NCBI GenBank assembly: GCA_046704725.1
Contig: JBJKRI010000006.1
Coordinates: 160,001-224,000, forward strand
Direction of reading: 5' to 3'
DNA length: 64,000 nucleotides
DNA from: Candidatus Woesearchaeota archaeon
Lineage (GTDB): Archaea; Nanobdellota; Nanobdellia; Woesearchaeales; SKIA01
Part shown: positions 1-64,000 of the stretch, piece after piece
Layout: the number at the start of each line of letters is the position of its first letter
Numbering within the stretch: the stretch's first letter is position 1
The notes under the pieces: model-generated
The model's input: the letters and a program-made list of their open reading frames with translations, nothing else
Told to the model about the DNA's origin: nothing
The model's database searches: none
Made by a program: the position numbers and the translations under genes

Positions 1-175
1 CGCTCCGGTGGCAGCACCGCTCACCTGGGAGGAAGCGCTCGACCCATCGTTCTCGCCGCAACGCTATACCGTCAGGAACATGCATGACCGGCTGCAGCGC
101 GTGGGCGACGTGTGGAAAGGACAGGAGCGACCGGCTCGTCTGAAGACGATGCGGGACGCCTCTTGGGATCAATAG
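1..175 (+). CDS. 3' end of a LigD-type polymerase/primase domain protein (cut by the window start)
   Basis: Frame from nt 2 reads APVAAPLTWEEALDPSFSPQRYTVRNMHDRLQRVGDVW..., resembling the LigD Pol C-terminus (APVSxPLxWxEL...FT...RL...GDPW); stop at 173-175. Confidence 0.65.
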   Translation, partial: APVAAPLTWEEALDPSFSPQRYTVRNMHDRLQRVGDVWKGQERPARLKTMRDASWDQ

Positions 176-714
176 AATCTATCCTTCACGGGACTGTAGG
201 TGTGGAAGACGCGCATGGCAGCGGCGATCACCGTGGTGTAAGCGCCCACGACCCCGTCGCGTTCGATGATATCCAGTTTCGTGCGCGCGACGAGATTGTC
301 GAGCGCTTCCTCCGACCGCAGCCCGAGAAAGCGCATGATGGCCGACTCGTCATGGAACTCGGATGAGAACAGGTCATCCAGACGATCCGCGGGATAGTTG
401 GGGAACCGCTCTCGGAGCAGCGCACGATACGTCGGGTCCTGCTTGGGGACCGCGAACGGGCCGAGCAGCGAGGTGCGGACGAGCGTGCGCACCGTTCCGG
501 GATCGGCGCCAGTCACTTGCAACGCACCATGCTCTGGGTCAGAACGGACACGAGCGGACGGGTAGAGCCGGTGCAGGCGCCATGACAGGTCGCGCCCCAA
601 GGCAGTGACATAACGCCCCGCCAGCGGATCATCTTCCGCTCCCATCCAGTACACCGCCACCGAACCCATGGAGAGGGCATGTCTTCCCCCGATAAAAATG
701 AGCGTGCATAACAT
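169..714 (-). CDS. Hypothetical protein (true start possibly 670)
   Basis: ORF filling the gap; TATA-like AT-rich tract at ~712-720; no recognisable motif. Confidence 0.5.
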   Translation of the reverse strand: MLCTLIFIGGRHALSMGSVAVYWMGAEDDPLAGRYVTALGRDLSWRLHRLYPSARVRSDPEHGALQVTGADPGTVRTLVRTSLLGPFAVPKQDPTYRALLRERFPNYPADRLDDLFSSEFHDESAIMRFLGLRSEEALDNLVARTKLDIIERDGVVGAYTTVIAAAMRVFHTYSPVKDRFY

Positions 715-747
715 TTATATGGGGATTTCCGGTGATTATCCTGCTAG

Positions 748-1044
748 GTGACGCAAGCCACGATCCACGAGCTTTTCGTGTGGAAGCTCAGCAAGGAGTT
801 GGCCAGGGATTATGACCGTGTGCGCACCAACGTCTTTCTCCACGATGACCGACGCGTCCTGGCGGAGATAGACGTGCTCGCCGAAAAAGACGGCGAGGTG
901 CACGTGTACGAGGTCAAGAAGTCCTTGCGACCCACAAAGGCGCGCCTGCAGTTCCGCAAGATACGCAAGCACTTCGCGGGGGACATCGCGAAGTACTTCT
1001 TGTACGCGGCGGATGCGGACCGACTCCTCGAGCTCAGACCGTAG
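748..1044 (+). CDS. Small PD-(D/E)XK nuclease-fold protein
   Basis: EIDVLAEKDGEVHVYEVK matches the D-x(n)-ExK motif; downstream QxxK helix. Confidence 0.7.
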   Translation: MTQATIHELFVWKLSKELARDYDRVRTNVFLHDDRRVLAEIDVLAEKDGEVHVYEVKKSLRPTKARLQFRKIRKHFAGDIAKYFLYAADADRLLELRP

Positions 1045-1155
1045 CGCGTGACAGCGACAAGACCGCGCACCCCCAGAGGGAGCGCTCCCACTGGACATGC
1101 ACGCGCGCCGCGGTTATAAGCGCGCGCAGCCTTGAAGGCAGTGAGGTGATTCGAT

Positions 1156-1263
1156 ATGGATCTTTCGACCGAGACGATAGCGGACATCACGTTCAGACAG
1201 GTGCGCGGCGAGACGAGACGCGCAATGCAAGGCGTCTGGGAGGCGCGGGGGTGGACAGTATGA
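1156..1263 (+). CDS. Putative 35-aa small protein
   Basis: GAGGTGA SD at 1143-1149; MDLSTETIADITFRQVRGETRRAMQGVWEARGWTV; stop overlaps the next ATG (ATGA). Confidence 0.45.
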   Translation: MDLSTETIADITFRQVRGETRRAMQGVWEARGWTV

Positions 1264-1358
1264 GTTTCTACGACTCCGAAGAGGTCGAGGAGGAGCTGTT
1301 CTGCGATGCGCTCGATGCGCATGAAGAAGGTTTCATGCGCGGGTACCTCGCCGCATAG
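1260..1358 (+). CDS. Putative 32-aa acidic small protein
   Basis: MSFYDSEEVEEELFCDALDAHEEGFMRGYLAA; ATGA-coupled to the upstream ORF; followed by a T-rich tract. Confidence 0.55.
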   Translation: MSFYDSEEVEEELFCDALDAHEEGFMRGYLAA

Positions 1359-1404
1359 CGGCTCGTTTCATTCCCTTTTTATACATCCTCGTTCTCACTG
1401 CGAT

Positions 1405-1959
1405 ATGCAGGTGCGACGGGAGGACGTGGAGATGCAGGAACGCCACTTCCTGCCGCTCCTCAAACGATCATTGTTCATCCATCCCACAGATACGTTCTAC
1501 GGCATCGGCTGCGACGCGACGGATGCCCGGCTCGTGATGCGCTTGCGCGTGCTCAAACGCTGGCAGACACAACCGTTCACCGTCATCGCCCCGAGCGTGG
1601 ACTGGGTGATCGAGAACATGGACGTCCCGTCCGACGTGGCCAAGCACTTCCCCGGACCGGTGACGGTCATCGCGCGCGCCAAGAACCCTGATTGCGTCTG
1701 CGAGGACGTGCATCTCGGCTCGAAGACGTTCGGTGTTCGCATCCCGAACCACTGGATCGCCGACATCGTCGCGAAGCTGGGGATACCCGTCGTGTCGAGT
1801 TGCGCGAACAAGCGCGCCGAAGATCTCATGACGAGCCTGGAGAACGCGGACAAGGAACTCGTGGAAGCGGCGGAGGTCGTATTGCACGAAGGGCCCAAGC
1901 GAGGGCGCGCGGCGCTTTTCATCGACTACACGGAAGGCGCGCAAATCATCACGGAGTAG
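1405..1959 (+). CDS. sua5: Threonylcarbamoyl-AMP synthase, short TsaC/Sua5 type
   Basis: PTDTFYGIGCDA, KR...P, PGPVT, GVRIP and SSCAN motifs. Confidence 0.88.
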   Translation: MQVRREDVEMQERHFLPLLKRSLFIHPTDTFYGIGCDATDARLVMRLRVLKRWQTQPFTVIAPSVDWVIENMDVPSDVAKHFPGPVTVIARAKNPDCVCEDVHLGSKTFGVRIPNHWIADIVAKLGIPVVSSCANKRAEDLMTSLENADKELVEAAEVVLHEGPKRGRAALFIDYTEGAQIITE

Positions 1960-3874
1960 ACCAGTGTTGCACGAGCAGCACGAGGTCGAAGATGTTCACC
2001 GTGCCGTCTCCATTCAAGTCCGCTCCTGCAGTGTAGCCGCTCGTCTTATGCAGGTTCTCGACCTCCAAGACGAGGTCCTGCAAGTCGACCTTCCCGTCGC
2101 CGGTCAGGTCGCCCGGCGAGGCGGCGGTGTTGTAACCGACCTCGGTCAGCCACATCACGGACGGATACCCGGAACTGCCCTGGTCCGCCGGCTGATAGAG
2201 CCTGAATATCGTGGCGTTCGCCGGCGGGAACGTGACATTCGAGCGCGCGACATCGCCAGAGTAGAGCACCGTTGTCACATTCGAGAAAGCGGTGCCGTTC
2301 CAATATTGCACGACGATGTGCTGGGAGGTCATGTAGGATGACAGCCTCGAATTATACGCCCAATCGATCGTGAAAGCGTGCAACACGGTCGGGGCAGGAA
2401 AAGTGAATTCGATCCAGTGCGGAGAGGTCGTGCTCTCGGCCGACGCCCAAGTAGTGGCCGTGCCTCCTGTCGCATTGATGACGCTGTCATGGATGACCGC
2501 GGACGAGTAGCCCGCGTAGGTACTGTCCACCGACACGACGAGCGACGACGACGGGGCCGACACAGAGAAGGATACGGGATAATCAGTGGGGTCCACGTTG
2601 CCGGACGAGTCGTTGCAGCGCACGTTATAGGAGTATGACGCGCCGTCCTGCAGACCTGTCAACGCGGCAGTGTGATGGATGCCGTCGGTCGTGGAGAAAG
2701 CGTCGGTCATGGATGCGTACGGGGTCCCCGATGAGACGCTGTACCTGCATGTCGCGTTCTCGTTCGTCTGCACCGAGAGCGTCGCGTTGGTCGTGCCTGA
2801 CGGAAGCGGTCCGGAGGGAGAGCCCGCAGAGACGACGGGCGGGGTCGTGCCGGTCGTATTCGGAGCGGGTCCACAGCTGATGTACTGGGTGCTGACCGCG
2901 ACGTCGTCGAACCAGATCCGGTTGCTGTACGTCACTTCACCAGCTGGGATGTAGTGCTGGAGCCACGCCTTGTTGAGTCCGACGTCGGAGGTGTCTCTGA
3001 ACGCGATGCCTGTGTGGGTATCCATGAGCTGGCCGTTGAGCCAGAACTGCATGACCGAATCGTTCTTGCCCGGCGTGTTGAGCTTGAGGTGCAGTTCCAG
3101 GCATTCCCACGGTCCCTCCGGCAAGGTCACGGCCGGCGAAGGATGGAAGACGTTGCCCCAGCAGCACTCGGGACCGTTCGTGCACGCCAAGCCGCGAGAA
3201 GCACATTGGGTGCAGATGTTCTGGACGTACGAGCCGCTGCAATACCAGTTCGGATCGTACTGGACCTCACCTGGATCGCAGTGCATCGCTGGGAAATAAG
3301 TGTACCAGAACAGGCTCCCGGCGCTGTCCATGTCGAGGGTCGTTCCGACGGACAAATTGCCTGTCGGTCGGCAGCCGGCCGTGCCTTCGCTGTTCCAGTA
3401 GCCGTCAGGGGTCGTCCCGCCGATGGAAAGGAAGTGATGGACATGCTGGTGGTCCGGCGCGAGCTTCACCCACGTCCGGAAGTACAGCTCGTCGTGATTG
3501 AGGAGATTGCAACCCTGCTGCTTGGTGCCATTGCAGTCGCGCCAGGTGAGCGACGCCCCTTGATAACCGGCGGAAGCAGCCGCCGGCATATACAAGGACC
3601 ACTGCCCGTCGTGCGACTCGTTGTCCACGAGCTGAATCTGACCAGGGATATTGCCGCTCGCGTTGCAGCCGAGGCATTCCACCCAGGGCGACTGGGCGAA
3701 CCAGGCGTTCCAGCCGAGGCTGCCGTTCTCGAAATCCTCGCACATCAGATATCCTGGCTGCGGGTGCGCGCAATCCAGCATGGCTTGGTCACTGACACTT
3801 GTGGGAGCGCTGGAGGCTGCGGTGGCCAGCGCGCAGAAAAGCACAGCCACCAACCCATACACGATGAGGCGCAT
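1949..3874 (-). CDS. Secreted multidomain protein: Cys-rich polysaccharide-lyase/ConA-like region, Ig-like and F5/8-like domains, C-terminal dockerin-like domain
   Basis: Signal peptide; CEDFE..., WECLELHLKLNTPG...WLNG, WFDDVAVST; paired GDLTGDGKVDLQDL / ADLNGDGTVNIFDL Ca-binding repeats. Confidence 0.7.
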   Translation of the reverse strand: MRLIVYGLVAVLFCALATAASSAPTSVSDQAMLDCAHPQPGYLMCEDFENGSLGWNAWFAQSPWVECLGCNASGNIPGQIQLVDNESHDGQWSLYMPAAASAGYQGASLTWRDCNGTKQQGCNLLNHDELYFRTWVKLAPDHQHVHHFLSIGGTTPDGYWNSEGTAGCRPTGNLSVGTTLDMDSAGSLFWYTYFPAMHCDPGEVQYDPNWYCSGSYVQNICTQCASRGLACTNGPECCWGNVFHPSPAVTLPEGPWECLELHLKLNTPGKNDSVMQFWLNGQLMDTHTGIAFRDTSDVGLNKAWLQHYIPAGEVTYSNRIWFDDVAVSTQYISCGPAPNTTGTTPPVVSAGSPSGPLPSGTTNATLSVQTNENATCRYSVSSGTPYASMTDAFSTTDGIHHTAALTGLQDGASYSYNVRCNDSSGNVDPTDYPVSFSVSAPSSSLVVSVDSTYAGYSSAVIHDSVINATGGTATTWASAESTTSPHWIEFTFPAPTVLHAFTIDWAYNSRLSSYMTSQHIVVQYWNGTAFSNVTTVLYSGDVARSNVTFPPANATIFRLYQPADQGSSGYPSVMWLTEVGYNTAASPGDLTGDGKVDLQDLVLEVENLHKTSGYTAGADLNGDGTVNIFDLVLLVQHWSTP

Positions 3875-3938
3875 ATGAGTGCTTGCGCGAGGGGCTAATT
3901 AAGGTTTATGCGCCTGTAATTTCGATTATGATGAAGGA

Positions 3939-5369
3939 TCAGCCCTTCAGCACGCCCAAAGGCACCAAGCGCACGACAGGACGTGCGATGCCTGCCTGCT
4001 CCGTCACGCGGATGACCTCGTCCACATCCTTGTAGACCATCGGGGCCTCCTCGGCCACGCCTTTCATGGAGGCCGCCTTGACATGGATGTGGCGTTGGAG
4101 GAGATCCTTAGTCACCTGCTGTCCATGGAAACGCTTCTTGGCCTGTGTGCGCGACATCAAGCGACCGGCGCCGTGCGCCGAGGAGCCGAACGTCTCGCTC
4201 ATGGCCTTTTCCGTGCCGATGAGGATGTAGGAGGCCGTTCCCATGGAACCAGGGATGAGGACGGGCTGGCCGAACGAGCGGTACACCCCGGGCACCTCCT
4301 CTCGCCCTGCAGGAAAAGCGCGCGTCGCGCCCTTGCGATGGACGAAGACATCCACCTTTTTGCCGTCGACCACGTGGGTCTCGCGCTTGGCGATGTTGTG
4401 CGCGATATCATAGACCTGCTTGACAGAGCAGCCCGGGAACAATCGGGAGAAGGCCTTCCGCACCTGGTGCGCGATGACCTGCCGGTTGCAGAAGGCGAAG
4501 TTCGCCGCGGCCCGCATCGCGCCGAGATAGTCATTGGCGACCGTCGAGGACAGGGGCGCGTAGGCGAGATTCTTCTCCGGCAACGCAGCCATGATATCGG
4601 GGAAGGTACGCTCGATCTCACGCAGATAGTCCGTGCAGACCTGATGGCCCATACCGCGGCTGCCGCAATGGATCATGACGCAGACCTGGCCCTCGTGCGT
4701 GATGCCGAAGGCCCTCGCTGCTTCCTTGTCCTGGATGCTCTCGACGACCTGCACCTCTAGGAAATGATTGCCCGCGCCCAGAGTGCCGAGCTGGTTCATG
4801 CCACGTCCCTTCGCACGGTCGGAGACCTTGGCAGGGTCGGACGCGTCGAAACGGCCGTTCTCCTCCGTGCGCTCGATATCCTGCTCGGTCGCGAAACCAT
4901 GGGAGAGCGCCCAACCGCTTCCTTCTCGAAGCACCTCATCGAGCTCCTGCCTGGAGAGACGGATACTGCTCTTGACGCCCACGCCGACCGGAACGGACTG
5001 GGCGAGGAGCTCGAGCAGGGCTTCGATGCGCTCCTCCACGACATCCGCATCAAGGTCGGTCGCGAGGACGCGCACGCCACAATTGATGTCGAAGCCGATC
5101 GCTCCAGGTGAGACGATGCCGTCCTTCGCGTCGAAGGCGGCGACGCCTCCGACCGTGAAGCCGTAGCCCACGTGCATATCGGGCATGCCGAGAGCGGCGC
5201 CCACGACACCAGGCAGGCCAGCGGCGTTCTCCACCTGCTGGACGGCAGAATCCTCGACCATATCATGGAGCTTCTCAGACAAAAAGAGCTTTCCCGGAAC
5301 ACGCATCTTCCCGCTCTTCGGGAGGACATACGTGACATCGGATGTCTTTTTGAGCCGCTCTTTCGCCAT
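3939..5369 (-). CDS. rtcB: RNA-splicing ligase RtcB
   Basis: MPDMHVGYG, GFDINCG, GTLGAGNHFLE, HCGSRG, HRKGAT, PGSMG, HGAGR and EEAP.VYK motifs. Confidence 0.97.
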   Translation of the reverse strand: MAKERLKKTSDVTYVLPKSGKMRVPGKLFLSEKLHDMVEDSAVQQVENAAGLPGVVGAALGMPDMHVGYGFTVGGVAAFDAKDGIVSPGAIGFDINCGVRVLATDLDADVVEERIEALLELLAQSVPVGVGVKSSIRLSRQELDEVLREGSGWALSHGFATEQDIERTEENGRFDASDPAKVSDRAKGRGMNQLGTLGAGNHFLEVQVVESIQDKEAARAFGITHEGQVCVMIHCGSRGMGHQVCTDYLREIERTFPDIMAALPEKNLAYAPLSSTVANDYLGAMRAAANFAFCNRQVIAHQVRKAFSRLFPGCSVKQVYDIAHNIAKRETHVVDGKKVDVFVHRKGATRAFPAGREEVPGVYRSFGQPVLIPGSMGTASYILIGTEKAMSETFGSSAHGAGRLMSRTQAKKRFHGQQVTKDLLQRHIHVKAASMKGVAEEAPMVYKDVDEVIRVTEQAGIARPVVRLVPLGVLKG

Positions 5370-5403
5370 TAACCGCCCGCAATGGCCGGTCGTTTAAAAA
5401 ATG

Positions 5404-5811
5404 TCAGATATCGAGCGTCACTCGTACGAGGCAGGGCGTTCCCTCCTCGACGCGCATGTCGTGGTACGTCGGCGCTTTGACATCACCATGGCGGGCGTAG
5501 CGCGCAGCGTCATCACCAGAGAGCTTCCCGGAGAGGTTCCAATCCTTGTTGTGCGTGATCCGCAGGTCCGCCGAGGAGACGAAAAGACCCTCGGTGTCCA
5601 AGAGCACGATGAGCTCGGAGAGATAGTCGAAGAACAACGCCTCCTTGCTCTCGGCGCGTATCAGGATAGGGACGCTGCGCTCCGCCCGGACATCCTCATC
5701 CGTCATTACATGCGTGAGCGCCTTGGCCGCTTCGGAGAACGCCTCTGCGAGGGTTTCCCCGGTGGCCTCGAACTTCACCTCCGCGGTGTGCGGGAGATAG
5801 CGATAGGGCAT
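5404..5811 (-). CDS. Archease (RtcB cofactor)
   Basis: YRYLPHTAEV at the N-terminus, VKAPTYH, C-terminal LDI; directly upstream of rtcB. Confidence 0.93.
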   Translation of the reverse strand: MPYRYLPHTAEVKFEATGETLAEAFSEAAKALTHVMTDEDVRAERSVPILIRAESKEALFFDYLSELIVLLDTEGLFVSSADLRITHNKDWNLSGKLSGDDAARYARHGDVKAPTYHDMRVEEGTPCLVRVTLDI

Positions 5812-6023
5812 CAGTAGGGCTCGATGCGCACATCAGTGCGCTCGGGAGCGGGGGCCGGCTCGCTTTCCGTGTCGAACATGTTGAGCATGCCGGGGCTCGG
5901 CTCGACAGGCTCTGAGCGGACGGGCTCAGGATAGGCAGAGTCGCCGGCGAGGCGTCGGAGGAAATCGGCCGCCTGACGCAGGCGCTGCGCCGAGTCCTTC
6001 TCGGTGTCGATGGTGAGTATCAT
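5811..6023 (-). CDS. Small hypothetical protein, first gene of the archease-rtcB operon
   Basis: Stop/start overlap with archease; TATA-like tract near 6046-6054. Confidence 0.7.
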   Translation of the reverse strand: MILTIDTEKDSAQRLRQAADFLRRLAGDSAYPEPVRSEPVEPSPGMLNMFDTESEPAPAPERTDVRIEPY

Positions 6024-6146
6024 GTCCGGAAAGCGGCGAGACTGCTATATAAAACCGCCGCGGGGCCGGACAAACGCCCGGAAGTCAGGCGGTATTCCCG
6101 CCCCGAAGGAACAAGGCATCTAAACCGCGCGTGCACCAACGCATGC

Positions 6147-7289
6147 ATGAAACACCTCATCATCCTCGCGCTGCTCGTGCTGCCACTGGTGGCCGCGGTG
6201 CGCATCGACATGATCTATCCGGACGCGTTCAACGAGAGCGGCAGCGAATTCGTACTGCTCAACAACACCGGCGACGCCGTGAACGTGGACGGCTGGCACC
6301 TCGCGACAGCGACGTCAGACACGGACGCGACGCTCAGCGGAACGATACCTGCGAACAGCACGTACCTGATGGCGGATGCCGGCTGGAGCACGGGAAAAGA
6401 CGACAGCGCATGGCCGGACGCCGACCATGAGGAGACCTTGACGATGCCGAACAGCGCGGGCTTCGTGCAGCTTTTCGACGCGGACGGGAACGTCGTGGAC
6501 ACGGTGGGCTACGGGGACGCGCAGCGCTTCGACGGGACACCAGCAGCGGCTCCGGACGAGGGATTCGCCCTGGTGCGCGTCAACGACACGGGGAACAACA
6601 GCGCCGACTTCGTGGCGGAAAAGCCGCGGTTCAGCATGACAGGAGGAGAGAGCGGCGCGACGATACTCGTTGTGAACGTGACCGACAGCGCCCCCCACAT
6701 CACGGACGTGTCGCTGGCCGACGCCGCCCCGGAACCGGGCATACAGGCCCTCGATATCTCGAACAGCACGATCACCGTGAACGTGACAGTGGTGGACGAC
6801 AACGGTCTTGGGAACCTGACCGTCACGGCGGGCGGAATCGCCCTCACTCTGCAGGAAGGCGTCTGGACCGGCTATTGCCATATCGAGAACGGCAGCTGCC
6901 ATATCGTGGCGGACGACGGGACGCTCCAGGATGCGACGGACATATCCGTTGAGCTCCTGCCGGCAGTGAGCATCGACGTGCAGCAGACGCTCGCGCTCAA
7001 GACGGAAGCGGGCGTCCCCGCGAACGGGACGATCATCGTGCGCAACACGGGCGGTCTACCGGTGGACATCCAGGTCGGCGGCACGGTGCCCGCGCTCGGA
7101 CAGACGGTCGTCGGCCAGGTGCAGTATGGACTGTTCGGAGAGGAATTCCCGTTGACGGACAGCTTCCGCGGCCACGCCGTCAACCTCACGCCAGGAAGCG
7201 ACCTTGCCATCGACGTGCAGGTGACGCCCGGAGCGGTCGGTGCGGGCACGTACCTCGGACGGCTCGTGGTGGTGGCCGTCGCGCGATGA
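6147..7289 (+). CDS. Secreted lamin-tail-domain protein
   Basis: Signal peptide; IDMIYPD...EFVLLNN...VNVDGWHL...VQLFDADGNVVDTVGYG...DTGNNSADF. Confidence 0.8.
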   Translation: MKHLIILALLVLPLVAAVRIDMIYPDAFNESGSEFVLLNNTGDAVNVDGWHLATATSDTDATLSGTIPANSTYLMADAGWSTGKDDSAWPDADHEETLTMPNSAGFVQLFDADGNVVDTVGYGDAQRFDGTPAAAPDEGFALVRVNDTGNNSADFVAEKPRFSMTGGESGATILVVNVTDSAPHITDVSLADAAPEPGIQALDISNSTITVNVTVVDDNGLGNLTVTAGGIALTLQEGVWTGYCHIENGSCHIVADDGTLQDATDISVELLPAVSIDVQQTLALKTEAGVPANGTIIVRNTGGLPVDIQVGGTVPALGQTVVGQVQYGLFGEEFPLTDSFRGHAVNLTPGSDLAIDVQVTPGAVGAGTYLGRLVVVAVAR

Positions 7290-7780
7290 TCGCGCTCTTG
7301 CTGCTCGCGGTGCATCCTGCGATGCTCAACCTCACCGCGGCGCCAGGAGCGCTCGTGGACGTACCGCTCACGATCCAGGGAGAAGGGAAGTACTCCATCG
7401 TCGGGGGCGGCTCGCTGAGCGGCAGCGAGGACCGGACGATCACCGGAGTCTCCCGTCAGGAAGCGCAGCTGCGCGTCAGGCCAGACACCCCTCCAGGTCT
7501 AGGGACAGGATACGTCTATATCATCCCCAAAGGCGGAGACATGGCCGCAGGGGTCGGTGTTAGGGTGAATCTCAATATCACGCCCGCGACAGGGACGTCG
7601 AGCATCGTTCCGGGGACAGCGCACCTGTTGCTGTCGACACCCCCGGCAGCGCTCGCAGGGGGTGGGGCATTGCTCGTCGCGGGAGCGTTGTTCGGGACGG
7701 GAGCGATCAGGATCTCGAAAGGAAACGGGAAGCGTTCTCCCAGAGCAGGCGGGCGCACTCCTCCTCCGACAATCCCTTGA
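7286..7780 (+). CDS. Membrane-anchored hypothetical protein
   Basis: ATGA-coupled to the upstream gene; hydrophobic N-terminus, C-terminal TM segment and basic tail. Confidence 0.6.
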   Translation: MIALLLLAVHPAMLNLTAAPGALVDVPLTIQGEGKYSIVGGGSLSGSEDRTITGVSRQEAQLRVRPDTPPGLGTGYVYIIPKGGDMAAGVGVRVNLNITPATGTSSIVPGTAHLLLSTPPAALAGGGALLVAGALFGTGAIRISKGNGKRSPRAGGRTPPPTIP

Positions 7781-8444
7781 TGCGAGCGATCTCCTTCACC
7801 ACGAGGACGATGTTAGCGGGCTCGTTCTTCTTCTCGCGGTCGGGGGATAGCCACGGACTGTCCGTCTCGGTCAATAACTGCTCCATAGGGACCTCCTCGA
7901 CGAGGCGCTGGAAGTGCGTCGCTCGAACGATGGTCGCGGGGATGCTGAAGTAACAACCCATCGCCGCCGCGCGCTTCGCGAGCTTCAGGGAGCCGCCGAA
8001 GCAGTGCATGTCCGCGACGACGCTCCGCCCCTCCAGGAGTTCGATGACATCCGCTTCCGCTTTCCTGCTGTGGATGAGGAGCGGTTTCTTGATCTCCTCG
8101 GCGAGGTCGAGGACCTTGGTGAAGACGTCACGCATCCTCTTTTTGTGCGTGTCGTCATAATGATAGTCGATGCCCACCTCGCCGATGGCGATCGGATCGC
8201 GCTGCTTGATGCCATCGAGGACCGCGTCGACCTCCTCATCGGAGAGCTCGACGGCATCGGTGGGGTACAACCCGAGAGCGGCCTCGACCTCGGGGAAGCG
8301 CTCGGCGAGAGCGAGCGCCTTCCTGTTGGAATCAGGCCCGGTGCCGTTGGTGAGGATGAGACCGACGCCAGACTCCTTGGCGCGCGAGACGATCGACGCG
8401 GGATCGTCGTAGGAGTCGAGATGGCAATGGATGTCGTACCGCAT
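7707..8444 (-). CDS. tatD: TatD family nuclease
   Basis: DIHCHLD, AIGEVGID, IHSR, MHCF, LLTETDSP and NEP motifs. Confidence 0.93.
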   Translation of the reverse strand: MRYDIHCHLDSYDDPASIVSRAKESGVGLILTNGTGPDSNRKALALAERFPEVEAALGLYPTDAVELSDEEVDAVLDGIKQRDPIAIGEVGIDYHYDDTHKKRMRDVFTKVLDLAEEIKKPLLIHSRKAEADVIELLEGRSVVADMHCFGGSLKLAKRAAAMGCYFSIPATIVRATHFQRLVEEVPMEQLLTETDSPWLSPDREKKNEPANIVLVVKEIARIKGLSEEECARLLWENASRFLSRS

Positions 8445-8480
8445 GAGAGCACGAACGAGAGGAACTATTAGAAGGAATCG

Positions 8481-8873
8481 CTAAAGCTTCTTGGCGGCGG
8501 CGTGGCGTCGGAAGGACTCGACGATGTCGATGACGTACTTGCCGTCCTCGAGCTTGTAGACCAGGGGCTGGCGGTCGGTGAAAAGGTTGACCAGGTCGAG
8601 CTCGTAGCGGCCGGGTCCGAGGATGTTGATCGACTCGATGTCCAAGACGACGGGCTTGTCCCGGTCGATCTCGTCGCCGATGAGGCTGAGCACGTCGCTC
8701 TCTATCTGGTTGCGCTGCTCCTCGGAGAGGGCCGCGCCACGCTTCTTGGCCTCCTCGACCTTGTTCTTCTTGACGTAGAAGAAGAACTTCCCGCCGCATT
8801 TGCTGCAGCCGTCGAGGATCTCCTTGCTACCGTCGTCGTAGAAGGTGTTGCACTGCACGCACTGGTGGGGCAT
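8481..8873 (-). CDS. oapC: Zn-ribbon protein, DUF2072 (OapC/ArvC-like)
   Basis: MPHQCVQC...ILDGCSKCGGKFFFY; IESINILGPGRYELDL. Confidence 0.85.
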   Translation of the reverse strand: MPHQCVQCNTFYDDGSKEILDGCSKCGGKFFFYVKKNKVEEAKKRGAALSEEQRNQIESDVLSLIGDEIDRDKPVVLDIESINILGPGRYELDLVNLFTDRQPLVYKLEDGKYVIDIVESFRRHAAAKKL

Positions 8874-8912
8874 GTGCCTAGCAGTCTCAGACGCGCTATA
8901 TAAAGGATTCGC

Positions 8913-9365
8913 TTAGCCGAGGAGGTCCAGGGCCGCGACGCAGAGCCGCCTGGTGCTCTCCGGGATATCCATGCTCTCTATCTCCTCGCGGGTGCACCAC
9001 TTGCAGACCGTGCGCTCGTGATTGTCGGGCTGCACGACACGGTCGCTGTCGGCGCTGGCCGCGAACTCGATGCAGAAGTGGTCGTGGGTCTCGGACACCT
9101 TGTGCCGGTCGATCGCGAGGGGCTGCGGGAAGAGCGTGAACTCGTCTCCTGGAGCGTAATCAGGCTCTCCGGGGATGTGCACGTCCAGGCCGACCTCCTC
9201 CTTGGCTTCCCGATGGGCAGCCTGGAGCGGATCCTCTCCCGGGTCGACGTGGCCACCGACTCCCAGCCAGAGGTCCCATTTGTCGTGCAGCCGCAGCAGG
9301 ACCTTCCCGTCGTGCACGATCCAGAGCTGGACCACGAAACAGCAGCTGTCGTCGGTGTGCGGCAT
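8913..9365 (-). CDS. NUDIX hydrolase
   Basis: Nudix box GGHVDPGEDPLQAAHREAKEEVGL. Confidence 0.92.
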   Translation of the reverse strand: MPHTDDSCCFVVQLWIVHDGKVLLRLHDKWDLWLGVGGHVDPGEDPLQAAHREAKEEVGLDVHIPGEPDYAPGDEFTLFPQPLAIDRHKVSETHDHFCIEFAASADSDRVVQPDNHERTVCKWCTREEIESMDIPESTRRLCVAALDLLG

Positions 9366-9427
9366 ATGACAGATGAGCAGACAACTCGCTCAAAAGCTTT
9401 CGTGTGCGCGACGTGCGGAAAACAAAC

Positions 9428-9793
9428 TCACTGCGTGAGCAACTGGATCTTGTCTGGGTCCTGCTTGATCTCCTTGACCACAGACGCGGGGCCGATGATG
9501 GTCAGGCCGGCGCGGTTGCCTTGGAGCAGGTTCACGAGCCTGCTCTTGAGCTTGCCGAGGAACTCCTGGTTGCCCGCGTCAGGGTACAAGACAGCGAGCT
9601 CGATGCCCTTGAACTTCTTGTCGATGGACTCCATCGTCTTCTGGATGAGCGATCCCTCCTCCTCGGGGGTCAGGCGTCCTTCCATGAGCACGATCTTGTT
9701 CTGCTTGGCCACAGCCAATAGTTTCTTGATGCGCTCCTTGCTCGACAGGCCGTCGATCTCCTGATAGGGGATGAACTGGAGGGTGAGGCTCAT
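9428..9793 (-). CDS. oapB: DUF2073 protein (OapB/ArvB-like)
   Basis: MSLTLQFIPY...EGRLTPEEE..LIQKTMESID..FKGIE...GLTIIGPA; ATGA-coupled to the GTPase. Confidence 0.85.
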   Translation of the reverse strand: MSLTLQFIPYQEIDGLSSKERIKKLLAVAKQNKIVLMEGRLTPEEEGSLIQKTMESIDKKFKGIELAVLYPDAGNQEFLGKLKSRLVNLLQGNRAGLTIIGPASVVKEIKQDPDKIQLLTQ

Positions 9794-10419
9794 TTCGTCA
9801 CCTCGAACAACGACTCGTAGAAGTCCTCGATGTGCTTTCCGAACTTCGCGCTGATACCGACGATCTTGTACTGCGGGAACGCCGCCTGGATGCGTTTCAG
9901 ATCGGATTTCTTGAGGTCCGTCTTGTTCGCGACGAGCAGTACCGGGATGTCCCGTGCCTGCAGGTTGCCCACGATCGTGATGTTGACCTGACTGTAGGGG
10001 TCCTTGGTGGAGTCCAGGACGACGATGACCGCGTCCATGTCGTCGAGCCACTTGATGGCGTCGATGACGCCCTTGGTCGCTTCCTTGGCGCGGGACTTGG
10101 CGTCCTTCTCCTTCATGCCCGACTTGATGAACTCCTCGTAGTCGATCTTCGTGGCGATACCAGGAGTGTCGACGAGGTTGAAGGTGAGCTCACGGCCGTC
10201 CTTGCTCTTGATGGTCACACTCTCCTTGATCTGGACCTCGCGCGTCTCGTGCGCCATGCTCGAGACGGATCCCATCTCCTCGCCGAGCCAGTCCTCGCAG
10301 ATACGGTTCGCGAGCGTGGTCTTGCCGCCGTTCGGAGGACCGTACAGGCCGAGCTTGACCTGCTTCTTACCGCCGAACAGGTCGCGGAAAAGTGACTTCA
10401 GGAAGCTGGTCAGGCTCAT
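9790..10419 (-). CDS. oapA: Era-like small GTPase (OapA/ArvA)
   Basis: GLYGPPNGGKTTLANRI, HETR, DTPG, NKTD and ISA G-motifs; PYSQVN signature. Confidence 0.9.
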   Translation of the reverse strand: MSLTSFLKSLFRDLFGGKKQVKLGLYGPPNGGKTTLANRICEDWLGEEMGSVSSMAHETREVQIKESVTIKSKDGRELTFNLVDTPGIATKIDYEEFIKSGMKEKDAKSRAKEATKGVIDAIKWLDDMDAVIVVLDSTKDPYSQVNITIVGNLQARDIPVLLVANKTDLKKSDLKRIQAAFPQYKIVGISAKFGKHIEDFYESLFEVTK

Positions 10420-11033
10420 GGATAGAGATAAACCCGCTCCGTGCTCATCACGTCAGGCGTGTCGAACTCCGTCGTGGTCGGGGTGCCGATCTTCGGGATG
10501 AAGCTGATGCGCACATGCTGTCCTTCGCCGATCTTGTTGGTCACGTTGAAGTACAGCTTAATCACGTCGCCACGGACGAGGACGCCATTCTGGTGCGAGG
10601 GCCCCTCCTGCATATATTCCACCGTGAAGTTCCCAGTCTTGCCGGACACCTGTACACAATCCACCGCAGTGGTGTTCGTGCCACAGTATGCAGAGGCGTT
10701 AGTGAAGTTCCGGTAGTTGTACGTGATCGAGTCGGTGGATGTCGAGTAGGTCAATGTCACGTCAGCAAGCTTAATGGGGTCGCTGCCCGGAGCCAGCTTC
10801 ATGACTTCGGAGAAGGCATTGATTCCCGCAGTGTCTGAACCGTTGGTGGCGGAGACCTCAAGCACCAAGGCGTTGGTGCTGATTTGGCTCGTGGCCTGCG
10901 TGCCCGTGGAGAGGGCACGTTGCTGCAGGCTTCCCGCGGTCTGTATGAGCACTCCGGCCGCAACAGCCGCGACCAGCAATAGCGATATGAAGATTATCAG
11001 CGTCCCTACACCCATCTCTGCTTTTCGGTTCAT
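10416..11033 (-). CDS. flaB: Archaellin
   Basis: Class III signal peptide RKA|EMGVGTLIIFISLLLVAAVAAGVLIQT; LAPGSDPI; several NxS/T sequons. Confidence 0.92.
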   Translation of the reverse strand: MNRKAEMGVGTLIIFISLLLVAAVAAGVLIQTAGSLQQRALSTGTQATSQISTNALVLEVSATNGSDTAGINAFSEVMKLAPGSDPIKLADVTLTYSTSTDSITYNYRNFTNASAYCGTNTTAVDCVQVSGKTGNFTVEYMQEGPSHQNGVLVRGDVIKLYFNVTNKIGEGQHVRISFIPKIGTPTTTEFDTPDVMSTERVYLYP

Positions 11034-11111
11034 GATGTCTCTGGGTCTCCACCGTCGCAGTAGTATATAAAGCTTTTCGTGTTTTCGGAAAGAGGAAAAG
11101 GAAAAGAGAGT

Positions 11112-11750
11112 TCAGGGATACAAGTAGACCCGCTCGGTACTGATGACATCCGGCGTGTTGAACTCCACGAGGGTCGGGGTACCGATCTTCGGGATGAAGT
11201 TTATCCGGACGGCCTCGTCCTGGGCGATGGAGAACGGCGCGTCGAAGTATACCCGGATGACATCGCCACGCTGGAGGTTCCCATCGAGGTGATTGGTCCC
11301 ATTGATCAGATAGTCCACCGTGAAGTTGCCAGTGTACGAACCGGAGCCCGCGGAGGCGGTCCCCGCACACTGGCTCGCAGTGAGGTTCGCGGTGGCGTTC
11401 GAGCAATAGACCGAAGTATTGGTCGGGGCCCGATAAATCAGTGTCGTGGTCGAGTTCACCGTGTTGAACGTCAAGGTGACCTCGCTGAGCTTGATCGGAT
11501 CGGAGCCGGGACTCAACTTCATCTGCATCGAGAAGTTCTCCACCGTCTGGTCCGTGCCATCCACTGCCGAGACCTCGATGACCTTCGCGTTGGTGGATAT
11601 CTCACCCTTCGATTGCTGGCCCGTCGATAGGGCCTTCTGCTGGAGGCTGCCAGTGGTCTGCAGGAGAACACCTGCAGCGACCGCGGCGACCAACAGCATA
11701 GCAATAAAGATAATGAGGGTGCCGACACCCATCTCCGCACGTCTACTCAT
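11112..11750 (-). CDS. flaB: Archaellin
   Basis: RRA|EMGVGTLIIFIAMLLVAAVAAGVLLQT; LSPGSDPI. Confidence 0.92.
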   Translation of the reverse strand: MSRRAEMGVGTLIIFIAMLLVAAVAAGVLLQTTGSLQQKALSTGQQSKGEISTNAKVIEVSAVDGTDQTVENFSMQMKLSPGSDPIKLSEVTLTFNTVNSTTTLIYRAPTNTSVYCSNATANLTASQCAGTASAGSGSYTGNFTVDYLINGTNHLDGNLQRGDVIRVYFDAPFSIAQDEAVRINFIPKIGTPTLVEFNTPDVISTERVYLYP

Positions 11751-12325
11751 GGATACAGGTAGACCCGCTCCGTGCTGATGACATCCGGCGTGTCGAATAT
11801 CACCCGCGTGGACGTGCCGATCTTCGGGATGAAGTTCAGACGCACATAGGCCCCTTCACCGATGGAACTCGGCGCGAGGAACTGCATCTCGACCACATCG
11901 CCGCGCACCATGACACCGTTCTGGTGGTTCGCGCCCTGCTGCAGGTACGTGACCACGAACGTCCCGTTCTGGTCCGTCGCGTTCACCGAAGGCGTGCTCG
12001 ACGCATTGTCATAGATGTACGTCGTCGTCGTGTTGACCGTGTTCAGCGTCAGCGTGGAATCGCCCAGCTTGATTGAATCGCTTCCCGGTGCGAGCTTCAT
12101 GATCATCGAGAAGTTCTCGATGTTCTGGTTCGTCCCGTCGACCGCACTGACCTCAAGCACGACAGCGTTCGTGCTGATCTGGCTCGTGGCCTGAGAACCG
12201 GTGGACAACGCTCGTTGCTGGAGGCTCCCAGCAGTCTGTATAAGCACTCCTGCAGCCACCGCGGCGACGAGCAGGAGAGATATGAAGATTATCAGGGTTC
12301 CGACGCCCATTTCTCCTTTTCTCAT
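11747..12325 (-). CDS. flaB: Archaellin (true start 12325; the longer track ORF is a shadow of uvrC)
   Basis: MRKG|EMGVGTLIIFISLLLVAAVAAGV; same C-terminus TPDVISTERVYLYP as the neighbouring paralog. Confidence 0.92.
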   Translation of the reverse strand: MRKGEMGVGTLIIFISLLLVAAVAAGVLIQTAGSLQQRALSTGSQATSQISTNAVVLEVSAVDGTNQNIENFSMIMKLAPGSDSIKLGDSTLTLNTVNTTTTYIYDNASSTPSVNATDQNGTFVVTYLQQGANHQNGVMVRGDVVEMQFLAPSSIGEGAYVRLNFIPKIGTSTRVIFDTPDVISTERVYLYP

Positions 12326-12490
12326 TACTATCACTCCATGCAGGGTCTCTCCCCTGCTCTCTCCACGTCGAACCTGAAAGTGGTCGTATTTAAACTTTCC
12401 TACACTCCGAAAAACACAACCAGACCCCGGAAAGCCCTGTTCCCAAACACCACGACAAGCAATAAGAACCGTCGCGCGTTCCACAAAGCG

Positions 12491-14191
12491 ATGCGCAAGC
12501 CGACCGACATCCCAAACGCTCCAGGAGTATACCTGTTCTCGGACGCGGACGGCGCGATCCTCTATGTGGGCAAGGCGGCGAGCCTGAAGAAACGACTGGC
12601 GAGCTACTTCCGAAAGGACGTGGACGACAAGACGCGACGCATGCTTGAGAAAGCAGCGCAGGTCGACACGATCACCGTGCGCAACGAGGTCGAGGCGCTC
12701 CTGCTCGAGAACCGGCTCATCAACCAACACATCCCGCCGTACAACATCATGCTCCGCGAGAGCAGGCGATACGCATGGATACTCGTCACGGACGAGCGGT
12801 TCCCAAGGATCCTGACCGCGCGCAACAAGCGACGGCGTGGACACTATTACGGGCCGTACACGGACGGGACGGCGCGACGGGCGATCGTGCTCGGTCTCAA
12901 CAAGGCCTTCCGATTGCGGACCTGCCGGACACTGCCCAAACGCGTCTGCCTGCAATACCACATCGGCAACTGCACCGGACCGTGCGAGGGACACGACACG
13001 AAAGAGGAATACTCGCGAAGGGTGAGGGATGCCGAAGCGGTGCTTCAGGGAAAGACACGTGCGCTCGTCGCGCGCTTGGAGAAAGAGATGCGCGACGCAT
13101 CGGCGAAGCAACGCTTCGAGCAGGCGAAGACCGTGCGGGACACGATCGCCGCGCTCGAGCGCCTGGAGACGACGCAGGTCGTCGAGCGCGAGGAGACCCA
13201 CGACCAGGACGTCATCGGGAACGCGTCGAACGAGGAGGAGGTCTTCGTCGTCTTGTCCGTGCGGCGCGGCGTCATCGCTCGAAAGCGCGAGTACCGGCTG
13301 CCCCAGGCGCCCGACGCCCAAGAGACGTTCCTCACGGCATTGTACCGCGAGGCGATACCGCCAAAAGAGATCATCGTGGGCGGGCTGAGCGAGGAACGGG
13401 CAAGAACGCTCGCAACATACTTCTCGAAGCTCGTGGAGGGCACGGTGAACGTGACCGTACCGCAGCGAGGCGACAAGCGACGATTGCTGGAGCTGGCACA
13501 GCAGAACGCGACGCTCGCGCTGACACGGGAGGATCCGGGCCTTGCGAGCCTGCAGAAGCGACTGAACCTCGCCGCGGCGCCGGAGACGATCGACTGTTTC
13601 GACATCTCAACGCACCAAGGGGCGGAGACGGTGGCGGCGAGCGTGCGCTACCGCAACGGCAAACCCGACCCGTCGGAGTACAGGCACTTCATCATCCGCG
13701 ACGCTGTGCACGACGACTTCGCCTCCATGCGCGAAGCGGTGTCCAGAAGGTATGCTAGTTCACCGTTACCGGACCTGATCGTCATCGACGGCGGCAACGG
13801 ACAGCTGTCGGCGGCGGGAGTGGCATTGGCCTCGCAAGACCATGTGACGGTCATAGCGCTCGCGAAGAAAGAGGAGGAGATCTACGTGCCCGGACTGTCG
13901 TTTGCGCTACGCATGGACGACAAGGATCCAGGGCTCTTATTGTTGCGGCGCATCCGGGACGCGACGCACCGCTTCGTCATCGGGCACCACCGCGGGCGGC
14001 GGCGAAAAGCCATGAGCGCGAGCATGCTCGACCACGTGTCCGGCATCGGAGCGGCGAGAAAAGACAAGCTCTACAAGCGCTTCGGGACGTTCGAGCATAT
14101 CGCGGAAGCGAGCAAGAAAGAACTGCAGGATGTATTGGGGGAGAGGACCGGAACCCACTTATACAAGCGATTGCACGACGCAGCGCGATGA
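12491..14191 (+). CDS. uvrC: Excinuclease ABC subunit C
   Basis: GIY-YIG (PGVYLF...LYVGKA), EALLLE, UVR domain, CFDIS, PDLIVIDGG.GQ, C-terminal HhH. Confidence 0.96.
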   Translation: MRKPTDIPNAPGVYLFSDADGAILYVGKAASLKKRLASYFRKDVDDKTRRMLEKAAQVDTITVRNEVEALLLENRLINQHIPPYNIMLRESRRYAWILVTDERFPRILTARNKRRRGHYYGPYTDGTARRAIVLGLNKAFRLRTCRTLPKRVCLQYHIGNCTGPCEGHDTKEEYSRRVRDAEAVLQGKTRALVARLEKEMRDASAKQRFEQAKTVRDTIAALERLETTQVVEREETHDQDVIGNASNEEEVFVVLSVRRGVIARKREYRLPQAPDAQETFLTALYREAIPPKEIIVGGLSEERARTLATYFSKLVEGTVNVTVPQRGDKRRLLELAQQNATLALTREDPGLASLQKRLNLAAAPETIDCFDISTHQGAETVAASVRYRNGKPDPSEYRHFIIRDAVHDDFASMREAVSRRYASSPLPDLIVIDGGNGQLSAAGVALASQDHVTVIALAKKEEEIYVPGLSFALRMDDKDPGLLLLRRIRDATHRFVIGHHRGRRRKAMSASMLDHVSGIGAARKDKLYKRFGTFEHIAEASKKELQDVLGERTGTHLYKRLHDAAR

Positions 14192-14961
14192 GAGACTGCA
14201 TAGAACGGCTCGTCATAGAAGCCGGCGAAATCGTCATGCCCTACTTCGGGAACACCAGCCACGTCGAGAAGACGTCTCGCGCGGACGTCCTCACGGAGGC
14301 CGACCTAGCGAGCGAGCGCCACATCATCGAGAGCATCCGGCACGATTTCCCCGACGACAACATCTTCAGCGAGGAGGCGGGCGGGATCAAGGACTTCTCG
14401 GGGCGCACATGGATCGTCGACCCGATCGACGGGACGCACAACTTCTCACGGCATTTGCCTGTCTTCGCCATCATGGTCGCGCTCGTGGAGAACGAAAAAG
14501 TGATGCATTCGGCGATCAGGGTCCCAGTCACCAAGGAGACGTTCTCCGCCAGCCGCGGCGAAGGGGCGTACCGCGACGGCGAGCGCATCACGTGCTCGAC
14601 GCACGCGGCGGTGGACGATAGCGTGGGCCATCTCGACTTCCCATGGGACGATCCGACGTGGGAAGAAGCGATGATCGCCGTCCATGACAGGATCCTCCGG
14701 GAGAACGGCTCGCTCAAGGACTTGTTCTCCATCGGCGTCTCTGGAGCGCAGATAGCGTGCGGAAGGTCCGACCATTTCTTCGGCGCTGGAGCACGCATCT
14801 GGGATTACGCCCCGATCTCGCTCATCCTCGAGGAGGCAGGGTGCATCGTGACAGGGCTCGATGGCAAGCCATGGACCATCACCGAGCCGAGCCTGCTCGC
14901 CGCGAACCCCATGCTGCATGCGCAGCTCCTCCGACATTTCACGGACGCGAAGGAGCGATAG
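14188..14961 (+). CDS. suhB: Inositol monophosphatase family protein
   Basis: TEADL..E, SEE, WIVDPIDGTHNF and WDYAP motifs. Confidence 0.88.
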   Translation: MRDCIERLVIEAGEIVMPYFGNTSHVEKTSRADVLTEADLASERHIIESIRHDFPDDNIFSEEAGGIKDFSGRTWIVDPIDGTHNFSRHLPVFAIMVALVENEKVMHSAIRVPVTKETFSASRGEGAYRDGERITCSTHAAVDDSVGHLDFPWDDPTWEEAMIAVHDRILRENGSLKDLFSIGVSGAQIACGRSDHFFGAGARIWDYAPISLILEEAGCIVTGLDGKPWTITEPSLLAANPMLHAQLLRHFTDAKER

Positions 14962-14985
14962 CCGCACGACCTTTCTGACGCAGAA

Positions 14986-15285
14986 TCAGTGCACGGCAGG
15001 ACGATGCACGTCGTAGGAGCTGTCGTGGAACACGTAGATCGTCGGACCACTGCCTCGAGGATAATAGACCTGCAACGACAGTGGGCGCCCCGGCAGCAAG
15101 GACGGCTCGAGTCGTTTCCACGTCGGGTCAGCGACAAAGACACCGAGCGCCGCTGTTTTCTCATCGATCGTCGGCAACGCAGCGATGCGATTCATCTCGC
15201 CTCGAACGGTCCTTCCGATCACGCGAGGGCCATCGCGGCTTCCCAGAGCGCCAGGCATCGGCCCGGGCATCAATCGTCCTCCCAT
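14986..15285 (-). CDS. Hypothetical protein
   Basis: ORF in the gap, co-oriented with its neighbours; no motif. Confidence 0.35.
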   Translation of the reverse strand: MGGRLMPGPMPGALGSRDGPRVIGRTVRGEMNRIAALPTIDEKTAALGVFVADPTWKRLEPSLLPGRPLSLQVYYPRGSGPTIYVFHDSSYDVHRPAVH

Positions 15286-15339
15286 ACGCAGCGGAATCGC
15301 ATCTTGTTCAAAAAGGTTCTGCGCGATGCGTGGGGCGGA

Positions 15340-16710
15340 CTACGACGAGGAAAAATCCTCCGCAGTCCAACGCGCGTAGAACGCGTCCACGGCCCGTTCC
15401 ATATAGCGCAGTCTCGCCGGACTGCCGCGTTCCGGACTCATGAAACGTTGCAGGGAGTCTTTCGGAACAGCATATATCTCCGGGCGTGAGGATCCCACCA
15501 CCTTCACGCCGACCTCTCTCAAGTACTCCAGCACGTGATGCGTATTCCGACGGACGCCCTCGAATCCATGCATGTCCTTGCTCGTGAACAGCATGAACGG
15601 TTTTCCGGAGATACTGTTGAACAGGCTTCCACGGATCTCCTCACGCATCCGCCCGTATATCGATGATTCATTGTCTAGCGCGAGCGGCAGCTCTTCCTCT
15701 GTCAGGTACAGCACGCCTTGCGGTAGAGCACCCCCAGTAACGAACCCTCCGCGCAAGCGACCTTCTCGTATTCTTGTCTCAAGCGTCGGTTTGCGGAGGG
15801 CTCCCGGAAGGGACCCGAAGTGCTTCGTGGTGACAAGAAGGACTCCTGGCGAGTACCAGCCCGGCAGGCCGTCGAGCGTTGACAGGCCTCCTTCGTACGC
15901 TCCCACAGAAGTCTCTACAGGATGGAGCTTGGGCTGGTGGCCGTTCATGGAGATGTCATCGACATCGATATGCCCTTCCCATCGGTTCACTATGCTGCGC
16001 ATCACGACGGCGTGGAGCTCCCGCACGTTGCCCGGCCACGCCTCATTTTTGAGTCGCTCCACCGCCGCTTCGGTGAAGCCGAGGGTCTTCGCCTCGAAAT
16101 GGCTGCGCGTGCGTGCATGGAGATATGCCACGATCTCCGGAATATCATCCGGTCGCTCGCGCAATGGCGGGACGATGATCTCGTACTGCGCGATGCGATG
16201 GAAGAGGTCCCGACGGAATCCGTCCTCGAACGCGTCGCGCAGCGATGCGTTGGTCGCGGAGAGCACGCGGGTGACGACCTTCTGCGGCAAGGTATCTCCG
16301 ACCGGAATGATAAGGTCCTCCTCAAGGAAGCGCAGGAGCTTTGGTTGGAGCTGGGGCGGCATGTCGCCTATCTCATCGAGGAACAACGTCCCTCCTTCAG
16401 CTGCCTTCACGAAGCCCTTGCTGTCCGAGCTCGCCCCGGTGAACGCGCCCTTGCGGTGCCCGAACAGCGTCGACTCCGCAAGATCCAGAGGGAGGGCCGA
16501 GCAATTCACGGCGACGTACGGATTCATGGCGTTGGGACCGAGATGATGGAGGGCACGGGCGACGAGCTCCTTGCCGACGCCAGTCTCTCCCTGGATGAGC
16601 ACACGGATGTCGAGCTGTGCCAGGCGGCGTATCTGTTCATAGAGCGTCTGCATCGGTGCGGAAGAGCCGATAATCCGAAAATCGGTTCCGGGAATCTGCA
16701 AGGACCGCAT
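15340..16710 (-). CDS. Sigma-54-interaction (bEBP-type) AAA+ ATPase with an unrecognised C-terminal region
   Basis: GETGVGKE, VAVNCSAL, ESTLFGHRKGAFTGA, GGTLFLDEIGDM, QPKLLRFLE, SATN, FRRDLFHRI, PPLRER and WPGNVREL motifs. Confidence 0.9.
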   Translation of the reverse strand: MRSLQIPGTDFRIIGSSAPMQTLYEQIRRLAQLDIRVLIQGETGVGKELVARALHHLGPNAMNPYVAVNCSALPLDLAESTLFGHRKGAFTGASSDSKGFVKAAEGGTLFLDEIGDMPPQLQPKLLRFLEEDLIIPVGDTLPQKVVTRVLSATNASLRDAFEDGFRRDLFHRIAQYEIIVPPLRERPDDIPEIVAYLHARTRSHFEAKTLGFTEAAVERLKNEAWPGNVRELHAVVMRSIVNRWEGHIDVDDISMNGHQPKLHPVETSVGAYEGGLSTLDGLPGWYSPGVLLVTTKHFGSLPGALRKPTLETRIREGRLRGGFVTGGALPQGVLYLTEEELPLALDNESSIYGRMREEIRGSLFNSISGKPFMLFTSKDMHGFEGVRRNTHHVLEYLREVGVKVVGSSRPEIYAVPKDSLQRFMSPERGSPARLRYMERAVDAFYARWTAEDFSSS

Positions 16711-16809
16711 GATTCCACGAGTCAATAGTGACGTATTCAAAAAGCTTTTCTTCGAAAAAGCAATGGCGTCCGGCAGCGAAGACGCATAACGCCGGCTTCT
16801 CGCAGTGTC

Positions 16810-17151
16810 CTATCCTTCACGGACGACGCTCTGGCACCAACCATGCTTGCGGAAGAAATCGTAGTGGGTGATCTGCGAATAACCGTTGAAACGGTCCCTG
16901 ACCGCCGTTACTCGCACGACACAGCTTGACGAAGCGTATCCTTCCCGCAGGTCGGGGCGCAGGAACACGGAGAGCAAGACATTCCTCCCGAACGGATCGT
17001 GCATGATGTAATCGCGGAGGATGTCGAAGACCTGCCGGTCCGAGGCGTCCGACGGCAACGAATCCACGAGGGACTCGAGATGTTTCGAGAGGCTTCCCCC
17101 GCCCAGGCAGAAGCGGAAGTCGAGCGACGGTGTCGCGGGTTCCATGGCCAC
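16810..17151 (-). CDS. Hypothetical protein
   Basis: 113-aa ORF co-oriented with the AAA+ gene; TTTAAG-like box near 17169-17174 on the minus strand. Confidence 0.5.
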   Translation of the reverse strand: MAMEPATPSLDFRFCLGGGSLSKHLESLVDSLPSDASDRQVFDILRDYIMHDPFGRNVLLSVFLRPDLREGYASSSCVVRVTAVRDRFNGYSQITHYDFFRKHGWCQSVVREG

Positions 17152-17243
17152 GTCCAGGCGAGCGGATACTTAAACGTTGGGCGGACCGGAACACGACAGG
17201 CTGCTCGCACAAACATCTTAAGCACGGGGTCGCTCCCAGCCTC

Positions 17244-17385
17244 ATGCCCAGAAACACGGTCTTCTCGCTCAAAGCGCCACAAGCCGGCGGGCGGGCAGCC
17301 CGAAGCCATCAAGGAGCTGCTGGACGGCTACAAGAAGCAGCAGAAGCAGACCCTGCTCGGCGTGACCGGATCAGGCAAGACATTC
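17244..17385 (+). pseudogene. uvrB: Frameshifted 5' fragment of uvrB (left island boundary)
   Basis: 17262-17385 aligns to 21226-21351 with a 2-nt deletion and about 10 mostly synonymous substitutions; encodes the region up to LLGVTGSGKTF. Confidence 0.9.
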
Positions 17386-17467
17386 TTCTTGACGAAGTCA
17401 AGACTATCTGTCCGAAGGACGCGGGCACTTCCGTTTTTATGCTAAAATAGCTCGGATTCCAAAATTG

Positions 17468-17524
17468 AACTAACAGACGGGTTGAGCGCGTTGTGAAACA
17501 ATACGTGCTAGTCATTTGTTAATG
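17468..17524. repeat. attC-like site 1
   Basis: AACTAAC-AGACGGGTTGAGCGCG-TTGTGAAACAA-TACGTGCTAGTCATTT-GTTAATG; imperfect palindrome. Confidence 0.82.
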
Positions 17525-17617
17525 GCTTGTAAGTGATTTTTAGTGCAAGATACTCAATGAAAGCGCAAGAATTATATAATAGAAAAGGATACATTTCTGT
17601 ATCAATAGGTGATGTAA

Positions 17618-17893
17618 ATGTCTGCTATTCTAGATGCGGATCCGAAGCACTGGCCCACGCTAAACACAGTGATCATGGTAGAGCAAACAATAAACAAGCT
17701 CGACGATAGTATCGTCACTGTTCCTCAAATCAAACGCGCGTTGCCACGAAAAGTCAACCATAATACCCTCAAACTCATCCTCAAGTACTTAGAGGAAAGT
17801 AACAAGATCGCCGTAAGCATAGATGGAATTACCTGGATCCACAATCAGAATCAAAAGCTACAACGAGCGATTCAATCAGGTTTAGAGCTGTGA
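17618..17893 (+). CDS. Putative antitoxin / winged-helix protein (cassette 1)
   Basis: 91 aa, wHTH-like (QIKRALPRKVNHNTLKLILKYLEESNKI); AGGTGA SD; GTGA overlap with the toxin-like gene. Confidence 0.6.
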   Translation: MSAILDADPKHWPTLNTVIMVEQTINKLDDSIVTVPQIKRALPRKVNHNTLKLILKYLEESNKIAVSIDGITWIHNQNQKLQRAIQSGLEL

Positions 17894-18243
17894 AACGAGC
17901 ACGCATTATTTTATCTCCAGAAGCAGAAGAGGTCTACAACTATCTGAACAAAGAGGCAAGCAAGTCAAAAACAGAGCGCGCAATACTGAATGCCTTCAAC
18001 AAGAAAAAAGATCTGATCAAGAACAACATCCACTATGGTGAACCGATCGCAAAAAGCAAAATTCCTGAGGCGTACAAGAAATCGTATGGAGTGACGAATT
18101 TATTCTGGGTAGACTTGCCGGATGCGTGGAGGATGCTGTATACGCTGACAAACGATGAATCTCAGATTGAGATTATCGCATTTGTGCTGGATATCTTCGA
18201 TCACAAAGCATACGAGAAAAAAATGGGATACAAGAAGAGCTAA
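17890..18243 (+). CDS. Putative RelE/ParE-fold toxin (cassette 1)
   Basis: Basic 117 aa; IILSPEAEEVY...NLFWVDLPDAWRMLYT...VLDIFDHKAY follows the RelE-like pattern. Confidence 0.62.
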   Translation: MKRARIILSPEAEEVYNYLNKEASKSKTERAILNAFNKKKDLIKNNIHYGEPIAKSKIPEAYKKSYGVTNLFWVDLPDAWRMLYTLTNDESQIEIIAFVLDIFDHKAYEKKMGYKKS

Positions 18244-18282
18244 TCATTGCCAACCTTGCAACTTCTGAAAATCACGTATTGC

Positions 18283-18338
18283 CACTAACATACGGGTTGA
18301 GCGCGTCCTGATAGGATGCGTGCTAGTCGTTGTTATGG
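18283..18338. repeat. attC-like site 2
   Basis: CACTAAC-ATACGGGTTGAGCGCG-TCCTGATAGGA-TGCGTGCTAGTCGTT-GTTATGG; 18273-18335 is identical to 19623-19685. Confidence 0.88.
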
Positions 18339-18417
18339 GTTGCTGCCGATATGCCAGGCGCAGTCTTTGAATTTCGCGAATTGATACTATTATAAAGGAG
18401 GAACATACTGTGTTAAC

Positions 18418-18864
18418 ATGGATTTTGCGTACGAAGGAGATTACACCTACGGTCACACTCGGGGCACCACGAAAGGTTATGTTCGGCTCGGAGAAGCGGG
18501 AAAGCTTGTTGGCATTGTACGAGATGACGGAGGGCAACGAAAGTTCCTCGTCGGCCATCACACAGACAACAGAGTAGAATTCTTCAAAATTCCCGAACTG
18601 CCACTCAGCGTTCGCTCTTTAGGATACAGCGCAAAAGGAACTCCAGACTCCAGCTACGATGCGCAGTGGGGAGTCATCCCCGTATTTTCAGACGTAGCAG
18701 TTTCATGGAGCAATGTACTCTTTGATCTTCGAGATGTGGAATCAGACCGAGACCTTGATTTCTTGGATGCAGTGGACTTGGATGACATTGTTCGCGCGTC
18801 CGAACAAATAGCTGAAGTCAATCCATCCACAGATACTGCATCTTTCCGACTTAATCCACTATAA
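18418..18864 (+). CDS. Hypothetical protein (cassette 2)
   Basis: Single ORF between sites 2 and 3; TTATAAAG begins 28 nt before the ATG. Confidence 0.75.
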   Translation: MDFAYEGDYTYGHTRGTTKGYVRLGEAGKLVGIVRDDGGQRKFLVGHHTDNRVEFFKIPELPLSVRSLGYSAKGTPDSSYDAQWGVIPVFSDVAVSWSNVLFDLRDVESDRDLDFLDAVDLDDIVRASEQIAEVNPSTDTASFRLNPL

Positions 18865-18937
18865 ACCCCATTTTCAATCGTGTTCGTCATGGAGTCAAAT
18901 GAAGTGCCTGAACTCCTGAAAGCATATCTGCATTTTC

Positions 18938-18992
18938 CCATAACATACGGGTTGAGCGAGTCGCTTGCGATGCGTGCTAGTCATTGTTAATG
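18938..18992. repeat. attC-like site 3
   Basis: CCATAAC-ATACGGGTTGAGCGAG-TCGCTTGCGA-TGCGTGCTAGTCATT-GTTAATG. Confidence 0.85.
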
Positions 18993-19104
18993 GCTGTCGT
19001 ATTGAACGTGCGCGGAGGTGCGGAGAGGCCCAAGAACACAATGTTCCCATTAAATAGTAGTTAGTTACCGGTATGTTTATAAGTACTGTTTTCTTTCCTC
19101 CTGT

Positions 19105-19596
19105 ATGTCGCTATTAGAGGAGTTAGTAGCTGAATACGCCCTTGATATCGATGGTGTTATTCTAGAGGATGTGGTACAGAAGCGATACTCCACACTCATC
19201 CAGAACGGATCGATAGACGCCATGACCTCGCTACGCGAAGCAACAGGAATCAACCCTGCAGAGGAGGTGGTACAGAACGGATACTCCACACTCATCCAGA
19301 ACGGATGGATAGACGACATGACCTCGCTACGCGAAGCAACAGGAATCAACCCTGCAGAGGAGGTGGTACAGAACAGATACTCCACACTCATCCAGAACGG
19401 ATGGATAGACGACATGACCTCGCTACGCGAAGCAACAGGAATCAACCCCAAGGTCCCAGAGGATGTGATACAGAACAGATACTCCACACTCATCCAGAAC
19501 GGATGGATAGACGACATGACCTCGCTACGCGAAGCAACAGGAATCATGCCGAATGAAGAGAATGCAAGAGCGTACGTCGCGCATCTCATGGAATAA
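19105..19596 (+). CDS. Helical tandem-repeat protein (cassette 3)
   Basis: Four ~32-aa repeats EEVVQNRYSTLIQNGWIDDMTSLREATGINP; TTTATAAG begins 29 nt before the ATG. Confidence 0.8.
   Translation: MSLLEELVAEYALDIDGVILEDVVQKRYSTLIQNGSIDAMTSLREATGINPAEEVVQNGYSTLIQNGWIDDMTSLREATGINPAEEVVQNRYSTLIQNGWIDDMTSLREATGINPKVPEDVIQNRYSTLIQNGWIDDMTSLREATGIMPNEENARAYVAHLME
19165..19545 (+). repeat. Coding tandem repeat, 96-bp unit x4 (last unit offset by +6 bp)
   Basis: Near-identical units start at 19165, 19261, 19357 and ~19459. Confidence 0.92.
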
Positions 19597-19632
19597 CTGT
19601 TACCCGCAAAAACGCACGAACACACGTATTGC

Positions 19633-19688
19633 CACTAACATACGGGTTGAGCGCGTCCTGATAGGATGCGTGCTAGTCGTTGTTAGTT
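19633..19688. repeat. attC-like site 4
   Basis: Same body as site 2; ends GTTAGTT. Confidence 0.88.
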
Positions 19689-19765
19689 GGTGTTGCTCTC
19701 GATAATTCTTCAATTTTTTCGTGTGAATCAATTTGATTTATATACTGTCTTTGCGTTGAGCCACT

Positions 19766-20203
19766 ATGATTATCCGTACTGCCACAATTGATGATTGTGT
19801 TGCTTGCGAATCCCTTAGTAAGATTCCTGAATTGTTAACTCCAGAAGGTCAGCACGTTGTCAAGGAGTACTTCGAAGTGCTAGTGGATGATGATGAATTG
19901 TTTATTGTAGCGGAAGAGCAACAGCAGATTGTCGGATATGTTGTTGGCGAGCCCATGAAAGCTAATCAAGCATTCATCAGTCTGTTGGTAGTTGATCCAC
20001 ACTTTCGGCGAAGAGGTATTGCGAAACAACTACTTGATGAATTTAGAACCCGCTGCGATACTAAAGGACTGAGATACATTTCATTATTCGCTCCTTCGTT
20101 CAATGAAGCAACGCTTGAATTCTACACAAAAGCAGGTTTCACTCGCGGAGAATCCTACATCTTGTTCAGCGAAAGCAGAATGCCCGATACCGAACAAAGG
20201 TGA
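19766..20203 (+). CDS. GNAT acetyltransferase (cassette 4)
   Basis: LVVDPHFRRRGIAKQLL acetyl-CoA motif; N..TLEFYTKAGF; TTTATATA begins 29 nt before the ATG. Confidence 0.9.
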   Translation: MIIRTATIDDCVACESLSKIPELLTPEGQHVVKEYFEVLVDDDELFIVAEEQQQIVGYVVGEPMKANQAFISLLVVDPHFRRRGIAKQLLDEFRTRCDTKGLRYISLFAPSFNEATLEFYTKAGFTRGESYILFSESRMPDTEQR

Positions 20204-20237
20204 AGGTCTTTGAGAGGTTTTCTGAAAGCACAATGAC

Positions 20238-20296
20238 AACTAACATACGTTATGGCGGACGCTTTGCGCCCGCGAACCATGGATGTTAGGCCTAAC
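20238..20296. repeat. Divergent integrase-proximal recombination site (attI-like or variant attC)
   Basis: AACTAACATACG start shared with the other sites, different body, ends in the perfect palindrome GTTAGGCCTAAC (20285-20296). Confidence 0.6.
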
Positions 20297-20355
20297 CGGA
20301 GACATTCCGGTTTTATCCACAATGAACTATTGAAGTTTGTTTCGAGCGGTGGAGC

Positions 20356-21195
20356 ATGGTTACAGAGGACGTCGAGCGCCGTCTGCTTAAGCAACTGGAG
20401 GATATCTGCGCTCTCAAGGGCCTAAGCGGCCAGACTGTCCGTGCGTACTCCTCAGTCCTGGCTCAGTATTTTGCGTATCTTCGACACAAGGAGACAAAAC
20501 TCGGCCATGAAAGTGTGAAAGACTACTTGCTAACGCGTAAGGTCAACCCGAATTCGTTGCGCCTGCACCGCGCGGCGCTGCAGTTCCTCTTCACCCACAT
20601 CCTGGACAGCCCGTTCTCCTTCAATCAGATACCGATCAAGAAAAGGCCAAAACAGCTCCCCAAGGCGCTCAGCAGGCAAGCGGTCAAGACGATGATCGAC
20701 TCGACAGAGAACCCCAAGCACAAGCTCATCGTGCAACTGCTCTATTCCTGCGGCCTCCGACTGTCGGAACTGGTCAATCTCCGACGGGACGACATCGATT
20801 TCGACCGCGGACTGGTCCATGTCAGGAAGGGCAAAGGCAGCAAGGATCGCTACACCACGATCTCGCAGTCCCTGCAGTCAGCTCTCCTCCGATACTACGC
20901 CACGAACACCTTCGCCACCCCCTATATCCTCGAAGGAAGGAATGGCAAGTACTCGAAGAAATCGGTGCAGAAGGTCGTCGAGCAGGCAGGCAAGCGCGCG
21001 GCCGTTAAAGCCACGCCCCACACGCTGCGCCACTCGTTCGCCACACACCTCTTGGAGGCGGGCGTCTCTTTACGCCATATCCAGCAGCTCCTCGGCCACG
21101 CGAGCCTTGACACGACCCAGGTCTACACCCACATCGCGAACAGCGACATCGCCGCGATCCCAAATCCATTGGACCGTCTCGAACGCAACGCCTAA
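20356..21195 (+). CDS. Tyrosine recombinase, integron-integrase-like
   Basis: Catalytic set GLRLSE, KGKGSKD, HTLRHSFATHLL, LLGH, TQVY; SAM-like N-terminus (LSGQTVRAY); no IntI-specific insertion visible. Confidence 0.92.
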   Translation: MVTEDVERRLLKQLEDICALKGLSGQTVRAYSSVLAQYFAYLRHKETKLGHESVKDYLLTRKVNPNSLRLHRAALQFLFTHILDSPFSFNQIPIKKRPKQLPKALSRQAVKTMIDSTENPKHKLIVQLLYSCGLRLSELVNLRRDDIDFDRGLVHVRKGKGSKDRYTTISQSLQSALLRYYATNTFATPYILEGRNGKYSKKSVQKVVEQAGKRAAVKATPHTLRHSFATHLLEAGVSLRHIQQLLGHASLDTTQVYTHIANSDIAAIPNPLDRLERNA

Positions 21196-21219
21196 AACCC
21201 GCGCCCCATTCTCACCCAC

Positions 21220-23148
21220 ATGCCATTCTCGCTCAAAGCGCCGTACAAACCGGCGGGCGGACAGCCCGAAGCCATCAAGGAGCTGCTGGAGGGCTACAAG
21301 AAGCAGGAGAAGCAGACCCTGCTCGGGGTGACCGGCAGCGGCAAGACCTTCCTGATGGCGAACGTCATCCAGGCGCTGGGCAAGAAGACATTGGTGCTCG
21401 CGCACAACAAGACGCTCGCCGCGCAACTGTGGAGCGAACTGCGCGAACTGTTCCCCGAAAACGCCGTGGAGTACTTCGTGAGCTACTACGACTATTACCA
21501 GCCGGAATCCTACCTGCCGCAGACGGACACCTATATCGAGAAGGACAGCAGCAAGAACGACGTGATCGACGCGTTGCGCTTGCGCGCGACGGCCAACCTC
21601 TTGTCGCGCGACGACGTCATCGTCGTGGCGTCCGTGTCGTGCATCTACGGCTTGGGGGACCCGGAGGACTGGGAGGAACTGAGCCTGCATATCGAGAGAG
21701 GAGAGAGCATGAATAGGCAAGGGCTCATCAAGGGCCTTGTGGACATGCAGTACGAGCGAAACGACACGCAGCCCCAGCGCGGACAGTTCCGCGTGACAGG
21801 CGACACGGTCGAGGTCGTGCCGGGATACCAGGACGAGCACGTGCGCATCGAATTGTTCGGCGACGAGGTCGAACGCATCAGCATCAGGCACCACGTCACG
21901 GGAGAGGAGATCGAGCGCGCCGAGCGCATCGTCTTGTTCCCGGCAAAGCATTTCGTGACGACAGAGGAGAAGCAAGAGCGCGCCATCGCGGGCATCAAGG
22001 AGGAGCTGGAGGGGTACTTGCCCACGCTCGGACCGCTCGAGCACGAGCGCCTGGAGCGGCGCACGAGGTTCGACCTGGAGATGATCGAGGAACTGGGGTA
22101 CTGCAACGGCATCGAGAACTACAGCAGGCACTTCTCCGGGCGCAAGGAAGGGCAGCCGCCGCACACCCTCTTGGACTTCTTCGGGAAGGACTGGCTGCTC
22201 ATCGTGGACGAGAGCCACCAGACATTGCCGCAGGTGCACGCCATGGCGCACGGCGACCGCAGCCGCAAGGAGCCGCTCGTGGAGTACGGCTTCCGGCTGC
22301 CCAGCGCTTTCGACAACCGGCCGTTGACCTTCGAGGAGTTCGAGGGCCGCATGCCGACAACAATGTTCGTCTCCGCGACGCCGGGCGAGTACGAGACCAA
22401 GACGAGCGGCAACCTCGTGGAATGCGTCATCCGGCCGACAGGGCTCTTGGACCCCCACATCACCGTCAAGCCCACGAAAGGGCAGATAGACGACCTCATC
22501 AGCGAGGTGCACAAGACCGTCGAGGACGGGAACAAGGTCTTGGTGACCACGCTCACCAAGAAGATGTCGGAGGATCTGACGAACTACCTCGCGCGGCGCG
22601 ACATCCGGGTGCGCTACCTGCACAGCGAGATCGAGACGCTCGAACGCACGGAGCTCATCCGGCAATTGCGGGCGGACGAGATCGACTGCATCGTCGGCAT
22701 CAACCTGTTACGGGAAGGGCTCGACATCCCCGAAGTGTCGTTGGTGGCAATCCTGGATGCGGACAAGGAAGGCTTCCTGCGCAACGAACGGTCTCTCTTG
22801 CAGACCATCGGCCGGGCCTCGCGCAACAAGGACGGGCGCGTCATCATGTACGCGGACAAGACGACGGACTCGATGCGGCGCGCCATCACCATAACGCACG
22901 AGCGCCGTGCATTGCAGGAGAAGTACAACACAGAGCACGGCATCACGCCCAAGACCATCGTCAAGGCGGTGCCCGAGCAGCGCGTGGCCATGAAGGACAC
23001 CAAGCACATCCCAGACGCTGATGTGGAGAAGACGATCGAATCCTTGCGCGAGGAGATGGCCGCGGCGGCCGAGCAGTTGAACTTCGAGCTCGCCATCGAG
23101 ATACGCGACCGCATCAAGGAACTGGAGAAACGGCTGGAGAAGCGATAG
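21220..23148 (+). CDS. uvrB: Excinuclease ABC subunit B
   Basis: GVTGSGKT, YFVSYYDYYQPESY, DESH, SATPG, GINLLREGLD; C-terminal UVR domain. Confidence 0.98.
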   Translation: MPFSLKAPYKPAGGQPEAIKELLEGYKKQEKQTLLGVTGSGKTFLMANVIQALGKKTLVLAHNKTLAAQLWSELRELFPENAVEYFVSYYDYYQPESYLPQTDTYIEKDSSKNDVIDALRLRATANLLSRDDVIVVASVSCIYGLGDPEDWEELSLHIERGESMNRQGLIKGLVDMQYERNDTQPQRGQFRVTGDTVEVVPGYQDEHVRIELFGDEVERISIRHHVTGEEIERAERIVLFPAKHFVTTEEKQERAIAGIKEELEGYLPTLGPLEHERLERRTRFDLEMIEELGYCNGIENYSRHFSGRKEGQPPHTLLDFFGKDWLLIVDESHQTLPQVHAMAHGDRSRKEPLVEYGFRLPSAFDNRPLTFEEFEGRMPTTMFVSATPGEYETKTSGNLVECVIRPTGLLDPHITVKPTKGQIDDLISEVHKTVEDGNKVLVTTLTKKMSEDLTNYLARRDIRVRYLHSEIETLERTELIRQLRADEIDCIVGINLLREGLDIPEVSLVAILDADKEGFLRNERSLLQTIGRASRNKDGRVIMYADKTTDSMRRAITITHERRALQEKYNTEHGITPKTIVKAVPEQRVAMKDTKHIPDADVEKTIESLREEMAAAAEQLNFELAIEIRDRIKELEKRLEKR

Positions 23149-23199
23149 CACACGACACTCCTGCACAAGCTTCAAAAACGGCCCCGCATTCGCGCTCTG

Positions 23200-25941
<2,742 letters not shown>

Positions 25942-26340
25942 TCACGCCGCACGATCAAGGACCTGAGAAATAAGCATTCTATACGCCTCTTGTGATTGCG
26001 GGCCATCGAGATGAGGGAAAATAGGCTCACCTGAAATGGTTTGATACGCGATCACGGACGGAATCTGATAGATGTGGGAGCGCATTTTCACCAGCTGCAT
26101 CACCCTTGGATCATCCATACCTTCACTGTCGAGATCTACCGCGTATGCACCCAATGGTCCATGCTCCGAAGCGAGAGCATCAGTCAACCTCTCTATCGCA
26201 GCCTGACTCTGGCTCGCCCACGAGGCGTAATACAAGACGACCGCAGCATTGAGCTTGGTGTTCGTGATCGCCTTTTCAAGCTCAGAAGGACTCTTAAGCT
26301 CCTTGAGCTCAATACCTGCAGAAGATTCCTCTTCCCCCAT
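25942..26340 (-). CDS. Thioredoxin-fold protein lacking CXXC
   Basis: VVLYYASWASQS in place of WCxxC; YAVDLD; IYQIPSVI cis-Pro loop. Confidence 0.6.
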   Translation of the reverse strand: MGEEESSAGIELKELKSPSELEKAITNTKLNAAVVLYYASWASQSQAAIERLTDALASEHGPLGAYAVDLDSEGMDDPRVMQLVKMRSHIYQIPSVIAYQTISGEPIFPHLDGPQSQEAYRMLISQVLDRAA

Positions 26341-26426
26341 GCGGACGCCGACACGTACTAGTATATAGGTGTTCGGAAAGAATACGTAGGAGAGAGCTTT
26401 AAATGAAGAGACCCTCGTGGCGTGGT

Positions 26427-27023
26427 GTGACAATCCGCCATCTCGTCTTCGACCTGTTCGGCACGCTGGCCGACAGCGATCCACGGCTGCTCTGCACGCC
26501 GCGCGGGCGGTTATTGGCGTGGGGAACCACGCGCTGGATGGGAAAGGACATCCCCGAGGAGCATTTCTTCGAGCAGTACTGCGAGGCGGTCGGCGGCATC
26601 AGCGAGGAAGAGCTCGAGGAATCCTTCCACGCGATGGAACAGACATTGCATTTCTTCGACGGGGTCAAAGGACTCCTGGAAGGGTGCAAGCGGCGCGGAT
26701 TGTCGCTGCATCTGCTCTCGAACACCGGAAAATCCGTCGAACGATTCATCCAGCGCGAGAAAGACACGTTCTCGTTGTTTGACACGCTCGCGCTCTCGTA
26801 TCTCACCGGACGCATCAAACCCGATCCCGACGCCTTCACCGGCCTGCTCAAGAGCATCGGCGCACGGCCGGAAGAATGCGTGATGGTCGGCAATTCAGAG
26901 ACAGAGGACATCGCGCCCGCACGGGAACTGGGCATGCGGACAATCCACTTCCAGGGACGCACACAAGGCATCACCGAGCTGAAAAACGCCCTCGACGATA
27001 TCCTGTCTATACATAATCCTTAA
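26427..27023 (+). CDS. HAD-superfamily hydrolase
   Basis: VFDLFGTL, LLSN, KPDP and MVGNS.TEDI motifs. Confidence 0.88.
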   Translation: MTIRHLVFDLFGTLADSDPRLLCTPRGRLLAWGTTRWMGKDIPEEHFFEQYCEAVGGISEEELEESFHAMEQTLHFFDGVKGLLEGCKRRGLSLHLLSNTGKSVERFIQREKDTFSLFDTLALSYLTGRIKPDPDAFTGLLKSIGARPEECVMVGNSETEDIAPARELGMRTIHFQGRTQGITELKNALDDILSIHNP

Positions 27024-27055
27024 ATATCTCGAAACCGTTATATCCGTTCCGATAT

Positions 27056-27553
27056 ATGAAACATCTCAAGACCCTCATCTACCACCTGCTCCTCGAAGGA
27101 CCGCACACCGGCTACGCCATGGCCAAGGAAGTGGAGCAGCGCACAGGCTGGAAACCGAGCTGGGGCAGCATCTACCCGTTGCTGGAGAGCATGGAAGCGG
27201 AGGGAAGCATCAGCGCGACGCAGGAAGGAAGAAGCAAAGTCTACACGCTCACGAAGACCGGAGAGAAAGAGGCGCACGACGCGGTCAGCCACAGCAAGGA
27301 GCTCATCGGCGCGGTCATCGAACGCATGAAGGTATTCCAGGAATTCAGCAACGAGGACCTGTCGATGCCCATCGCATTGCTGACAGAGATCCAGCGCACG
27401 GGGCGCAACCCGCTGCGGCCCATCAGCAAGAACTTCACGCCATTGCGCAACGAACTGCTACGATTGTGGCAAGCGGACCTCCTGCAGCCCAACGCCGAAC
27501 GCATCAACAAGGAACTGTCGGGGCTCACCGAACGGTTGAGGAGGATACGATGA
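27056..27553 (+). CDS. PadR family transcriptional regulator
   Basis: GYAMAKE...PSWGSIYPLL..ME.EG...KVYTLTKTG. Confidence 0.9.
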   Translation: MKHLKTLIYHLLLEGPHTGYAMAKEVEQRTGWKPSWGSIYPLLESMEAEGSISATQEGRSKVYTLTKTGEKEAHDAVSHSKELIGAVIERMKVFQEFSNEDLSMPIALLTEIQRTGRNPLRPISKNFTPLRNELLRLWQADLLQPNAERINKELSGLTERLRRIR

Positions 27554-28245
27554 CCGCACGAAAGAAGCCGATCATCACGCTCAAAGGAGTGTGGAAGACC
27601 TACACCATGGGGGACAAGCCCGTGCATGCGCTGCGCGGAATCGACCTCGAGGTGGAGCGCGGAGAGTTCCTCGCCATCATGGGACCGAGCGGCTCCGGGA
27701 AGAGCACCGCCATGAACATGATCGGCGCGCTCGACGTACCCAGCAAAGGAAAAGTGGTATTGGACGGCCACGATATCGCCACACTCACCGAGAGCCAATT
27801 AGCCCTGGTGCGCGGACGCAAGATCGGCTTCATCTTCCAGCAGTTCAACCTGCTCGGCACGCTCACCGCCAAAGAGAACGTGACCCTACCGCTCGTCTTC
27901 CAGAACATCCCCGCGCCCGAACGAGAGAAACGCGCGAAAGAACTACTCACGCTCGTCGGGCTCGGAGACCGCATGGACCACCGCCCGACAGAGCTCTCGG
28001 GCGGACAGCAACAGCGCGTGGCCATCGCCCGCGCACTAGCGACGGAACCGGAAGTCATCCTCGCCGACGAACCGACAGGCAACCTCGACAGCACCACAGG
28101 AGACACGGTGATGGACTTCCTGAAGGACCTGCACAAGAAACAACACACAACAATCGTTATGGTCACCCACGACGAGGACGTCGCGCACAACGCAGAGCGC
28201 GTGCTCGTCCTGCGGGATGGCCAGATACAAGGAGGAAAGAAATGA
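27550..28245 (+). CDS. ABC transporter ATP-binding protein (LolD/MacB type)
   Basis: GPSGSGKS, LSGGQQQRVAIARAL, LADEPTGNLD and VTHD motifs. Confidence 0.95.
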   Translation: MTARKKPIITLKGVWKTYTMGDKPVHALRGIDLEVERGEFLAIMGPSGSGKSTAMNMIGALDVPSKGKVVLDGHDIATLTESQLALVRGRKIGFIFQQFNLLGTLTAKENVTLPLVFQNIPAPEREKRAKELLTLVGLGDRMDHRPTELSGGQQQRVAIARALATEPEVILADEPTGNLDSTTGDTVMDFLKDLHKKQHTTIVMVTHDEDVAHNAERVLVLRDGQIQGGKK

Positions 28246-29405
28246 ACAAGACTGCACTGCTGCTCGTGCTGCTGGCGCTCGCAACGCCGCTGGTGGCCGC
28301 GCAGCTCCAGACCAGCACGCCGGTCGACGTCAGCCTGCTGCGCTACCAACCGGTGCCCGCGCAGGCCGGCGACGTGCTCGACGTGTACATCCAGATCGCG
28401 AACAACGGGACCTCGCAGGCAGGCGACGTCCAGCTCCAGATACTGTCGAGCGACAACCTGCAGCCCGAAGGGCAGAGCACGGTGGACGTCGGGACGCTCG
28501 CCGCGCAGAGCACGTACGTCGCGCACGTGAAAGTGCGCGTGGACGCTGCCGCGCCGGCAGGACCGCACATCCTTCTCGTGCAGACCAAGCAGGGCACGCA
28601 GAGCTGGCAGGACCACCAGCTCACCATACAGGTGCAGCCGACGCAGGCCAGCGTCTTCGTGGGCGCGGTGACGAGCACGCCAGCAGTGGTCGCTCCGGGA
28701 CAGGACGCGACGGTCTCTCTCACCATACAGAACCAGGCGGACCAGCGATTGCGCGACCTGAGCGTCTCGCTCGACCTGAGCAACAGTCCGTTCATCCCCA
28801 TGGACGGGACCGCGAGACAGACCGTGCAACTGGTGATGCCGAAGACGTCCGCCGACGTGAGCTTCCACCTCAGCGCGAAGCCTGGCGCGACGGCCGACAG
28901 CTACCGGATCCCCGTGACCATCACGTACCTCGACGAGCTCGGCGAGACCAAGACGCAGACCGACACCATCGGTATGCGCGTGGATGCGACGCCAGACGTG
29001 AAGGCCTATATCGACTCGGTCACCTCGCAGCAGGGCGGCGCACAAGTGTCCGTGCGCATCGTCAACCAGGGACTCTCGCAGATCAAGTTCGCCGAAGCGC
29101 ACATCGCGAGCGGCACGGACTACACGGTGCCGGACCAGGAACGCGACCAGTACGTCGGCAACATCGACAGCGACGACTGGGACACGATCCGATTCTCGGT
29201 GAAGACCACGCAGCAGCAGGTGACGATACCCATCACCTACAGCTACAAGGACAGCTTCAACCAGGAGCACAACGCGACCCAGAGCTTCGTCGTCGACATC
29301 CCCGCGCAGCAGGGCGGCAGCGGCGCGACGCTCTGGATTATCCTGATCGTGATCGTAGTCGGGGGCGGCGGCATCTGGTGGTACCGGAGGCGGCGCAAGA
29401 AGTAG
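28242..29405 (+). CDS. COG1361 S-layer-domain membrane protein
   Basis: MNKTALLL signal peptide; YQPVPAQAGD, YVGNIDSDD; C-terminal TM and RRRRKK; typical position between ATPase and permease. Confidence 0.8.
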   Translation: MNKTALLLVLLALATPLVAAQLQTSTPVDVSLLRYQPVPAQAGDVLDVYIQIANNGTSQAGDVQLQILSSDNLQPEGQSTVDVGTLAAQSTYVAHVKVRVDAAAPAGPHILLVQTKQGTQSWQDHQLTIQVQPTQASVFVGAVTSTPAVVAPGQDATVSLTIQNQADQRLRDLSVSLDLSNSPFIPMDGTARQTVQLVMPKTSADVSFHLSAKPGATADSYRIPVTITYLDELGETKTQTDTIGMRVDATPDVKAYIDSVTSQQGGAQVSVRIVNQGLSQIKFAEAHIASGTDYTVPDQERDQYVGNIDSDDWDTIRFSVKTTQQQVTIPITYSYKDSFNQEHNATQSFVVDIPAQQGGSGATLWIILIVIVVGGGGIWWYRRRRKK

Positions 29406-29412
29406 GTGAAGC

Positions 29413-30639
29413 GTGCTTCGCGACAGCTTCACCTATGCGGCTCGCTCCCTCATACACCGCAGGCTGCGCTCCTGGCTGACCGTCATCGGCATCTTCATCG
29501 GGATCGCCGCGGTCGTCGGGCTCATCAGCCTCGGGCAGGGATTGCGCGGCGCGGTGGCGGAACAGTTCTCCGCATTGGGCGCGCAGACGCTCGTCATCCA
29601 GCCACAGAGCGGCGGCTTCGGACCTCCGGGAGTCGGCTCCGCGGTGAAGCTGGACAAGAGCGATCTGAAAGTCGTGCAGCAGGCGCAGTACGTGCAATTA
29701 GCCACGGGGCGATTGCTCAAACCGGTCACGGTGCAGTTCAACCGGAAAGCGGTCACGGCCTTCCTAGCGAGCCTGCCCGACGACCGCGCGCAACGCGACA
29801 TGGTCTTGTCGTCTGCGAACGAGCATATCGAGAGCGGACGCCAACTGCTCGCGACGGACCGCGGACGCGTCGTGCTCGGTGCGGGCTTCGCCGCCGGAGG
29901 GCAGTACGCCAAGACGTTCGGCACGCCCGTGCAGGTCGGCGACAAGATCGATATCGCCGGAACGAAGTTCGAGGTCACCGGCATCCTCGGCAAGAAAGGC
30001 AACCCGCAGAGCGACCAGGCCATCCTCATGAACGAGCCGGACATGCGAGCGCTCCTGAACCTCTCGGACGAATACTCGTTCATCGTCGCGGAAGCCGACA
30101 GCATCCAGGACGTGAACGCCGCGCGCGACGCGATAGAGAAAGACCTCCGGAAGCACCGCAACGTGAAGCCACGGCAAGAGGACTTCACCGTGCAGACCTC
30201 GCAGGACATCCTCAACACCGTGGATAGCGTGCTCGGAATCGTGACGGGAGTGCTCGTGGGCATCGCGGCCATCAGCCTGCTCGTCGGGGGAATCGGCATC
30301 ATGAACACGATGTACACCGCAGTGTTGGAACGGCGAAAAGAGATCGGCATCATGAAGGCCGTGGGCGCGACGAACGCACAGGTACTGCAGCGCTTCCTCA
30401 TCGAGAGCGGGATGCTGGGCATGGTGGGCGGAGGCATCGGGGTGCTCATCGGCGTCGGCATGTCCAAGCTCGTCGAGCTCGGCGCATCGCAGGCGCTCGG
30501 CCCCAGCGTGCTCAAGGCGACCAGCCCCTGGTGGCTCATCGTGGGGGCGCTCGCCTTCAGTTTCGTCGTCGGCACATTGTCGGGCATCCTGCCGGCGCGT
30601 CAGGCGGCACGATTGCCACCCGTGGAGGCGTTGCGGTGA
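29413..30639 (+). CDS. ABC permease (FtsX/MacB family)
   Basis: RSWLTVIGIFIGI, GGIGIMNTMYTAVLERRKEIGIMKAVGA and PARQAARL.PVEALR motifs. Confidence 0.93.
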   Translation: MLRDSFTYAARSLIHRRLRSWLTVIGIFIGIAAVVGLISLGQGLRGAVAEQFSALGAQTLVIQPQSGGFGPPGVGSAVKLDKSDLKVVQQAQYVQLATGRLLKPVTVQFNRKAVTAFLASLPDDRAQRDMVLSSANEHIESGRQLLATDRGRVVLGAGFAAGGQYAKTFGTPVQVGDKIDIAGTKFEVTGILGKKGNPQSDQAILMNEPDMRALLNLSDEYSFIVAEADSIQDVNAARDAIEKDLRKHRNVKPRQEDFTVQTSQDILNTVDSVLGIVTGVLVGIAAISLLVGGIGIMNTMYTAVLERRKEIGIMKAVGATNAQVLQRFLIESGMLGMVGGGIGVLIGVGMSKLVELGASQALGPSVLKATSPWWLIVGALAFSFVVGTLSGILPARQAARLPPVEALR

Positions 30640-31850
30640 AGCCCGTCTTCATGCTCGCGGTCAACAACCTTCTTCACCGGAAGAAACGGGCGTGGCTGAC
30701 CATGATCGGCATCTTCATCGGCATCGCCGCGGTGGTGAGCCTCATCAGTCTCGGGCAAGGGCTCGAGGGAGCGATCAACCTCCAGTTCCAGCGCATCGGC
30801 TCGGACAAGCTCTTCATACAGAGCGACGCGAACCTGTTCGGCGCCTCGGGCGGGGACATCAGCAACCCCCTCACCACCAAGGACATGAACACCGTAGCGG
30901 GCGTGCAGGGGGTGGCGGAGGTATCGAGCTACGTGCTGCGCGTGGTGCGGGTGCAGGTCGGACAGGACGTCGGTTACTATTACGCGGCGGGCTTTCCCAC
31001 ATCGCAAGGATACCAGTTAGCGCGGGACAGCATACCCGTCGACCTGTACGACGGCCGCGAGCTGCGGCCGGGGGATACGAACAAGGTGCTCGTGGGATAC
31101 GACTACACGCGCACATCGAGCTTCCAGAATCCTGTGGGCGTGGGCGACCGTATCACCGTGAACGGCCAGAAGTTCACGGTCGTGGGCGTCATGGAGCCCG
31201 TCGGGGACGCGCCCGACGACCACGCGGTCTACATGCCGATCGACACGCTCAAACAGCTCACGAACGTGACCGACCAGCGCGACGCGATCATCGCGCGCGT
31301 CGCACCGGGAGAGGATCCGAACCAGGTGGCGGCCGACATCACGCGCGAGCTCGATAGGGAACGACACCTGCGCGCCGGCGAGGAGGACTTCAACGTGCAG
31401 ACGCCTGAGGACCTCCTCGCGAGCTTCGGCACCATCATCACGCTCGTGCAGGTCGTGCTCGTGGGCATCGCCGGGATCAGCCTGCTCGTCGGCGGCATCG
31501 GCATCATGAACACGATGTACACCGCCGTCTTGGAGCGAACGCGCGACATCGGCATCATGAAGGCCATCGGCGCGTCGCCCGGAGACATCCGGAGCATCTT
31601 CTTGCTCGAGAGCGGACTGCTCGGGTTGGTCGGCGGGATGATCGGCGTGGCCATCGGCGTGGCCATCGCCAAAGCCGTGCAGTACATCGGAACCGCCGTG
31701 CTGCACTCCGCGTTCCTCACCGCGGAGCTGCCGTGGTGGCTGATCGTCGGCGCGCTCGTGTTCAGCACGGTCATCGGCATGGTCTCCGGCTACCTGCCCG
31801 CGCGCAGCGCGTCGCGGCAGAATCCCGTGGAGAGCCTGCGCTACGAGTGA
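30636..31850 (+). CDS. ABC permease (FtsX/MacB family), paralog
   Basis: Same motifs as the upstream permease; GTGA overlap. Confidence 0.93.
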   Translation: MKPVFMLAVNNLLHRKKRAWLTMIGIFIGIAAVVSLISLGQGLEGAINLQFQRIGSDKLFIQSDANLFGASGGDISNPLTTKDMNTVAGVQGVAEVSSYVLRVVRVQVGQDVGYYYAAGFPTSQGYQLARDSIPVDLYDGRELRPGDTNKVLVGYDYTRTSSFQNPVGVGDRITVNGQKFTVVGVMEPVGDAPDDHAVYMPIDTLKQLTNVTDQRDAIIARVAPGEDPNQVAADITRELDRERHLRAGEEDFNVQTPEDLLASFGTIITLVQVVLVGIAGISLLVGGIGIMNTMYTAVLERTRDIGIMKAIGASPGDIRSIFLLESGLLGLVGGMIGVAIGVAIAKAVQYIGTAVLHSAFLTAELPWWLIVGALVFSTVIGMVSGYLPARSASRQNPVESLRYE

Positions 31851-31907
31851 AGTATCAGTGAACCACACATACGTTTATAAAGAAACTTCGTGTCGGTACG
31901 CATTCCG

Positions 31908-32312
31908 ATGCAGCAGAAACTGGTGAGTGCGTGCCCGCAGTGCGGTTCGACGGAGGTGAGGCAGGACACGAGCGACCCCCTCCAAGGACCGTTCGGCCTT
32001 CCGGAACGCTTCGTGTGCGGACGCTGCGGCTACACAGGCTACACGTTCCCCGAAGTGCCGGAGGAGGACCTCGCCGAATTCCAGCACCACGCGCGGCACC
32101 ACCACAAGACGGAGCGGCGCGTCACGACCCCTCCCGAAGCGTTGCCGCTCTGGAAGGTCTTCGCGCCCGCATGCCTCGTGCTGGGCATCCTGCTGTTGAC
32201 GTTCTCGGTCACGGTCGCGGTGGTGTTGCTCGTGCTCGCCGTGCTCGGATTCTACTTCGCGTACTTCCACAGCGGATCGCACAAGCGGGCGGTGCGACAT
32301 GCATTTAAATGA
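31908..32312 (+). CDS. Zn-ribbon membrane protein
   Basis: CPQC...CGRCGY.G..FPE followed by two TM helices. Confidence 0.7.
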   Translation: MQQKLVSACPQCGSTEVRQDTSDPLQGPFGLPERFVCGRCGYTGYTFPEVPEEDLAEFQHHARHHHKTERRVTTPPEALPLWKVFAPACLVLGILLLTFSVTVAVVLLVLAVLGFYFAYFHSGSHKRAVRHAFK

Positions 32313-32334
32313 GCGACCGCTCGCTGCAAGCATC

Positions 32335-32407
32335 GGGCCCGTGGTCTAGCGGCTATGACATCGCCTTCACATGGCGGGAATCCCCGGTTCGATTCCGGGC
32401 GGGCCCA
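32335..32407 (+). tRNA. tRNA-Val(CAC)
   Basis: Acceptor GGGCCCG/CGGGCCC-A; anticodon arm TCGCC-TTCACAT-GGCGG; GGTTCGATTCC. Confidence 0.95.
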
Positions 32408-32410
32408 GTC

Positions 32411-33007
32411 TCAGGCCAGCGTGTCGTTATTGTTGTGGATATCGCGTCGCCACGAGGCGACTCCCTCACGCGCACGCTCGTTCAGATAAGGGATGGCGCG
32501 GAAGGTCATCTGCGAACCCAGGCCGAATATCCCCCCATAACTGTATGTCGCTCGACCGTTCTTGCGCGCTTGGTACCCTCGATAGAGGCTGCTCCCGACG
32601 TTCGAACCGATTTTTAGTCCCAGGATGATGGTGCCGGCGATCGACAGCGCGAGATGATCACTGTTCAGGGCGAGATAGAGCGCGTATGAATCCGGCAAGC
32701 TTCCGATCGTGCTCGCACCGATGTTCCCCCACGTGAATATCGTCTTCGGCAGTCCGAGCTCTCCCGCCACTTCGACCTGATACTCCGGAGGGAGGACGCC
32801 CAATCCGTACCCCGCCAGAAAACCGGCGCTGACCAACGCTCCGCGCGCCAGCCTGTACCGGATGGTGCTGTTCTCAGCGAGCGCTTCGATACGGGACGTC
32901 ACCTCATGCGCTGCCTTCAGGAACCTACCGCTCGCCCTGCTGATGATTCCAGGCTCCTTCCCAGGCTTTGACCCTGGCATGGCCCCCAACAGAATGTCAC
33001 CATCCAT
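32411..33007 (-). CDS. Hypothetical membrane protein
   Basis: 198-aa ORF with Gly-rich hydrophobic segments lying between two tRNAs. Confidence 0.6.
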   Translation of the reverse strand: MDGDILLGAMPGSKPGKEPGIISRASGRFLKAAHEVTSRIEALAENSTIRYRLARGALVSAGFLAGYGLGVLPPEYQVEVAGELGLPKTIFTWGNIGASTIGSLPDSYALYLALNSDHLALSIAGTIILGLKIGSNVGSSLYRGYQARKNGRATYSYGGIFGLGSQMTFRAIPYLNERAREGVASWRRDIHNNNDTLA

Positions 33008-33060
33008 CAGGTGCTGGGTCCCACCAAACCTTTATAAAATAACCTCTGTTCGCACGAGGT

Positions 33061-33165
33061 AGCGAGGTGGGGCAGCCAGGAGTGCCCGCGGGGCTCATAA
33101 CCCCGAGGTCGGTGGAGGCCCCCGCTATCCGGCAGGGTCGCCGAATTCAAATCCACCCCTCGCTA
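33061..33165 (+). tRNA. Initiator tRNA-Met(CAT) with a 30-nt intron at position 53/54 (33116-33145)
   Basis: A1-T72 pair; CGGGG-CTCATAA-CCCCG anticodon arm; removing 33116-33145 restores GGTGG-TTCAAAT-CCACC. Confidence 0.92.
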
Positions 33166-33420
33166 TCCGATCGGAGGCCGGGGATTCACGTCCTGGCTCC
33201 TGGCCTCCCATCACATTTTTCTCGTGGATCGTTCGGGATTCTTGTTTCGCAAGGCAACACCATAGTTTCGTTATTTTATACCATAGAAAAACTCGTTCTT
33301 ATGCCATCCAGAGCAGCCCTGGAAATCTGACGGGAGCTAGGCACGATGTTCCGCGAAGAACAGAATGTGTCCGGAGCGAGCGAGTCAAGACAGTAGAAAA
33401 GCAACGACGAGAACCACGTC

Positions 33421-34770
33421 ATGTCACTCGGACAAGCGCGAGAGGAGGCGCTCAGAATACTCAATCATGAGTACAATCTCATCCGCGACCACGACGCGCT
33501 CATGCAGGGCATCGACACGCTCGCGCGCATCACAGAAGAACTACGTGGCGACCACGGCCCGGAGGCGAGCGCATTGCTCGCGCGCATCAACGATCGGATG
33601 CGGTCGGTGCAGGACAGGGCCGAACTCCTCCTGATGGAACCGCGCGTACAAGAACAGAAGATCGTCAACCTCGTCCTCGACCAGCTCCGGACGCGGATAA
33701 CGGACGCGCAAGCGTCTCCCGAAAGACTTCCAAGGCGTTACCTCGTCGAGCACACGAGCAAGGACGCCGAACGCGTCCTCGGAAGCCTCGGCGGCATCGT
33801 GCACGCGTTCAAGCACATCCCCTACGCATACGTGGACGCTGCGGACGACGCGCGGGCGGCGCTCTCCGAACAGTTCAGCAGGGAACGGCTGCCCGCATAC
33901 CAAGAGAAACGATACCACATCAGACCGCTCGTCCTGCACTCACAGGGAAACGACTGGAACCTCAAGCTCATCGGCGCGCCCGGAGCCTGGGACGTGACCC
34001 GTGGCAAAGGAGTCGCCGTCGGCGTGGTGGACACCGGATGCGACTACACGCACCCGGAGCTACGCGACCGGTTCGGGCCCGAGAAAGGGCACAACTTCAT
34101 CACGGACAGCGACGACCCGATGGACGACCACGGGCACGGCACGCACTGCAGCGGCACCGTCGCAGGAAGCAAGACAGGCGTGGCTCCGGAAGCCACATTG
34201 TACGCGCTCAAGTTCCTGAACAGCGGAGGGAGCGGGAGCGAAGTGGATTTCATCAGGGCGGCCGAATGGGCGATCGACCACAAGCTCGACATCCTGAGCG
34301 GCAGCTTCGGCTCGGCGTACGCGAGCAGCGCGGAGGAAGCGGTCTGCGACGCGCTCAAGGCGCACGGCATCCTCTTCGCGGCAGCGGCCGGCAACGACGG
34401 CACCGGCGATTATGGATATCCCGCGAGCTACGACTCGGTCATCTCCGTCGCCGCCGTCGACCGGAACAAGGAGCGCGCGCCGTTCAGCCAGCACAACGAC
34501 CAAGTGAACATCGCCGCGCCGGGCGTCGACGTGTACAGCACCATACCGGACCATGGGCATGCGTCCTGGTCGGGGACGAGCATGGCCACACCCCACGTCT
34601 CGGGAAGCCTCGCTCTTGTCCACGCGCTCAACACCGACCCAGCGTACGTGCAGGACGTGCTGTTGTCGAGCGCCGAAAGGCTCGGGGAGCACGACGAGTA
34701 CGGCGACGGGCTCGTGCGGCCGGACCAGGCGGTGCGCACCGACGCGCTCCTGCGGAGGTGGATCGCATGA
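33421..34770 (+). CDS. Subtilisin-like S8 peptidase with N-terminal helical extension and no signal peptide
   Basis: Catalytic VDTG, HGTHCSG and GTSMATPHV; oxyanion AAAGN. Confidence 0.95.
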   Translation: MSLGQAREEALRILNHEYNLIRDHDALMQGIDTLARITEELRGDHGPEASALLARINDRMRSVQDRAELLLMEPRVQEQKIVNLVLDQLRTRITDAQASPERLPRRYLVEHTSKDAERVLGSLGGIVHAFKHIPYAYVDAADDARAALSEQFSRERLPAYQEKRYHIRPLVLHSQGNDWNLKLIGAPGAWDVTRGKGVAVGVVDTGCDYTHPELRDRFGPEKGHNFITDSDDPMDDHGHGTHCSGTVAGSKTGVAPEATLYALKFLNSGGSGSEVDFIRAAEWAIDHKLDILSGSFGSAYASSAEEAVCDALKAHGILFAAAAGNDGTGDYGYPASYDSVISVAAVDRNKERAPFSQHNDQVNIAAPGVDVYSTIPDHGHASWSGTSMATPHVSGSLALVHALNTDPAYVQDVLLSSAERLGEHDEYGDGLVRPDQAVRTDALLRRWIA

Positions 34771-34976
34771 GGACCTACATCGCGATGGGACAAGACGACG
34801 AATCGCTGGAACGCCTGCTCGCGCAGCACGACGTGGAATGCACCTTCCGCGGACGCTACGTGCCGGTCGTCGCGCTGCGCAGCGAACTGGAGCTGGATGA
34901 ACTGCGGCAGTTGCTGCCCGAGTATATCATCGAGGAACAGAAAGAGTACACCATCGAGCGGAGGAAAGAACCATGA
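34767..34976 (+). CDS. Small protein resembling a free-standing subtilase propeptide/I9 inhibitor
   Basis: ATGA overlaps at both ends; MRTYIAMG...RYVPVVALRS...YIIEEQKEYTI. Confidence 0.6.
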   Translation: MRTYIAMGQDDESLERLLAQHDVECTFRGRYVPVVALRSELELDELRQLLPEYIIEEQKEYTIERRKEP

Positions 34977-35263
34977 TCAAGGAAGACCCGGTGAAAGAAG
35001 TAATCGACCAGCTCAACAAGCCGATACGGCGCGCGTTGCGCTGGGGGACCGGCGCGGCGATTCTCATGTCGCTCGGCATGCTGTCCATGAAATACGACAT
35101 GTACCGCGCGACCCATGACCTCAAGCACGAGACGACGCGAGCGACAGCGGCAGCGGACAGCGCGTCGAGCGCGGCGCGATACCTGCGCGACCACAAATTC
35201 ATAGTCATCGGCACGCAATGCTACACGCGAGACAACGGATTGTACAAGGTGACGCCGTGCTGA
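34973..35263 (+). CDS. Single-TM hypothetical protein
   Basis: ATGA-coupled; one hydrophobic helix and a C-terminal Cys pair. Confidence 0.6.
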   Translation: MIKEDPVKEVIDQLNKPIRRALRWGTGAAILMSLGMLSMKYDMYRATHDLKHETTRATAAADSASSAARYLRDHKFIVIGTQCYTRDNGLYKVTPC

Positions 35264-35700
35264 CGGAAAAAGACCTACGCATCATCGCCGTGCTGCGCGA
35301 GGACGGCCGGGCAAAGCTCCGGAGCATCGCGCAACGGACAGGGATACCCGTCTCGACTGCGCACGAACGGTTGCAGCGGCTCGTGAAGAAACAGGACGTG
35401 CGAATGACATCGCTTCCGCACTATCCATCCATCCACGTCCCCCTCCAATGCTGGGCGACATTGCGGGCCAAGGACCGTGACGCAGCGAAGGAGCGATTGC
35501 GCGAGGACCCACACGTCAATACATTGCTCGAGGTGAGCAACGGCGCGGACCTCGTATGCGAAGCGCTGTTCCGCTCGTTCAAGGAGCAATACGACTTCAC
35601 GCAACGGCTCTCCTCATTGGGGAAGTGCAGCGTGCATCCGGTCATCGAAGAGATCGCGAAAGAAAACGCAAAGATAGAGAAAAAGAAAGACGCGGCCTAG
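35257..35700 (+). CDS. Lrp/AsnC family regulator
   Basis: [41 protein letters not shown]. Confidence 0.88.
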
Positions 35701-37688
35701 TGCAGGACCGCGAGGAACAAGGGCACCAGCACCAGGCTCACCATGCTCATGAGCTTGATGAGGATGTTCAAGGACGGCCCGGAGGTGTCCTTGAACGGGT
35801 CGCCGACCGTGTCGCCGACGACAGCCGCCTTGTGCGGAGCAGAACCCTTGCCGCCGAGGGCGCCGCCCTCGATGAACTTCTTGGCGTTGTCCCACGCGCC
35901 ACCGGCGTTCGCCATCATGAGCGCCATGAGCACTCCGGAAGCGAGCGCACCAGCGAGCATGCCGCCGAGCGCATCGAGACCGAGCGCAAAGCCGACCACG
36001 ATGGGCGCGATGACGGCGAGAAGACCGGGCACGATCATCTCGTGCAAGGCGCCGCGCGTGCTGATGTCCACGCATCTCGCGTAGTCCGGCTTGGCCTTGC
36101 CCTTGAGCAAACCCTTGATCTCCTTGAACTGCCTGCGCACCTCTCCGATCATGGAGAAGGCCGCGCGACCGACCGCCTTCATCGTGAGCGCCGTGAACAA
36201 GAACGGCAGGGCGCCGCCGATGAGCAGGCCGACGAGCGTGTTCACGTTCAGGATGTTGATCGACGTCAGGTGGCTGTGCTGCGCGAAGGTGCTGAACAAG
36301 GCCAACGCAGTGAGTGCCGCAGAGCCGATGGCGAATCCCTTGCCGATGGCGGCCGTCGTGTTACCAGCGCTGTCGAGAGCGTCGGTGCGCTTTCTCACAG
36401 CGGCTCCGAGGCCAGCCATCTCCGCGATGCCGCCCGCGTTGTCCGCGACCGGACCATAGGCGTCGACGGCGAGGCTGATGCCGAGCGTGCTGAGCATGCC
36501 GACAGCAGCGACGGCGATGCCGTACAGGCCGGCCGTCCAGTACGCGACGAGGATCGCGATCACGATGACCAGGACGGGCAATGCCGTGCTGAGCATGCCC
36601 TGCGCGAGGCCCTCGATGATGTTAGTCGCTGTGCCTGTCTCGGAGGCCTTGACGATTGCCTGCGTCGGGGCGTACCTATCGCTCGTGAAGTACTCGGTGA
36701 GCACTCCGATGAGGATGCCCGCGACGAGCCCGGCGATGGTCGCCCAGAAGACGCCGAAATTCGGGAACAGCCAGGCGGTCAAGCCCCATGCGGCGAGCAC
36801 GACAAGCACGGACGCGACGAGCAGTCCGTTGCGCAAGGCGCTGTGGATGTGCGCGTCGGTCTTGGCGCGCACGAAAAACGCGCCGATGATGCTCGCGATG
36901 ATGCCCGCTCCGGCGAGGAGCAGGGGGTACGCGACGCCGTTGCCCTGGAACGCGACGAGTCCGAGCGCCATCGCTGCGATGACGCTGCCCACGTAGGATT
37001 CATAGAGGTCGGCTCCCATGCCAGCCACGTCTCCCACGTTGTCGCCGACGTTGTCCGCGACGACAGCAGGGTTTCTCGGGTCATCCTCGGGGATGCCCGC
37101 CTCGAGCTTGCCGACCAGGTCGGCACCGACGTCAGCGGCCTTGGTGTAGATACCGCCGCCGACACGCGCGAACAAGGCGATGCTCGACGCGCCGAAGCCG
37201 AAGCCGAAGAGGGCCTCGATCATGGCGGTGCCGCCGATGACAGAGCCGCCGATCCACAAGAGCAGGCTGATACCCAGAAGGCCGAGGCCGACGACGGCCA
37301 GGCCCATGACGGCTCCACTGCGGAACGCGACGATAAGGCCCTTGTTGAGGCTCTTTCTCGCGGCAGCAGCGGCGCGCACGTTGCTCTTTGTAGCGGTGCG
37401 CATGCCGATGAAGCCGGCGGCCGCGGACAGCGACGCGCCGACGATAAAGGCGATCGCCGTCCAGATCCCGATGAAAATCCCGAGGAGGATCGCCACGATC
37501 ACTCCGTAGACAGCGAGCACTGTGTACTCGCGACGGAGGAACGCCATCGCGCCTTCGCGGATGGCCTGGGCGATCTCCTGCATCTGTTTGGTGCCGGCAT
37601 CGGCCGCGCTGTTGCGCCAGTACAAGACCGCGCACGCGATAAGGCCGACGATTGCCGCACCGATGGTCAGCAGTAGAGTCAAATCCAT
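35697..37688 (-). CDS. hppA: Membrane-integral ion-translocating pyrophosphatase, K+-dependent type
   Basis: [42 protein letters not shown] and [14 protein letters not shown] motifs. Confidence 0.97.
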
Positions 37689-37781
37689 GTGTATCGTTCC
37701 GGATTCACTTGCAATCAGTGAGTCCTCTATCGGAGGGCAGCAAGGGGCTTTTTATAAGCGTTGCGCGAACAATAGGCCTGT

Positions 37782-38327
37782 ATGATCATCGGCGTCACCG
37801 GACTCAACGGTAGCGGGAAGACGAGCGCGGCAGTATTTCTCACGCAGCATGGCTTTTTGCAGTGCAACGCGCGCGACCTGATAAAAGAGTACACGCGGCG
37901 GTACGGATTGCCGGACAACAGGGACGGTTGGCGCGAAACGGCCGTCCGGATGCGCGACGAGCACGGGCCGGCCTTCATCGTCGAGGAATACATCAGACGC
38001 TTTCCTGATGAGGACATCGTCATCGAGAGCATCCGTAACGTCTTCGAGGCGCGTCTCATCAAGGAGAAGGGCACACTGCTCGCGGTCGAAGCGCCGCGCG
38101 AGGTCCGGTTCGAGCGCCTGCGCAGGCGCGGGAACGCGACGTTCTCGTCCTTCAAGGACTTCGTCCGGCTCGAGGAGGCGGAGTTCGCGAACGCCGAGGA
38201 TGACAAGAACAATCTCCAGGAGTGCGTGCGGCTCGCGGACATGCATATCGTGAACGATGGGACGCAAGCGGCGTTCGAGAAAGCGCTTTTCGACGTCTTG
38301 GAGCGTCTTCGTGGCTCCGAATCCTGA
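37782..38327 (+). CDS. P-loop nucleotide kinase (dephospho-CoA/dNMP-kinase-like)
   Basis: IIGVTGLNGSGKT, IESIRN.FE, RFERL..R and AD..IVNDG motifs. Confidence 0.8.
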   Translation: MIIGVTGLNGSGKTSAAVFLTQHGFLQCNARDLIKEYTRRYGLPDNRDGWRETAVRMRDEHGPAFIVEEYIRRFPDEDIVIESIRNVFEARLIKEKGTLLAVEAPREVRFERLRRRGNATFSSFKDFVRLEEAEFANAEDDKNNLQECVRLADMHIVNDGTQAAFEKALFDVLERLRGSES

Positions 38328-38368
38328 ACAGTGTGGGAAAAAGGCCACTAGAAGCGCAGGCTTTATAT

Positions 38369-38782
38369 ATGATGCTTTCCGGGGCGCGAGCAACAGTGAT
38401 CGTCCCGCAGCATGAACTGGTTTTCGATTCCAACCTCGTCACAGTGCTGCGCGATGGGATTGTCGTCGGGAGATGGCGGCATAAGGACTTCTATGACTGG
38501 GCGAGCGTCCATTCCCGGAGGGACGCACGCAGATTCCAACTCGCCGAGCTCGAAGCAGCGCTGGAGAGCGAACCGAAAGCTGTACTCTATGTGGAGATGC
38601 GCACAAGAATGAATGTCGGAGTGCAGCACACCATCAACTATTTCGCCCAGGATGCCGGTCCAAAAATCCATCAGGCGGTCAGCACGTATCTGGATGAGTT
38701 GAACCGCCATCCATATCAGCAAGAAGAAATCCCGGAGATTCCCCGCCACCGGTTCTTGCACTCCCTACGCCCAGCGGCGTAA
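38369..38782 (+). CDS. Hypothetical protein
   Basis: ORF fills the gap; start uncertain. Confidence 0.5.
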   Translation: MMLSGARATVIVPQHELVFDSNLVTVLRDGIVVGRWRHKDFYDWASVHSRRDARRFQLAELEAALESEPKAVLYVEMRTRMNVGVQHTINYFAQDAGPKIHQAVSTYLDELNRHPYQQEEIPEIPRHRFLHSLRPAA

Positions 38783-38812
38783 GTACTTAAATCGCAGAAG
38801 GTTCTACAAGGC

Positions 38813-39844
38813 ATGGCACTCACGCGCGCGGAACTCCATGATTTTGCAGAGCGCGTGAAGAATGCCGGCCGACCGTTGGTGTTCTTCGACGACGATCCTG
38901 ATGGACTATCAGCGTACCTGCTCGTGCGGGCGGCGAATCCCGACGCCATCGGCGTGCCCGCTATGCGCGGGCCGAAGCTGGACGCGGACTTCGCGCGCAA
39001 GGTCGAGGAGAACCTGCCGGACCTCGTCGTCATCCTCGACAAGCCGCGCGTCTCGCCGGATTTCTTCACGAACGTCAAGACAGATGTTCTTTGGCTCGAT
39101 CATCACACGCCACCGCCCGAGCGCACGCACGCAGCGTACCTCAATCCGTTGCTGCACAACGCGCGCGACAACCGCTCCACGAGCTACTGGGTCTACCGCG
39201 CGCTGGGCGGGCCGTTGTGGATCGCTGCTGTCGGGACGACGAGCGACTGGTTCACCGACCTGCTGTCGCCCCTCGCGAAGTCGCATCCGAGCGTGCTGGA
39301 CAAAGAGACGACGATAGAGAAGACGCTCTACGGCACGCCGCTCGGGGAACTCGTGCGCTGGTTCACCTTCCTGCTCAAGGGACGCTCGAGCGAGGTCAAG
39401 CGACGGATCGCCACGCTTTCTCGCATCGAAGGGCCCGAGGAACTGCTCGGGCGCAAGTCGCCGCGGGCGCGCTTCCTTTGGAAAGAGGCCAAGCCGTTGC
39501 GCGAGGAGTACGAACGGCAACGGAAAGAAGCGATGGACACGCGCGTCAAGGATGGATTGTACGTGCACATCTTCTCGGGACTGCGCACGTCATTGGTGAA
39601 AGAAGTGGCCAACGAGATGCTCGTGCGAAAAAGCGCGAAGCTCATCATCGTCGGGAGGCGGTCGAACGATGAGATCAAGTTCTCGATGCGCTCGCAGAAA
39701 AAGGATTGCCGGCGGGTGCTCGAAAACGCGCTCAAAGGCATCGACGGCTACGGCGGCGGCCACAAGGCGGCTGCCGGCGGCGCGGTGAAGGAGAAGGACT
39801 GGGACGCGTTCGTCGAACGCCTGAAAAGCAATGAACAAGTCTAG
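38813..39844 (+). CDS. DHH/DHHA1 family phosphoesterase (RecJ/NrnA-like)
   Basis: DDDPDG, VILD, LDHH and GGGHKAAAG motifs. Confidence 0.9.
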   Translation: MALTRAELHDFAERVKNAGRPLVFFDDDPDGLSAYLLVRAANPDAIGVPAMRGPKLDADFARKVEENLPDLVVILDKPRVSPDFFTNVKTDVLWLDHHTPPPERTHAAYLNPLLHNARDNRSTSYWVYRALGGPLWIAAVGTTSDWFTDLLSPLAKSHPSVLDKETTIEKTLYGTPLGELVRWFTFLLKGRSSEVKRRIATLSRIEGPEELLGRKSPRARFLWKEAKPLREEYERQRKEAMDTRVKDGLYVHIFSGLRTSLVKEVANEMLVRKSAKLIIVGRRSNDEIKFSMRSQKKDCRRVLENALKGIDGYGGGHKAAAGGAVKEKDWDAFVERLKSNEQV

Positions 39845-41199
39845 AACTTGAGTCCTGGCATGCCGCCGCCACCCATGCGCTTCATGAGTTTTTGCATCTG
39901 CTTCTCGGAGCTCTTGCCCTTGAGCATCTTCATCATCTTCTTGGACTGGCGGTACTGCTTGAGCATCTGCCGCAATTCCTTCTCGGGCTGCCCCGAGCCG
40001 GCGCTGATGCGCGCGATGCGCGCGGCATTGATGGCCTCCGGATCTTCCAATTCACGCTTGGTCATGCTGTCCATGAGATAACGCCATTTCTCCAACGACG
40101 CCTCCTGGGCCTGCAAGGCCTCCTTGGGGATGCCCGCGGCCGACATACCAGGGATCATATCGAGGACCTTGTTCAAGGGACCCATCTTCTTCATGGCCTG
40201 CATCTGCTCATGCATGTCAAGAAGCGAGAAGTCGCCCTTGAGCAGTTTCTTGGTGAGATCCTGCGCCTCCTCCTCGTCGATCGCGAGCTTGGCCTTCTCC
40301 AACAACGCTTCCATGTCGCCCATGCCCAGGAGGCGACCGACGAAGTTCTTGGGGCGGAACTCCTCGAGTGCGTCGATCTTCTCGCCGACGCCGACGAACA
40401 CGACCGGAGCGCCGGTCACGGCACACGCGGACAAGGCGCCGCCGCCCTTGGCGGTGCCGTCGAGCTTGGTGATGACGACGCCCGTGACGCCGACGGCGTC
40501 GTGGAACATCTGCGCCTGCTTTTGCGCGGACTGGCCGAGGTCGGCCGCGATGACGAGCAGCTTGGCATCGGCCTGCACGGCCTTGTCGATGCTCGATATC
40601 TCGTCCACGAGCTCGTCGTTGAGGGCGTCGCGTCCTGCCGTGTCGCAGACGACGATGTCCGCTTCCTTCGCTTCAGATGCGAACTTCTTCCAGATCTTCG
40701 CGGGGTCCTTCTCCTTCGGATCGCCGTAGACGGGGACGCCCACCTGAGCGCCGAGTTGCTTGAGCTGCTCGAAGGCCGCGGGACGCCACGTGTCCGTGGA
40801 CACCAAGGCGACCTTCTTTCCGCGCGTGGTGAAGTACTTGGCGAGCTTGCCCGCCAGGGTCGTCTTGCCGTTGCCGAACAGGCCGACGAGCATGATGACA
40901 AACGGCTTCTTGGAGATTGTGAGACCCTTGGAGTCGCCGCCGAGGAACGTCGTGAGCTCCTCGTAGACGATGTTAAGGAGCTGCTCTTTCTTGGTGAGGC
41001 CCGCGGGGGTGGGCTGCTTGGCGCGCTCCTTGATGTTATTCGATAGCTCGAAGACGAGCTTGACGTTGACGTCGGAATGCAGAAGCGAGCGCTGGATGTC
41101 CTTGACGATCTCGTTGATGAGCTTCTCGTCGACGTAGACCGCGCCCGTCAGCTTGCTGAGGGCTTTTCGCAGGCCGTCTCCGAGGTTGTCGAGGACCAT
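39841..41199 (-). CDS. srp54: Signal recognition particle protein SRP54
   Basis: GLFGNGKTT, DTWRPAA, DTAGR, TKLDGTAKGGGALS; Met-rich M domain. Confidence 0.97.
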   Translation of the reverse strand: MVLDNLGDGLRKALSKLTGAVYVDEKLINEIVKDIQRSLLHSDVNVKLVFELSNNIKERAKQPTPAGLTKKEQLLNIVYEELTTFLGGDSKGLTISKKPFVIMLVGLFGNGKTTLAGKLAKYFTTRGKKVALVSTDTWRPAAFEQLKQLGAQVGVPVYGDPKEKDPAKIWKKFASEAKEADIVVCDTAGRDALNDELVDEISSIDKAVQADAKLLVIAADLGQSAQKQAQMFHDAVGVTGVVITKLDGTAKGGGALSACAVTGAPVVFVGVGEKIDALEEFRPKNFVGRLLGMGDMEALLEKAKLAIDEEEAQDLTKKLLKGDFSLLDMHEQMQAMKKMGPLNKVLDMIPGMSAAGIPKEALQAQEASLEKWRYLMDSMTKRELEDPEAINAARIARISAGSGQPEKELRQMLKQYRQSKKMMKMLKGKSSEKQMQKLMKRMGGGGMPGLKF

Positions 41200-41288
41200 G
41201 GTGGTGCAGAAACGCTTGGTGTTTATATTGGTGGGTGTTCGGGCGGAGCAGCATCACTTATAAACCGCCGTCGATTGCCAGCAGACAC

Positions 41289-41391
41289 GCGTCCGTGGTG
41301 CATCAGAGCGCGAGCGATGATGCCTCACGGAGGCCGATAGGCGTCCGTGGTGCCGCATGGCTCCGCAGGCGACACAAAGGCGTCCGTGGTG
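41289..41391 (+). repeat. Three direct copies of GCGTCCGTGGTG (tRNA-Gly nt 1-12)
   Basis: Copies at 41289-41300, 41341-41352 and 41380-41391. Confidence 0.85.
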
Positions 41392-41450
41392 TAGTGGTAA
41401 CACCCTGGCCTTCCAAGCCGGAGCTGCGGGTTCGATTCCCGCCGGGCGCA
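41380..41450 (+). tRNA. tRNA-Gly(TCC)
   Basis: Acceptor GCGTCCG/CGGGCGC-A; CTGGC-CTTCCAA-GCCGG; GCGGG-TTCGATT-CCCGC. Confidence 0.95.
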
Positions 41451-41490
41451 GTCAGCACGATTTTTATACTGCTCCCCGATTAGCGGACTC

Positions 41491-42129
41491 ATGACAGTCC
41501 TCGTGCTCGCTCCGCATCCAGACGACGAGGCCCTCGGGCCCGGAGGCACCATCGCACGACTGTCCAGCCAGGGCGAGCGCGTCGTCGTGGTCATCTTCAG
41601 CATGGGCGAGGGCAGCCATCCCTGGCAGCGCCAGGAAGCCATCATCGAGACCCGCAGGAAAGAGGCGTTGGAGGCGAGCAAGATCCTCGGCACGGCAGAG
41701 ACCATCTTCTTCGCGCTCAAGGATTTCTCGCTGGGGACGGAGATCGTCGAGAAGGATGTCGCTTCGCAACTCTACGAGGTCATCGAGCGTGAGAAACCGC
41801 GCATGATCTTCACGACGGCTGTGGACGACTGGTATCCCGACCATCGCGCCGTGGCCAACCTGGTCATCGCCGTTCACGACAAGCACAAGCTCCAGACGCC
41901 GATCTGGATGTACACCGTGTGGAATCCATTGTACACGAAGTACCGCAACCAACCACGATTGGTGGTGGACATCACCAAGCAGTTCCGCACGAAATGGCGC
42001 GCCATCCACGCGCACCAGAGCCAGAAGATCAGCACCTACCAACTCATTCCGACAGTCATGCTGCGCAGCTTCATCCACGGGCTGCGGCACGGCTACCAGA
42101 TGGCAGAGGTGTTCTTGAAAGCACGATGA
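41491..42129 (+). CDS. PIG-L/LmbE family deacetylase
   Basis: APHPDDE.LG.GGT, RRKEA, PDH and H.SQ motifs. Confidence 0.9.
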   Translation: MTVLVLAPHPDDEALGPGGTIARLSSQGERVVVVIFSMGEGSHPWQRQEAIIETRRKEALEASKILGTAETIFFALKDFSLGTEIVEKDVASQLYEVIEREKPRMIFTTAVDDWYPDHRAVANLVIAVHDKHKLQTPIWMYTVWNPLYTKYRNQPRLVVDITKQFRTKWRAIHAHQSQKISTYQLIPTVMLRSFIHGLRHGYQMAEVFLKAR

Positions 42130-43235
42130 AGATCCTTATCGCCACGGACAACTACCCGCCGCGCTACGACGGCATCAGCCGCTTCCTGCAGGAGATCATC
42201 CCCGCATTGCGCACGAAGCACGAGGTGCACGTCATCGCCCCGGACTTCGGGCCGACAGACGACGACTGGCCCGTCACCAAACTGCCTGTGGTACGCTGGC
42301 GCGTCGGCGACTTCCATCCCGCGGCGCTGCATCCGTTCCGCATCTTCACGGCCGTCCGCAAGGCGGAGGTCGTCTTCCTGCAGTCACTGGGGAGCGTCGG
42401 CATGATCGCGGCGTTCTGGGCCAAAATGCTTCGCAAGCGCATCGTGTTCTACACACACAGCATCGAGTGGGAACTCCTGCCGCGCGCTCTCGGGGGACAG
42501 GTGTCGCGCCGCCTGCTCCCGCGCATCCTACAGGCCATCGACCGCGTGGTCTACGGGTGGTGCTCGTTGCTGCTGGTTCCCTCCACGAACATCAGCGAGA
42601 CATTGTACTGGCACCGCATCGAGGGAAAACGCGTCATCATCAACCTCGGGGTCGACACGAAGAAGTTCGTTCCCGCGAAGAGCAAAGCGGCGGCGAAGAA
42701 GCGCGTCGGCATCGAACCGGACGCTTTCGTTGTCGGCTACCACGGACGGCTCGCGAGGGAGAAGGACTTACGCACCCTGCTGCGCGGCTACCTACGCTTC
42801 GCGGCCAAGCACGAGAACACGCATTTGTTGATCGTCGGGGACGGGCTGCGCGAGATACGCAGGCTGTTCGAGCGCGACGGCGTTACCGTCACTGGATTCC
42901 AGGAGGATGTCGTTCCTTTCCTGCAGGCGATGGACGCCTACGTGCTCTCCTCATTGACGGAGACGAGCTGTCTGTCCGTCATGGAGGCAATGGCGTGCGG
43001 GATACCTGTCGTGAGCACGCCTGTCGGCTACGTCCAGGACTACATCAAGGATGGAAAGAACGGGCTGCTGTTCGCCGAACGCGACACCGTCGCGCTGGCC
43101 AAGTATCTCACCGAGCTCGCGGAGAACAAGAAGCTGCGCACCCGTTTAGGCCGGAACGCACGCAATTCGATAATACGGCGTTTCGGCTGGGACAAGACCA
43201 GGGAACAGGTGCTCGACGTGTTCGACCGGCTGTGA
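42126..43235 (+). CDS. Glycosyltransferase family 4
   Basis: MKILIATDNYPP..DG, GRLAREKD, S..ET..LSVMEAMACGIPVV motifs. Confidence 0.92.
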   Translation: MKILIATDNYPPRYDGISRFLQEIIPALRTKHEVHVIAPDFGPTDDDWPVTKLPVVRWRVGDFHPAALHPFRIFTAVRKAEVVFLQSLGSVGMIAAFWAKMLRKRIVFYTHSIEWELLPRALGGQVSRRLLPRILQAIDRVVYGWCSLLLVPSTNISETLYWHRIEGKRVIINLGVDTKKFVPAKSKAAAKKRVGIEPDAFVVGYHGRLAREKDLRTLLRGYLRFAAKHENTHLLIVGDGLREIRRLFERDGVTVTGFQEDVVPFLQAMDAYVLSSLTETSCLSVMEAMACGIPVVSTPVGYVQDYIKDGKNGLLFAERDTVALAKYLTELAENKKLRTRLGRNARNSIIRRFGWDKTREQVLDVFDRL

Positions 43236-43238
43236 GCG

Positions 43239-44081
43239 TCAATCGACCATCTGCGAGGGCCACTTGCCCCAACGGGTGTTCAGGATCTCGCGCGCCGACG
43301 CGCCGTCCATGCTCATGCCCAAAGTGTCCTTGAGCATACGCTTCCCCCAATGCCTGAAGCGCAGATCAGATACACCATTCTTCCGCAATCGCTTCAGATG
43401 GACCTCGAGCTGCGTCCTGCCGAGGAGTTCGACGGCGCCGCTCCGCTCCCATGGTCTACGCGCAGCGGCTCCGGTCGAGAGCAGCGCGTCCAACGCGGCG
43501 AGCTCGCTCACGTATTGCAACGCACTGCCTGCGTACTCGGGACGATCGATGATCTCTATCGGCTCTTCGAGGAAAGAGGACGCGCATCGGGTCGCCGCCT
43601 CAGCGATGAGCCTAGTGGCATGAAACAATCCTGCGTCCCAAGTGAGACGATTCGGAGCGATATCGAACTCTCGCGCCCAGATATCGACCGCGATTGCGAT
43701 GTCGTCTTGGATCTGTTCGCGGGTGTCCAGTCCGGTGTTCGCCCTGTATCGCAGCACCTCCGGACCCTGGATGACGAGCACCCCCTGACGACCATCCCCC
43801 ATCGCCCGATAATCCTTATTGATGACGACCTCGCCCGGGAAGTCGGTGAACTGGAAGAGGATTTCCGCAAGGGCGGCATAGGCCTGGGAATTGTTCCAGG
43901 AACGATAGTCGCGCGTGCGCACATACTCGTGCTCCCTTTTCTGACGGCGACGCATCAAACGGTCATAGTGCCGTCCGGCATCGAGGAAAGAGCTCTCCGC
44001 GGCCTGCGCGTAGGAGTTCGCGATCGTCTGAGAGACAGGAACGGCGGTGATTGTTCCATCGGTCAGTCGGTCCAAGCCCAT
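43239..44081 (-). CDS. Hypothetical protein
   Basis: 280-aa ORF; TTTTATAT box upstream on the minus strand (~44106-44113). Confidence 0.6.
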   Translation of the reverse strand: MGLDRLTDGTITAVPVSQTIANSYAQAAESSFLDAGRHYDRLMRRRQKREHEYVRTRDYRSWNNSQAYAALAEILFQFTDFPGEVVINKDYRAMGDGRQGVLVIQGPEVLRYRANTGLDTREQIQDDIAIAVDIWAREFDIAPNRLTWDAGLFHATRLIAEAATRCASSFLEEPIEIIDRPEYAGSALQYVSELAALDALLSTGAAARRPWERSGAVELLGRTQLEVHLKRLRKNGVSDLRFRHWGKRMLKDTLGMSMDGASAREILNTRWGKWPSQMVD

Positions 44082-44171
44082 TGGGTCCTCACGGAGAAGT
44101 GGTCAATATAAAAGGATATTGGGGAGAAGCGAACGGAAAGGAACGAATAGGCTCTCCAAGCCCTGCCTCAA

Positions 44172-45803
44172 TCATCGATGCTTCTCTTCCTCCCGCTCAG
44201 GGATTTCGAGGGGCTGGAAGCCGAGAATACGCCTCCCGAGCTGCGGACCCCGGACCCCATTCAGGATGTACGTGACGAGCTTCTTGCATTGAGGGCGCAT
44301 CTCGTAGGAAAATTGTCTCGCGGACCACTTATCCTGCCCGTGCCGGAGGAAGCGAGACGCGTACTTGATATTAGCACGCGTGACGTCTTTCACGATGCTC
44401 GCATGCACAGCGGCTTCACCAGAAGGATCGCCGTAGAGCAAGGCGCTGTCCAAGGCCCAGGCATCAGAGACGATTGAACGACGCAGGTTCTCGATGAACA
44501 CCTCTGTTCCGTCCATCGGCGCTTGGACATCCCGCAGGGATGCGTGGTAGAGCATGACCGCCATGGTGCTCAAGTGCTGAAGCTCGTGGAAAGATTCAGG
44601 CTCCTTGCCGATGCCGTAGGCATACACTAACCGGCTCACGCCTTCATGGAGCCCTGCGAGGAAGTCAGTGGCCGAATCCCACTCGGACGGCGGGACAGAA
44701 GCGACCGCCGGTAGGCGAGGCAGAGGAGGCATGGCATACACATCGCTCTCCCTCTCTTGGAACATCAATGGCAATGAGAAGCCGAACACCGTCTTACTGA
44801 CCTTCCTGCTCAGATGGGCGAGCGAGCGGTTCTCCGGATTGTCGACGAAGCCGAGATATCGCGAGGACCATTCCTTATAGGCGTCCTCCGCCTGCGCAAC
44901 AGGATCGATCATCCCTTTCGGGAAGAAGATGGGCAGGGCGTTTTCAAGGGTCTCCGCGCTGACAGTCCAATCGGGCGGAAAGTGCGTATCGGCGAGATCG
45001 CTCGGCGCCAATCCGGAGACATCATGGAACAAGGCTCTCCCGTGGGATTCCTCGCTGCGCTCGGAGAGATAGGCAGCTATCCGGTCCATACCCCTCACGA
45101 ACCAGTCGCGATGCTCAATCCTAGCATCCACCCCACGCACAGTTGAGCGCAGATAGGACTGAATCACTTCGGAGCGCGAGACATCCAGCAGCGCGAGCGA
45201 TTGTTCATCGCCGAGCAGCGTATCCAAAGCGAGCGCTCCCCCGATGAGCGAGACGGATATGTCGAGGTAGGGTGGAAAGTCGAAATCATAGGAGATCGTG
45301 AGATTGGACAGGCTCGCCAGATACAGACCGGACAGAGCGTCCTTCAGGCAATCGAACAAACGGGCGTCCTTATGCCGCATCGTCCCATTATTCTTGTCAT
45401 AGAAGAAGTGCAAGGGCCAGTCGCGCACCCGGCGCTGGAGGACGGGAAGCAGCCGCCTGCGCTCGTCCAGAGTGATATCGAGCGGAAGGGTGTTAATCCT
45501 CAGACCGTCACGCGTTTCCATCCGCCTGGAATCGGCATGCTGCGCGATCAACGGGAAACTCGTCAATCCATAGGCAGCCTCCAGCAACGTAGTGACCTCA
45601 TCGGTCGCCACGATCGCGTTGGCATACCTGTCAGGGTCCCGCACGCGCATATCCGCGAGCGAAGCGCGCGCCATATCCTCGAGCGTGGTGATGACCCTCG
45701 ATGCGTCCTCAATCGGCATCTCGTCCGAATACGGCAAGAATATACCTGAACGCACGACAGGAAAGACATTGACAGGTCGCTCCGAGGCCGTCTCTTCTAC
45801 CAT
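44172..45803 (-). CDS. Hypothetical protein
   Basis: Long ORF (~540 aa) with no recognisable motif. Confidence 0.65.
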   Translation of the reverse strand: MVEETASERPVNVFPVVRSGIFLPYSDEMPIEDASRVITTLEDMARASLADMRVRDPDRYANAIVATDEVTTLLEAAYGLTSFPLIAQHADSRRMETRDGLRINTLPLDITLDERRRLLPVLQRRVRDWPLHFFYDKNNGTMRHKDARLFDCLKDALSGLYLASLSNLTISYDFDFPPYLDISVSLIGGALALDTLLGDEQSLALLDVSRSEVIQSYLRSTVRGVDARIEHRDWFVRGMDRIAAYLSERSEESHGRALFHDVSGLAPSDLADTHFPPDWTVSAETLENALPIFFPKGMIDPVAQAEDAYKEWSSRYLGFVDNPENRSLAHLSRKVSKTVFGFSLPLMFQERESDVYAMPPLPRLPAVASVPPSEWDSATDFLAGLHEGVSRLVYAYGIGKEPESFHELQHLSTMAVMLYHASLRDVQAPMDGTEVFIENLRRSIVSDAWALDSALLYGDPSGEAAVHASIVKDVTRANIKYASRFLRHGQDKWSARQFSYEMRPQCKKLVTYILNGVRGPQLGRRILGFQPLEIPEREEEKHR

Positions 45804-45848
45804 CACTCCCCAAGGATAATTCAAGACGCCTGCTTAAATGCTTTGCGC

Positions 45849-48800
45849 TCAGAGCTTGAGGCTCGTCACCTGGGATTCGCCGTGCTCGTTCATGGAGACG
45901 CCGAAAAGCGTGTCGGCCTCGCTGATGATCGTGTCGTTGTGGCTGATCATGATGTACTGCGCGCCGTCGCTGTAGGAGCGCACGAGCTTGGCGAGACGCT
46001 CGCTGTTCTTCTTGTCGAGCGCGGCGTCCACCTCGTCTAGCACGTAGAACGACGCAGGTTCGTACTCCTGGATGGCGAACAAGAACGCCAAGGCGGTCAT
46101 CGTCTTCTCGCCGCCCGACAAGGAGCGGATATCCATGAACTTCTTTCCCGTGAGGCGCACTCGGATGTTGAGCCCGCCCGCGAACGGGTCGTCAGGGACC
46201 TCCAGTTCGAGGAAGGCCTCTCCCTTGCGCGAAAGCGTGAGGAAAATCTCCTTGAAGTGCCCCTCGATAGCGTTGAAGGTCCTCATGAAGAGCTCGCGCT
46301 TCTTCGCGTCGATCTCGTTGATCATGACGAGCACGTCCTCGCGCTCCCCGCCGAGCACCTCTTTCTTCTCGACGAGCGAGGCGTACTCGCTCTCCACGCG
46401 CTCGTACATCTCGAGCGCCTTCATGTTGACGGCGCCCATTTCCTGGACCATGCGCTCGAACTGCGCGATCTCGCGCTGGATGTCGGCGTCGGCCTTCGTC
46501 TTGAACGGCTCGACGCCCTCGTACTCCTTGGCCTCCTCCTCGATACCGGCGAGCTCGGCCTTAAGCGAGGCGAGCTGGATGCTCGAAGCGTTGCGCGCGT
46601 GCTCGGACTTGCGGACCTTGTCCTCCTCGACGATCACCTTCTCCTCGCGCTTAGTGACCTCGTCCTGGAGCTTCTGACGCTCCTCGAACAAGCCCTTGAA
46701 CTGCTTGCGGAACTCCGCCTCCTTCTTCTCCTTGACGGACAGGTCCTTCTGCAGGGACGCGAGCTCCTTTCCGAGCGTGTCCTGCTCTTTCATGAACGAG
46801 GCGCGCTCCTTCTCCTGCTGGTCGAGGATCTTGTCGATGTTCTCGAGCTCGGGACGATGAATGCTGTCGATCTGTCCCTTCAACGAATCGGCCTGCGTGC
46901 GGATCTCCGCGATCTCCACGCCGATCTTCTGCTTCTGCTGCTCGAAGGTGTTGAGCTCGGCGAGGAGCTGCGGGCTGCGCAGCGCGGTCACTTTCTCGCG
47001 CAACGAGTGCTTCTCTGTCTTGAGCTTGGCGAGCTCCTTGTTCTTCGCGCTCACGTCAGCGACGACAGCGTCGATGTCTTTCTCGAGCGCTTTGGCGCGC
47101 TCCTTCAACGATTGCTTCTCGCCCTTGGACGCATCGACGTCATCGGAATCGATATGCAGCTCGCGCTCCAACGAAGCGACCTCGTCCTCAAGCTTGTGGC
47201 GACGAGAACGCAGGTCCTCGATATCCTTCGTGAGGGACTCCTGCTCCTTTGACAAACGGGACGCGACGCTCTGCAGGTCAGCCACTTCCTTCTCCAGCTC
47301 GGCGAGACGGCCCGCCACCTCTTCCTCGACGAAGCCTACGCCCTTGGCGCGCGCGCGGTACCCGCCGCTCATGGCACCGGAGGTCTCGACGAGATCGCCC
47401 TGCAAGGTCACCATGCGCACGCGACCGATACCGACCTTTCGCGCGGTGTCCAGGTCCTTGACGACCAGCGTGCTTCCCAGCGCGTGCTGGAAGGCCTTCT
47501 CGAACCGCTTGTCGAAACTGACGAGGTCGATGGCAAGCCCGTGCACGCCGGACTGCTTGAGGTTTCGCAGTTCAGCAGGGATCGGACGGGAGGAGAGCTT
47601 GTTGAGCGGGAGGAAAGTGGCGACGCCGCTGCGGCTGCGCTTGAGCTGCGCGATGCAATCCTGCGCGGTGCGGTCGTCCTCGACGACGATGCTGCGCAGC
47701 CGTCCGCCGGCCGCGATCTCGAGCGCGAGGGAATACTGCTCGGAGACGCGTCCTAATTCAGCGACGGTGCCGTGGATCTTCTTGTTCTTGCTGCGCAGGG
47801 CGAGTATCTCCTGCGTGGCCCTGCCCGCTGCGGTGCGCTCTTGCGCCGCGGCCTGCCGGGCGCGCACCTTGGCGAGCTCTTGCTCGCGGGTCTCGAGCTT
47901 GCCGCGAGCGGTCTGCAGTTCAGAGACGACAGCTGAGGAACGGTCGAGCTTGCCGTCGAGCTCGCGCTTGACGCCAGCGAGCTCCGAGCGGGCGGCCTTG
48001 AGCCGGGCGAGCTGGGTCTTGTTCTCTTTTTGCGCCTCAAGCACTTTCGCCATACGTTCATCGATGGTCTGTATCTGGTACTCGAGCCTGTCCTTGTCGC
48101 GCAGCAATTCCTGCTGCTTCTCGCGCAAGGACTGTATCTCCTGCTGGAGACTGTCGGCGGCCGAGTCGATCTCCTGGATGCGCCCGTCCATGCCGGACGC
48201 TCCCTCGAGGTCGTGCTTCTTGCGCAACGCATCCGCCTTCGCCTCCAGGCGGCTGCGGTCCTTCTCGCGCGCGGCGATGCGTTTGTGCGCGGCGGCGATG
48301 TCCTTCTCGAGCTGGGCGACCCGTTGCTCTGTCGATTTCTTGTTCTCCTCGAGGCTCTTGCGCCGCTCGGCGATGCGCGACAGCTCCTGGGTGAGCTGCT
48401 CGGTGCGCTGCTTCTTGACGGCGAGGTCCACCTTGAGCTGCTCGACCTCGCGATGGAGCGCGACCTGCTCTTTCTCGCCGCGCTCCTCGATCTCTCGCGT
48501 GACCTTGTCGATGCCGCGCTTGTTCTCGACGATCTCCTTTTTCAGCGCGTCGATGCGCTCTTGGACCGCGGCGATGCCGCTCTCCTCCTTCTCGATCTTG
48601 CTCTCGAGCTCGGCGATGCGCGACTTGCGCTCGTCGGCCTTGCGCACGAGGACTGTTGCCTTGTTGCGCTTGAGCTTGTCGTCGAGCTCCTTGAACTTGA
48701 GCGCCTGGTCGCGTTCCTTCTTGAGCTCCTTGAGGTAGGTGTTGCGCTCGGCGAGAACGATCTCGGCCTCCTTGAGCTGCTGGTCCACGCGGTCGAGCTC

Positions 48801-49379
48801 GCGCTCGGCCTTGGCTTTTTTCTCCTCGTAGATGCTGATGCCGCTGATCTCCTCGATGATGCCTCGCCGCTCGTTGGGGCTCATCTCCACCAAACGGATG
48901 ATATCGCCCTGCAATATGATGTTGTAGCCGTCGGGATTGATGCGCGCGTGGCTGAGCAAATCGACGATCTGCGTGCGCGTCGCGGTCTCGTCGTTGATGA
49001 GATAGTCGGAAGAGCCGCTCTGCTTGACGACGCGGCTGATCTTGATCTCTTTCTCCTTGACGGGGAACACGCCGCTGGCGTTGTCGAAATAGATATGGAC
49101 CTCACCCTGCTTGGCGGGATTCTTGGTCTTGCCGCCGTTGTAGATGAGGTTCGCGGTCTTCTCGGCGCGCAATCCCTTGCTGCCCGCTTTTCCCAGAACG
49201 AAGCACAAGGCGTCGAGCACATTGCTCTTTCCCGAACCATTCGGGCCGAGGATGCAGTTGAAGTCAGGGCCGTAGGGGACGTCCACCTTATGCGCGAAGC
49301 TCTTGAAACCCTTCATCTCCATCCGAGTGATACGGGTGGTCAGGTGCTTCTGTTCGGAGACGCTCTCTTGCTCGGCCAC
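45849..49379 (-). CDS. smc: Chromosome segregation protein SMC
   Basis: GFKSF, GPNGSGKSN, coiled coils, hinge (G.ATFLPL, GAMSGG), LSGGEK, LDEVDAALD. Confidence 0.97.
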   Translation of the reverse strand: MAEQESVSEQKHLTTRITRMEMKGFKSFAHKVDVPYGPDFNCILGPNGSGKSNVLDALCFVLGKAGSKGLRAEKTANLIYNGGKTKNPAKQGEVHIYFDNASGVFPVKEKEIKISRVVKQSGSSDYLINDETATRTQIVDLLSHARINPDGYNIILQGDIIRLVEMSPNERRGIIEEISGISIYEEKKAKAERELDRVDQQLKEAEIVLAERNTYLKELKKERDQALKFKELDDKLKRNKATVLVRKADERKSRIAELESKIEKEESGIAAVQERIDALKKEIVENKRGIDKVTREIEERGEKEQVALHREVEQLKVDLAVKKQRTEQLTQELSRIAERRKSLEENKKSTEQRVAQLEKDIAAAHKRIAAREKDRSRLEAKADALRKKHDLEGASGMDGRIQEIDSAADSLQQEIQSLREKQQELLRDKDRLEYQIQTIDERMAKVLEAQKENKTQLARLKAARSELAGVKRELDGKLDRSSAVVSELQTARGKLETREQELAKVRARQAAAQERTAAGRATQEILALRSKNKKIHGTVAELGRVSEQYSLALEIAAGGRLRSIVVEDDRTAQDCIAQLKRSRSGVATFLPLNKLSSRPIPAELRNLKQSGVHGLAIDLVSFDKRFEKAFQHALGSTLVVKDLDTARKVGIGRVRMVTLQGDLVETSGAMSGGYRARAKGVGFVEEEVAGRLAELEKEVADLQSVASRLSKEQESLTKDIEDLRSRRHKLEDEVASLERELHIDSDDVDASKGEKQSLKERAKALEKDIDAVVADVSAKNKELAKLKTEKHSLREKVTALRSPQLLAELNTFEQQKQKIGVEIAEIRTQADSLKGQIDSIHRPELENIDKILDQQEKERASFMKEQDTLGKELASLQKDLSVKEKKEAEFRKQFKGLFEERQKLQDEVTKREEKVIVEEDKVRKSEHARNASSIQLASLKAELAGIEEEAKEYEGVEPFKTKADADIQREIAQFERMVQEMGAVNMKALEMYERVESEYASLVEKKEVLGGEREDVLVMINEIDAKKRELFMRTFNAIEGHFKEIFLTLSRKGEAFLELEVPDDPFAGGLNIRVRLTGKKFMDIRSLSGGEKTMTALAFLFAIQEYEPASFYVLDEVDAALDKKNSERLAKLVRSYSDGAQYIMISHNDTIISEADTLFGVSMNEHGESQVTSLKL

Positions 49380-49438
49380 GGGTGGATGTGGGCAGGATGT
49401 GCGTATTTAAAGGTTTTCGTGACGGACGAAAACGTCCT

Positions 49439-49642
49439 GCTGTTTCTGCGGTGTCTCGTACGTCCGGGCGATACGCAAGGCGTACGCCATCGGGCACCAT
49501 CCGCAAGGGTCTTCAGAAGGGCGTCCGTCCGGCTCCGGGAGTCCCTTCGCGCGAAGGGGTCCATGATAGGTGGATGACGGGGGAGGCGCGACGGGAGGCT
49601 TAGTCACCATAGCCGTGCATCGAGACGCCTGCATAAAACAGT
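49439..49642 (+). ncRNA. Candidate structured non-coding RNA of unknown family
   Basis: 5' and 3' ends pair (GCTGTTT/AAACAGT; GGTGTCTCG/CGAGACGCC); internal hairpins; TTTAAAGG ~33 nt upstream. Confidence 0.45.
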
Positions 49643-49647
49643 TTCCC

Positions 49648-49932
49648 TCAACGCAACTTCCTGTACAGAGTTGCGGCTTTTCTTAGAAACGGCATCGCCT
49701 GGTCTAGAGCTTCTTTCGTGAAGCTGCCTCGCGCGAGAATGCGGGAAGCCTCTTCGAGGAGGTGTTGAAAGTTTTCTGCCCGTCGAGCGTTCGGTCCACT
49801 CACGGCCAGACGCTTCGCCTTTTCCTCCACTTCCAAGAGGATACGAGCCGCATCCTCCCGCTGGTGGGGCGTCTCGGCTTTCTGAAGTCCTCGCATCGCC
49901 ACGTCGAAGAGGCCTCTATCGAATTCACTCAT
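49648..49932 (-). CDS. Small helical hypothetical protein
   Basis: ATGA-coupled downstream of rnhB. Confidence 0.6.
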   Translation of the reverse strand: MSEFDRGLFDVAMRGLQKAETPHQREDAARILLEVEEKAKRLAVSGPNARRAENFQHLLEEASRILARGSFTKEALDQAMPFLRKAATLYRKLR

Positions 49933-50546
49933 TGGAACAACACCCGCTGTTGTTTTCCCGCGACGCGGTCCTTGTAGGGCTGCCAGGACCTGCGGAAGTG
50001 CGGGAAGTCCGCATCGAAGTCGTCGAGGAAGGATTGCGTGCGCGGGTCGGTCAGGTACCCGGAGCCGAACTCCACGCCGAGGTCACGCTTGATGGCGTCT
50101 ATCAAGCGGTCGCGGGTCACTTTCGCGATGATGGAAGCGGCGGAGACGACCTTGTACTTCTGGTCGGCCTTGAACATCGCGCGGACCTCGCAGCCAGGGA
50201 CAGCAGAGGCGATGTGCGCGGCGAAGCCTTCGCGGTCGCGCGAGGGACAATCGATGATGGCTTCTGTCGCTCCAAGTTCGGAGAGCAGGGCGATCATGTG
50301 CTTGGCCTCGAGCCAGTTCAGACGACCTTGGAAGACCCATTCGTCAATCTCTTTCGGAGGCACGATACGCACGGCGTGCGGCAGGCGAGCGATGCGCTCG
50401 AAGAGCTCCTCGCGCTTCTCACGGGTGAGGAGCTTGGAGTCCTTGAGCCCCTTGGGGAGCTGCGAGTGGTTCTCGACAGCGACGGCCGCGACGACCATGG
50501 GACCGATGATAGGCCCGCGTCCCGCCTCGTCCACCCCGCAGATCAT
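49929..50546 (-). CDS. rnhB: Ribonuclease HII
   Basis: GVDEAGRGP, DSKLL, KAD...VSAASIIAKV.RD, GSGY; PIP-like C-terminus QQRVLF. Confidence 0.96.
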   Translation of the reverse strand: MICGVDEAGRGPIIGPMVVAAVAVENHSQLPKGLKDSKLLTREKREELFERIARLPHAVRIVPPKEIDEWVFQGRLNWLEAKHMIALLSELGATEAIIDCPSRDREGFAAHIASAVPGCEVRAMFKADQKYKVVSAASIIAKVTRDRLIDAIKRDLGVEFGSGYLTDPRTQSFLDDFDADFPHFRRSWQPYKDRVAGKQQRVLFQ

Positions 50547-50569
50547 GGCGTGTCGCTCCGGAAACTCCC

Positions 50570-51163
50570 CTATAAATCCTTCGCGTACTGCGGAACGTGG
50601 GTGAGCATGAAGCGCTCGATGCGCTTGTCATCGCCTTGCGGGAGCGTGGAGAGCATGAAGTCCTCGAGCTGCCGCATGTCGAGCTCGTGCAGGCGGTGGA
50701 CCGCCGGGTCGACGGACGGAGCGGCGACTCCCTTGAAGACGTCTTTTCCCGAGAAGACGTGGCGGAAGATCATGAGCGCGCGGGCAAGGTGATAATCGCT
50801 CGTCACGAGAATGAAGCGCCGCGCTGAAGCGCGTACGAGCAGGCGCTTGGTGTAGACCGCGTTGCCGATGGTGTCACGACTGCGCTCCTCCAAGACCAAG
50901 CGTGAACGCGGCGCGCCCCGCGCTACGAGGTAGTCCGCCATCGCGCGGGCCTCGCTTTTTCCCGCGGCGCGCATGCCGCCCGTGAGGACGAGCCGCTCGA
51001 CGACCTCTTCATCTAATAACTGCAGGCCGGCGTCGCAACGCGCCATGGTGTCCGCGTGGATGTGTCCGTGCGCATCGATACCACCGGCGAGCACGATACA
51101 GACCGACGCCCAATCCGGATAGACAGAGAGATAGTCGTCGTGCATGCGCAGGTCTTCCAGCAA
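50570..51163 (-). CDS. YdcF/ElyC (DUF218) family protein
   Basis: IVLAGG, LTGG, SEA..M, EERSRDTIGNA and LVTSDYH..RA motifs. Confidence 0.88.
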   Translation of the reverse strand: MLEDLRMHDDYLSVYPDWASVCIVLAGGIDAHGHIHADTMARCDAGLQLLDEEVVERLVLTGGMRAAGKSEARAMADYLVARGAPRSRLVLEERSRDTIGNAVYTKRLLVRASARRFILVTSDYHLARALMIFRHVFSGKDVFKGVAAPSVDPAVHRLHELDMRQLEDFMLSTLPQGDDKRIERFMLTHVPQYAKDL

Positions 51164-51252
51164 GAGCTATTTCAACGTTCGCAGAACGAATAGCCACTAT
51201 TCAGTGAGTACTCCGCGAAACATTTATATCTCCCGCGCTGTTCCACGAACAC

Positions 51253-51711
51253 ATGAATTGGGGTAGAATCGGACGCGGAATCGGATTGGTGGCGCTCACA
51301 GCGGCAGCAGCGGCGTGCAGCAAACCTCCAGTCATCCAAAAGAGCGCGTTCGAGAAAAAGCTCTCTCATCTTCACGACCGAATAAAGTGGACGATCAAGC
51401 GCGGAGATGACACCTACGCAGCAGGCCTCTGGTATAGCATTGGACAGTTCGGGAACTCTGCCATACTCAGGGTAGTAAGATTGAACGCGAACGGCACTCC
51501 CGATCAGAACGTGTCCATGCTCGTCGCGAACGACTACAACTTCGACCAGAAGCCCGACGAGATATTCCTTGTGCCGGTCGATCAGTTCAACCCGGACCAC
51601 GGGACACTCATCCGACCCGACGGGTACCTGAACCACCTCTTCCAGAACCCGAAGCTCATCGCGCAGCTGTACCACCATCAGCAACAGCCGCCCGCCTGCA
51701 AAGGGCAATGA
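51253..51711 (+). CDS. Putative lipoprotein
   Basis: Basic N-terminus, hydrophobic core and lipobox-like AAAC. Confidence 0.6.
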   Translation: MNWGRIGRGIGLVALTAAAAACSKPPVIQKSAFEKKLSHLHDRIKWTIKRGDDTYAAGLWYSIGQFGNSAILRVVRLNANGTPDQNVSMLVANDYNFDQKPDEIFLVPVDQFNPDHGTLIRPDGYLNHLFQNPKLIAQLYHHQQQPPACKGQ

Positions 51712-51739
51712 AGAAATAGACGCGTGACATATAGCATGC

Positions 51740-51940
51740 ATGAGCAAGATGCATTCTCGACGAAAGCGTGCCTTGGGTATCAGCACCCACCGGCACGGAC
51801 AGATGCCCGCGCCGCCGCAGTTCCGTCAGAAGACGTTCAAGTCGGAGGGAGCGGCGAAGGAGTGGGCCAAAGCGCACGGCGTGACCATCAAGGAGCTGGT
51901 GCCAGCCAAGAAGGGCAAGCGACTTCGTATCGTCGCCTGA
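51740..51940 (+). CDS. Small basic protein
   Basis: MSKMHSRRKR...KTFKSEGAAKEWAKAHG; 66 aa. Confidence 0.7.
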   Translation: MSKMHSRRKRALGISTHRHGQMPAPPQFRQKTFKSEGAAKEWAKAHGVTIKELVPAKKGKRLRIVA

Positions 51941-51980
51941 TAGGTTTATAAGCGACGCATTTTTGCCACCCTTCACCGCC

Positions 51981-52054
51981 GGGGTGGTGGTCTAGCTTGG
52001 TATGATTCGCGGTTCGGGGCCGCGAGATCGAGAGTTCGAATCTCTCCCACCCCA
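51981..52054 (+). tRNA. tRNA-Pro(CGG)
   Basis: GGGGTGG/CCACCCC-A; CGCGG-TTCGGGG-CCGCG; GAGAG-TTCGAAT-CTCTC. Confidence 0.95.
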
Positions 52055-52083
52055 TTCAGCACAGAGCGGCAGCGCTATAAGAA

Positions 52084-52374
52084 CTACAGTCCGAAGAAGC
52101 GGGACAGATGATAGACCGCGAGATTCGCGGACGCCACCCCAGTCCCCGTGGCGGTGATTATCCCGCCCGCGCTATGGATGGAAGGGATGCCATTCCAGGT
52201 CATCTCAGCATGACCAAGCATCACGGCGCCAGCGAAAGCAAATCCCAATCCATAGACCGCGGCACGTCGGGCCCTGCCGGGCAGGTCGTGCATGTCTCGG
52301 TATTCACCGGGAGCGGGGATGATGGCGCCCAAGTCCTTGACGCCTTGCTTGACTCGCGTGTACAAAGAATCCAT
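52084..52374 (-). CDS. Hypothetical membrane protein
   Basis: Two hydrophobic segments; TTTAAA box upstream. Confidence 0.55.
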   Translation of the reverse strand: MDSLYTRVKQGVKDLGAIIPAPGEYRDMHDLPGRARRAAVYGLGFAFAGAVMLGHAEMTWNGIPSIHSAGGIITATGTGVASANLAVYHLSRFFGL

Positions 52375-52429
52375 CGTTTCGAGAGCTACGTGTCCATCAC
52401 CCCTGGAGCATGACCGCTATTTTAAAGCC

Positions 52430-52660
52430 TTATGCATGTTTGCCGCCCATGTAGCGCTCTTTGAAGCGTGCGGCGAACCAGTGCCTGTCGGGCGCGAACT
52501 CGGCGTCTTCAATGACAGTCACGTCGTACGCGTAGATCTCCAGCAGGGTCCGCACGGAATGCGTGTCCGCCTTGAGCAGGGCGCGGGCCTCATCGGTGAG
52601 TTCGATGGTGCTCCACTTGCGCAGGAAAGCGCGCACCAGCTCCTCCCCCTCAGACCGCAC
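52430..52660 (-). CDS. Small hypothetical protein
   Basis: GTG start overlapping the end of dus. Confidence 0.45.
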   Translation of the reverse strand: MRSEGEELVRAFLRKWSTIELTDEARALLKADTHSVRTLLEIYAYDVTVIEDAEFAPDRHWFAARFKERYMGGKHA

Positions 52661-53585
52661 GGGACGCCTCCATCGCTTCGGCGAGTTCTTGACGCGTCCT
52701 CGCGCGGACAAGGCGCTCGCGGATGTGCCGCGCGCCATCCACGCCTTTGGTGAGCTGCATGGCGTGGCTCTTCATGCGGATGAAGTCGAGCCCGAAACGG
52801 TCGGCGAGCGAGACGTACTCGTTGAAGAGGGAGAGCTTGTCCTCGTCGGAGACCGGCTCGTAGCCCCCTTCGCTGCGCAGGCGCTCGGCCTGCGCGAAGA
52901 TGAACGGGTTCTTGCGGGCCCCGCGACCAATCATGACCGCGTCGCAGCCCGTATCGAGCATCCTGTTCGCGTCCTCGGGCGTGAAGACATCGCCGTTGCC
53001 GATGACGGGCACGTCGAGGGTCTGTTTGAGCCGTTTGATCGCGTCCCAGTCCGCTTCGCCGGAGTAGCCCTGTCGCGTGGTGCGGCCGTGGAGCGTGACG
53101 GCGACCGCGCCCGCGTCCACGCAGCGGCGCGCGACCTCGAGATAGTTCTCGTTGTTCTTGGAGAGCCCGAGACGGAGCTTGACGGTGAACGGTTTTGATA
53201 ACGCGGAGGAGACCTCGCGGACGAGTCCCTCGATGTGGGCCGGGTCGGCGAGCAAGGCGCTGCCCGCCCCCTGGCTGAGGATATGCCATGCAGGGCAACC
53301 GAGATTGAAGTCGATGACCGTCGCTTTCTCCTCGACGAGCTTCGCCGCTTGCTTGACGGTGTCGACGCTGCTGCCGAAGAGCTGGATGCCGACGGGAGTC
53401 TCCTCTTCGGCGATGACGAGCTGCTGGTGCGTGACGAGATTGCCGCGCACGATGCCGTCGGCGCTGCAGAACTCGGTGGTGGTCATGGCTGCGCCGTGCT
53501 TTCTGCAGAGCACGCGGAACGCGACGTCGGTGACGCCGCTCATGGGCGCGAGGACGAACGGCGAGGAGAGCCGGGGAAAGCGCAT
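52650..53585 (-). CDS. dus: tRNA-dihydrouridine synthase
   Basis: LAPMSGVTD, QLFGS, DFNLGCP, GAGSALL, TLHGRT, GNGDV and VMIGRGA motifs. Confidence 0.95.
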   Translation of the reverse strand: MRFPRLSSPFVLAPMSGVTDVAFRVLCRKHGAAMTTTEFCSADGIVRGNLVTHQQLVIAEEETPVGIQLFGSSVDTVKQAAKLVEEKATVIDFNLGCPAWHILSQGAGSALLADPAHIEGLVREVSSALSKPFTVKLRLGLSKNNENYLEVARRCVDAGAVAVTLHGRTTRQGYSGEADWDAIKRLKQTLDVPVIGNGDVFTPEDANRMLDTGCDAVMIGRGARKNPFIFAQAERLRSEGGYEPVSDEDKLSLFNEYVSLADRFGLDFIRMKSHAMQLTKGVDGARHIRERLVRARTRQELAEAMEASRAV

Positions 53586-53761
53586 ACCCCTGGAGACACT
53601 CACTCGCTTAAATACCATACCAGTATTCGTTTCTATATGGAAGCGCTCATTTTATAAGGGAGCAGCCGTTCCGTCCGGGCAGTAATCAGCGCAGGAGAGT
53701 TCCCACACGCGAATTCTCACCACGACCGCGCGCAAGACGCGGCGGACCGATTACCGATACC

Positions 53762-55165
53762 ATGGAAACACCAGATACAGACACCAAGAAGACCTTCGCC
53801 GACCTCGGCGTGGACAAAGCGATCGTGGACGCCCTCAAGAAGATGGAGATCATCAACCCGACAGGGATCCAGGCGGAGAGCATCCCGTTCGGCCTCAAAG
53901 GAGAGGATGTCATCGGACGGGCCAAGACCGGCAGCGGAAAGACCATCGCCTTCTCCATCCCCATCGTGCAAGAGCTCGCAGGGAAAGAGGGACGGGGCAT
54001 CAAGGCCATTATCCTCGCGCCGACAAGGGAACTGGCGAAGCAGGTGGACGAGGAGTTGCGCAGCGTCGCGGAACACACCAAGCTCCAGACGGCCGTCATC
54101 TACGGCGGCGTGGAGTACGAGCCGCAATTCGCCGCCCTCGAGAAAGCGGACATCCTCATCGGAACGCCCGGACGCATCCTCGACCACATGGAGCGCAAGA
54201 CCGTGGACCTCGGCAGCGTCGAGTTCTTCGTCCTCGACGAAGCGGACCGCATGCTCGACATGGGCTTCATCGATGATATCAAGCGCGTATTGGCCAAGAC
54301 GCCGCCGCACAAGCAGTCATTTTTCTTCTCGGCGACCATGCCCGGAGAGGCACGCGACCTGGCGGAGAGCTTCATGCACGACCCCAAGTACGTCGCCATG
54401 AAGGACGTGTACGTGGACAACGACCTGCTCACCGAATGGTACATCGACGTCATCGCGACCTGCAAGGCCGACATGTGCGCCGAAGTGCTCAAACGGGAAG
54501 AACCGGAACTGGCATTGATCTTCGTGAACAGCCGATTGTTCACGGACAAGCTCGCCGAATACCTCGAGAAACAGGGCTTCTCGGTCAAGGCATTGCACGG
54601 CGGACACGCGCAGAACAAGCGCGAGAAGATGGTCAGCGACTTCGAGAAGGGCGAGTTCAAGGTGCTCGTGGCGACCGATGTGGCCGCGCGCGGCCTGGAC
54701 ATCGAAGGCATCACGCACGTCATCAACTTCGAGGTGCCGCGGGACGCGCAGACCTATACGCACCGCATCGGACGCACGGCGCGCGCCGGAGCGGCCGGAA
54801 CGGCAATCACGCTGCTCGACCGCGAGGAGCACCGCGAATTCAGCCGCATCGAGGGCGATTCGCTGCGCGACATCAACAAGTACGAGATCGACTACCGGCC
54901 CAAGAAGGTCTACTTCCTGCCGCGCAGGGACGGCCCGCGCGACGACAGGGGACGCGGACGGGGACGCGGCGGCCCGAGACGGCACGGGAGCGGCGGACAC
55001 GGACGTGGTGGACATGGTCGTGGCGGTCACGGAGGCGGAGGCCATGGCGGCCCGAGACGGCACGGGAGCGGCGGACGCCCACGGCGCGGGAAGAGCGAGC
55101 ACTCCGACAACCACGGGAAACGCTCGCACGACCCGGCATCCAAGACCTACATGCCGAAAGTCTAG
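53762..55165 (+). CDS. DEAD-box RNA helicase
   Basis: Q motif, AKTGSGKT, PTRELA, TPGR, DEAD, SAT, ARGLD, HRIGRTAR; Gly/Arg/His-rich tail. Confidence 0.96.
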   Translation: METPDTDTKKTFADLGVDKAIVDALKKMEIINPTGIQAESIPFGLKGEDVIGRAKTGSGKTIAFSIPIVQELAGKEGRGIKAIILAPTRELAKQVDEELRSVAEHTKLQTAVIYGGVEYEPQFAALEKADILIGTPGRILDHMERKTVDLGSVEFFVLDEADRMLDMGFIDDIKRVLAKTPPHKQSFFFSATMPGEARDLAESFMHDPKYVAMKDVYVDNDLLTEWYIDVIATCKADMCAEVLKREEPELALIFVNSRLFTDKLAEYLEKQGFSVKALHGGHAQNKREKMVSDFEKGEFKVLVATDVAARGLDIEGITHVINFEVPRDAQTYTHRIGRTARAGAAGTAITLLDREEHREFSRIEGDSLRDINKYEIDYRPKKVYFLPRRDGPRDDRGRGRGRGGPRRHGSGGHGRGGHGRGGHGGGGHGGPRRHGSGGRPRRGKSEHSDNHGKRSHDPASKTYMPKV

Positions 55166-55617
55166 GGCGCGTGAAGGGCATCGCGCAGGCGTGCCCCGAC
55201 GGCGAGGACGACGCGGTCCGGAACGTGGAACCGCTTGTAGAGCGAATGCTCCGAATAGATGTCTTCGAAGCAGGGATCCGGCGGGATACGGAGATCACCG
55301 AAGGCCGCTCCTCCGGAGTATCGCGGGATTAGGTGCACGTGAAGGTGATGGGCCTCGTTCTGCAGGTTCGCCCAATCCACCCTGCCCGCGCCGAAGGTCG
55401 AGATTGTGAGGTCCGAGAGCCGAACTATCAGATCTCCGAGGTCGCTCCATTCACCTTCATCAAGACTTGTAATCGAACGGTCCTCGGGTTCGGGGGTCGC
55501 AAGCCACAGGTACGAGCGTCCGAGGTGGAATTGCCGCTTGTGCACATACCAATCCCACCTCCCGAGGTGAGCGATGCGGTACGGCGTCCAGTCCATGGGG
55601 AATGGGAGCGACCGCAC
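55162..55617 (-). CDS. HIT family protein
   Basis: ANLQNEAHHLHVHLIPRY histidine triad. Confidence 0.85.
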   Translation of the reverse strand: MRSLPFPMDWTPYRIAHLGRWDWYVHKRQFHLGRSYLWLATPEPEDRSITSLDEGEWSDLGDLIVRLSDLTISTFGAGRVDWANLQNEAHHLHVHLIPRYSGGAAFGDLRIPPDPCFEDIYSEHSLYKRFHVPDRVVLAVGARLRDALHAP

Positions 55618-55641
55618 GCTTTTCTTGCTTTCGTGCGTGAT

Positions 55642-55944
55642 TCACTCCGCCTTCTTCCGATACTTGTCGTATTTCCTGAACACACGGCGCAGCGCCGCAT
55701 CAGCGTCCACGCCGCACTGGTTGGCGAGGTGGATGAGCTGGAAGAAGGCGTCGCCGAACTCGTCCTCGGCATCCATGTTGTCGACCTTCCACTCCTCGCG
55801 CAGGCCCTCCTCGACGGAGATGATGCGTCCGATCTCCGCGATCTCCTCTTGTAGGCGGGCGAGGATGGCGAAGCGCGGCCAGACGGGAAAGCCCGAACCG
55901 TCGAAGTATTCCTTCACGCGTCCTTCGGCGGTCTTCATATCCAT
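55642..55944 (-). CDS. MazG-like NTP pyrophosphohydrolase
   Basis: LARLQEEIAEI...EDEFGDAFFQLIHLAN..GVD. Confidence 0.85.
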   Translation of the reverse strand: MDMKTAEGRVKEYFDGSGFPVWPRFAILARLQEEIAEIGRIISVEEGLREEWKVDNMDAEDEFGDAFFQLIHLANQCGVDADAALRRVFRKYDKYRKKAE

Positions 55945-56197
55945 GAGTTCGGTACAGGACGCGGCGCATTTAATCCTATGCACTGGACAGCCACGGCCGA
56001 AAGGCATAACCAGGCATTCTCCCAGGAAAGCCTTGCACCAAAACCACCCTGCCCGGGGCGTTTGCGAGGGCGTCCCGGAGTCCTCCTTCTCTCCTCGCAC
56101 CTCCATTTCTTCCGCTCGATAAGGAAGTTATTTTCACAAATGAAAACTATTTTCATGCCTGAAAAGTTTATATAGAGAGGCTCTCATCGGCGAATCC

Positions 56198-56731
56198 ATG
56201 CCCGGAGCCGAACTCCTCAAGGAGCTCTTCGACGAGAAACGTATCCGTGTCCTGCAGGTCTTTATCCAGAAGCCGCAGGACGAATTCGTGCTCAAGGAGG
56301 TCGTGCGCAAGGCGAAGGTGCCGCTCGCCACCACATACAGGATACTGCACCAGCTCGCGGAAAAGGGGCTTTTGAGCGCCTCCACACACAAACACCTTAC
56401 CGTCTATCGGCTCGCCGACAGCGAGGACGCGAGATACCTGTCCCAACTGCTCTACGAAAAGCCCGTCCCGATCGCCAGATTCGTGGACGTCATCGCTTCT
56501 CTGCCCGGAATCGAGCAGGCACTCATGCATGGGAAAGCCACCGAGAGCAGGGCCAATATCGTGATCATCGGCACCGGTATCGACAAGGACTTGATCAACG
56601 CCACAGTGGCCCAGATACGCGAAGATGACCATTTCACGATAACCCACCTCATCCTGGAGCCCGAGCAGTATCAGATGCTCGAGGCGATGGGGCAGTTTTC
56701 GGGCTCGAAAACAGTGCTTTTCGCGCGATAG
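56198..56731 (+). CDS. HTH regulator fused to a degenerate nucleotidyltransferase-like domain
   Basis: wHTH (EVVRKAKVPLATTYRILHQL...G); C-terminal ALMHG...ANIVIIG lacks the DxD motif. Confidence 0.7.
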   Translation: MPGAELLKELFDEKRIRVLQVFIQKPQDEFVLKEVVRKAKVPLATTYRILHQLAEKGLLSASTHKHLTVYRLADSEDARYLSQLLYEKPVPIARFVDVIASLPGIEQALMHGKATESRANIVIIGTGIDKDLINATVAQIREDDHFTITHLILEPEQYQMLEAMGQFSGSKTVLFAR

Positions 56732-56941
56732 CACGTGGAAATATATTCCCCAGAGGATAAATACATATAAATCACTAAGACAGATTTACACACCAGGGTA
56801 GGTTGTCTGACGACATCGACCGGAAACAGGCGTTCCGGGAGACACGCCAGCGGTGCTGCGCACCACGACTTACACACATGACGTACGAGAACTAGCGAAA
56901 GCTCTCGCACAAATACACACCGGAAACGGGGGAAACAAGAG

Positions 56942-58018
56942 ATGGACTTCATCGTGAACAATGCACTCAAGCAAGACGCGAACAACGTGAATTACGACGA
57001 GATCGAAGCGGGACACGCCAACATCAAGGTCATCGGCACCGGCGGCGCGGGCAACAACGCGGTCGCCTGGCTCTATCAGAAAGGAGTCAAGGGAGCCGAG
57101 ATCATCGCGTGCAACACCGATGTCCAGCACCTGAACATGACGGACGCGGACCGCAAGTTCCTTCTCGGACGTGATACGACTCGCGGCCTGGGCTGCGGCG
57201 GATTCCCGAGCAAGGGAGCCGAAGCGGCGCAGGAGAGCCTCAACGAGATCAAGGAAGCCATGCGCGAAGCGGACATGGTCTTCGTGTGCGCCGGCATGGG
57301 CGGCGGCACCGGCACGGGCAGCGCCCCGGTCATCGCCAACGTGGCCCGTGAGACGGGCGCGATCGTCATCGGAACGGTCACCATGCCGTTCAAGATCGAG
57401 CGAGCACGTGTGGACAAGGCCGAGTTCGGGCTCCAGCAGCTCCGACAGGTCTCGGACACCGTCATCGTCATCGACAACAACCGCCTGGTGCAGATCGCGG
57501 GGAACCTCCCGATCCAACAGGCATTCGCGGTAGCGAACGAACTCATAGCGACAATGATCAAGGGCATCGTCGAGACCATCGCCGTGCCGAGCCTGGTCAA
57601 CCTGGACTACGCAGACGTCAAGGCGATCATGACCAACGGCGGCGTGGCGGTCATCGGGGTCGGAGCCTCCGACAGCAGCAACCGTGTAGAGGAAGCAGTG
57701 ACTGGCGCGTTGAGCAACCCGTTGCTCGACATCAGCTACGAAGGAGCGACAGGAGCGATTATCCACGTACACGGAGGCGCCGACCTGACCCTTGATGAGA
57801 TCAGTCGCGTGGGCGAGATGATCACCGAGACCATGGACGAGGAGGCGAACGTCATCTGGGGCGCCCGCATCTCCGAGGACATGAAGGGCAAGCTCACCGT
57901 GATGACCATCATCACGGGCGTCAAGAGCCCCTGGGTCCTGGGCCGGAAGACGGCCAAGGAAGCGCAGGATGCCCGCCGACAGATGTCGGACGAGCTCGGT
58001 ATCGAGATCGTCCACTAA
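56942..58018 (+). CDS. ftsZ: Cell division protein FtsZ
   Basis: GGAGNN, NTD, GMGGGTGTG, IDNNRL, NLDYADV and IWGA motifs. Confidence 0.97.
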   Translation: MDFIVNNALKQDANNVNYDEIEAGHANIKVIGTGGAGNNAVAWLYQKGVKGAEIIACNTDVQHLNMTDADRKFLLGRDTTRGLGCGGFPSKGAEAAQESLNEIKEAMREADMVFVCAGMGGGTGTGSAPVIANVARETGAIVIGTVTMPFKIERARVDKAEFGLQQLRQVSDTVIVIDNNRLVQIAGNLPIQQAFAVANELIATMIKGIVETIAVPSLVNLDYADVKAIMTNGGVAVIGVGASDSSNRVEEAVTGALSNPLLDISYEGATGAIIHVHGGADLTLDEISRVGEMITETMDEEANVIWGARISEDMKGKLTVMTIITGVKSPWVLGRKTAKEAQDARRQMSDELGIEIVH

Positions 58019-58178
58019 GGGCGCAGCGCCCGAGGCGCTCCCCCGTCCTCGGGCATTCACTTTCCTCGAGGAGAGCGGAAAACCGCAATCCGAGGGATTC
58101 TGTGCCTCCACCCACCAAAACGCCATATCACCCCCCAACCCCCCAAAACCGTTTTAACCGGTGGAGGCCGCAAAACGC

Positions 58179-58212
58179 CCTCGGCGGCGACGCCGAGGCT
58201 TTTTCTTTTTTC
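58179..58212 (+). terminator. Hairpin plus T-tract, probable ftsZ terminator
   Basis: CCTCGGCG-GCGA-CGCCGAGG followed by CTTTTTCTTTTTT. Confidence 0.6.
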
Positions 58213-58231
58213 TACCGATTCTCAGAACGCG

Positions 58232-58663
58232 CTACTTCTCGAACTCCTTTCGCGCACGCATCTCGCGAAAGTACGCTGCGACGACATTGTCGACGGCAGT
58301 ATCAGCGACCGCCTGATTGGCAGGTCGATTGGCCTGGTAGAGGAACCGATTGCCAAAACGGACGAAGTCATCGAGGTGAGGCGCGCCCTCGGCGTCCTTC
58401 CAGGTCACGATGAGACCCCGCCCCACGGAATCTATGGATACGTCGTCCCGGACCGAGCCGTCATCACGGTTCTTCGCGATCACCCTGTCGAGGCTCTGGC
58501 TCGCCTTTTTCGACAACAGGACGCTGTACTGGCCCGGAATGCCCGTCACATCGGGCAAACGGCATGCATAGAGCGCAGCGACAGCAAACGCGGTCGCAAA
58601 GACAGCGCGCATCCGGTAGGGTACAATCCTGCTCGCCTGCATACCCCAGTATACGGAAAGCAC
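58232..58663 (-). CDS. Hypothetical exported protein
   Basis: Hydrophobic N-terminal segment ending LYAC; start uncertain. Confidence 0.5.
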   Translation of the reverse strand: MLSVYWGMQASRIVPYRMRAVFATAFAVAALYACRLPDVTGIPGQYSVLLSKKASQSLDRVIAKNRDDGSVRDDVSIDSVGRGLIVTWKDAEGAPHLDDFVRFGNRFLYQANRPANQAVADTAVDNVVAAYFREMRARKEFEK

Positions 58664-58768
58664 CCTTCTTAAATCCTGATATTTTCAGGTGCGACGAACA
58701 GCGATCCAGAGAAGGATTATATACTGGGCGTACGCATTCTCGTCGGAGAAAAAGCCGCCAAAAGACAT

Positions 58769-58969
58769 ATGACGCACGACCTGAGACGGAAAGTGGAGCT
58801 GGGGATGGCCTTCTGGATAGGCGTCGGACTGATGAGTATCATCGACGTGTGGAAGATCACGCAACAGCGCAGCCCGCTCCTCTACTCGTGGATCATGTTC
58901 GGCGTGTCCGCAGTCCTCATCGTCGCCGGCATCATCCTGCTATTGACCATCAAGGGAAGCAAGAAATAG
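58769..58969 (+). CDS. Small two-TM membrane protein
   Basis: Two hydrophobic helices; TTATATA upstream. Confidence 0.65.
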   Translation: MTHDLRRKVELGMAFWIGVGLMSIIDVWKITQQRSPLLYSWIMFGVSAVLIVAGIILLLTIKGSKK

Positions 58970-58973
58970 GCCG

Positions 58974-59630
58974 CTACTTCTTCTTGCCGCGCTTGTCCTC
59001 GAACTGCTGCTCCCACACGTCGTAGATGAGGACGCCGCGCTTGGGCTTGACGCCCAACAGCAGCTTGAGCGTCTTCACGTACATGAAGCCGGCCACCATG
59101 TGCGTGGCCGCGGGCAAGAGCCCTTCGGTGCGCTCATGGTTGACGCCCTTTAGCATCGCGTGGACGGCCTTCTTGTCGGTTGAGGCGGCGACGATGCACT
59201 TGTGGTCGCGCACCACACCCAACACGCAGGGGATGCCCTTCTTGAAGCAGTACTCGCTGATGAGATCGGAGAGTTCGGAGTTTCCCGAGCAATCCACGAC
59301 CAGGTCGCTGTCCATGAGGAAGAGGGTCTCCTTGAGGATCTCTTCGTTGAAGCTCTTGATGGTGGGCTCGGGATTGATCTTCGTGAGGTACTTCTTGGCC
59401 TGGGTCGCCTTGAACTTGCTCACATCATCCTGGGTGAAGAGGCTGAGCCGATCGAGGTCCTCCTCCTCGACGCGTCCTTTCTCGATGATACGCAGATTGA
59501 TGCCCGTGCGCACGAGCAGGTCGGCGACCGTGCTGCCGATGCCGCCGAGGCCCACGACCGTCACGGTCTTCCCGCGCAGGAGCTTGGCTTCCTCGGCGCC
59601 CAACTCCTCCTCGAGATGTATATACTTCAT
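58974..59630 (-). CDS. ThiF/MoeB (E1-like) family protein, degenerate
   Basis: VTVVGLGGIGS, KA..AK..L.KINP and DLVVDC motifs; no SNLxRQ or CxxC pairs. Confidence 0.8.
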   Translation of the reverse strand: MKYIHLEEELGAEEAKLLRGKTVTVVGLGGIGSTVADLLVRTGINLRIIEKGRVEEEDLDRLSLFTQDDVSKFKATQAKKYLTKINPEPTIKSFNEEILKETLFLMDSDLVVDCSGNSELSDLISEYCFKKGIPCVLGVVRDHKCIVAASTDKKAVHAMLKGVNHERTEGLLPAATHMVAGFMYVKTLKLLLGVKPKRGVLIYDVWEQQFEDKRGKKK

Positions 59631-59727
59631 GTCCACCCCAAGAGGCAGGGGTTTAAAAAGATTATTCAAGATGTATGAGGATTCTCCGATCCGGAACACT
59701 TATGCCGTACCCCAGCATGACGTATGC

Positions 59728-59880
59728 ATGACGTTCCGATGCGCATACTGCGGGCTGCACTACACGGAGAAAAGAGACGCGGAAGCCTGTGAGGAGTGGT
59801 GCACCTCCCACGACAGCTGCAACCTCGCCGTCGCACGACGCTCGCTCGAAGCCACCGGACAGGCGGTCCCAAACGATTAA
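59728..59880 (+). CDS. Small Cys/His-rich (Zn-finger-like) protein
   Basis: MTFRCAYCGLHY...AEACEEWCTSHDSCNL. Confidence 0.7.
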   Translation: MTFRCAYCGLHYTEKRDAEACEEWCTSHDSCNLAVARRSLEATGQAVPND

Positions 59881-59904
59881 AACGGCGGGGGGCGTCGTGA
59901 CGGC

Positions 59905-61086
59905 ATGCGACTTCCCTGCGCCGCGTGCGGACGCGTCGAGCCAAAGACCTGCAGCAGGGCGGACTGCCCATACTTCGTGCACCGCCCACGCACCTTCAAG
60001 CAGGAATTCAGCGGGAGCGCGCCGAACATCTTCGTGGGCCGCTTCGGCTATCCGGACGTGCGCGTGGGCATCCTCGCCACAGAGGAATACGCGGACAACG
60101 ACGATCCCAAGGGCTGGAGCAAGGCACAGACGCCGATACCCGAGATTCTCGAGAAGCGCGGCAGCCTCGTGAACAGCCAGTTCCTCGCGAACGTGCGGAG
60201 CTTCCGGGACCGCTTCCTGCAGGACGCGCAGCTCGTCGCGCAGGGCAAGAATCCGACGGACATGGAGGTGCGGTTGGACCGCGTACCGACGTTCAGCATC
60301 CAGTACCCGCCAGGGACCTCGCCGCACGGCGCCTCCGTCAAGCTCGTGCAATCCCGATTGACCGAGAACGTACGCATCCCCAAGGCCGTGGACAAAGCCG
60401 TCTCGGACAACGACCTGAAAGCAGCGAGCGCGATCACCGAGCTCTACGGCAAGATCGACGAACACTACCTCACGCGATTATTGACGGGCGGCGTGCTGGG
60501 CCAGAAGAGCCAGCGACGGCTCGTGCCGACACGCTGGAGCATCACGGCAGTCGACGACACGCTGGGGAAACGGCTCCTCGAGAGAGTCAAGGAATTGCCC
60601 GTGCTCGGCGAGCCACTGGCCTTCTTCGGCGGGCACTACGGCAACCACTACTGCATCATCCTCTTGCCGCGAAACTGGCAATACGAGCTGTTCGAGTTCG
60701 CCGTGAGCGGGCAGAGCGAGACGCGCGTGTGGACGGACCACGAGACATACTCTGGACGCACGAACTACGCGGACGACACGGGCGGAGGCTATTACGCGGC
60801 GCGCCTTCCCATCCTTGAGAAGCTGGAGAGCCTGGGACGGCAAGCGACCGTACTGTGCCTGCGTTTTGTGACCGGCGAATACACGAACCCGCTGGGGGTG
60901 TGGGTGGTGCGGGAGGCGGTGCGGAAGGCCTTGGAGACGAAACCGCTGCGCTTCTCGGACGAGAGTCTCGCATTGACGTACGCGAAGGCGCGCTGCACGC
61001 GCTTCTCCGTGGATTGGCAGCACGAGGTGCAGGACAAGAGCTTCCTGCTCAAGAGCCTGAAGCAGAAGCGGCTTTCCGACTATTGA
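59905..61086 (+). CDS. nreA: Archaeal DNA repair protein NreA
   Basis: N-terminal CxxC...C...CP, FVGRFGYP, RRLVPTRWSITAVD, GGYYAARL, PLGVWVVRE; PIP box QKRLSDY. Confidence 0.92.
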   Translation: MRLPCAACGRVEPKTCSRADCPYFVHRPRTFKQEFSGSAPNIFVGRFGYPDVRVGILATEEYADNDDPKGWSKAQTPIPEILEKRGSLVNSQFLANVRSFRDRFLQDAQLVAQGKNPTDMEVRLDRVPTFSIQYPPGTSPHGASVKLVQSRLTENVRIPKAVDKAVSDNDLKAASAITELYGKIDEHYLTRLLTGGVLGQKSQRRLVPTRWSITAVDDTLGKRLLERVKELPVLGEPLAFFGGHYGNHYCIILLPRNWQYELFEFAVSGQSETRVWTDHETYSGRTNYADDTGGGYYAARLPILEKLESLGRQATVLCLRFVTGEYTNPLGVWVVREAVRKALETKPLRFSDESLALTYAKARCTRFSVDWQHEVQDKSFLLKSLKQKRLSDY

Positions 61087-62221
61087 GCGAGAGGATGAAC
61101 AATGCGCTCCCCAACAGCGCGCCGATGATGGCGAACAGGCCGAGCAAGAAGAAGAGGGCGTGGAAGGAATAGACGAGCACGAGCGATCCAGCGACGACGT
61201 ACGCCACCGCCTCGCCCACCTTGGAGACGCTCATGTAGGTGCCGACCAGCGTGCCCTGGAGACGCGAACGGTGCCCGATGCGCGAGAGGTACGACCAGGC
61301 GCTCACGTTCCACATCGCCGTGCCGATGCCCCATACCCCCATGAGGAGCAGGATGGATTCGAAGGAATGACCGAGGAAAGCGAGCCCGATGAGGCAGGCG
61401 CCGCTCAGCAATGCTCCGGCGATGACTAGCCGCCGTGGCCCCGTGATGTCGACGAGGTCGCCGAAGAAGAACTGCAGGACGCTGCCCGCGACGAGCACGG
61501 TGATCGAGAGGCCCACATCAGCGTACGAGCCGCCCATGCGGATGATGAGCAAGGGGATGAAGACCGTCCAAGCGGGCTTGATGAACTGCATGGCCGGTCC
61601 GAGGACGAGCAGGGGGCGCAATTCCCTGTCCTGCCAGAAGCGGATGACATTGTGGAAGGGATGCACGGCGACCGGACGCTTCTGGTGGGGGCGTGCCTTG
61701 CGCAAGGAGAGCGCCAAGGCCGCGAAGATGCCCATGCTCGTGAGAAACGGCAGGCCGAGGAACTGGTCGGCCAGCACGCCGCCGATCGCCGGGGCGAAGA
61801 GTTTGGCCGCGGTCTGCACGGAGAACAGCAGGCCGGTGTATCTGCCCCTGTCTTGGTCGTGCAGGCCGTCCTCTATCTTGGAGAGCGCGAGTATGACGAC
61901 GGTGGAATAGCACGCGGCGTCCACGACACGGGCGAGCACGATGGCCGCCCCGATGCCTGAGTAGTAGAGGGCGTAGGCCACGATGCCGAGAAGGAAGGCG
62001 AGGCGCAAGGTCCACGAACGGCCCACCTCGTCAGAGAGCTCTCCCACGAGCATACCCGCCACGACGGCCACGACAGGGAACAGGCCGAAGACAAAGCTGA
62101 TCCAGGCGTCAGAATAGCCGAGGGAAGCGAAATACGGGGACAGGACGGGCAGGACGAGCTGGACGGCGAACAGGTGCGCGGAGCTGATGAGCGTGAAGCG
62201 CCAGTAGTCCTTGCGTTCCAT
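61049..62221 (-). CDS. MFS transporter
   Basis: About 12 TM segments; motif A GELSDEVGR and repeat GDLVDITGPR. Confidence 0.9.
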   Translation of the reverse strand: MERKDYWRFTLISSAHLFAVQLVLPVLSPYFASLGYSDAWISFVFGLFPVVAVVAGMLVGELSDEVGRSWTLRLAFLLGIVAYALYYSGIGAAIVLARVVDAACYSTVVILALSKIEDGLHDQDRGRYTGLLFSVQTAAKLFAPAIGGVLADQFLGLPFLTSMGIFAALALSLRKARPHQKRPVAVHPFHNVIRFWQDRELRPLLVLGPAMQFIKPAWTVFIPLLIIRMGGSYADVGLSITVLVAGSVLQFFFGDLVDITGPRRLVIAGALLSGACLIGLAFLGHSFESILLLMGVWGIGTAMWNVSAWSYLSRIGHRSRLQGTLVGTYMSVSKVGEAVAYVVAGSLVLVYSFHALFFLLGLFAIIGALLGSALFILSLNSRKAASASGS

Positions 62222-62303
62222 ACCGCGCCTCTCCACAGCTTCGTTTATAAAGTTCTGTCATCGCTCCGAAAAGTATAGATAGGAGCAGTGCCAGCCAGTA
62301 CGC

Positions 62304-62561
62304 ATGAAAAACCTCCTTATCAGCAGGGTAGCGCATGCAGGTGAGAAAGCACACGTCGGGCAAGAGTGGATCGATGACTGTGTGGCCCTGACGAGCCCGG
62401 GAGAGTATGAGCGCTTCACAGAGCGCCTCGGAGCGTTCTTCGGAGCTGACTACATGCATGACAGCGGCAATCCGCACAACGGAAATCCGCTCCACCAGGC
62501 ACGGCCTGCGCAACACGCGCTGTACAGAAACCTGCGAAGCGAGAAGCACCCCGCCGCGTGA
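62304..62561 (+). CDS. Hypothetical protein
   Basis: ORF in the gap with a TATA-like box upstream. Confidence 0.45.
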   Translation: MKNLLISRVAHAGEKAHVGQEWIDDCVALTSPGEYERFTERLGAFFGADYMHDSGNPHNGNPLHQARPAQHALYRNLRSEKHPAA

Positions 62562-62599
62562 GCGCAGGCTTTTTCTAGAGGTTGTCGTTCGCGCATCCC

Positions 62600-63334
62600 A
62601 TGGAGTGGGAGCCGTTCTCCGCGCTCGTCGAGCGCTGCGTCGAAAACAACGAGTCGCTCATGGCCTTCGTGCGCTGCCGCATCTTCTATTCAGGCAGGGC
62701 GGAGGCGGAGCTGGACTGGGGGGACCGGATGCTCATCATCAAGCAGGACAACGCAGTATTGATCCACCAGCCAGAGAACGGCAATCCCATCAACTACCTC
62801 AAGCCAGGAGCCCGCATCAGCATCTACCGGGAGGAGGGCGCGTTGTGGCTGGAGGGATCGCACCCGCAGACCAACGACATCGTGCAGATGGAGATACAGG
62901 AGATACACGACGCGATGCGCATGAAGCTCGAGGACGGCAAGAAGCAGGTATTGGCCGGCACAGAAGCGGACATGAGCGACTGGATCAGGGACAATCCATC
63001 AAGCATCTCACCCGACTTCAAGCCCTTGTCGCGCGAAGAGCACACGAACTACGGTTTCATCGACGTGTTCGGCCACAACGGGAACGGCGAGCTGGTCATC
63101 GTGGAATGCAAGAGGTACACCGCCGGACTGGCCGCAGCGACGCAGCTGCGGCGCTATGTCGAGAAGATGAAGGGACTGCGCGGGACGGATCAGGTCGGCG
63201 GCGTCCTGGCTTCCCCGAAAATCACGACGAACGCCGAGCAGATGCTCAATGACTGGGGATTCAAGTGGGTGCGCGTAGTGCCGCCAAAGCGCATCACGGT
63301 CGCGCGCGACCAAAAAAGCCTCGAGGAGTGGTAA
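62600..63334 (+). CDS. nucS: Mismatch endonuclease NucS/EndoMS
   Basis: YSGRA, IIKQD..VLIH, PINY, GFIDV, VECKR, QLRRY; PIP box QKSLEEW. Confidence 0.95.
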   Translation: MEWEPFSALVERCVENNESLMAFVRCRIFYSGRAEAELDWGDRMLIIKQDNAVLIHQPENGNPINYLKPGARISIYREEGALWLEGSHPQTNDIVQMEIQEIHDAMRMKLEDGKKQVLAGTEADMSDWIRDNPSSISPDFKPLSREEHTNYGFIDVFGHNGNGELVIVECKRYTAGLAAATQLRRYVEKMKGLRGTDQVGGVLASPKITTNAEQMLNDWGFKWVRVVPPKRITVARDQKSLEEW

Positions 63335-63352
63335 ACACGACCATCCGTCCAG

Positions 63353-63598
63353 TCACCTGAAGATATCGGCGAGCGTCGTTCCCTGGGTGCGGCAGAACGA
63401 GACGCTTGCAAGTTCCGTCGACGGGGCCGAGCAGAGCGGATTGGTGATGTACACATTCTCGGCGAGACGTCTCGCTTCGTAGACGAACGCATCACGGGTC
63501 GTGAGGGCGGCGCTGTACAGGATTTGGGCAGCGAGGAGAACCGTTGCTCCGCGTGCGACCGTCCGGAACGCATCCCTCGTGTGCTCGGCAACGCTCAT
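63353..63598 (-). CDS. Small hypothetical protein
   Basis: ATGA-coupled downstream of alaS. Confidence 0.45.
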   Translation of the reverse strand: MSVAEHTRDAFRTVARGATVLLAAQILYSAALTTRDAFVYEARRLAENVYITNPLCSAPSTELASVSFCRTQGTTLADIFR

Positions 63599-64000
63599 CC
63601 GCGCAGCTCCGACAAGAAGCGCTCGAGGGTCTTGGGCAACTGCTCTTCTTGCACGCTCACCATCGCGGCCGCGTCGGCGAGCGGATCCTTCGAATCGGAC
63701 GGTTCCACCGCGAGGGACAAGAGCTCCTCCGGGACGTCCTGCTTCTTCTTGCGGAGCTTCTTGACCTTCTTCCACTTGGTGAAGAGCTCCTCGGTGCGTG
63801 AAGGAAGGAGCTTGGGGTCGTCGATGCCAAGAGCGTTCATCGCTTCTTTCTCGAGCTTCTCGCGACGCTTGACCAGGTCGTGCGCCGCTTTGCCCGCGAC
63901 GTACTCGATGCGGACGACGCCGTCCTGCACCTTCGTCGACTTGAGCAATTTGATGAACTGGAGGTCTCCGGTCGTGTTCACGTGCGTGCCCCCGCACGCC
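63595..64000 (-). CDS. alaS: Alanyl-tRNA synthetase, C-terminal part (cut by the window end)
   Basis: ACGGTHVNTTG...KVQDGVVRIEYVAG editing-domain motif followed by a helical region. Confidence 0.88.
   Translation of the reverse strand, partial: ACGGTHVNTTGDLQFIKLLKSTKVQDGVVRIEYVAGKAAHDLVKRREKLEKEAMNALGIDDPKLLPSRTEELFTKWKKVKKLRKKKQDVPEELLSLAVEPSDSKDPLADAAAMVSVQEEQLPKTLERFLSELRG

Follow-up and report, generated by a model that had tools for sequence, protein, structure and literature searches.

The GAFTGA loop of the bacterial enhancer-binding proteins (bEBPs) is treated as a signature of sigma-54 dependence. What, then, is an ATPase that bears this loop intact doing in an archaeon? The question is raised by a gene on the reverse strand (15340..16710) of the window, as we call the whole stretch of 64,000 nucleotides analyzed here. 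The host genome, of the Woesearchaeota type (1.18 Mb, 99.7% complete, contamination estimate 0.6%), is that of a tiny, symbiont-type archaeon. A recent census that used archaea as its negative control gives no sigma-54-type activator in 380 archaeal proteomes (PMC12316311). Our literature searches returned nothing on DPANN archaea with sigma-54, nor on Woesearchaeota with sigma-54, NtrC or enhancer-binding; the papers found on PF00158 and archaea, judging by titles and abstracts, treat no archaeal carrier; and we found no paper on the family described below, which may nonetheless be listed in the supplementary material of PMC8204110.

A sensor-less ATPase and its duplicated tail

As listed, the open reading frame (15340..16740, reverse strand) opens at a TTG and encodes 466 amino acids. 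Translation most likely begins instead at the ATG at 16710, for a protein of 456 amino acids whose stop codon is at 15340-15342. This start is preferred because the TTG (16738-16740) falls within the TATA element of the presumed promoter; the promoter spacing also fits it, the database protein P0002, of 456 amino acids, begins at the same ATG, and the coordinates of the first-pass annotation agree with it. Residue numbers are counted here from the TTG, in the 466-residue version.

The first-pass annotation had described a complete bEBP-type AAA+ domain that begins close to the N-terminus, with neither receiver, GAF nor PAS domain, and that is followed by a region without an obvious Fis-type HTH. 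A Pfam scan confirms every part of this description. Sigma54_activat (PF00158) matches residues 23-188 (16177..16674, reverse strand, as are all the features of the protein) at E 6.4e-59, and AAA_lid_14 (PF25601) matches a lid at residues 194-268 (15937..16161, E 1.8e-14) that contains sensor II (GNVREL, R240). The Walker A motif GETGVGKE (residues 51-58, 16567..16590), the L1 loop GAFTGA (residues 98-103, 16432..16449), the Walker B pair D122-E123 (16372..16377) and the arginines R176 and R182 are plain in the sequence itself. The protein thus has all the attributes of a PF00158-type AAA+ ATPase: Walker A and B, arginine fingers and sensor II. Residues 270-466 have no Pfam match, and REC, GAF, PAS and HTH_8 are all absent. 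The NorR, NifA, NtrC, RtcR and PspF models match the core only and fall far under their full-length cut-offs; the PspF model TIGR02974, for example, covers residues 23-272 at E 5.7e-64 with 216 bits against a cut-off of 443.

The nearest known layout is that of the sensor-less bEBPs PspF and HrpR/HrpS, which likewise have the AAA+ domain near the N-terminus, no sensor domain and a C-terminal targeting domain, as well as Walker A and B, GAFTGA, both arginines and sensor II. Unlike them, the archaeal protein carries a tandem-repeat tail of about 170 amino acids, characteristic of an archaeal family, instead of a Fis-type HTH_8, and it resides in a host without sigma-54 and without an excess of -24/-12 promoters. 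HTH_8 is usual, though not universal, among bacterial enhancer-binding proteins.

The tail consists of a tandem duplication of a module of about 60 amino acids and a closing helix. Repeat 1 (residues 294-357, 15670..15861), with the motifs WYxxGV and YLT, is common to the database protein P0124, to the related proteins of genomes G125 and G333 and to about 25 database proteins. Repeat 2 (residues 380-437, 15430..15603) opens with a PF (P381, F382) that is conserved in A3, our 24-member alignment of the AAA+ plus tail family. The C-terminal helix (15343..15429), predicted as such in both of our low-confidence structural models, carries a closing Y..F motif; its Y455 and F458 are shared by at least 90% of the A3 members, and in the protein from the window W459 comes next. 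The repeats match each other in hhalign with a probability of 89.8% (E 1.8e-6), and each module has a predicted strand-helix-helix-strand-strand pattern. Across the family the tails have a median pI of 9.0, with a positive net charge in 17 of 24.

The tail resembles no catalogued domain at a significant level. In the isolated tail Pfam found no family at E up to 10, and it found none in the tails of the 24 family members, where HTH_8 was missing even at E up to 5; PDB sequence searches with the tail gave nothing significant, and an ESM Atlas search of it yielded scores of 0.77-0.78, under the usable range. The arrangement of two modules of about 60 residues can be likened to ScpB-type tandem winged helices or to the winged HTH of the Xis/BldC/MerR type. 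In PDB sequence-profile searches the tail matches ScpB (6juv) alone, which also ranks fourth in Foldseek, and the top VIA-align matches of repeat 1 are BldC, Xis and CvkR; all of these are sub-threshold. Indeed, all fold comparisons of the tail are below significance and are built on models of pLDDT 35 and 55 (34.7 for the full-length model made without an alignment, 54.8 for the tail model made with a three-row alignment). A winged-helix fold for the tail is therefore kept as a possibility and a weak lead. Identity as an excisionase or HTH_17 domain was rejected, Pfam giving nothing on the tails and the 24 members; when the tail was compared by hhalign with the three HTH_17 repeats of P0153, the probabilities were only 0.3% and 1.8%.

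A Woesearchaeota family, and a member whose core is close to bacterial proteins

The two halves of the protein have different relatives. Over the AAA+ half it is 43-53% identical to NtrC/AtoC- and GAF/PAS-type bEBPs of Acidobacteria and Myxococcota, and the best core identity (53%), to a bacterial protein, is higher than any to the Woesearchaeota family. These bacterial proteins differ from it in having REC, GAF or PAS together with HTH_8; they match 49-71% of the query and do not share the tail. The tail alone, compared with 1.84 billion representatives, matches only itself and P0124, a protein of the same layout (E 2.2e-5), to which the full-length protein is 25% identical over 423 amino acids by BLASTP (E 2e-26). 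The similarity to the G125 protein, 38% over 373 amino acids, likewise extends into the tail, where the tail HMM A1 matches G125 at E 9.1e-8, and the BLASTP alignment to P0127 reaches residue 386. With the G125 protein as query, about 25 database proteins of 444-531 amino acids were recovered that cover 85-97% of it; REC and HTH_8 occur in none of them, and three bear the NCBI name Candidatus Woesearchaeota. Including G125, three other genomes of the order (the others being G333 and G400) combine the AAA+ core with the tail. The P0124 tail found only itself in the collection of 5.8 billion clusters, P0124 had no match in metagenome contigs, alignments A2 and A5 had none in genome contigs, and A5 matched a single locus (L056) in metagenome contigs. 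The family has so far been found only in Woesearchaeota-type (DPANN) archaea, as far as sequence searches can establish. The same architecture in distant genomes of the order means that the gene is not the decaying singleton which the first-pass annotation had considered.

Within the family, the ATPase core and the GAFTGA-type loop are both conserved. In A3 (n = 24) Walker A (G51, G54, G56, K57, E58), Walker B, both arginines, sensor II (G237, N238, R240) and the loop residues G98, G102 and A103 never vary, and at least 90% of members have F100 and T101. The L1 loop itself reads GAFTGA in 16 of the 24, GSFTGA in six, and GSYTGA and GAFSGA in one each. In the tail the conserved positions are W295, G299, V300, T347, F374, N375, P381, F382, Y455 and F458.

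The 456-residue protein has the family's WYxxGV, YLT, F..PF and closing Y..F in its tail, and on these sequence grounds we take it to be a divergent, high-GC member of the Woesearchaeota AAA+ plus tail family. Its resemblance to P0128, P0145, P0147 and their relatives (Woesearchaeota) comprises the same AAA+ core and tail, the motifs WYxxGV, YLTP, FN..PF and closing Y..F..W.P, and the same catalytic and loop residues, at an overall identity of 29-35%. Unlike that group, it sits on a long branch, in a genome of 60% GC (their loci have 32-43%), and it lacks a recognizable N-terminal NYxEPxYRI motif; at that place it reads MRSLQIPGTDFRIIG, of which only the final hydrophobic position aligns. It has no close relative in the 5.8 billion clusters. 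In the free tree its core is placed on a branch of length 1.29 among the bacterial rows, away from the family (SH-aLRT 85/93, not starred); in an AU test a single clade with the family was not rejected (p 0.555), the constrained tree being 3.4 log units better. An apparent relative in genome G005 was discarded as a probable bacterial contaminant, since it is a REC-AAA-HTH protein of the NtrC type beside a histidine kinase in a metagenome-assembled genome with 5% contamination.

Genomic setting and promoter

Given a core so close to bacterial proteins, one might suspect an assembly or binning artifact that joined a bacterial gene to archaeal DNA in a chimeric contig, a reading to which the probably bacterial nature of the G005 "relative" lends some color. 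We find it scarcely credible. The gene lies at 175-177 kb, mid-way on a contig of 251,481 bases; GC is uniform (60.2-61.8%) across all eight contigs; and the contamination estimate is low. The flanking genes are archaeal, as the first-pass annotation had stated: upstream there are two archaellin genes (PF01917, E 3e-27 and 3e-28), and two congeners share the block archaellins-uvrC...uvrB-uvrA in synteny on both sides of the gene. The integrity of the contig, which that annotation had wished to see confirmed, is hence upheld; moreover, the promoter is archaeal in type and the tail occurs only in an archaeal family.

The immediate neighborhood is more mobile. The gene is located within a 7-kb insert that is absent from the congeners G003 and G004 and that adjoins an integrase and a cassette array, and a search of four same-genus genomes (91-99% complete) did not find it, so close relatives can dispense with it. 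It is not itself a cassette of the array, because all four attC-like sites lie within the array at 17471-19656 and none flanks the gene. Its neighbors ORF99 and ORF113 are orphans without a Pfam family, and neither has a match in G125, G333, G400, G001 or G004. In G333 and G400 the family genes adjoin genes for NMD3 and Trm1; no neighbor gene is common to the five family loci (the window, G125, G333, G400 and L056).

Upstream of the gene there is a putative host-type BRE/TATA element, GAAAAGCTTTTTGAATA (16734..16750, reverse strand), which ends 24 nucleotides ahead of the ATG and would imply a leaderless or near-leaderless transcript. Across the genome, the AT-rich octamers ahead of 429 likely genes have starts that peak at -32..-29 (386 in that bin); those of the bEBP-type gene start at -33..-31, a distance usual for this genome. 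A similar element, GAAAAGCTTTATATA, precedes the archaellin gene at 11033. The GC3 of the gene, 0.72, exceeds that of the adjacent low-GC cassettes (0.39-0.59); it is lower than that of uvrA and uvrB (0.88-0.90), which counts against the reading that we favor below.

These observations bear on the possibility of a neutral passenger, acquired horizontally, functionless in this host and not yet decayed. Its absence from the same-genus genomes, the lineage-specific insert beside an integrase and cassette array, the long branch and the lack of any close relative all speak for such a passenger; however, the 456 codons are open with every catalytic motif intact, the promoter is of the host type, the composition is near the host's and unlike that of the cassettes, no attC-like site flanks the gene, and the architecture has been retained in distant genomes of the order. 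On this balance we regard a passenger as improbable. The first-pass annotation had left the choice between selection and recent transfer undecided; the conserved ATPase residues and G-x-F/Y-T/S-G-A loop across the family, the host-type promoter and the GC3 value tip it toward selection.

Possible clients of the ATPase

The established contact of a GAFTGA loop is sigma-54, which is bacterial and absent from archaea. A search of the genome for rpoN, as the first-pass annotation had advised, found none, as is expected of an archaeon: PF04552, PF04963 and PF00309 have no match in the 99.69%-complete host genome (two of the models at E up to 1), and they do match control genomes. Among the 20 other genomes with bEBP-type ATPases that were tested, no sigma-54 domain was detected in 19, and PF04552 matches one. 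Neither in the host nor in the other three tail-bearing carriers tested (G125, G333 and G400) is sigma-54 detectable; with the lack of a Fis HTH, this makes the automatic NCBI name "sigma-54-dependent Fis family transcriptional regulator" misleading, and indeed wrong, for the Woesearchaeota family. Promoter sequences agree. TGGCAC-N5-TTGC occurs twice in the genome, against 1, 2, 1, 4 and 2 times in five simulated genomes; the intermediate forms TGGCA-N6-TTGC and GGCAC-N5-TTGC show no excess over the simulated genomes; and the two loosest -24/-12 forms occur about 1.3 times as often as simulated (54 versus 38-45; 276 versus 183-222).

Could the ATPase nonetheless still partner a divergent or reduced sigma-54-like factor? 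One carrier, G302, does encode a 315-residue protein with Sigma54_DBD as its sole domain (E 6.3e-17) and an RpoN-box-like sequence, SRRVIAKYRDILGIP; its gene adjoins a ProRS gene with a ProRS-C_1 domain, which we take to be the type typical of archaea and eukaryotes. Such a mini sigma-54 would also suit the GAFTGA loop, conserved as in true sigma-54 activators. But the G302 protein, used as a query at E up to 1, matches nothing in the host genome, G125, G333, G400 or G180, the three sigma-54 models are silent in the host, its -24/-12 promoters are not in excess, and sigma-54 requires a bacterial core polymerase, which archaea do not have. A surviving partner of this kind is in our judgment quite unlikely.

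The sigma-54 could alternatively be that of another organism. DPANN archaea live attached to a host, and the first-pass annotation had offered two readings, a repurposed remodeller and a protein acting on the transcription of a bacterial partner. The former remains the best reading; for the latter, an effector delivered by the symbiont to drive the partner's sigma-54 promoters, the intact contact loop is an argument, and yet nothing links the protein to export. Neither a signal peptide nor a membrane segment is visible at its N-terminus, no secretion-related gene is among its neighbors, and a site-specific DNA activator would require matching sites in the partner genome. Where cultivated DPANN have a known partner, it is an archaeon (PMC8204110). 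We consider such an effector very improbable.

A different candidate client is the bacterial-type sigma-70-family proteins of Woesearchaeota, for which the ATPase would act as an ATP-driven switch. Sigma70_r2 matches 146 of the 401 genomes of the order searched, a total that includes seven unpublished non-carriers (G187, G117, G248, G371, G137, G337 and G126), and it is present in all four genomes with a tailed family member (the host, with two matches, and G125, G333 and G400). Castelle et al. (2021; PMC8204110) describe Woesearchaeota sigma-70 genes without an anti-sigma factor or known control. Against this, the four-out-of-four is a post-hoc count among related genomes, sigma-70 accompanies only 11 of the 22 genomes with any bEBP-type ATPase, and in the host the two are not neighbors, sigma-70 lying on contig C5 and the bEBP-type gene on C6. 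Moreover, we know of no bEBP that acts on a sigma-70-family protein, and we judge this pairing unlikely.

Since there is no sigma-54 and the protein has an archaeal tail domain of its own, the motor probably serves some other client. The reading that we favor, with modest confidence, is a Woesearchaeota-type family of bEBP ATPases that is kept by selection, that grips a protein other than sigma-54 through its ring and that is aimed by its tail. The protein is a sensor-less bEBP-type AAA+ ATPase of PspF-like layout in which a lineage-specific tail has taken the place of the bacterial Fis HTH. It would presumably assemble the usual ring and burn ATP while its L1 loops grip a peptide of the client and remodel it or unfold it in part; the client would most plausibly be a factor connected with transcription. 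The tail, which is mildly basic and may have a winged-helix fold, may recruit the ATPase to DNA or to a partner. Because a sensor domain is absent, control might be exerted through the expression level or by a trans-acting regulator, in the way that PspA controls PspF.

A bolder version, which we hold to be doubtful, is that the bEBP motor has been turned into an ATP-driven switch for Woesearchaeota gene expression, in which a DNA-tethered ring would hold and partly unfold, by its conserved GAFTGA loops, an archaeal initiation factor or the orphan sigma-70-like proteins of the lineage. If true, archaeal transcription would have its first example of an ATP-dependent, enhancer-type activation step.

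The protein is compact and sensor-less, can be expressed and can be trapped on its target with ADP-AlFx, so the question of its client is directly testable. The conservation of GAFTGA and of the ATPase where sigma-54 is not detectable implies either that a second client of the loop exists in nature or that these archaea harbor an unrecognized sigma-54-like partner. Whichever of the two holds, it bears on the way in which bEBPs choose their substrates and on the use that DPANN archaea make of their many bacterial-type regulators.

Reading frame and genomic setting of the ATPase gene

As listed, the open reading frame of the ATPase gene (15340-16740, reverse strand) starts at a TTG codon and encodes 466 aa, and residue numbers here count from that codon. 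The element GAAAAGCTTTTTGAATA lies upstream of the gene and ends 24 nt before an ATG at 16710. In a reference set of 429 likely genes of the host genome (ORFs with a minimum length of 200 aa, a minimum GC3 of 0.78 and a first Met among the first 40 residues), AT-rich octamers give a sharp peak of starts at -32 to -29 from the ATG (386 octamer starts in this bin); those of the ATPase gene start at -33 to -31, and an archaellin gene has a comparable upstream element, GAAAAGCTTTATATA. Since the listed TTG falls inside this TATA element, the ATG at 16710 is most likely the actual start. The resulting protein of 456 aa (15340-16710, reverse strand) matches database protein P0002 and the coordinates of the first-pass annotation.

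Residues 23-188 of the protein constitute a full Sigma54_activat domain (E 6.4e-59) and residues 194-268 the AAA+ lid, while residues 270-466 match no Pfam family. The protein has the GAFTGA loop, the Walker A (GETGVGKE) and Walker B (DE) motifs, two arginines and sensor II; Pfam finds no REC, GAF, PAS or HTH_8 domain. The initial description of an intact GAFTGA loop in a complete AAA+ domain, with neither receiver, GAF or PAS domain nor Fis-type HTH, is thus borne out. The NCBIfam models for NorR, NifA, NtrC, RtcR and PspF cover the AAA+ core only, each far under its full-length cut-off. The gene is real and intact and appears equipped to be expressed in its host.

The host genome (1.18 Mb in eight contigs, 99.69% complete, 0.6% contamination) has a GC content of 60.2-61.8% across all its contigs, and the ATPase gene occupies 175-177 kb on contig C6, which is 251 kb long and of which the window is 160001-224000. 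The NCBI names of related proteins are consistent with a Woesearchaeota-type DPANN host. Two genomes of the same genus (G003 and G004) have the order archaellins-uvrC, about 480 nt, then uvrB(-uvrA), and compared with these the host has a 7-kb insert between uvrC and uvrB (14188-21362). A chimeric contig had been considered at the outset; the mid-contig position, the uniform GC and the synteny of both flanks with G003 and G004 all speak for contig integrity, and the flanking genes are archaeal as first claimed, with archaellins upstream in all three genomes.

The insert begins with an inositol monophosphatase gene (from 14188), whose start codon overlaps the uvrC stop (14188-14191) and which G003 and G004 lack at that position. 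The ATPase gene is the third in the insert, after ORF99 (14986-15285), and is also adjoined by ORF113 (16810-17145). Both these small ORFs have their own TATA-like box at about -29, and neither has a Pfam family or a match in the five genomes searched (G125, G333, G400, G001 and G004). There follow a second copy, 118 nt long, of the uvrB 5' end (17279-17396 vs 21245-21362, 88% identical), four attC-like sites (17471, 18286, 18941 and 19636), five low-GC cassette ORFs of 276-492 nt and, as the last gene, a tyrosine recombinase (20356-21195). One cassette ORF (19105-19596), to which no Pfam family can be credibly assigned, consists of a 96-102-nt unit present four times in tandem; identity to the reference copy is 91-96%. 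The 5' end of uvrB appears to be the site at which the recombinase element integrated. The ATPase gene has no attC-like site nearby and is therefore not a cassette of the array; at 0.72, its GC3 greatly exceeds that of the cassettes (0.39-0.59) and is lower than that of uvrA and uvrB (0.88-0.90).

A sparse archaeal family

The ATPase gene belongs to a sparsely distributed family of archaea in which a sigma-54-type motor is retained in the absence of a detectable sigma-54. With the full-length protein as query, a search recovered only itself and then bacterial enhancer-binding proteins (bEBPs), 43-53% identical across the AAA+ half, and the four same-genus genomes searched held no counterpart. 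The one apparent relative, in G005 (locus L006, contig C3), is a REC-AAA-HTH NtrC protein encoded next to a chemoreceptor fragment and a histidine kinase with a PAS domain, in a MAG that is 5% contaminated; the contig is probably bacterial, having been binned together with archaeal sequence. A comparison of the tail with 1.84 billion representatives led to P0124, a JGI protein of 620 aa with the same layout and the tail present twice, whose motor is dead, with GEDGTERD as its Walker A and a deletion of the L1 loop region. Next, a tail HMM of two rows picked up a 488-aa protein in a genome of the same order (G125); used as a query in turn, this protein gave about 25 matches, 444-531 aa long, that cover 85-97% of its length and are all devoid of REC and HTH_8. 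Three of these are named by NCBI [quoted passage not shown]. With tail homologues in P0124, in G125 and in these database proteins, the gene is not the decaying singleton transfer that the first-pass annotation named as a refuting case.

Across the 24-member family alignment, Walker A and B, N79, T163, R182, R240 and the loop residues G98, G102 and A103 are invariant, and conservation of F100 and T101 is 90% or higher; the loop sequence is GAFTGA in 16 of the members, GSFTGA in six, and GSYTGA and GAFSGA in one each. Used as a query, this alignment detected a bEBP-type AAA+ domain in 22/401 genomes of the order (E <= 1e-20). The DPANN survey that had been called for thus yielded matches extending into the tail in the host, G125 and G333, and partially in G400; a tail HMM matched two of 401 genomes of the phylum, the host and G125. 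The family genes of G333 and G400 adjoin NMD3 and Trm1 genes, consistent with an archaeal host. Among the other matches, many are short proteins of AAA+-HTH_8 type and a single one is GAF-AAA+; they may be archaeal or contaminant. Some ten short proteins (L026-L046; 331-421 aa), most with GAFTGA, come from Woesearchaeales MAGs without detectable sigma-54; they resemble PspF in their AAA+-HTH_8 layout and may be either archaeal genes or bacterial contigs.

The tail of the ATPase protein is homologous to the family tail. In the AAA+ tree (65 rows: 24 family members, four near relatives, 12 other Woesearchaeales matches and 25 bacterial sequences, the last a subsample of 60 random draws from 203 listed matches), 29 family rows cluster with an SH-aLRT of 81. 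The phylogeny initially proposed gave a divided answer: in the free tree the ATPase core is placed, on a long branch and with unstarred support, among bacterial rows, but a single clade of the family plus the ATPase protein is not rejected by the AU test (p 0.555), and the constrained tree is 3.4 log units better. The GC of the host is 60% and that of the other family loci 32-43%, and a shift in composition may account for the long branch and equally for the attraction of the core to high-GC bacteria.

In the portions of the sources available, a 2025 census that used 380 archaeal proteomes as a negative control reports no sigma-54-specific EBP among them (PMC12316311), Galperin et al. (2018) mention three unfinished archaeal genomes that have NtrC-type regulators (PMC5847659), and Castelle et al. 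(2021) describe sigma-70 genes in Woesearchaeota with no mention of the family (PMC8204110). No paper on the family emerged from literature searches that combined DPANN or Woesearchaeota with sigma-54.

The tail and the possible target of the motor

The first and second tail modules match each other in hhalign (89.8% probability, E 1.8e-6, 51 columns) and, on this profile comparison, the tail arose by tandem duplication. The family tails have a mildly basic character, with a median pI of 9.0 and a positive net charge in 17/24, and tail sequence searches gave no significant match. The sole PDB match of a 13-row tail profile is ScpB of Pyrococcus (E 0.23), a tandem winged helix. When the suggested Foldseek comparison of the C-terminal part was run on a tail model, the same entry did appear, at rank 4, but with an E of only 0.062. 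Near the family core, P0153 and P0154 carry true HTH_17 repeats in the tail position and P0161 an HTH_3, so that in these near kin this position hosts DNA-binding domains. On all these points combined, a winged-helix targeting domain is a lead rather than an established finding.

The rpoN search advocated at the start found none of three sigma-54 Pfam domains in the host, while bacterial control genomes do match; the full -24/-12 consensus occurs twice in the host vs 1-4 times in five simulated genomes. Among 20 other carrier genomes tested (a set that leaves out G005), Sigma54_DBD is found in one, the Woesearchaeales MAG G302, which has two bEBP-type genes besides. There (L047:1048-1995, contig C48) a 315-aa protein has Sigma54_DBD alone (E 6.3e-17) plus an RpoN-box-like sequence, and both region I and the core-binding domain are missing. 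Its gene adjoins a ProRS gene of the archaeal/eukaryotic type, with a ProRS-C_1 domain. The protein may represent a mini sigma-54 or else a contaminant; no counterpart was found in the host or in the four other carriers searched. It is one lead to the target of the ATPase. Sigma-70-family proteins are another: their genes occur in 4/4 tail-bearing genomes vs 146/401 overall (the 146 including seven unpublished genomes, none a carrier), and in 11/22 carriers of any bEBP-type ATPase. No neighbor gene is common to the five loci examined (the window, G125, G333, G400 and L056).

In bEBP rings the L1 GAFTGA loops engage region I of sigma-54. Limited unfolding is reportedly described as the mode of activation in a 2025 preprint (PMC11839083). 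In the absence of a sensor domain, control of the archaeal protein would be exerted via its expression level or a trans-acting factor. Because the motor and its loop are conserved and sigma-54 is undetectable, the most economical reading is that the family members would be ring ATPases that grip a protein other than sigma-54 and are aimed by their tail.

Follow-up and report, generated by a model that had tools for sequence, protein, structure and literature searches.

The stretch of DNA analysed here (the window, 64,000 nucleotides) carries five hairpin sites that bound four low-GC cassettes and, a short distance downstream of them, the gene of a tyrosine recombinase of 279 aa. Array and integrase form one block, which lies between a decayed duplicate of the 5' end of uvrB and the intact uvrB gene (Table 1). 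A preliminary description of this DNA had placed a cassette array in an archaeon, and the host is indeed one, since its genome (1.18 Mb, 99.7% complete) matches archaeal SSU and LSU rRNA models; the nearest relative with a name is a Woesearchaeota MAG. All five imperfect palindromes that it listed are present, each running for about 49-51 nt from TAAC to GTTA, and the ORF calls agree with it that every interval holds one gene or a two-gene module.

Table 1. Features of the array, its integrase and the flanking uvrB copies, in window positions
Feature	Position	Strand	Basis
Decayed duplicate of uvrB 5' end, left copy, 174 bp	17239-17412	+	88% identical to 21203-21375; tblastn
Site S1, short-family TAAC...GTTA hairpin	17471-17521	+	Sequence, repeat search, alignment, covariance model
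Cassette 1, overlapping ORFs 17618-17893 (91 aa) and 17890-18243 (117 aa)	17519-18332	+	ORF calls
Site S2, same as S4	18286-18335	+	Sequence comparison
Cassette 2, ORF 18418-18864 (148 aa, without family)	18333-18986	+	ORF call
Site S3	18941-18989	+	Sequence, alignment, covariance model
Cassette 3, ORF 19105-19596 (163 aa), four 96-nt tandem repeats	18987-19682	+	ORF call, repeat search
Site S4	19636-19685	+	Sequence, covariance model
Cassette 4, GNAT acetyltransferase ORF 19766-20203	19683-20285	+	Pfam PF00583, E = 2e-17
Site S5, different hairpin in TAACATACG...GTTA frame, nearest the integrase	20241-20288	+	Sequence, folding
Integrase-proximal module: GTTAGGCCTAAC palindrome, then hairpin CCGGAGACATTCCGG and TTTT	20285-20315	+	Sequence
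Xer-like tyrosine recombinase, 279 aa, without the IntI insertion	20356-21195	+	Profile, structure-sequence and tree comparisons
Right uvrB copy (21203-21375) running into intact uvrB (21220-23148)	21203-23148	+	Sequence comparison

Hairpin sites and cassette ends

Sites S1-S4 have the arms GGGTTGAGCG and CGTGCTAGTC in common, around loops that differ and are each self-complementary (TTGT/ACAA, TCC/GGA, TCGC/GCGA). In their alignment one hairpin pairs 95% of the cells and three pairs are altered on both sides; pairing falls to 26-50% when the partner is shifted by 1-3 columns. Single-strand folding gives hairpins for S2, S4 and S5 (z = -2.2 to -4.7, with -2.2 on both strands for S5), and in S1 and S3 the hairpin is not the minimum-free-energy fold. 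Three invariant G-T pairs favour folding of the sense strand over that of the bottom strand, an awkward result for a bottom-strand mechanism. S2 and S4 belong to a block of 63 identical nucleotides (18273-18335 and 19623-19685), composed of 13 nt of left flank and the entire hairpin, and they diverge directly past GTTA. From this exact end of the identity the crossover is placed at G|TT, the position used in attC.

Complementarity of the outer site bases links the opposite ends of each cassette, and not the two halves of one site. Cassettes 1 and 3 have both ends in common (GTTAATGGC...GCCACTAAC, one mismatch), cassette 2 has GTTATGGG...CCCATAAC, where complementarity reaches 24 nt at 79%, and cassette 4 has GTTAGTTG...CAACTAAC. 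Such a match of outer core bases across cassettes, already proposed from the sequence of this locus, is borne out at cassettes 1-4 and over five arrays. When the 7 nt past GTTA are compared with the 7 nt preceding the next TAAC in these arrays, a mean of 4.07 out of 7 are paired (15 adjacent pairs), against 1.85 within a site (20 sites) and 2.0 for non-adjacent ends (49 pairs); the Mann-Whitney p is 1.2e-6 over 14 pairs, one mis-extracted pair being left out. Since the outer bases vary and yet stay complementary, pairing within a strand is suggested.

These observations bear on a reading in which the same enzyme and array work through duplex core sites of Xer/dif type, as in pdif modules, and no folded single strands are involved. 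The enzyme is Xer-like and has no I2 helix, the half-sites read AAC-N6-GTT and resemble core sites, and recombination of duplex dif in vitro by XerA alone is described in Cortez 2010 (PMC2958812). A duplex reaction, however, needs neither the complementarity of opposite cassette ends, kept although the outer 5 bases vary among cassettes, nor the compensatory changes in the hairpin stems, and we consider this reading improbable.

In the 1.18-Mb genome both arms occur together only at this locus, with one stray copy of the left arm on contig C3. The two-arm pattern is found in one of 401 genomes of the order, namely the host; the arms are absent from the 400 others and from a metagenome scan. 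A covariance model built from S1-S4 (R2) retrieves only those four sites in 41 genomes (the host and 40 relatives) and misses S5. The short site family is thus private to this genome, as the preliminary description had supposed, and the covariance-model scan that it had called for gives the same picture. A dispersed repeat of the REP or MITE type was rejected on these grounds, the paired arms (host genome and 401-genome search) and the R2 matches (41 genomes) being confined to this locus. The same confinement to one genome, and the fact that the short site is never seen flanking other genes, count against a capture reading.

The hairpins might also be terminators or regulatory elements of an integrated island, homogenised by gene conversion, with no mobile cassettes at all. 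Every hairpin lies 3' of an ORF, the best fold is on the sense strand and the short family is limited to one locus, all of which this explanation would accommodate. It is nevertheless very improbable: no T-run follows S1-S4, TAAC/GTTA cores with cassette-specific complementary flanks are unexpected of terminators, the block of identity stops exactly at GTTA, and related arrays accompany one recombinase clade.

As regards their content, the cassettes have a GC3 of 0.39-0.59 (0.51-0.53 for the ORFs of cassette 1, 0.39 for that of cassette 4), against 0.76 for the integrase and 0.79-0.90 for host genes, and this value below that of host genes shows them to be foreign. The pair of genes in cassette 1 is probably a toxin-antitoxin system of the RelE/ParE type: the nearest ESM Atlas clusters of the 117-aa protein are annotated 'putative RelE toxin' and archaeal plasmid stabilisation proteins (score 0.98, a lead only), and neither ORF of the cassette has a Pfam or NCBIfam match. 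The 148-aa protein of cassette 2 matches no family. TATA-like boxes are located at -27 to -45 (-27 in cassette 2, -29 in cassette 3, -29/-27 in cassette 4) and, with such boxes of their own, the cassettes do not require a Pc promoter.

The recombinase and its clade

The recombinase matches PF00589. Against the integron integrase profile TIGR02249 it scores 190 bits, in two stretches and below the cut-off of 265, compared with 213 for XerA and 394-490 for true IntI; judged by this score, it appears no nearer to IntI than the housekeeping XerA is. Alignment to VchIntIA (2a3v) also gives two stretches, separated by 25 residues versus 68 in IntI, so that the IntI insertion of about 43 aa (the additional domain, with the I2 helix) is missing. 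The adjacent enzyme had first been taken for an integron integrase, and this identification was rejected on both the profile score and the missing IntI-specific domain. The best PDB match is XerA of P. abyssi (4a8e, 171 bits), and the score against NCBIfam XerA_Arch is 219.2, for a cut-off of 220. The catalytic residues R, K, H, R, H and Y are invariant in a 20-sequence alignment that includes the recombinase, which by this measure looks functional.

It is not the housekeeping XerA either. That role is filled by a separate gene of the host (C4:46134-46904), which groups in the tree with copies from the same genus and family, and the recombinase belongs to an array-linked clade distinct from both housekeeping XerA and canonical IntI. 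Of the ten array-linked integrases, nine group together (support 94/92), the 14-row clade of housekeeping XerA is separate and without sites, and adding eight verified IntI leaves the array clade (98) apart from that of IntI (100). In none of the 41 genomes does a protein attain the TIGR02249 cut-off for a canonical IntI.

Members of the clade are present in nine or more further families of the order, where arrays of longer, related hairpin sites lie directly upstream on the same strand and bear the same cassette-end signature as the array of the window. The proposed link between the array and the adjacent recombinase is strengthened by this recurrence. The model of the longer site (R1) contains 24 pairs, and compensatory changes occur in 14. 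It retrieves nine further sites (E < 0.01), every one of which precedes an integrase homologue encoded on the same strand; three loci extend for 7 kb or more to both sides, and all 12 of their sites are upstream of the integrase. Over the 41 genomes R1 gives 38 matches: about 19 are directly upstream of an integrase, 6 are in arrays cut by contig ends and 13 are in other places, among them four dispersed on G026:C4, where no integrase is close by. At the genome level the tie between R1 sites and integrase is therefore imperfect. The clade is patchy among genomes and often found at contig ends, and in one case three families have almost the same enzyme (L036, L051, L053), suggesting transfer.

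A conserved site-like module is located about 60-130 nt upstream of the start of clade integrases, and S5 sits where relatives have their conserved integrase-proximal site. The hairpin and T-run of the integrase-proximal module are conserved upstream of the congener's integrase, and motifs related to TTTCGG/CCGAAA precede most integrases of the clade.

As a stand-in for a canonical attC model we used R3, built from 14 sites beside seven verified IntI genes and consequently small and GC-biased. This small, GC-biased model gives nine matches at E <= 1 among held-out bacterial attCs (L162, L142, L163); with the same limits of size and composition, it matches only S5 in the window, at noise level (E = 5.2), and nothing in four archaeal array loci.

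The uvrB duplication and the origin of the array

The left copy of the uvrB 5' end has lost its start codon and 2 nt, and its tblastn match covers UvrB residues 9-46. The two copies in the window are far more alike (88%) than either is to the uvrB of a congener (about 67%). In two congeners (G003, G004) the left flank adjoins uvrB, with neither array nor integrase. In another (G001), an array of the long-site family with different cassettes occupies the same position after shared left-flank genes, and the integrase adjoins uvrB on another contig. The four window cassette ORFs have no tblastn match in the int-uvrB locus of this congener, and a tblastx comparison of its array contig with the window gives nothing of 60 aa or longer past the shared flank. 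Comparison with this congener shows, at the level of sequence, that cassette content turns over.

Given the duplication, the enzyme could have a simpler role, the integration of the whole island. The locus could then be a CALIN, whose ordinary attC cassettes are moved in trans by the canonical IntI of other cells, the Xer-like gene integrating the island at uvrB or being unrelated. A CALIN is defined in Ghaly 2022 (PMC9668308) as two or more attC sites separated by under 4 kb and lacking a neighbouring IntI; the sites here, attC-like by anatomy, are spaced at 603-814 bp and have no IntI nearby. The same paper describes most reported archaeal integrons as CALINs, and archaeal attCs as recombined by the bacterial IntI1. 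Moreover, the integrase abuts a 174-bp duplication of a target gene, as island integrases often do, and some R1 sites are away from any integrase. Recombination of attC reportedly requires the additional domain (Messier and Roy 2001; Escudero 2020), and the absence of this domain is a point against capture by this enzyme. We still regard the CALIN explanation as unlikely, since no canonical IntI was found at the cut-off in the nearly complete host genome or its 40 relatives, one integrase clade recurs at the same array end and strand with a conserved upstream module, no long flanking duplication comparable to the uvrB copy is present in three relatives' loci, and the sites are not scored by R3, small and GC-biased as that model is. 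Our literature searches yielded no account of attC arrays associated with Xer-like recombinases in archaea, and the CALIN lists of Ghaly 2022 may hold such arrays.

We favour, with some reserve, reading the locus as a gene-cassette array of integron type, with capture by a Xer-like integrase devoid of the I2 helix. Four horizontally acquired cassettes would each end in an attC-like hairpin site and carry an archaeal promoter. We infer that the adjacent recombinase catalyses the reaction, most likely excising and inserting the cassettes as circles, and that the sites would be recombined as folded single-stranded hairpins, with strand exchange at the G|TT of the right-hand core. The 63-nt identical site pair, the foreign GC and the other cassettes in the congener are indirect signs that the array is active or recently active; the single read run that contains this DNA, at a depth of about 3, shows no excised circle, empty site, reordered array or alternative junction.

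Comparison with known systems and implications

Integrons share with this locus short, promiscuous genes lined up in tandem and mostly in one orientation, a tyrosine recombinase that adjoins them, and imperfect palindromes with AAC/GTT cores (R''/R'), a G|TT crossover and R' outer bases that belong to the next cassette. A toxin-antitoxin-like pair, a GNAT and unknowns are common cassette classes in Ghaly 2022 (PMC9668308). The integron signature claimed for this DNA thus holds for the cassette anatomy and the crossover on the GTT side, and fails in other respects. The recombinase has no IntI-specific domain and follows the array on the same strand, also in the relatives' loci, whereas intI of integrons is divergent beside attI, of which no clear example is present at this locus; the cassettes are self-promoted by TATA-like boxes instead of being expressed from Pc; and between the R and L boxes the strands pair except for a bulge of 1-3 nt, in place of an unpaired central spacer. 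Our home-made canonical-attC model, small and GC-biased, does not score the sites.

In length and catalytic residues the recombinase matches archaeal XerA. XerA, however, uses one 28-bp dif, whereas hairpins of 50-150 nt in arrays are found here, with a second, array-linked enzyme besides the housekeeping one. IMEX elements such as the CTX phage integrate at dif via XerCD acting on folded single-stranded attP, and they offer a precedent for Xer enzymes without an I2 helix recombining a folded single-strand hairpin, with tandem arrays at one site. They differ in being phages or islands that use the host housekeeping Xer at dif, while here a dedicated paralogue lies beside an array of small promoter-bearing cassettes. 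The pdif (XerC/XerD-site) modules of Acinetobacter plasmids are small gene modules bounded by Xer-type sites, which are 28-bp duplexes in alternating orientation; the sites described here are direct, hairpin-forming and with stem covariation.

In the integron field the additional domain of IntI is regarded as the innovation that enables recombination of single-stranded attC hairpins, and surveys use it to define integrons. The chances are about even that an I2-less, Xer-derived recombinase lineage runs its own hairpin-site cassette system across Woesearchaeota-like archaea, with the integrase at the tail end and self-promoting cassettes. If so, this domain would not be the sole route to cassette capture, and the system would represent either an independent invention or a surviving stage that preceded IntI, and living examples would allow the descent of integrons from Xer recombinases to be tested. 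Many archaeal 'CALINs' would then be complete systems whose integrase is invisible to current tools, changing the reading of archaeal, and perhaps bacterial, CALINs. Very small genomes of DPANN type, in which gene gain is poorly understood, would have a platform for gene capture.

Recombination sites and cassettes of the window

Five hairpin recombination sites, S1 to S5, bound cassettes 1-4, and reading of the window sequence bore out the positions that the preliminary description had given for them. Both arms are common to S1-S4, and the loops between them differ yet remain self-complementary. In the alignment of these four sites one hairpin pairs 95% of the cells, three pairs are changed on both sides, and pairing falls to 26-50% when the partner is slid by 1-3 columns. 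S5 keeps the TAACATACG...GTTA frame of S1-S4 but encloses an unrelated GC-rich hairpin. Single-strand folding gave z = -2.2 to -4.7 for S2, S4 and S5; in S1 and S3 the hairpin was not reached by minimum free energy alone. Invariant G-T pairs lie on the ORF-sense strand, at columns 15-47, 21-41 and 25-37 of the S1-S4 alignment and at columns 27-96 of the alignment of the relatives' long sites; because of them the fold of the ORF-sense strand is better by 2-5 kcal/mol than that of the bottom strand, where C-A mismatches would stand.

The two arms together have no second locus in the 1.18-Mb, 8-contig, 99.7%-complete genome, and the two-arm pattern is present in only one of the 401 genomes of the order, the window's own. 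A covariance-model check had also been proposed; the model of S1-S4 (R2) matched only its own four training sites in 41 genomes. The family, confined to this locus by both searches, is therefore not a REP or a MITE. A metagenome pattern scan returned five matches, which were rejected as chance, all lying in high-GC contexts without TAAC/GTTA flanks. In one mangrove-metagenome run (X1), a single 182-nt contig of depth 2.8, corresponding to about 18941-19120, carries the start of cassette 3 preceded by a variant site; its loop is CGTTTACGA where S3 has CGCTTGCGA, so that both arms of the stem are altered and a C-G pair has become T-A, as seen in this single low-depth contig.

Three of the intervals contain a single ORF each and the other a two-ORF module, every ORF being on the + strand. 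The array has a GC of 0.41-0.52 versus 0.60-0.65 in the flanks, and together with third-position GC (GC3, see table) this marks the cassettes as foreign by composition. TATA-like boxes stand at -45, -27, -29 and -29/-27 from the four first ATGs of the cassettes, positions that would fit leaderless archaeal transcripts, and the cassettes are predicted to be self-expressed from these boxes of their own. Toxin-antitoxin pairs and acetyltransferases are, in the text of Ghaly 2022 (PMC9668308), among the commonest functions of archaeal cassettes.

Features of the array and its surroundings (window coordinates) and their codon third-position GC
Feature	Position (strand)	GC3	Remark
Sigma-54-type AAA+ ATPase gene	15340-16740 (-)		
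uvrB 5'-end copy	17239-17412		174 bp
S1	17471-17521		core, TAAC to GTTA
S2	18286-18335		core, TAAC to GTTA
S3	18941-18989		core, TAAC to GTTA
S4	19636-19685		core, TAAC to GTTA
S5	20241-20288		core, TAAC to GTTA
Cassette 1			ORF pair; second protein similar, in protein-language features only, to archaeal RelE/ParE toxins
Cassette 2			148-aa protein; no family matched
Cassette 3 protein	19163-19553		largely four 32-aa tandem repeats; 96-nt units 91-96% identical
Cassette 4			GNAT acetyltransferase
Five cassette ORFs		0.39-0.59	
Integrase	20356-21195 (+)	0.76	279 aa
uvrB, intact	21220-23148		
Host genes		0.79-0.90	

Cassette ends and the side of the crossover

Beyond TAAC/GTTA, each cassette has matching bases at its two ends, as had been claimed at first reading, and at the ends of cassette 2 the match extends to 24 nt at 79%. 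In five arrays, those of the window and of four relatives, we counted how many of the 7 nt that follow GTTA can pair with the 7 nt that precede the next TAAC. Across a cassette (adjacent sites, n = 15 pairs) the mean is 4.07 pairs of 7, against 1.85 within one site (n = 20 sites) and 2.0 for non-adjacent pairs (n = 49). One adjacent pair with a mis-extracted site was dropped from the significance test, and the 14 across-cassette pairs kept differ from the others at p = 1.2e-6, a value that is only a guide since the sites are mutually related. That the bases of the ends vary between cassettes yet stay complementary within one cassette implies that the ends must pair; such pairing would mean a folded strand in the circular form.

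Which side of the site is cut is told not by end complementarity alone but by the pair S2 and S4. The stretches 18273-18335 and 19623-19685 are identical over 63 nt, from 13 nt to the left of TAAC through the entire hairpin to GTTA, and the identity breaks at the base directly after GTTA. Through this block cassettes 1 and 3, whose genes are unrelated, share their site as well as their first bases (GTTAATGGCT). A crossover at G|TT would leave just such an unbroken block, with its end at GTTA.

In the mechanism that we propose, a Xer-like enzyme would bind the duplex-like stem of the folded site. The bound stem would be made up of an R box (TAAC/GTTA plus five cassette-specific pairs) and of an L box, with a short paired connection between the two that has a bulge of 1-3 nt in its left arm. 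One strand would then be exchanged at G|TT by the enzyme, leaving replication to complete the reaction. Single-strand exchange finished by replication is the mode of action of IntI, and of XerCD on CTX phage DNA. The crossover side points to the bottom strand, whereas the sense strand is the better folder.

The recombinase and the arrays of its relatives

The integrase is a complete tyrosine recombinase, whose R, K, H, R, H and Y do not vary among 20 aligned sequences. Its score is 219.2 bits with the XerA_Arch model (cut-off 220) and 190 bits, in a match split into two stretches, with the integron-integrase model TIGR02249 (cut-off 265). Among proteins of solved structure, P. abyssi XerA (4a8e) is the best match, with 171 bits in one stretch. 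Alignment with VchIntIA (2a3v) places residues 21-177 on its residues 16-177 and residues 203-275 on 246-320, leaving about 43 IntI residues without a partner. Verified IntI proteins, the positive control for the genome search because the controls built into it contain no integron, reach 394-490 bits with TIGR02249 in one stretch, and the genome's housekeeping XerA, at 213 bits, scores higher than the array-linked proteins (186-197). From these scores and the alignment, the integrase is not a decayed IntI. No IntI was found: the TIGR02249 cut-off was reached by no sequence in the window's genome or in 40 relatives. The host is archaeal by SSU and LSU rRNA, and the closest named relative of the integrase, at 50% identity, is from a Candidatus Woesearchaeota MAG.

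A homologue of the integrase occurs in 38 of 41 genomes of the order, and the closer homologues adjoin a longer site family of 86-146 nt, with the frame TAACAT..GG-ATTAAGAGAAGTT-hairpin-AATTTGG-hairpin-CTCTTAATCC.TGTTA and a consensus fold of 24 pairs, 14 with compensatory changes. Since the left arm of the window's sites, TAACATACGGGTT, is common to some long-family sites, and ATTG stands 3-4 nt left of TAAC in almost all sites, the window's included, the short family is a local offshoot of an order-wide one. The covariance model of the long family (R1), run over 50 sources (503 kb), gave 20 matches at E < 0.01 (11 training sites and 9 new), all upstream of an integrase homologue and on its strand; at the three loci with at least 7 kb on both sides, 12 of 12 sites are upstream. 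Around 80 other Xer/IntI genes (885 kb), drawn from a contig scan dominated by bacterial Xer and IntI, there were two matches, at L102 (E < 0.1) and, weakly, at L115 (E = 0.5), and there was none in 475 kb around 40 of 80 viral loci, whose homologues are at most 40% identical. Only some of the first-look candidates were scored in the genome-wide R1 searches. In five genomes the array next to the integrase accounts for 15 of 21 matches, and among the candidates scored in 41 genomes there are 38 matches in 15 genomes, about 19 of them directly upstream of an integrase, 6 in arrays cut by a contig end and 13 elsewhere. The association of array and integrase is thus strong genome-wide, not complete.

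In L102, on a 4.27-Mb contig of a Spirochaetota MAG, a 275-aa recombinase (8001-8825, +) passes the archaeal XerA model at 236.5 bits, and 1.9 kb downstream of it, on the other strand, there is a clear long-family site (10768-10869, -; R1, E = 4e-5), perhaps a case of occurrence across domains. In L028 (9040-9618) a 300-bp unit is tandemly duplicated at 96% identity, with one site per copy and no long ORF, and looks like a duplicated empty cassette. The homologues in CPR (L088, L090, L101, L106, L109), 36-39% identical and at contig starts, were rejected as array-linked; repeated dif-like motifs of the TATACGAA type precede them.

In a 44-row tree, 9 of 10 array-linked integrases fall in one clade (94/92), with five contig-end genes, one weak-site gene and one gene with only 971 nt upstream. 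A second clade of 14 rows has no sites and about one member per genome, and the window's genus and family group together in it, for which reasons we take it to be housekeeping XerA. In a 70-row tree (8 IntI and 16 bacterial homologues added, one long branch and one stop-codon row left out), the array clade (98) and the IntI clade (100) stay separate, the deep order being unresolved. A small second group (L067, L071, L073, L074) may be another array-linked lineage. The array-clade integrases of L036, L051 and L053, from genomes of three families (G014, G019, G039), are nearly identical (branch lengths 0.07-0.13) and have the proximal site in common, and the stretch between site and gene differs; this suggests recent transfer between families.

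Upstream of most clade integrases there are three ordered elements: a short site, a TTTCGG/CCGAAA-like motif and a BRE/TATA-like box. The conserved proximal site reads ATTG-N3-4-TAAC-A-NN-TATTAA..hairpin..TTAATA, with or without GTTA. In L060 a full site ends GTTAAAATG, so that the crossover coincides with the start of the integrase. The place of the proximal site is taken in the window by S5, which is followed by GTTAGGCCTAAC and then by a hairpin and T-run that are kept in a congener. This module may be the counterpart of attI.

The locus in the genus and the relation to known integrons

The intact uvrB borders the array and the integrase on the right, and a copy of its 5' end borders them on the left. 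The left copy has lost its start codon and bears a 2-nt deletion, and the integrase ends 8 nt ahead of the right copy. As the two copies are 88% alike, and each is only about 67% like the uvrB of any congener, the duplication arose within the window's lineage. A second uvrB 5' fragment was looked for in the congener G001 and not found, nor was a long flanking duplication of this kind found at the loci of three relatives.

The preliminary description had held that fixed gene content in all relatives would speak against gene capture; such fixed content was not observed in the congeners. In G001, at a contig end, the gene order is integrase (60% identical to the window's), BRO-N-like gene, uvrB, uvrA, and the ORFs of the four window cassettes had no tblastn match in this locus; a different contig has the genes syntenic with window 6.2-14.15 kb and, after them, an array made up of long-type sites, with no match to the window beyond the shared flank. 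In G003 and G004 about 450 bp separate this left flank from uvrB, and array and integrase are both missing. The position is accordingly a hot spot of variable content.

The BRO-N/antirepressor-like gene of G001 (L026, 14184-15032, -; 282 aa) overlaps the start of uvrB with its end. Between the shared left flank and the uvrB remnant, the window carries a sigma-54-type ATPase gene (Pfam Sigma54_activat, E = 6e-59), here in an archaeon, whose AAA part is matched by PADLOC RtcR_PspF2 (CARF_AAA_HTH) and which was not found in five close relatives. Compared with G003 and G004, window 14.2-21.2 kb could be read as one insertion; this reading was softened, since an inositol-monophosphatase gene in the stretch has a GC like that of the host. 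In X1 the locus is represented by short contigs with a depth of about 3; joints from 17319/17385 to about 21394, considered as excision products, were rejected as the uvrB of other organisms at 85% likeness.

Canonical attC sites have an unpaired central spacer, and the sites of the window and its relatives are without one. A canonical-attC model (R3), built from 14 sites next to 7 verified IntI genes, recovered held-out bacterial attCs at E <= 1 (five in L162, three in L142, one in L163), found nothing in four archaeal array loci, and in the window matched S5 only, at the noise level (E = 5.2). As R3 is small and GC-rich, this points to a distinct site family, not to non-membership of attC in the broad sense. 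In L162, from a Planctomycetia MAG, a verified canonical IntI (8001-8960) has five attC matches downstream on its own strand (9491-12200), unlike the usual divergent layout of integrons.

Ghaly 2022 (PMC9668308) reports integrons or CALINs in 75 archaeal MAGs, with only six IntI, all having the additional domain, and with most arrays being CALINs; its text, supplements aside, does not mention neighbouring Xer-like genes. No publication in the literature searched connects attC arrays with Xer-like recombinases in archaea. The integron-like reading of the preliminary description is supported for the anatomy of the array and for its link to the recombinase; the recombinase does not pass the model that defines IntI and the layout differs, and by these two features the system departs from known integrons. 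Taken from the sequence, the evidence supports the view that the window's system would be a variant of the integron type served by a non-IntI recombinase.

Follow-up and report, generated by a model that had tools for sequence, protein, structure and literature searches.

Organization of the locus

The window under study is a stretch of 64,000 nucleotides (64 kb) from the 1.18-Mb genome of a Woesearchaeota-type (DPANN) archaeon. Along its + strand, on which all features described below are located, five hairpin sites bound four cassettes and are followed by the gene of a tyrosine recombinase and then by uvrB. The array lies upstream of the recombinase gene and faces the 5' end of this gene.

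On the left, the locus starts with a decayed and frameshifted 5' fragment of uvrB together with its upstream region (17239-17396), which has a host-like GC content of 0.61 and represents the left copy of a direct repeat. Next to it are hairpin site 0 (17471-17521), the attC-like site farthest from the recombinase gene, and cassette 1 (17618-18243; GC 0.415), whose two ORFs, of 91 and 117 aa, overlap. The attC-like site 1 (18286-18335) precedes the 148-aa ORF of cassette 2 (18418-18864; cassette GC 0.47), for which there is no family match, and the attC-like site 2 (18941-18989) precedes the 163-aa ORF of cassette 3 (19105-19596), which comprises four tandem repeats of 96-102 nt (repeat family D1). 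Behind the attC-like site 3 (19636-19685; repeat family D2), cassette 4 carries a 145-aa ORF for a GNAT acetyltransferase (19766-20203; PF00583, 2e-17; cassette GC 0.425). Site 4 (20241-20288) is the site next to the recombinase gene and is therefore also called the proximal site (P). The spacings from site to site are 815, 655, 695 and 605 nt. The recombinase gene itself (20356-21195) encodes a Xer-like protein of 279 aa with a full catalytic set, and the right copy of the direct repeat (21203-21362), detected by repeat search and tblastn, is where the functional copy of uvrB (21220-23148) begins.

The hairpin sites

A scan for TAAC...GTTA hairpins yielded five sites in the window, all of them within 17471-20288, while the same scan of the complete genome yielded 11 sites, five of which are those of the array. 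A covariance model (R1), trained on the sites of four loci of the recombinase clade described below (clade A), is more selective: the five array sites, with scores of 47.4, 53.9, 48.5, 56.8 and 30.7 bits for sites 0 to 4, are its sole matches in the whole genome. The TAAC...GTTA array proposed in the initial annotation of this DNA is thus real. Since the training loci count among the positives, independent support comes from the remaining positive loci. No match to R1 was obtained in 79 unrelated loci (1.07 Mb), which include eight bacterial loci with a canonical IntI, and because of this silence at the IntI loci, equivalence of the sites with bacterial attC is not demonstrable by R1.

When folded as DNA, site 1 reaches -13.5 kcal/mol (z -3.5), a stability attained by none of 200 shuffled sequences, and site 3 reaches -15.2 kcal/mol (z -5.1). 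The sequences of sites 1 and 3 do not differ from a point 13 nt left of TAAC up to and including GTTA. Sites 0, 2 and 4, folded alone, are no better than shuffled sequence. The comparison of 31 sites from several genomes reveals stem pairing in 90.9% of the cells, in contrast to 81.4% for shuffles and 27-54% for slid controls, and ten of the 16 stem pairs vary on both sides, which was reached by none of 500 shuffles. The AAC/GTT cores are invariant across the aligned sites. In the window and its relatives the TAAC and GTTA boxes are 48-170 nt apart, with variable loops between them, and the arrays of the relatives comprise 3-6 sites; a stricter single-hairpin scan of these relatives overlooked the longer, branched sites.

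The cassettes

The cassettes differ clearly in GC content (0.415-0.493) from the recombinase gene (0.576) and from the neighboring host genes (0.62-0.64); they are foreign, low-GC DNA. All cassette ORFs of the window point towards the recombinase gene. For cassettes 1 to 3 no assignment at threshold was obtained with Pfam and NCBIfam, and for cassette 4 the GNAT families of NCBIfam stay below their cutoffs. Of 301 genomes from the order, 164 encode the family of the 117-aa protein from cassette 1, frequently with several members per genome, but none of three genomes of the same genus does. An AT-rich, TATA-like stretch can be read in the sequence before each cassette ORF, and each cassette may be expressed on its own.

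The ends of the cassettes are related to each other. Comparing the 6 nt left of TAAC at one site with the 6 nt right of GTTA at the previous site, we found a mean complementarity of 3.67 out of 6 (n = 18; Mann-Whitney p 6e-6), whereas the controls gave 2.04 (own flank), 1.61 (next site) and 2.02 (other sites). This is what one would expect of inter-site segments that had at one time been closed circles. Together, stem covariation and cassette-end complementarity appear to indicate recombination of the integron type. A first reading, which placed the crossover at the 3' core and the gene at the distal end of the array, was withdrawn, since the complementarity is the same whether the hairpin travels with the left or the right segment. 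Public reads come from one study with three contig-only runs, which cover the stretch thinly (share 0.11). The single apparent joint, from 17492 to 18970, is a repeat artefact, as its 22-nt side falls in the arm common to the sites, and the reads therefore count neither for nor against recombination.

These observations also bear on the idea that the hairpins are terminators, REP/MITE-like repeats or operators, whose place beside a recombinase gene would be incidental or regulatory. The hairpins do sit between ORFs, three of them fold no better than shuffles when taken alone, and the right arm of the proximal site could provide a TATA box for the recombinase gene. However, it speaks against these roles that the flanks of each site complement those of the previous site, that the cores are invariant, that the intervening genes have a foreign GC content, that the R1 matches in the genome are confined to the array, and that the sites are linked, with side and strand fixed, to one recombinase clade (see below). 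We regard this explanation as hardly credible.

Taken as a whole, the stretch exhibits the features of an integron array, namely five sites, four cassettes, AAC/GTT cores, covariation and complementary cassette ends. Provided that the sites count as attC, it would also be classified as a CALIN, which is defined by at least two attC less than 4 kb apart and no IntI nearby.

A recombinase without the IntI-specific insertion

The translation of the ORF at 20356-21195 matches the 279-aa protein described in the initial annotation, and the complete R-K-H-R-H-Y set reported there is present: aligning 25 members of the family reveals no variation at R135, K160, H222, R225, H248 and Y257. The match to PF00589 amounts to 131.9 bits. 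Between KGSKDR and HTLRH the protein reads LLRYYATNTFATPYILEGRNGKYSKKSVQK.

By five tests, the IntI-specific insertion is absent from this array-adjacent recombinase. The profile of integron integrases (TIGR02249) gives 190 bits, which is below its cutoff of 265, and aligns in two stretches that skip the middle of the profile. The phmmer alignment with VchIntIA (2a3v) is likewise split into two blocks (query 21-177 with chain 16-177, and query 203-275 with chain 246-320), between which VchIntIA has 68 residues and the recombinase 25. GKGxKDR and HxLRH are 56 aa apart, a distance that amounts to 100-107 aa in eight canonical IntI and to 48-66 aa in those Xer-like proteins that were examined. 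The ALERKYP motif, which is found in IntI1 and two other IntI, is missing. Finally, the AlphaFold2 model (pLDDT 86.6) has just a short beta hairpin between the helices 171-183 and 201-214, and no extra (I2) helix was found in it. The absence of the insertion and of an ALERKYP-type segment had been the central claim about this protein, and it stands; neither an IntI-type match above cutoff nor an extra helix, both named beforehand as findings that would speak against it, turned up.

The suggested alignment with IntI and XerA sequences gave a different picture for the two: unlike VchIntIA, the XerA protein from P. abyssi (4a8e) aligns with the recombinase from end to end (phmmer, E 2.7e-49). The archaeal XerA model NF040815 gives 219.2 bits, against a cutoff of 220. 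The best Foldseek matches of the model are the XerA structures 4a8e and 5hxy. The fold as such matches both XerA and IntI structures, with 320 alignment columns for the 279 residues in the case of 2a3v. The C-terminal SPLD motif was considered as a trait joining clade A to IntI, but it is too widespread, occurring in 27 of 36 clade-A proteins, 40 of 50 other DPANN proteins, 35 of 68 others and 7 of 8 IntI.

Phylogeny of clade A and its linkage to the arrays

The recombinase belongs to a clade of 36 genes (clade A; SH-aLRT support 97), which is separate from the housekeeping XerA paralogue and from IntI. Since the quick trees were poorly searched (a constrained tree was 23 log-likelihood units higher), a careful tree of 55 rows was built, in which clade A is supported by 99/96, the IntI clade by 100/100 and the grouping of IntI with bacterial Xer-like proteins by 96/87. 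The outgroup and IntI sequences stem from a scan of genome contigs that yielded mostly bacterial Xer-like genes and few from Woesearchaeota. The AU test does not reject a tree constrained to unite clade A with IntI (p 0.74), and the two may therefore be more closely akin.

A second Xer-like gene of the host, located on contig C4, has orthologues in all five genomes of the genus, while the clade-A recombinase occurs in three of the five. To judge from the sequences, it is the C4 gene, and not the clade-A gene, that represents the vertically inherited copy and fills the housekeeping role.

Among the 18 clade-A genes whose upstream region extends over 350 bp or more, 14 have sites there in the same orientation, as compared to 2 of 44 genes outside the clade; in reading these counts it should be considered that the boundary of clade A was picked among nested supported clades after the distribution of the sites had been seen, and that the second batch of loci was drawn from genomes already known to carry sites. 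There are 16 contigs on which a site and a homologue occur together. On 15 of them the sites lie no more than 7.2 kb upstream of the homologue and in its orientation, and on none were sites found downstream of it or inverted relative to it. A lack of array association among homologues had been named as a result that would speak against a separate class of cassette system; what we see instead is association within the clade, on the same side and strand. A contig end less than 350 bp away on the 5' side was found for 18 of the 36 clade-A genes and for 6 of the 50 genes outside the clade.

The linkage has its exceptions. R1 matches were obtained genome-wide in 14 of 61 and 36 of 151 genomes, and in the 61-genome set 11 of the 31 matches are not beside a detected homologue. 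Three genomes (G026, G030, G038) have arrays without a nearby homologue, and in one of them (G026, 99% complete) with its four sites, a clade-A gene was not found. Conversely, no R1 array site precedes three clade-A genes (L022, L028, L033) whose upstream region covers 900 bp or more, although the first two of them bear the motif of the proximal site described below.

The close relationship to XerA raises the question of whether recombination might act on the sites in duplex or cruciform shape, or be carried out by the housekeeping XerA, either alone or together with the clade-A paralogue, in the manner of Xer modules. Xer-dependent mobile modules are known, the recombinase resembles XerA over its full length in the phmmer alignment and in its near-cutoff score with NF040815, the genome also has the housekeeping-type paralogue, and the present data fit single-stranded and duplex substrates alike. 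However, boxes 48-170 nt apart are beyond the span of a duplex Xer core, the stems covary, and the linkage is to clade A, whereas none of the housekeeping (clade-B) genes examined has sites upstream. We consider this alternative to be improbable.

The proximal site

Besides the arrays, the clade-A genes share a proximal motif (AAC-N3-TATTA), which precedes 25 of the 36 clade-A genes but only 3 of 50 other genes, with a background rate of 0.034 per 390 nt. In 23 of the 25 clade-A genes bearing it, the motif lies 68-117 nt ahead of the start. The proximal site, too, is palindromic and includes a TAAC box, and four contigs end within 2 nt of this TAAC. In the window, the TAAC of site 4 lies 115 nt before the start codon of the recombinase gene and thereby occupies the position of the conserved proximal site of the clade, but it fits the motif just loosely and not in its strict form.

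Going by position and sequence, the proximal site is a candidate for the equivalent of attI, i.e. a putative insertion point. A point that goes beyond the initial annotation is that the 5' end of the gene faces the array across this conserved site. Between site 4 and the gene, a 12-nt palindrome (GTTAGGCCTAAC) that runs into a 7-bp mini-hairpin (TAACCGGAGACATTCCGGTT) can be read from the sequence (20285-20312), and a stretch resembling this region is also located upstream of a homologue from the same genus. The right arm of the proximal site (TTAATA) can be read as a possible TATA box of the gene.

The duplicated start of uvrB

The unit formed by the array and the recombinase gene is flanked by a direct repeat. 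The left copy is 88% identical over 118 nt to positions 21245-21362 (repeat families D3/D7), and in tblastn the UvrB residues 9-46 match it at 87%. This repeat of the uvrB start (118-158 nt) encloses 3966 bp, with the recombinase gene at one end. In two genomes of the same genus (G003, G004), uvrB directly follows the homologue of the gene located at 12215-14191 in the window, and neither an array nor a recombinase gene lies in between. With flanking target repeats, a terminal integrase gene and an empty site in relatives, the unit has the make-up of an integrative element.

One could therefore assume that the recombinase is simply the integrase of a small island targeting the 5' end of uvrB and that the array is CALIN cargo, served by another enzyme in trans, if by any. 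The duplication of the uvrB 5' end around the 4-kb unit, which the integron reading leaves unexplained, fits an ordinary island integrase, as do the empty sites in the two relatives. The arrays without a nearby homologue in three genomes also agree with it, and the IntI insertion that the recombinase lacks has been reported as necessary for integron recombination (Messier & Roy 2001; MacDonald 2006, as cited in later papers). However, no flanking direct repeats were found around array and gene at three other loci (L036, L037, L181). In another genome (G001) this conserved gene is immediately followed by the array, and the recombinase gene again precedes uvrB, with no duplicate of uvrB in the stretches examined; a 282-aa ORF between the latter two genes gave nothing at threshold with Pfam and NCBIfam. 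An island would furthermore explain neither the constant distance between a TAAC-type site and the start of 25 of the 36 clade-A genes nor the uniform side and strand of the sites on 15 of 16 contigs.

It also has to be asked which other enzyme could serve the array. A canonical IntI above cutoff was found neither in the genome itself nor in any of 301 genomes of the order and 401 of the phylum, in a search that recovered IntI1 with 507 bits as a positive control; the possibility, raised in advance, that a canonical IntI elsewhere in the genome services the sites finds no support in this result. All in all, we consider it unlikely that the recombinase is an island integrase with the array as mere cargo, and the roles of island integrase and cassette recombinase are not mutually exclusive.

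Comparison with known systems

The locus resembles bacterial integrons, as exemplified by IntI1 and VchIntIA (2A3V), in several aspects. The 5' end of the recombinase gene faces a proximal site followed by an array of short cassettes, the imperfect palindromes parting the cassettes have AAC...GTT cores, variable loops and stems with bulges, the cassette ends are complementary, and the cargo is of the usual kind, here a GNAT acetyltransferase and a two-gene module. In contrast to bacterial integrons, the clade-A recombinase has no IntI insertion, fails the IntI model and falls outside the IntI clade, the R1 site model is silent at the eight bacterial IntI loci, the proximal site is itself palindromic with a TAAC box, and the cassette ORFs of the window face the recombinase gene.

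Arrays of the attC type are also on record for Archaea including Woesearchaeales, mostly as CALINs, with a cargo rich in toxin-antitoxin genes and acetyltransferases, in the survey by Ghaly 2022. That survey lists the Woesearchaeales arrays as CALINs with no IntI (Ghaly 2022, Sci Adv, PMC9668308, Data S1/S3), its rows examined for Woesearchaeales and Nanoarchaeota show no IntI, and Xer-like neighbors were left out of consideration (Ghaly 2022, PMC9668308). This agrees with the expectation that standard tools would report such a locus as a CALIN plus a Xer-like gene, and it would follow from a Xer-derived recombinase. Our own literature search found no paper linking a Xer-like recombinase to attC arrays.

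The XerA/dif systems of chromosome-dimer resolution (4A8E from P. abyssi, 5HXY from T. acidophilum) provide the best match to the recombinase in sequence and fold, and have in common with it a similar length and the lack of the insertion. However, the clade-A gene is a second paralogue, the copy conserved throughout the genus being another gene, from which clade A is separated in the tree (99/96). Moreover, clade A is tied to arrays of long hairpins, while a lone, short, dif-like palindrome would be typical of XerA; two genes of the housekeeping clade were found to have such short palindromes upstream. Compared to integrative elements that target gene ends, the locus has in common the 3966-bp unit between two copies of the uvrB start and the empty site in two genomes of the same genus, but the unit consists of the cassette array and the recombinase alone, and no flanking repeats of this kind were found at the three other loci of the clade.

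A probable integron-type platform run by a Xer-related enzyme

Considering all these results, the stretch from 17.4 to 21.2 kb is probably an integron-type cassette platform, run by a Xer-related recombinase of clade A without the IntI insertion. The suggestion that this may be a separate class of cassette system gains support from the fact that gene, proximal site and array are linked specifically in clade A, in many families of the order, and that no canonical IntI was found in the genomes searched. We infer that the clade-A enzyme is the recombiner of the sites, and the places of crossover and of insertion given here are inferred as well. The enzyme would bind the folded, imperfectly palindromic TAAC...GTTA sites, presumably in the form of folded single-stranded DNA, and strand exchange would take place at the conserved AAC/GTT core. 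Cassettes would be excised as circles and inserted beside the proximal site, approximately 70-115 nt before the start codon of the enzyme's own gene. In their layout, array, proximal site and gene 5' end form the mirror image of the order intI-attI-cassettes.

Whether this applies beyond the present locus can be judged more tentatively. It is quite possible, if not yet probable, that Woesearchaeales, and perhaps other lineages of DPANN and of the candidate phyla, possess a second kind of integron, with a Xer-derived recombinase, folded hairpins of the attC type and a palindromic attI-like site. The IntI-specific domain defines the integrase in IntegronFinder, and both the detection and the theory of integrons are built on this domain. 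If the proposal is correct, the recombination of cassettes at hairpins would not need the I2 domain, and it would have arisen twice or predate the insertion. In that case, many of the CALINs reported from Archaea would be complete integrons with an integrase that is invisible to current tools.

The sole archaeal integron survey counted only recombinases with the IntI-specific domain, and its 539 attC as compared to 6 IntI leave open which enzyme moves the archaeal cassettes (Ghaly 2022, PMC9668308). Clade A, which position, orientation and the conserved proximal site all link to the arrays, is a concrete candidate for this mover. If true, its enzymes would offer a natural comparison for the recognition of hairpin DNA without the I2 helix, and gene capture of the integron type would extend to genome-reduced, symbiotic archaea.

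The recombinase and its relation to IntI and XerA

The tyrosine recombinase gene at 20356-21195 (+) encodes a 279-aa protein in which Pfam recognizes a SAM-like domain at the N-terminus and a phage-integrase catalytic domain (131.9 bits). The ORF is the one described in the initial annotation, and the full catalytic set ascribed to it there holds, the six catalytic residues being unchanged across an alignment of 25 relatives. The protein had also been described as apparently lacking the IntI insertion, the extra catalytic-domain segment (I2 helix) of integron integrases, and this is borne out by profiles, structure alignment, motif spacing and a structure model alike. The integron integrase profile TIGR02249 yields 190 bits (cutoff 265) in two pieces, the middle of the profile being skipped, and the archaeal XerA model 219.2 bits (cutoff 220). 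In a comparison with solved structures, XerA of P. abyssi aligns with the recombinase end to end (E = 2.7e-49), while VchIntIA aligns in two blocks, with 68 residues of its chain opposite 25 residues of the query. GKGxKDR and HxLRH are separated by 56 aa; in Xer-like proteins this spacing is 48-66 aa, and eight canonical IntI have 100-107 aa. The segment ALERKYP, present in IntI1 and two further IntI, does not occur in the recombinase. At the position of the insertion the AlphaFold2 model (pLDDT 86.6) has a small beta hairpin alone, and the structure matches of this model are headed by XerA structures, with 2a3v in third place with about 40 gap columns.

The initial annotation had proposed a separate class of cassette system and named a canonical IntI elsewhere in the genome as a case against it. 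With IntI1 on a plasmid as positive control (507 bits, one piece), no match above the TIGR02249 cutoff was found in the source genome or in the 301 genomes of the order and 401 of the phylum searched, which are samples of these taxa, so that IntI is "not found in those searched". Two unpublished genomes contribute to tallies and to no claim: G210, as a control row and among the 301 genomes of the IntI search, and G137, among the 301 searched for the cassette-1 family. The source genome holds four PF00589 genes in total, of which the recombinase is the sole one beside hairpin sites. A second Xer-like gene, which clusters with orthologues present in each of the five genomes of the genus, is taken to be the housekeeping XerA. 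Two further tyrosine-recombinase genes, with frames of 427 and 180 aa, are located at G000:C5:240322-240738 and G000:C6:96405-96815. In two housekeeping-clade Xer genes of relatives, the start is closely preceded by a short dif-like palindrome, ACGCGTATAA-6 nt-TTATACGCGT at about 9950-9990 of locus L044 and TTCGTATAA-6 nt-TTATACGAA at about 9940-9990 of locus L045.

Phylogenetically, the recombinase belongs to a supported DPANN clade apart from IntI, here called clade A (25 of 142 rows, SH-aLRT 96, and 36 of 105 rows, SH-aLRT 97, in two trees; all 16 sampled rows, 99/96, in a more careful one). In the careful tree, IntI (100/100) lies among bacterial Xer-like proteins (96/87) and clade A is sister to this whole assemblage with weak support (87/79), the other DPANN clades being placed outside; a tree constrained to join clade A and IntI was not rejected (AU p 0.74). 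Judged from these sequence comparisons, clade A is neither IntI nor housekeeping XerA. All its tree neighbours are devoid of the IntI insertion; the segment may never have been present in clade A or may have been lost.

The array and the evidence for recombination

The array consists of five imperfect palindromes, each opening with TAAC and closing with GTTA, located at 17471-17521 (site 0), 18286-18335 (site 1), 18941-18989 (site 2), 19636-19685 (site 3) and 20241-20288 (site 4). These are the only matches of a hairpin scan in the window (the genome has 11, five of them array sites) and the only ones in the source genome for R1, a covariance model built from 12 hairpin sites of the array type. 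Compared with shuffled sequences, sites 1 and 3 fold into far more stable structures; sites 0, 2 and 4, folded individually, show no such advantage. Between successive sites lie a two-ORF module (cassette 1), a 148-aa ORF (cassette 2), a 163-aa repeat protein (cassette 3) and a GNAT acetyltransferase (cassette 4). The cassette-3 ORF consists mostly of four tandem units of 96-102 nt that are 91-100% identical (19163-19553).

Across 31 sites of several genomes the TAAC/GTTA ends are almost invariant, and 90.9% of stem cells are paired, compared with 27-54% in slid controls and with none of 500 shuffles reaching this value; both sides are altered in 10 of 16 stem pairs, so that compensatory change preserves the stem, in an alignment that was fitted to the model and thus favours pairing. 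On average, 3.67 of the 6 nt to the left of a TAAC are complementary to the 6 nt that follow GTTA in the preceding site; the corresponding means are 2.04 with the site's own flank, 1.61 with the following site and 2.02 with other sites (p 6e-6). Such a pattern is expected if each inter-site segment was once a circle closed at the core. The cassette segments are compositionally foreign: their GC content is 0.415-0.493, that of the recombinase gene 0.576 and that of host genes 0.62-0.64. The protein family of cassette 1 has a patchy distribution, with members in 164 of the 301 genomes of the order, often in multiple copies, and none found in three same-genus genomes. Stem covariation, flank complementarity and foreign segments together argue that the TAAC...GTTA hairpins are recombination sites.

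In most array sites of the window and of loci L036 and L181 from other genomes, ATTG is conserved 3-5 nt left of TAAC with no right-hand partner, an asymmetry that might serve as an orientation mark or extra binding site. Many longer sites (L036, L037, L042, L155, L156) have in common a CTGCAAG loop motif (e.g. GGAGACTGCAAGTCGGAGCC) and a GAAGTTTTTGCG-loop-CAAAAATTTGG sub-hairpin, both of which are missing from the short sites of the window. A 300-nt unit with one hairpin site is tandemly duplicated at 96% identity in L037 (9232-9810), the 5' box being TAAC in one copy and TATC in the other and the end GATAA in both.

Linkage of clade A to the sites

Of 61 genomes searched with R1, 14 had matches (E <= 1e-3), as did 36 of 151 genomes of the order. 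Sixteen contigs, four of which had supplied the training sites of R1, hold both a site and a recombinase homologue; on 15, the sites precede the gene on its strand by no more than 7.2 kb, and on the sixteenth (relative G040) the two are about 130 kb apart and the gene belongs to the housekeeping clade. An association of homologues with arrays, which the initial annotation had proposed to test, is found within clade A. Of its 18 genes whose upstream sequence extends for 350 bp or more, 14 are preceded by a co-oriented R1 site (E <= 0.1), versus 2 of 44 genes outside the clade. These counts are to be read with the caveats that four clade-A loci had served to train R1, the second locus batch was drawn from genomes already known to hold sites, the relatives are not independent and the boundary of clade A was picked among nested supported clades after the site distribution was known. 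Beyond these 14, a site lies at the contig end for one gene and, in a larger locus, 5.2 kb upstream for another. Contigs end less than 350 bp 5' of 18 of 36 clade-A genes versus 6 of 50 others, which fits repeats or population variation just upstream.

When the sequence upstream of each of the 36 clade-A genes was read, a palindrome emerged, TAACA-NN-TATTAAGCG...CGCTTAATA. Its strict motif AAC-N3-TATTA precedes 25 of the 36 genes, in 23 of these 68-117 nt before the called start, compared with 3 of 50 genes outside the clade (at 161-260 nt) and a background rate of 0.034 per 390 nt. The TAAC of site 4 in the window lies 115 nt upstream of the start codon, and this site is no more than a loose fit to the motif. 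With the proximal site placed between the array and the 5' end of the gene, the layout is a mirror image of intI-attI-cassettes, and we read the site as a candidate attI-equivalent; it could also be or contain the promoter or operator of the gene. Four contigs end within 2 nt of the proximal TAAC, a hint that variation, and hence crossover, would begin at the gene-distal box. At 20285-20312, a palindrome (GTTAGGCCTAAC) that shares the end of site 4 continues into a 7-bp mini-hairpin (likewise with a TAAC start, and a GTT end); a similar stretch also precedes a same-genus homologue.

The uvrB repeat and the genomic context

The recombinase might be merely an island integrase. The main support for this rival reading is a 3966-bp unit between two copies of the uvrB start, a direct repeat of 88% identity (17239-17396 and 21203-21362). 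The left copy is frameshifted and orphaned; the right one, directly after the recombinase gene, heads a working uvrB-uvrA pair. In two same-genus genomes, a homologue of the gene at 12215-14191 is followed immediately by uvrB. In the same-genus relative G001 an array begins after such a homologue on one contig, and a second contig carries, in this order, a 60%-identical recombinase, a 282-aa ORF, uvrB and uvrA. Flanking repeats were sought at three other clade-A loci and none were found. The uvrB repeat could be the mark of whole-platform integration or of a later rearrangement. The 282-aa ORF of G001 (L035, 8184-9032, -), between recombinase gene and uvrB, overlaps the uvrB start by 4 nt and has no match in an NCBIfam search.

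The source genome (1.18 Mb, 8 contigs, 99.7% complete) scores higher with the archaeal SSU rRNA model (1425 bits) than with the bacterial one (1078 bits), and the named relatives of the recombinase protein are Candidatus Woesearchaeota. Its GC content of 0.61 contrasts with 0.41-0.48 in loci from the same genus. A 466-aa protein of this archaeal genome (15340-16740, -) has a sigma-54 interaction domain (PF00158, 6e-59); two same-genus genomes lack the 3-kb stretch that holds it (14188-17151) between the genes on either side.

Classification of the system

In Ghaly et al. 2022 (PMC9668308), archaeal integrons comprise 539 attC and 6 IntI, and the IntI-specific domain is required for IntI calls. 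The study lists genomes of Woesearchaeales and other Nanoarchaeota with attCs and 0 IntI, all of these as CALINs (attC clusters without IntI), which agrees with the expectation of the initial annotation that standard tools would make CALIN calls here. Smyshlyaev et al. 2021 consider the IntI insertion essential to the function of integrons and assign the Xer-related enzymes found in candidate phyla to a group named "Cand"; in a 2022 review, the substrate of IntI is the folded bottom strand. No paper that connects recombinases of the Xer type with attC arrays came up in our literature search. Within the reach of sequence comparison, a separate class of cassette system is supported, and the system of the window is most readily classed as a novel integron variant, in which a Xer-derived recombinase devoid of the defining IntI domain would have a putative activity on the sites.
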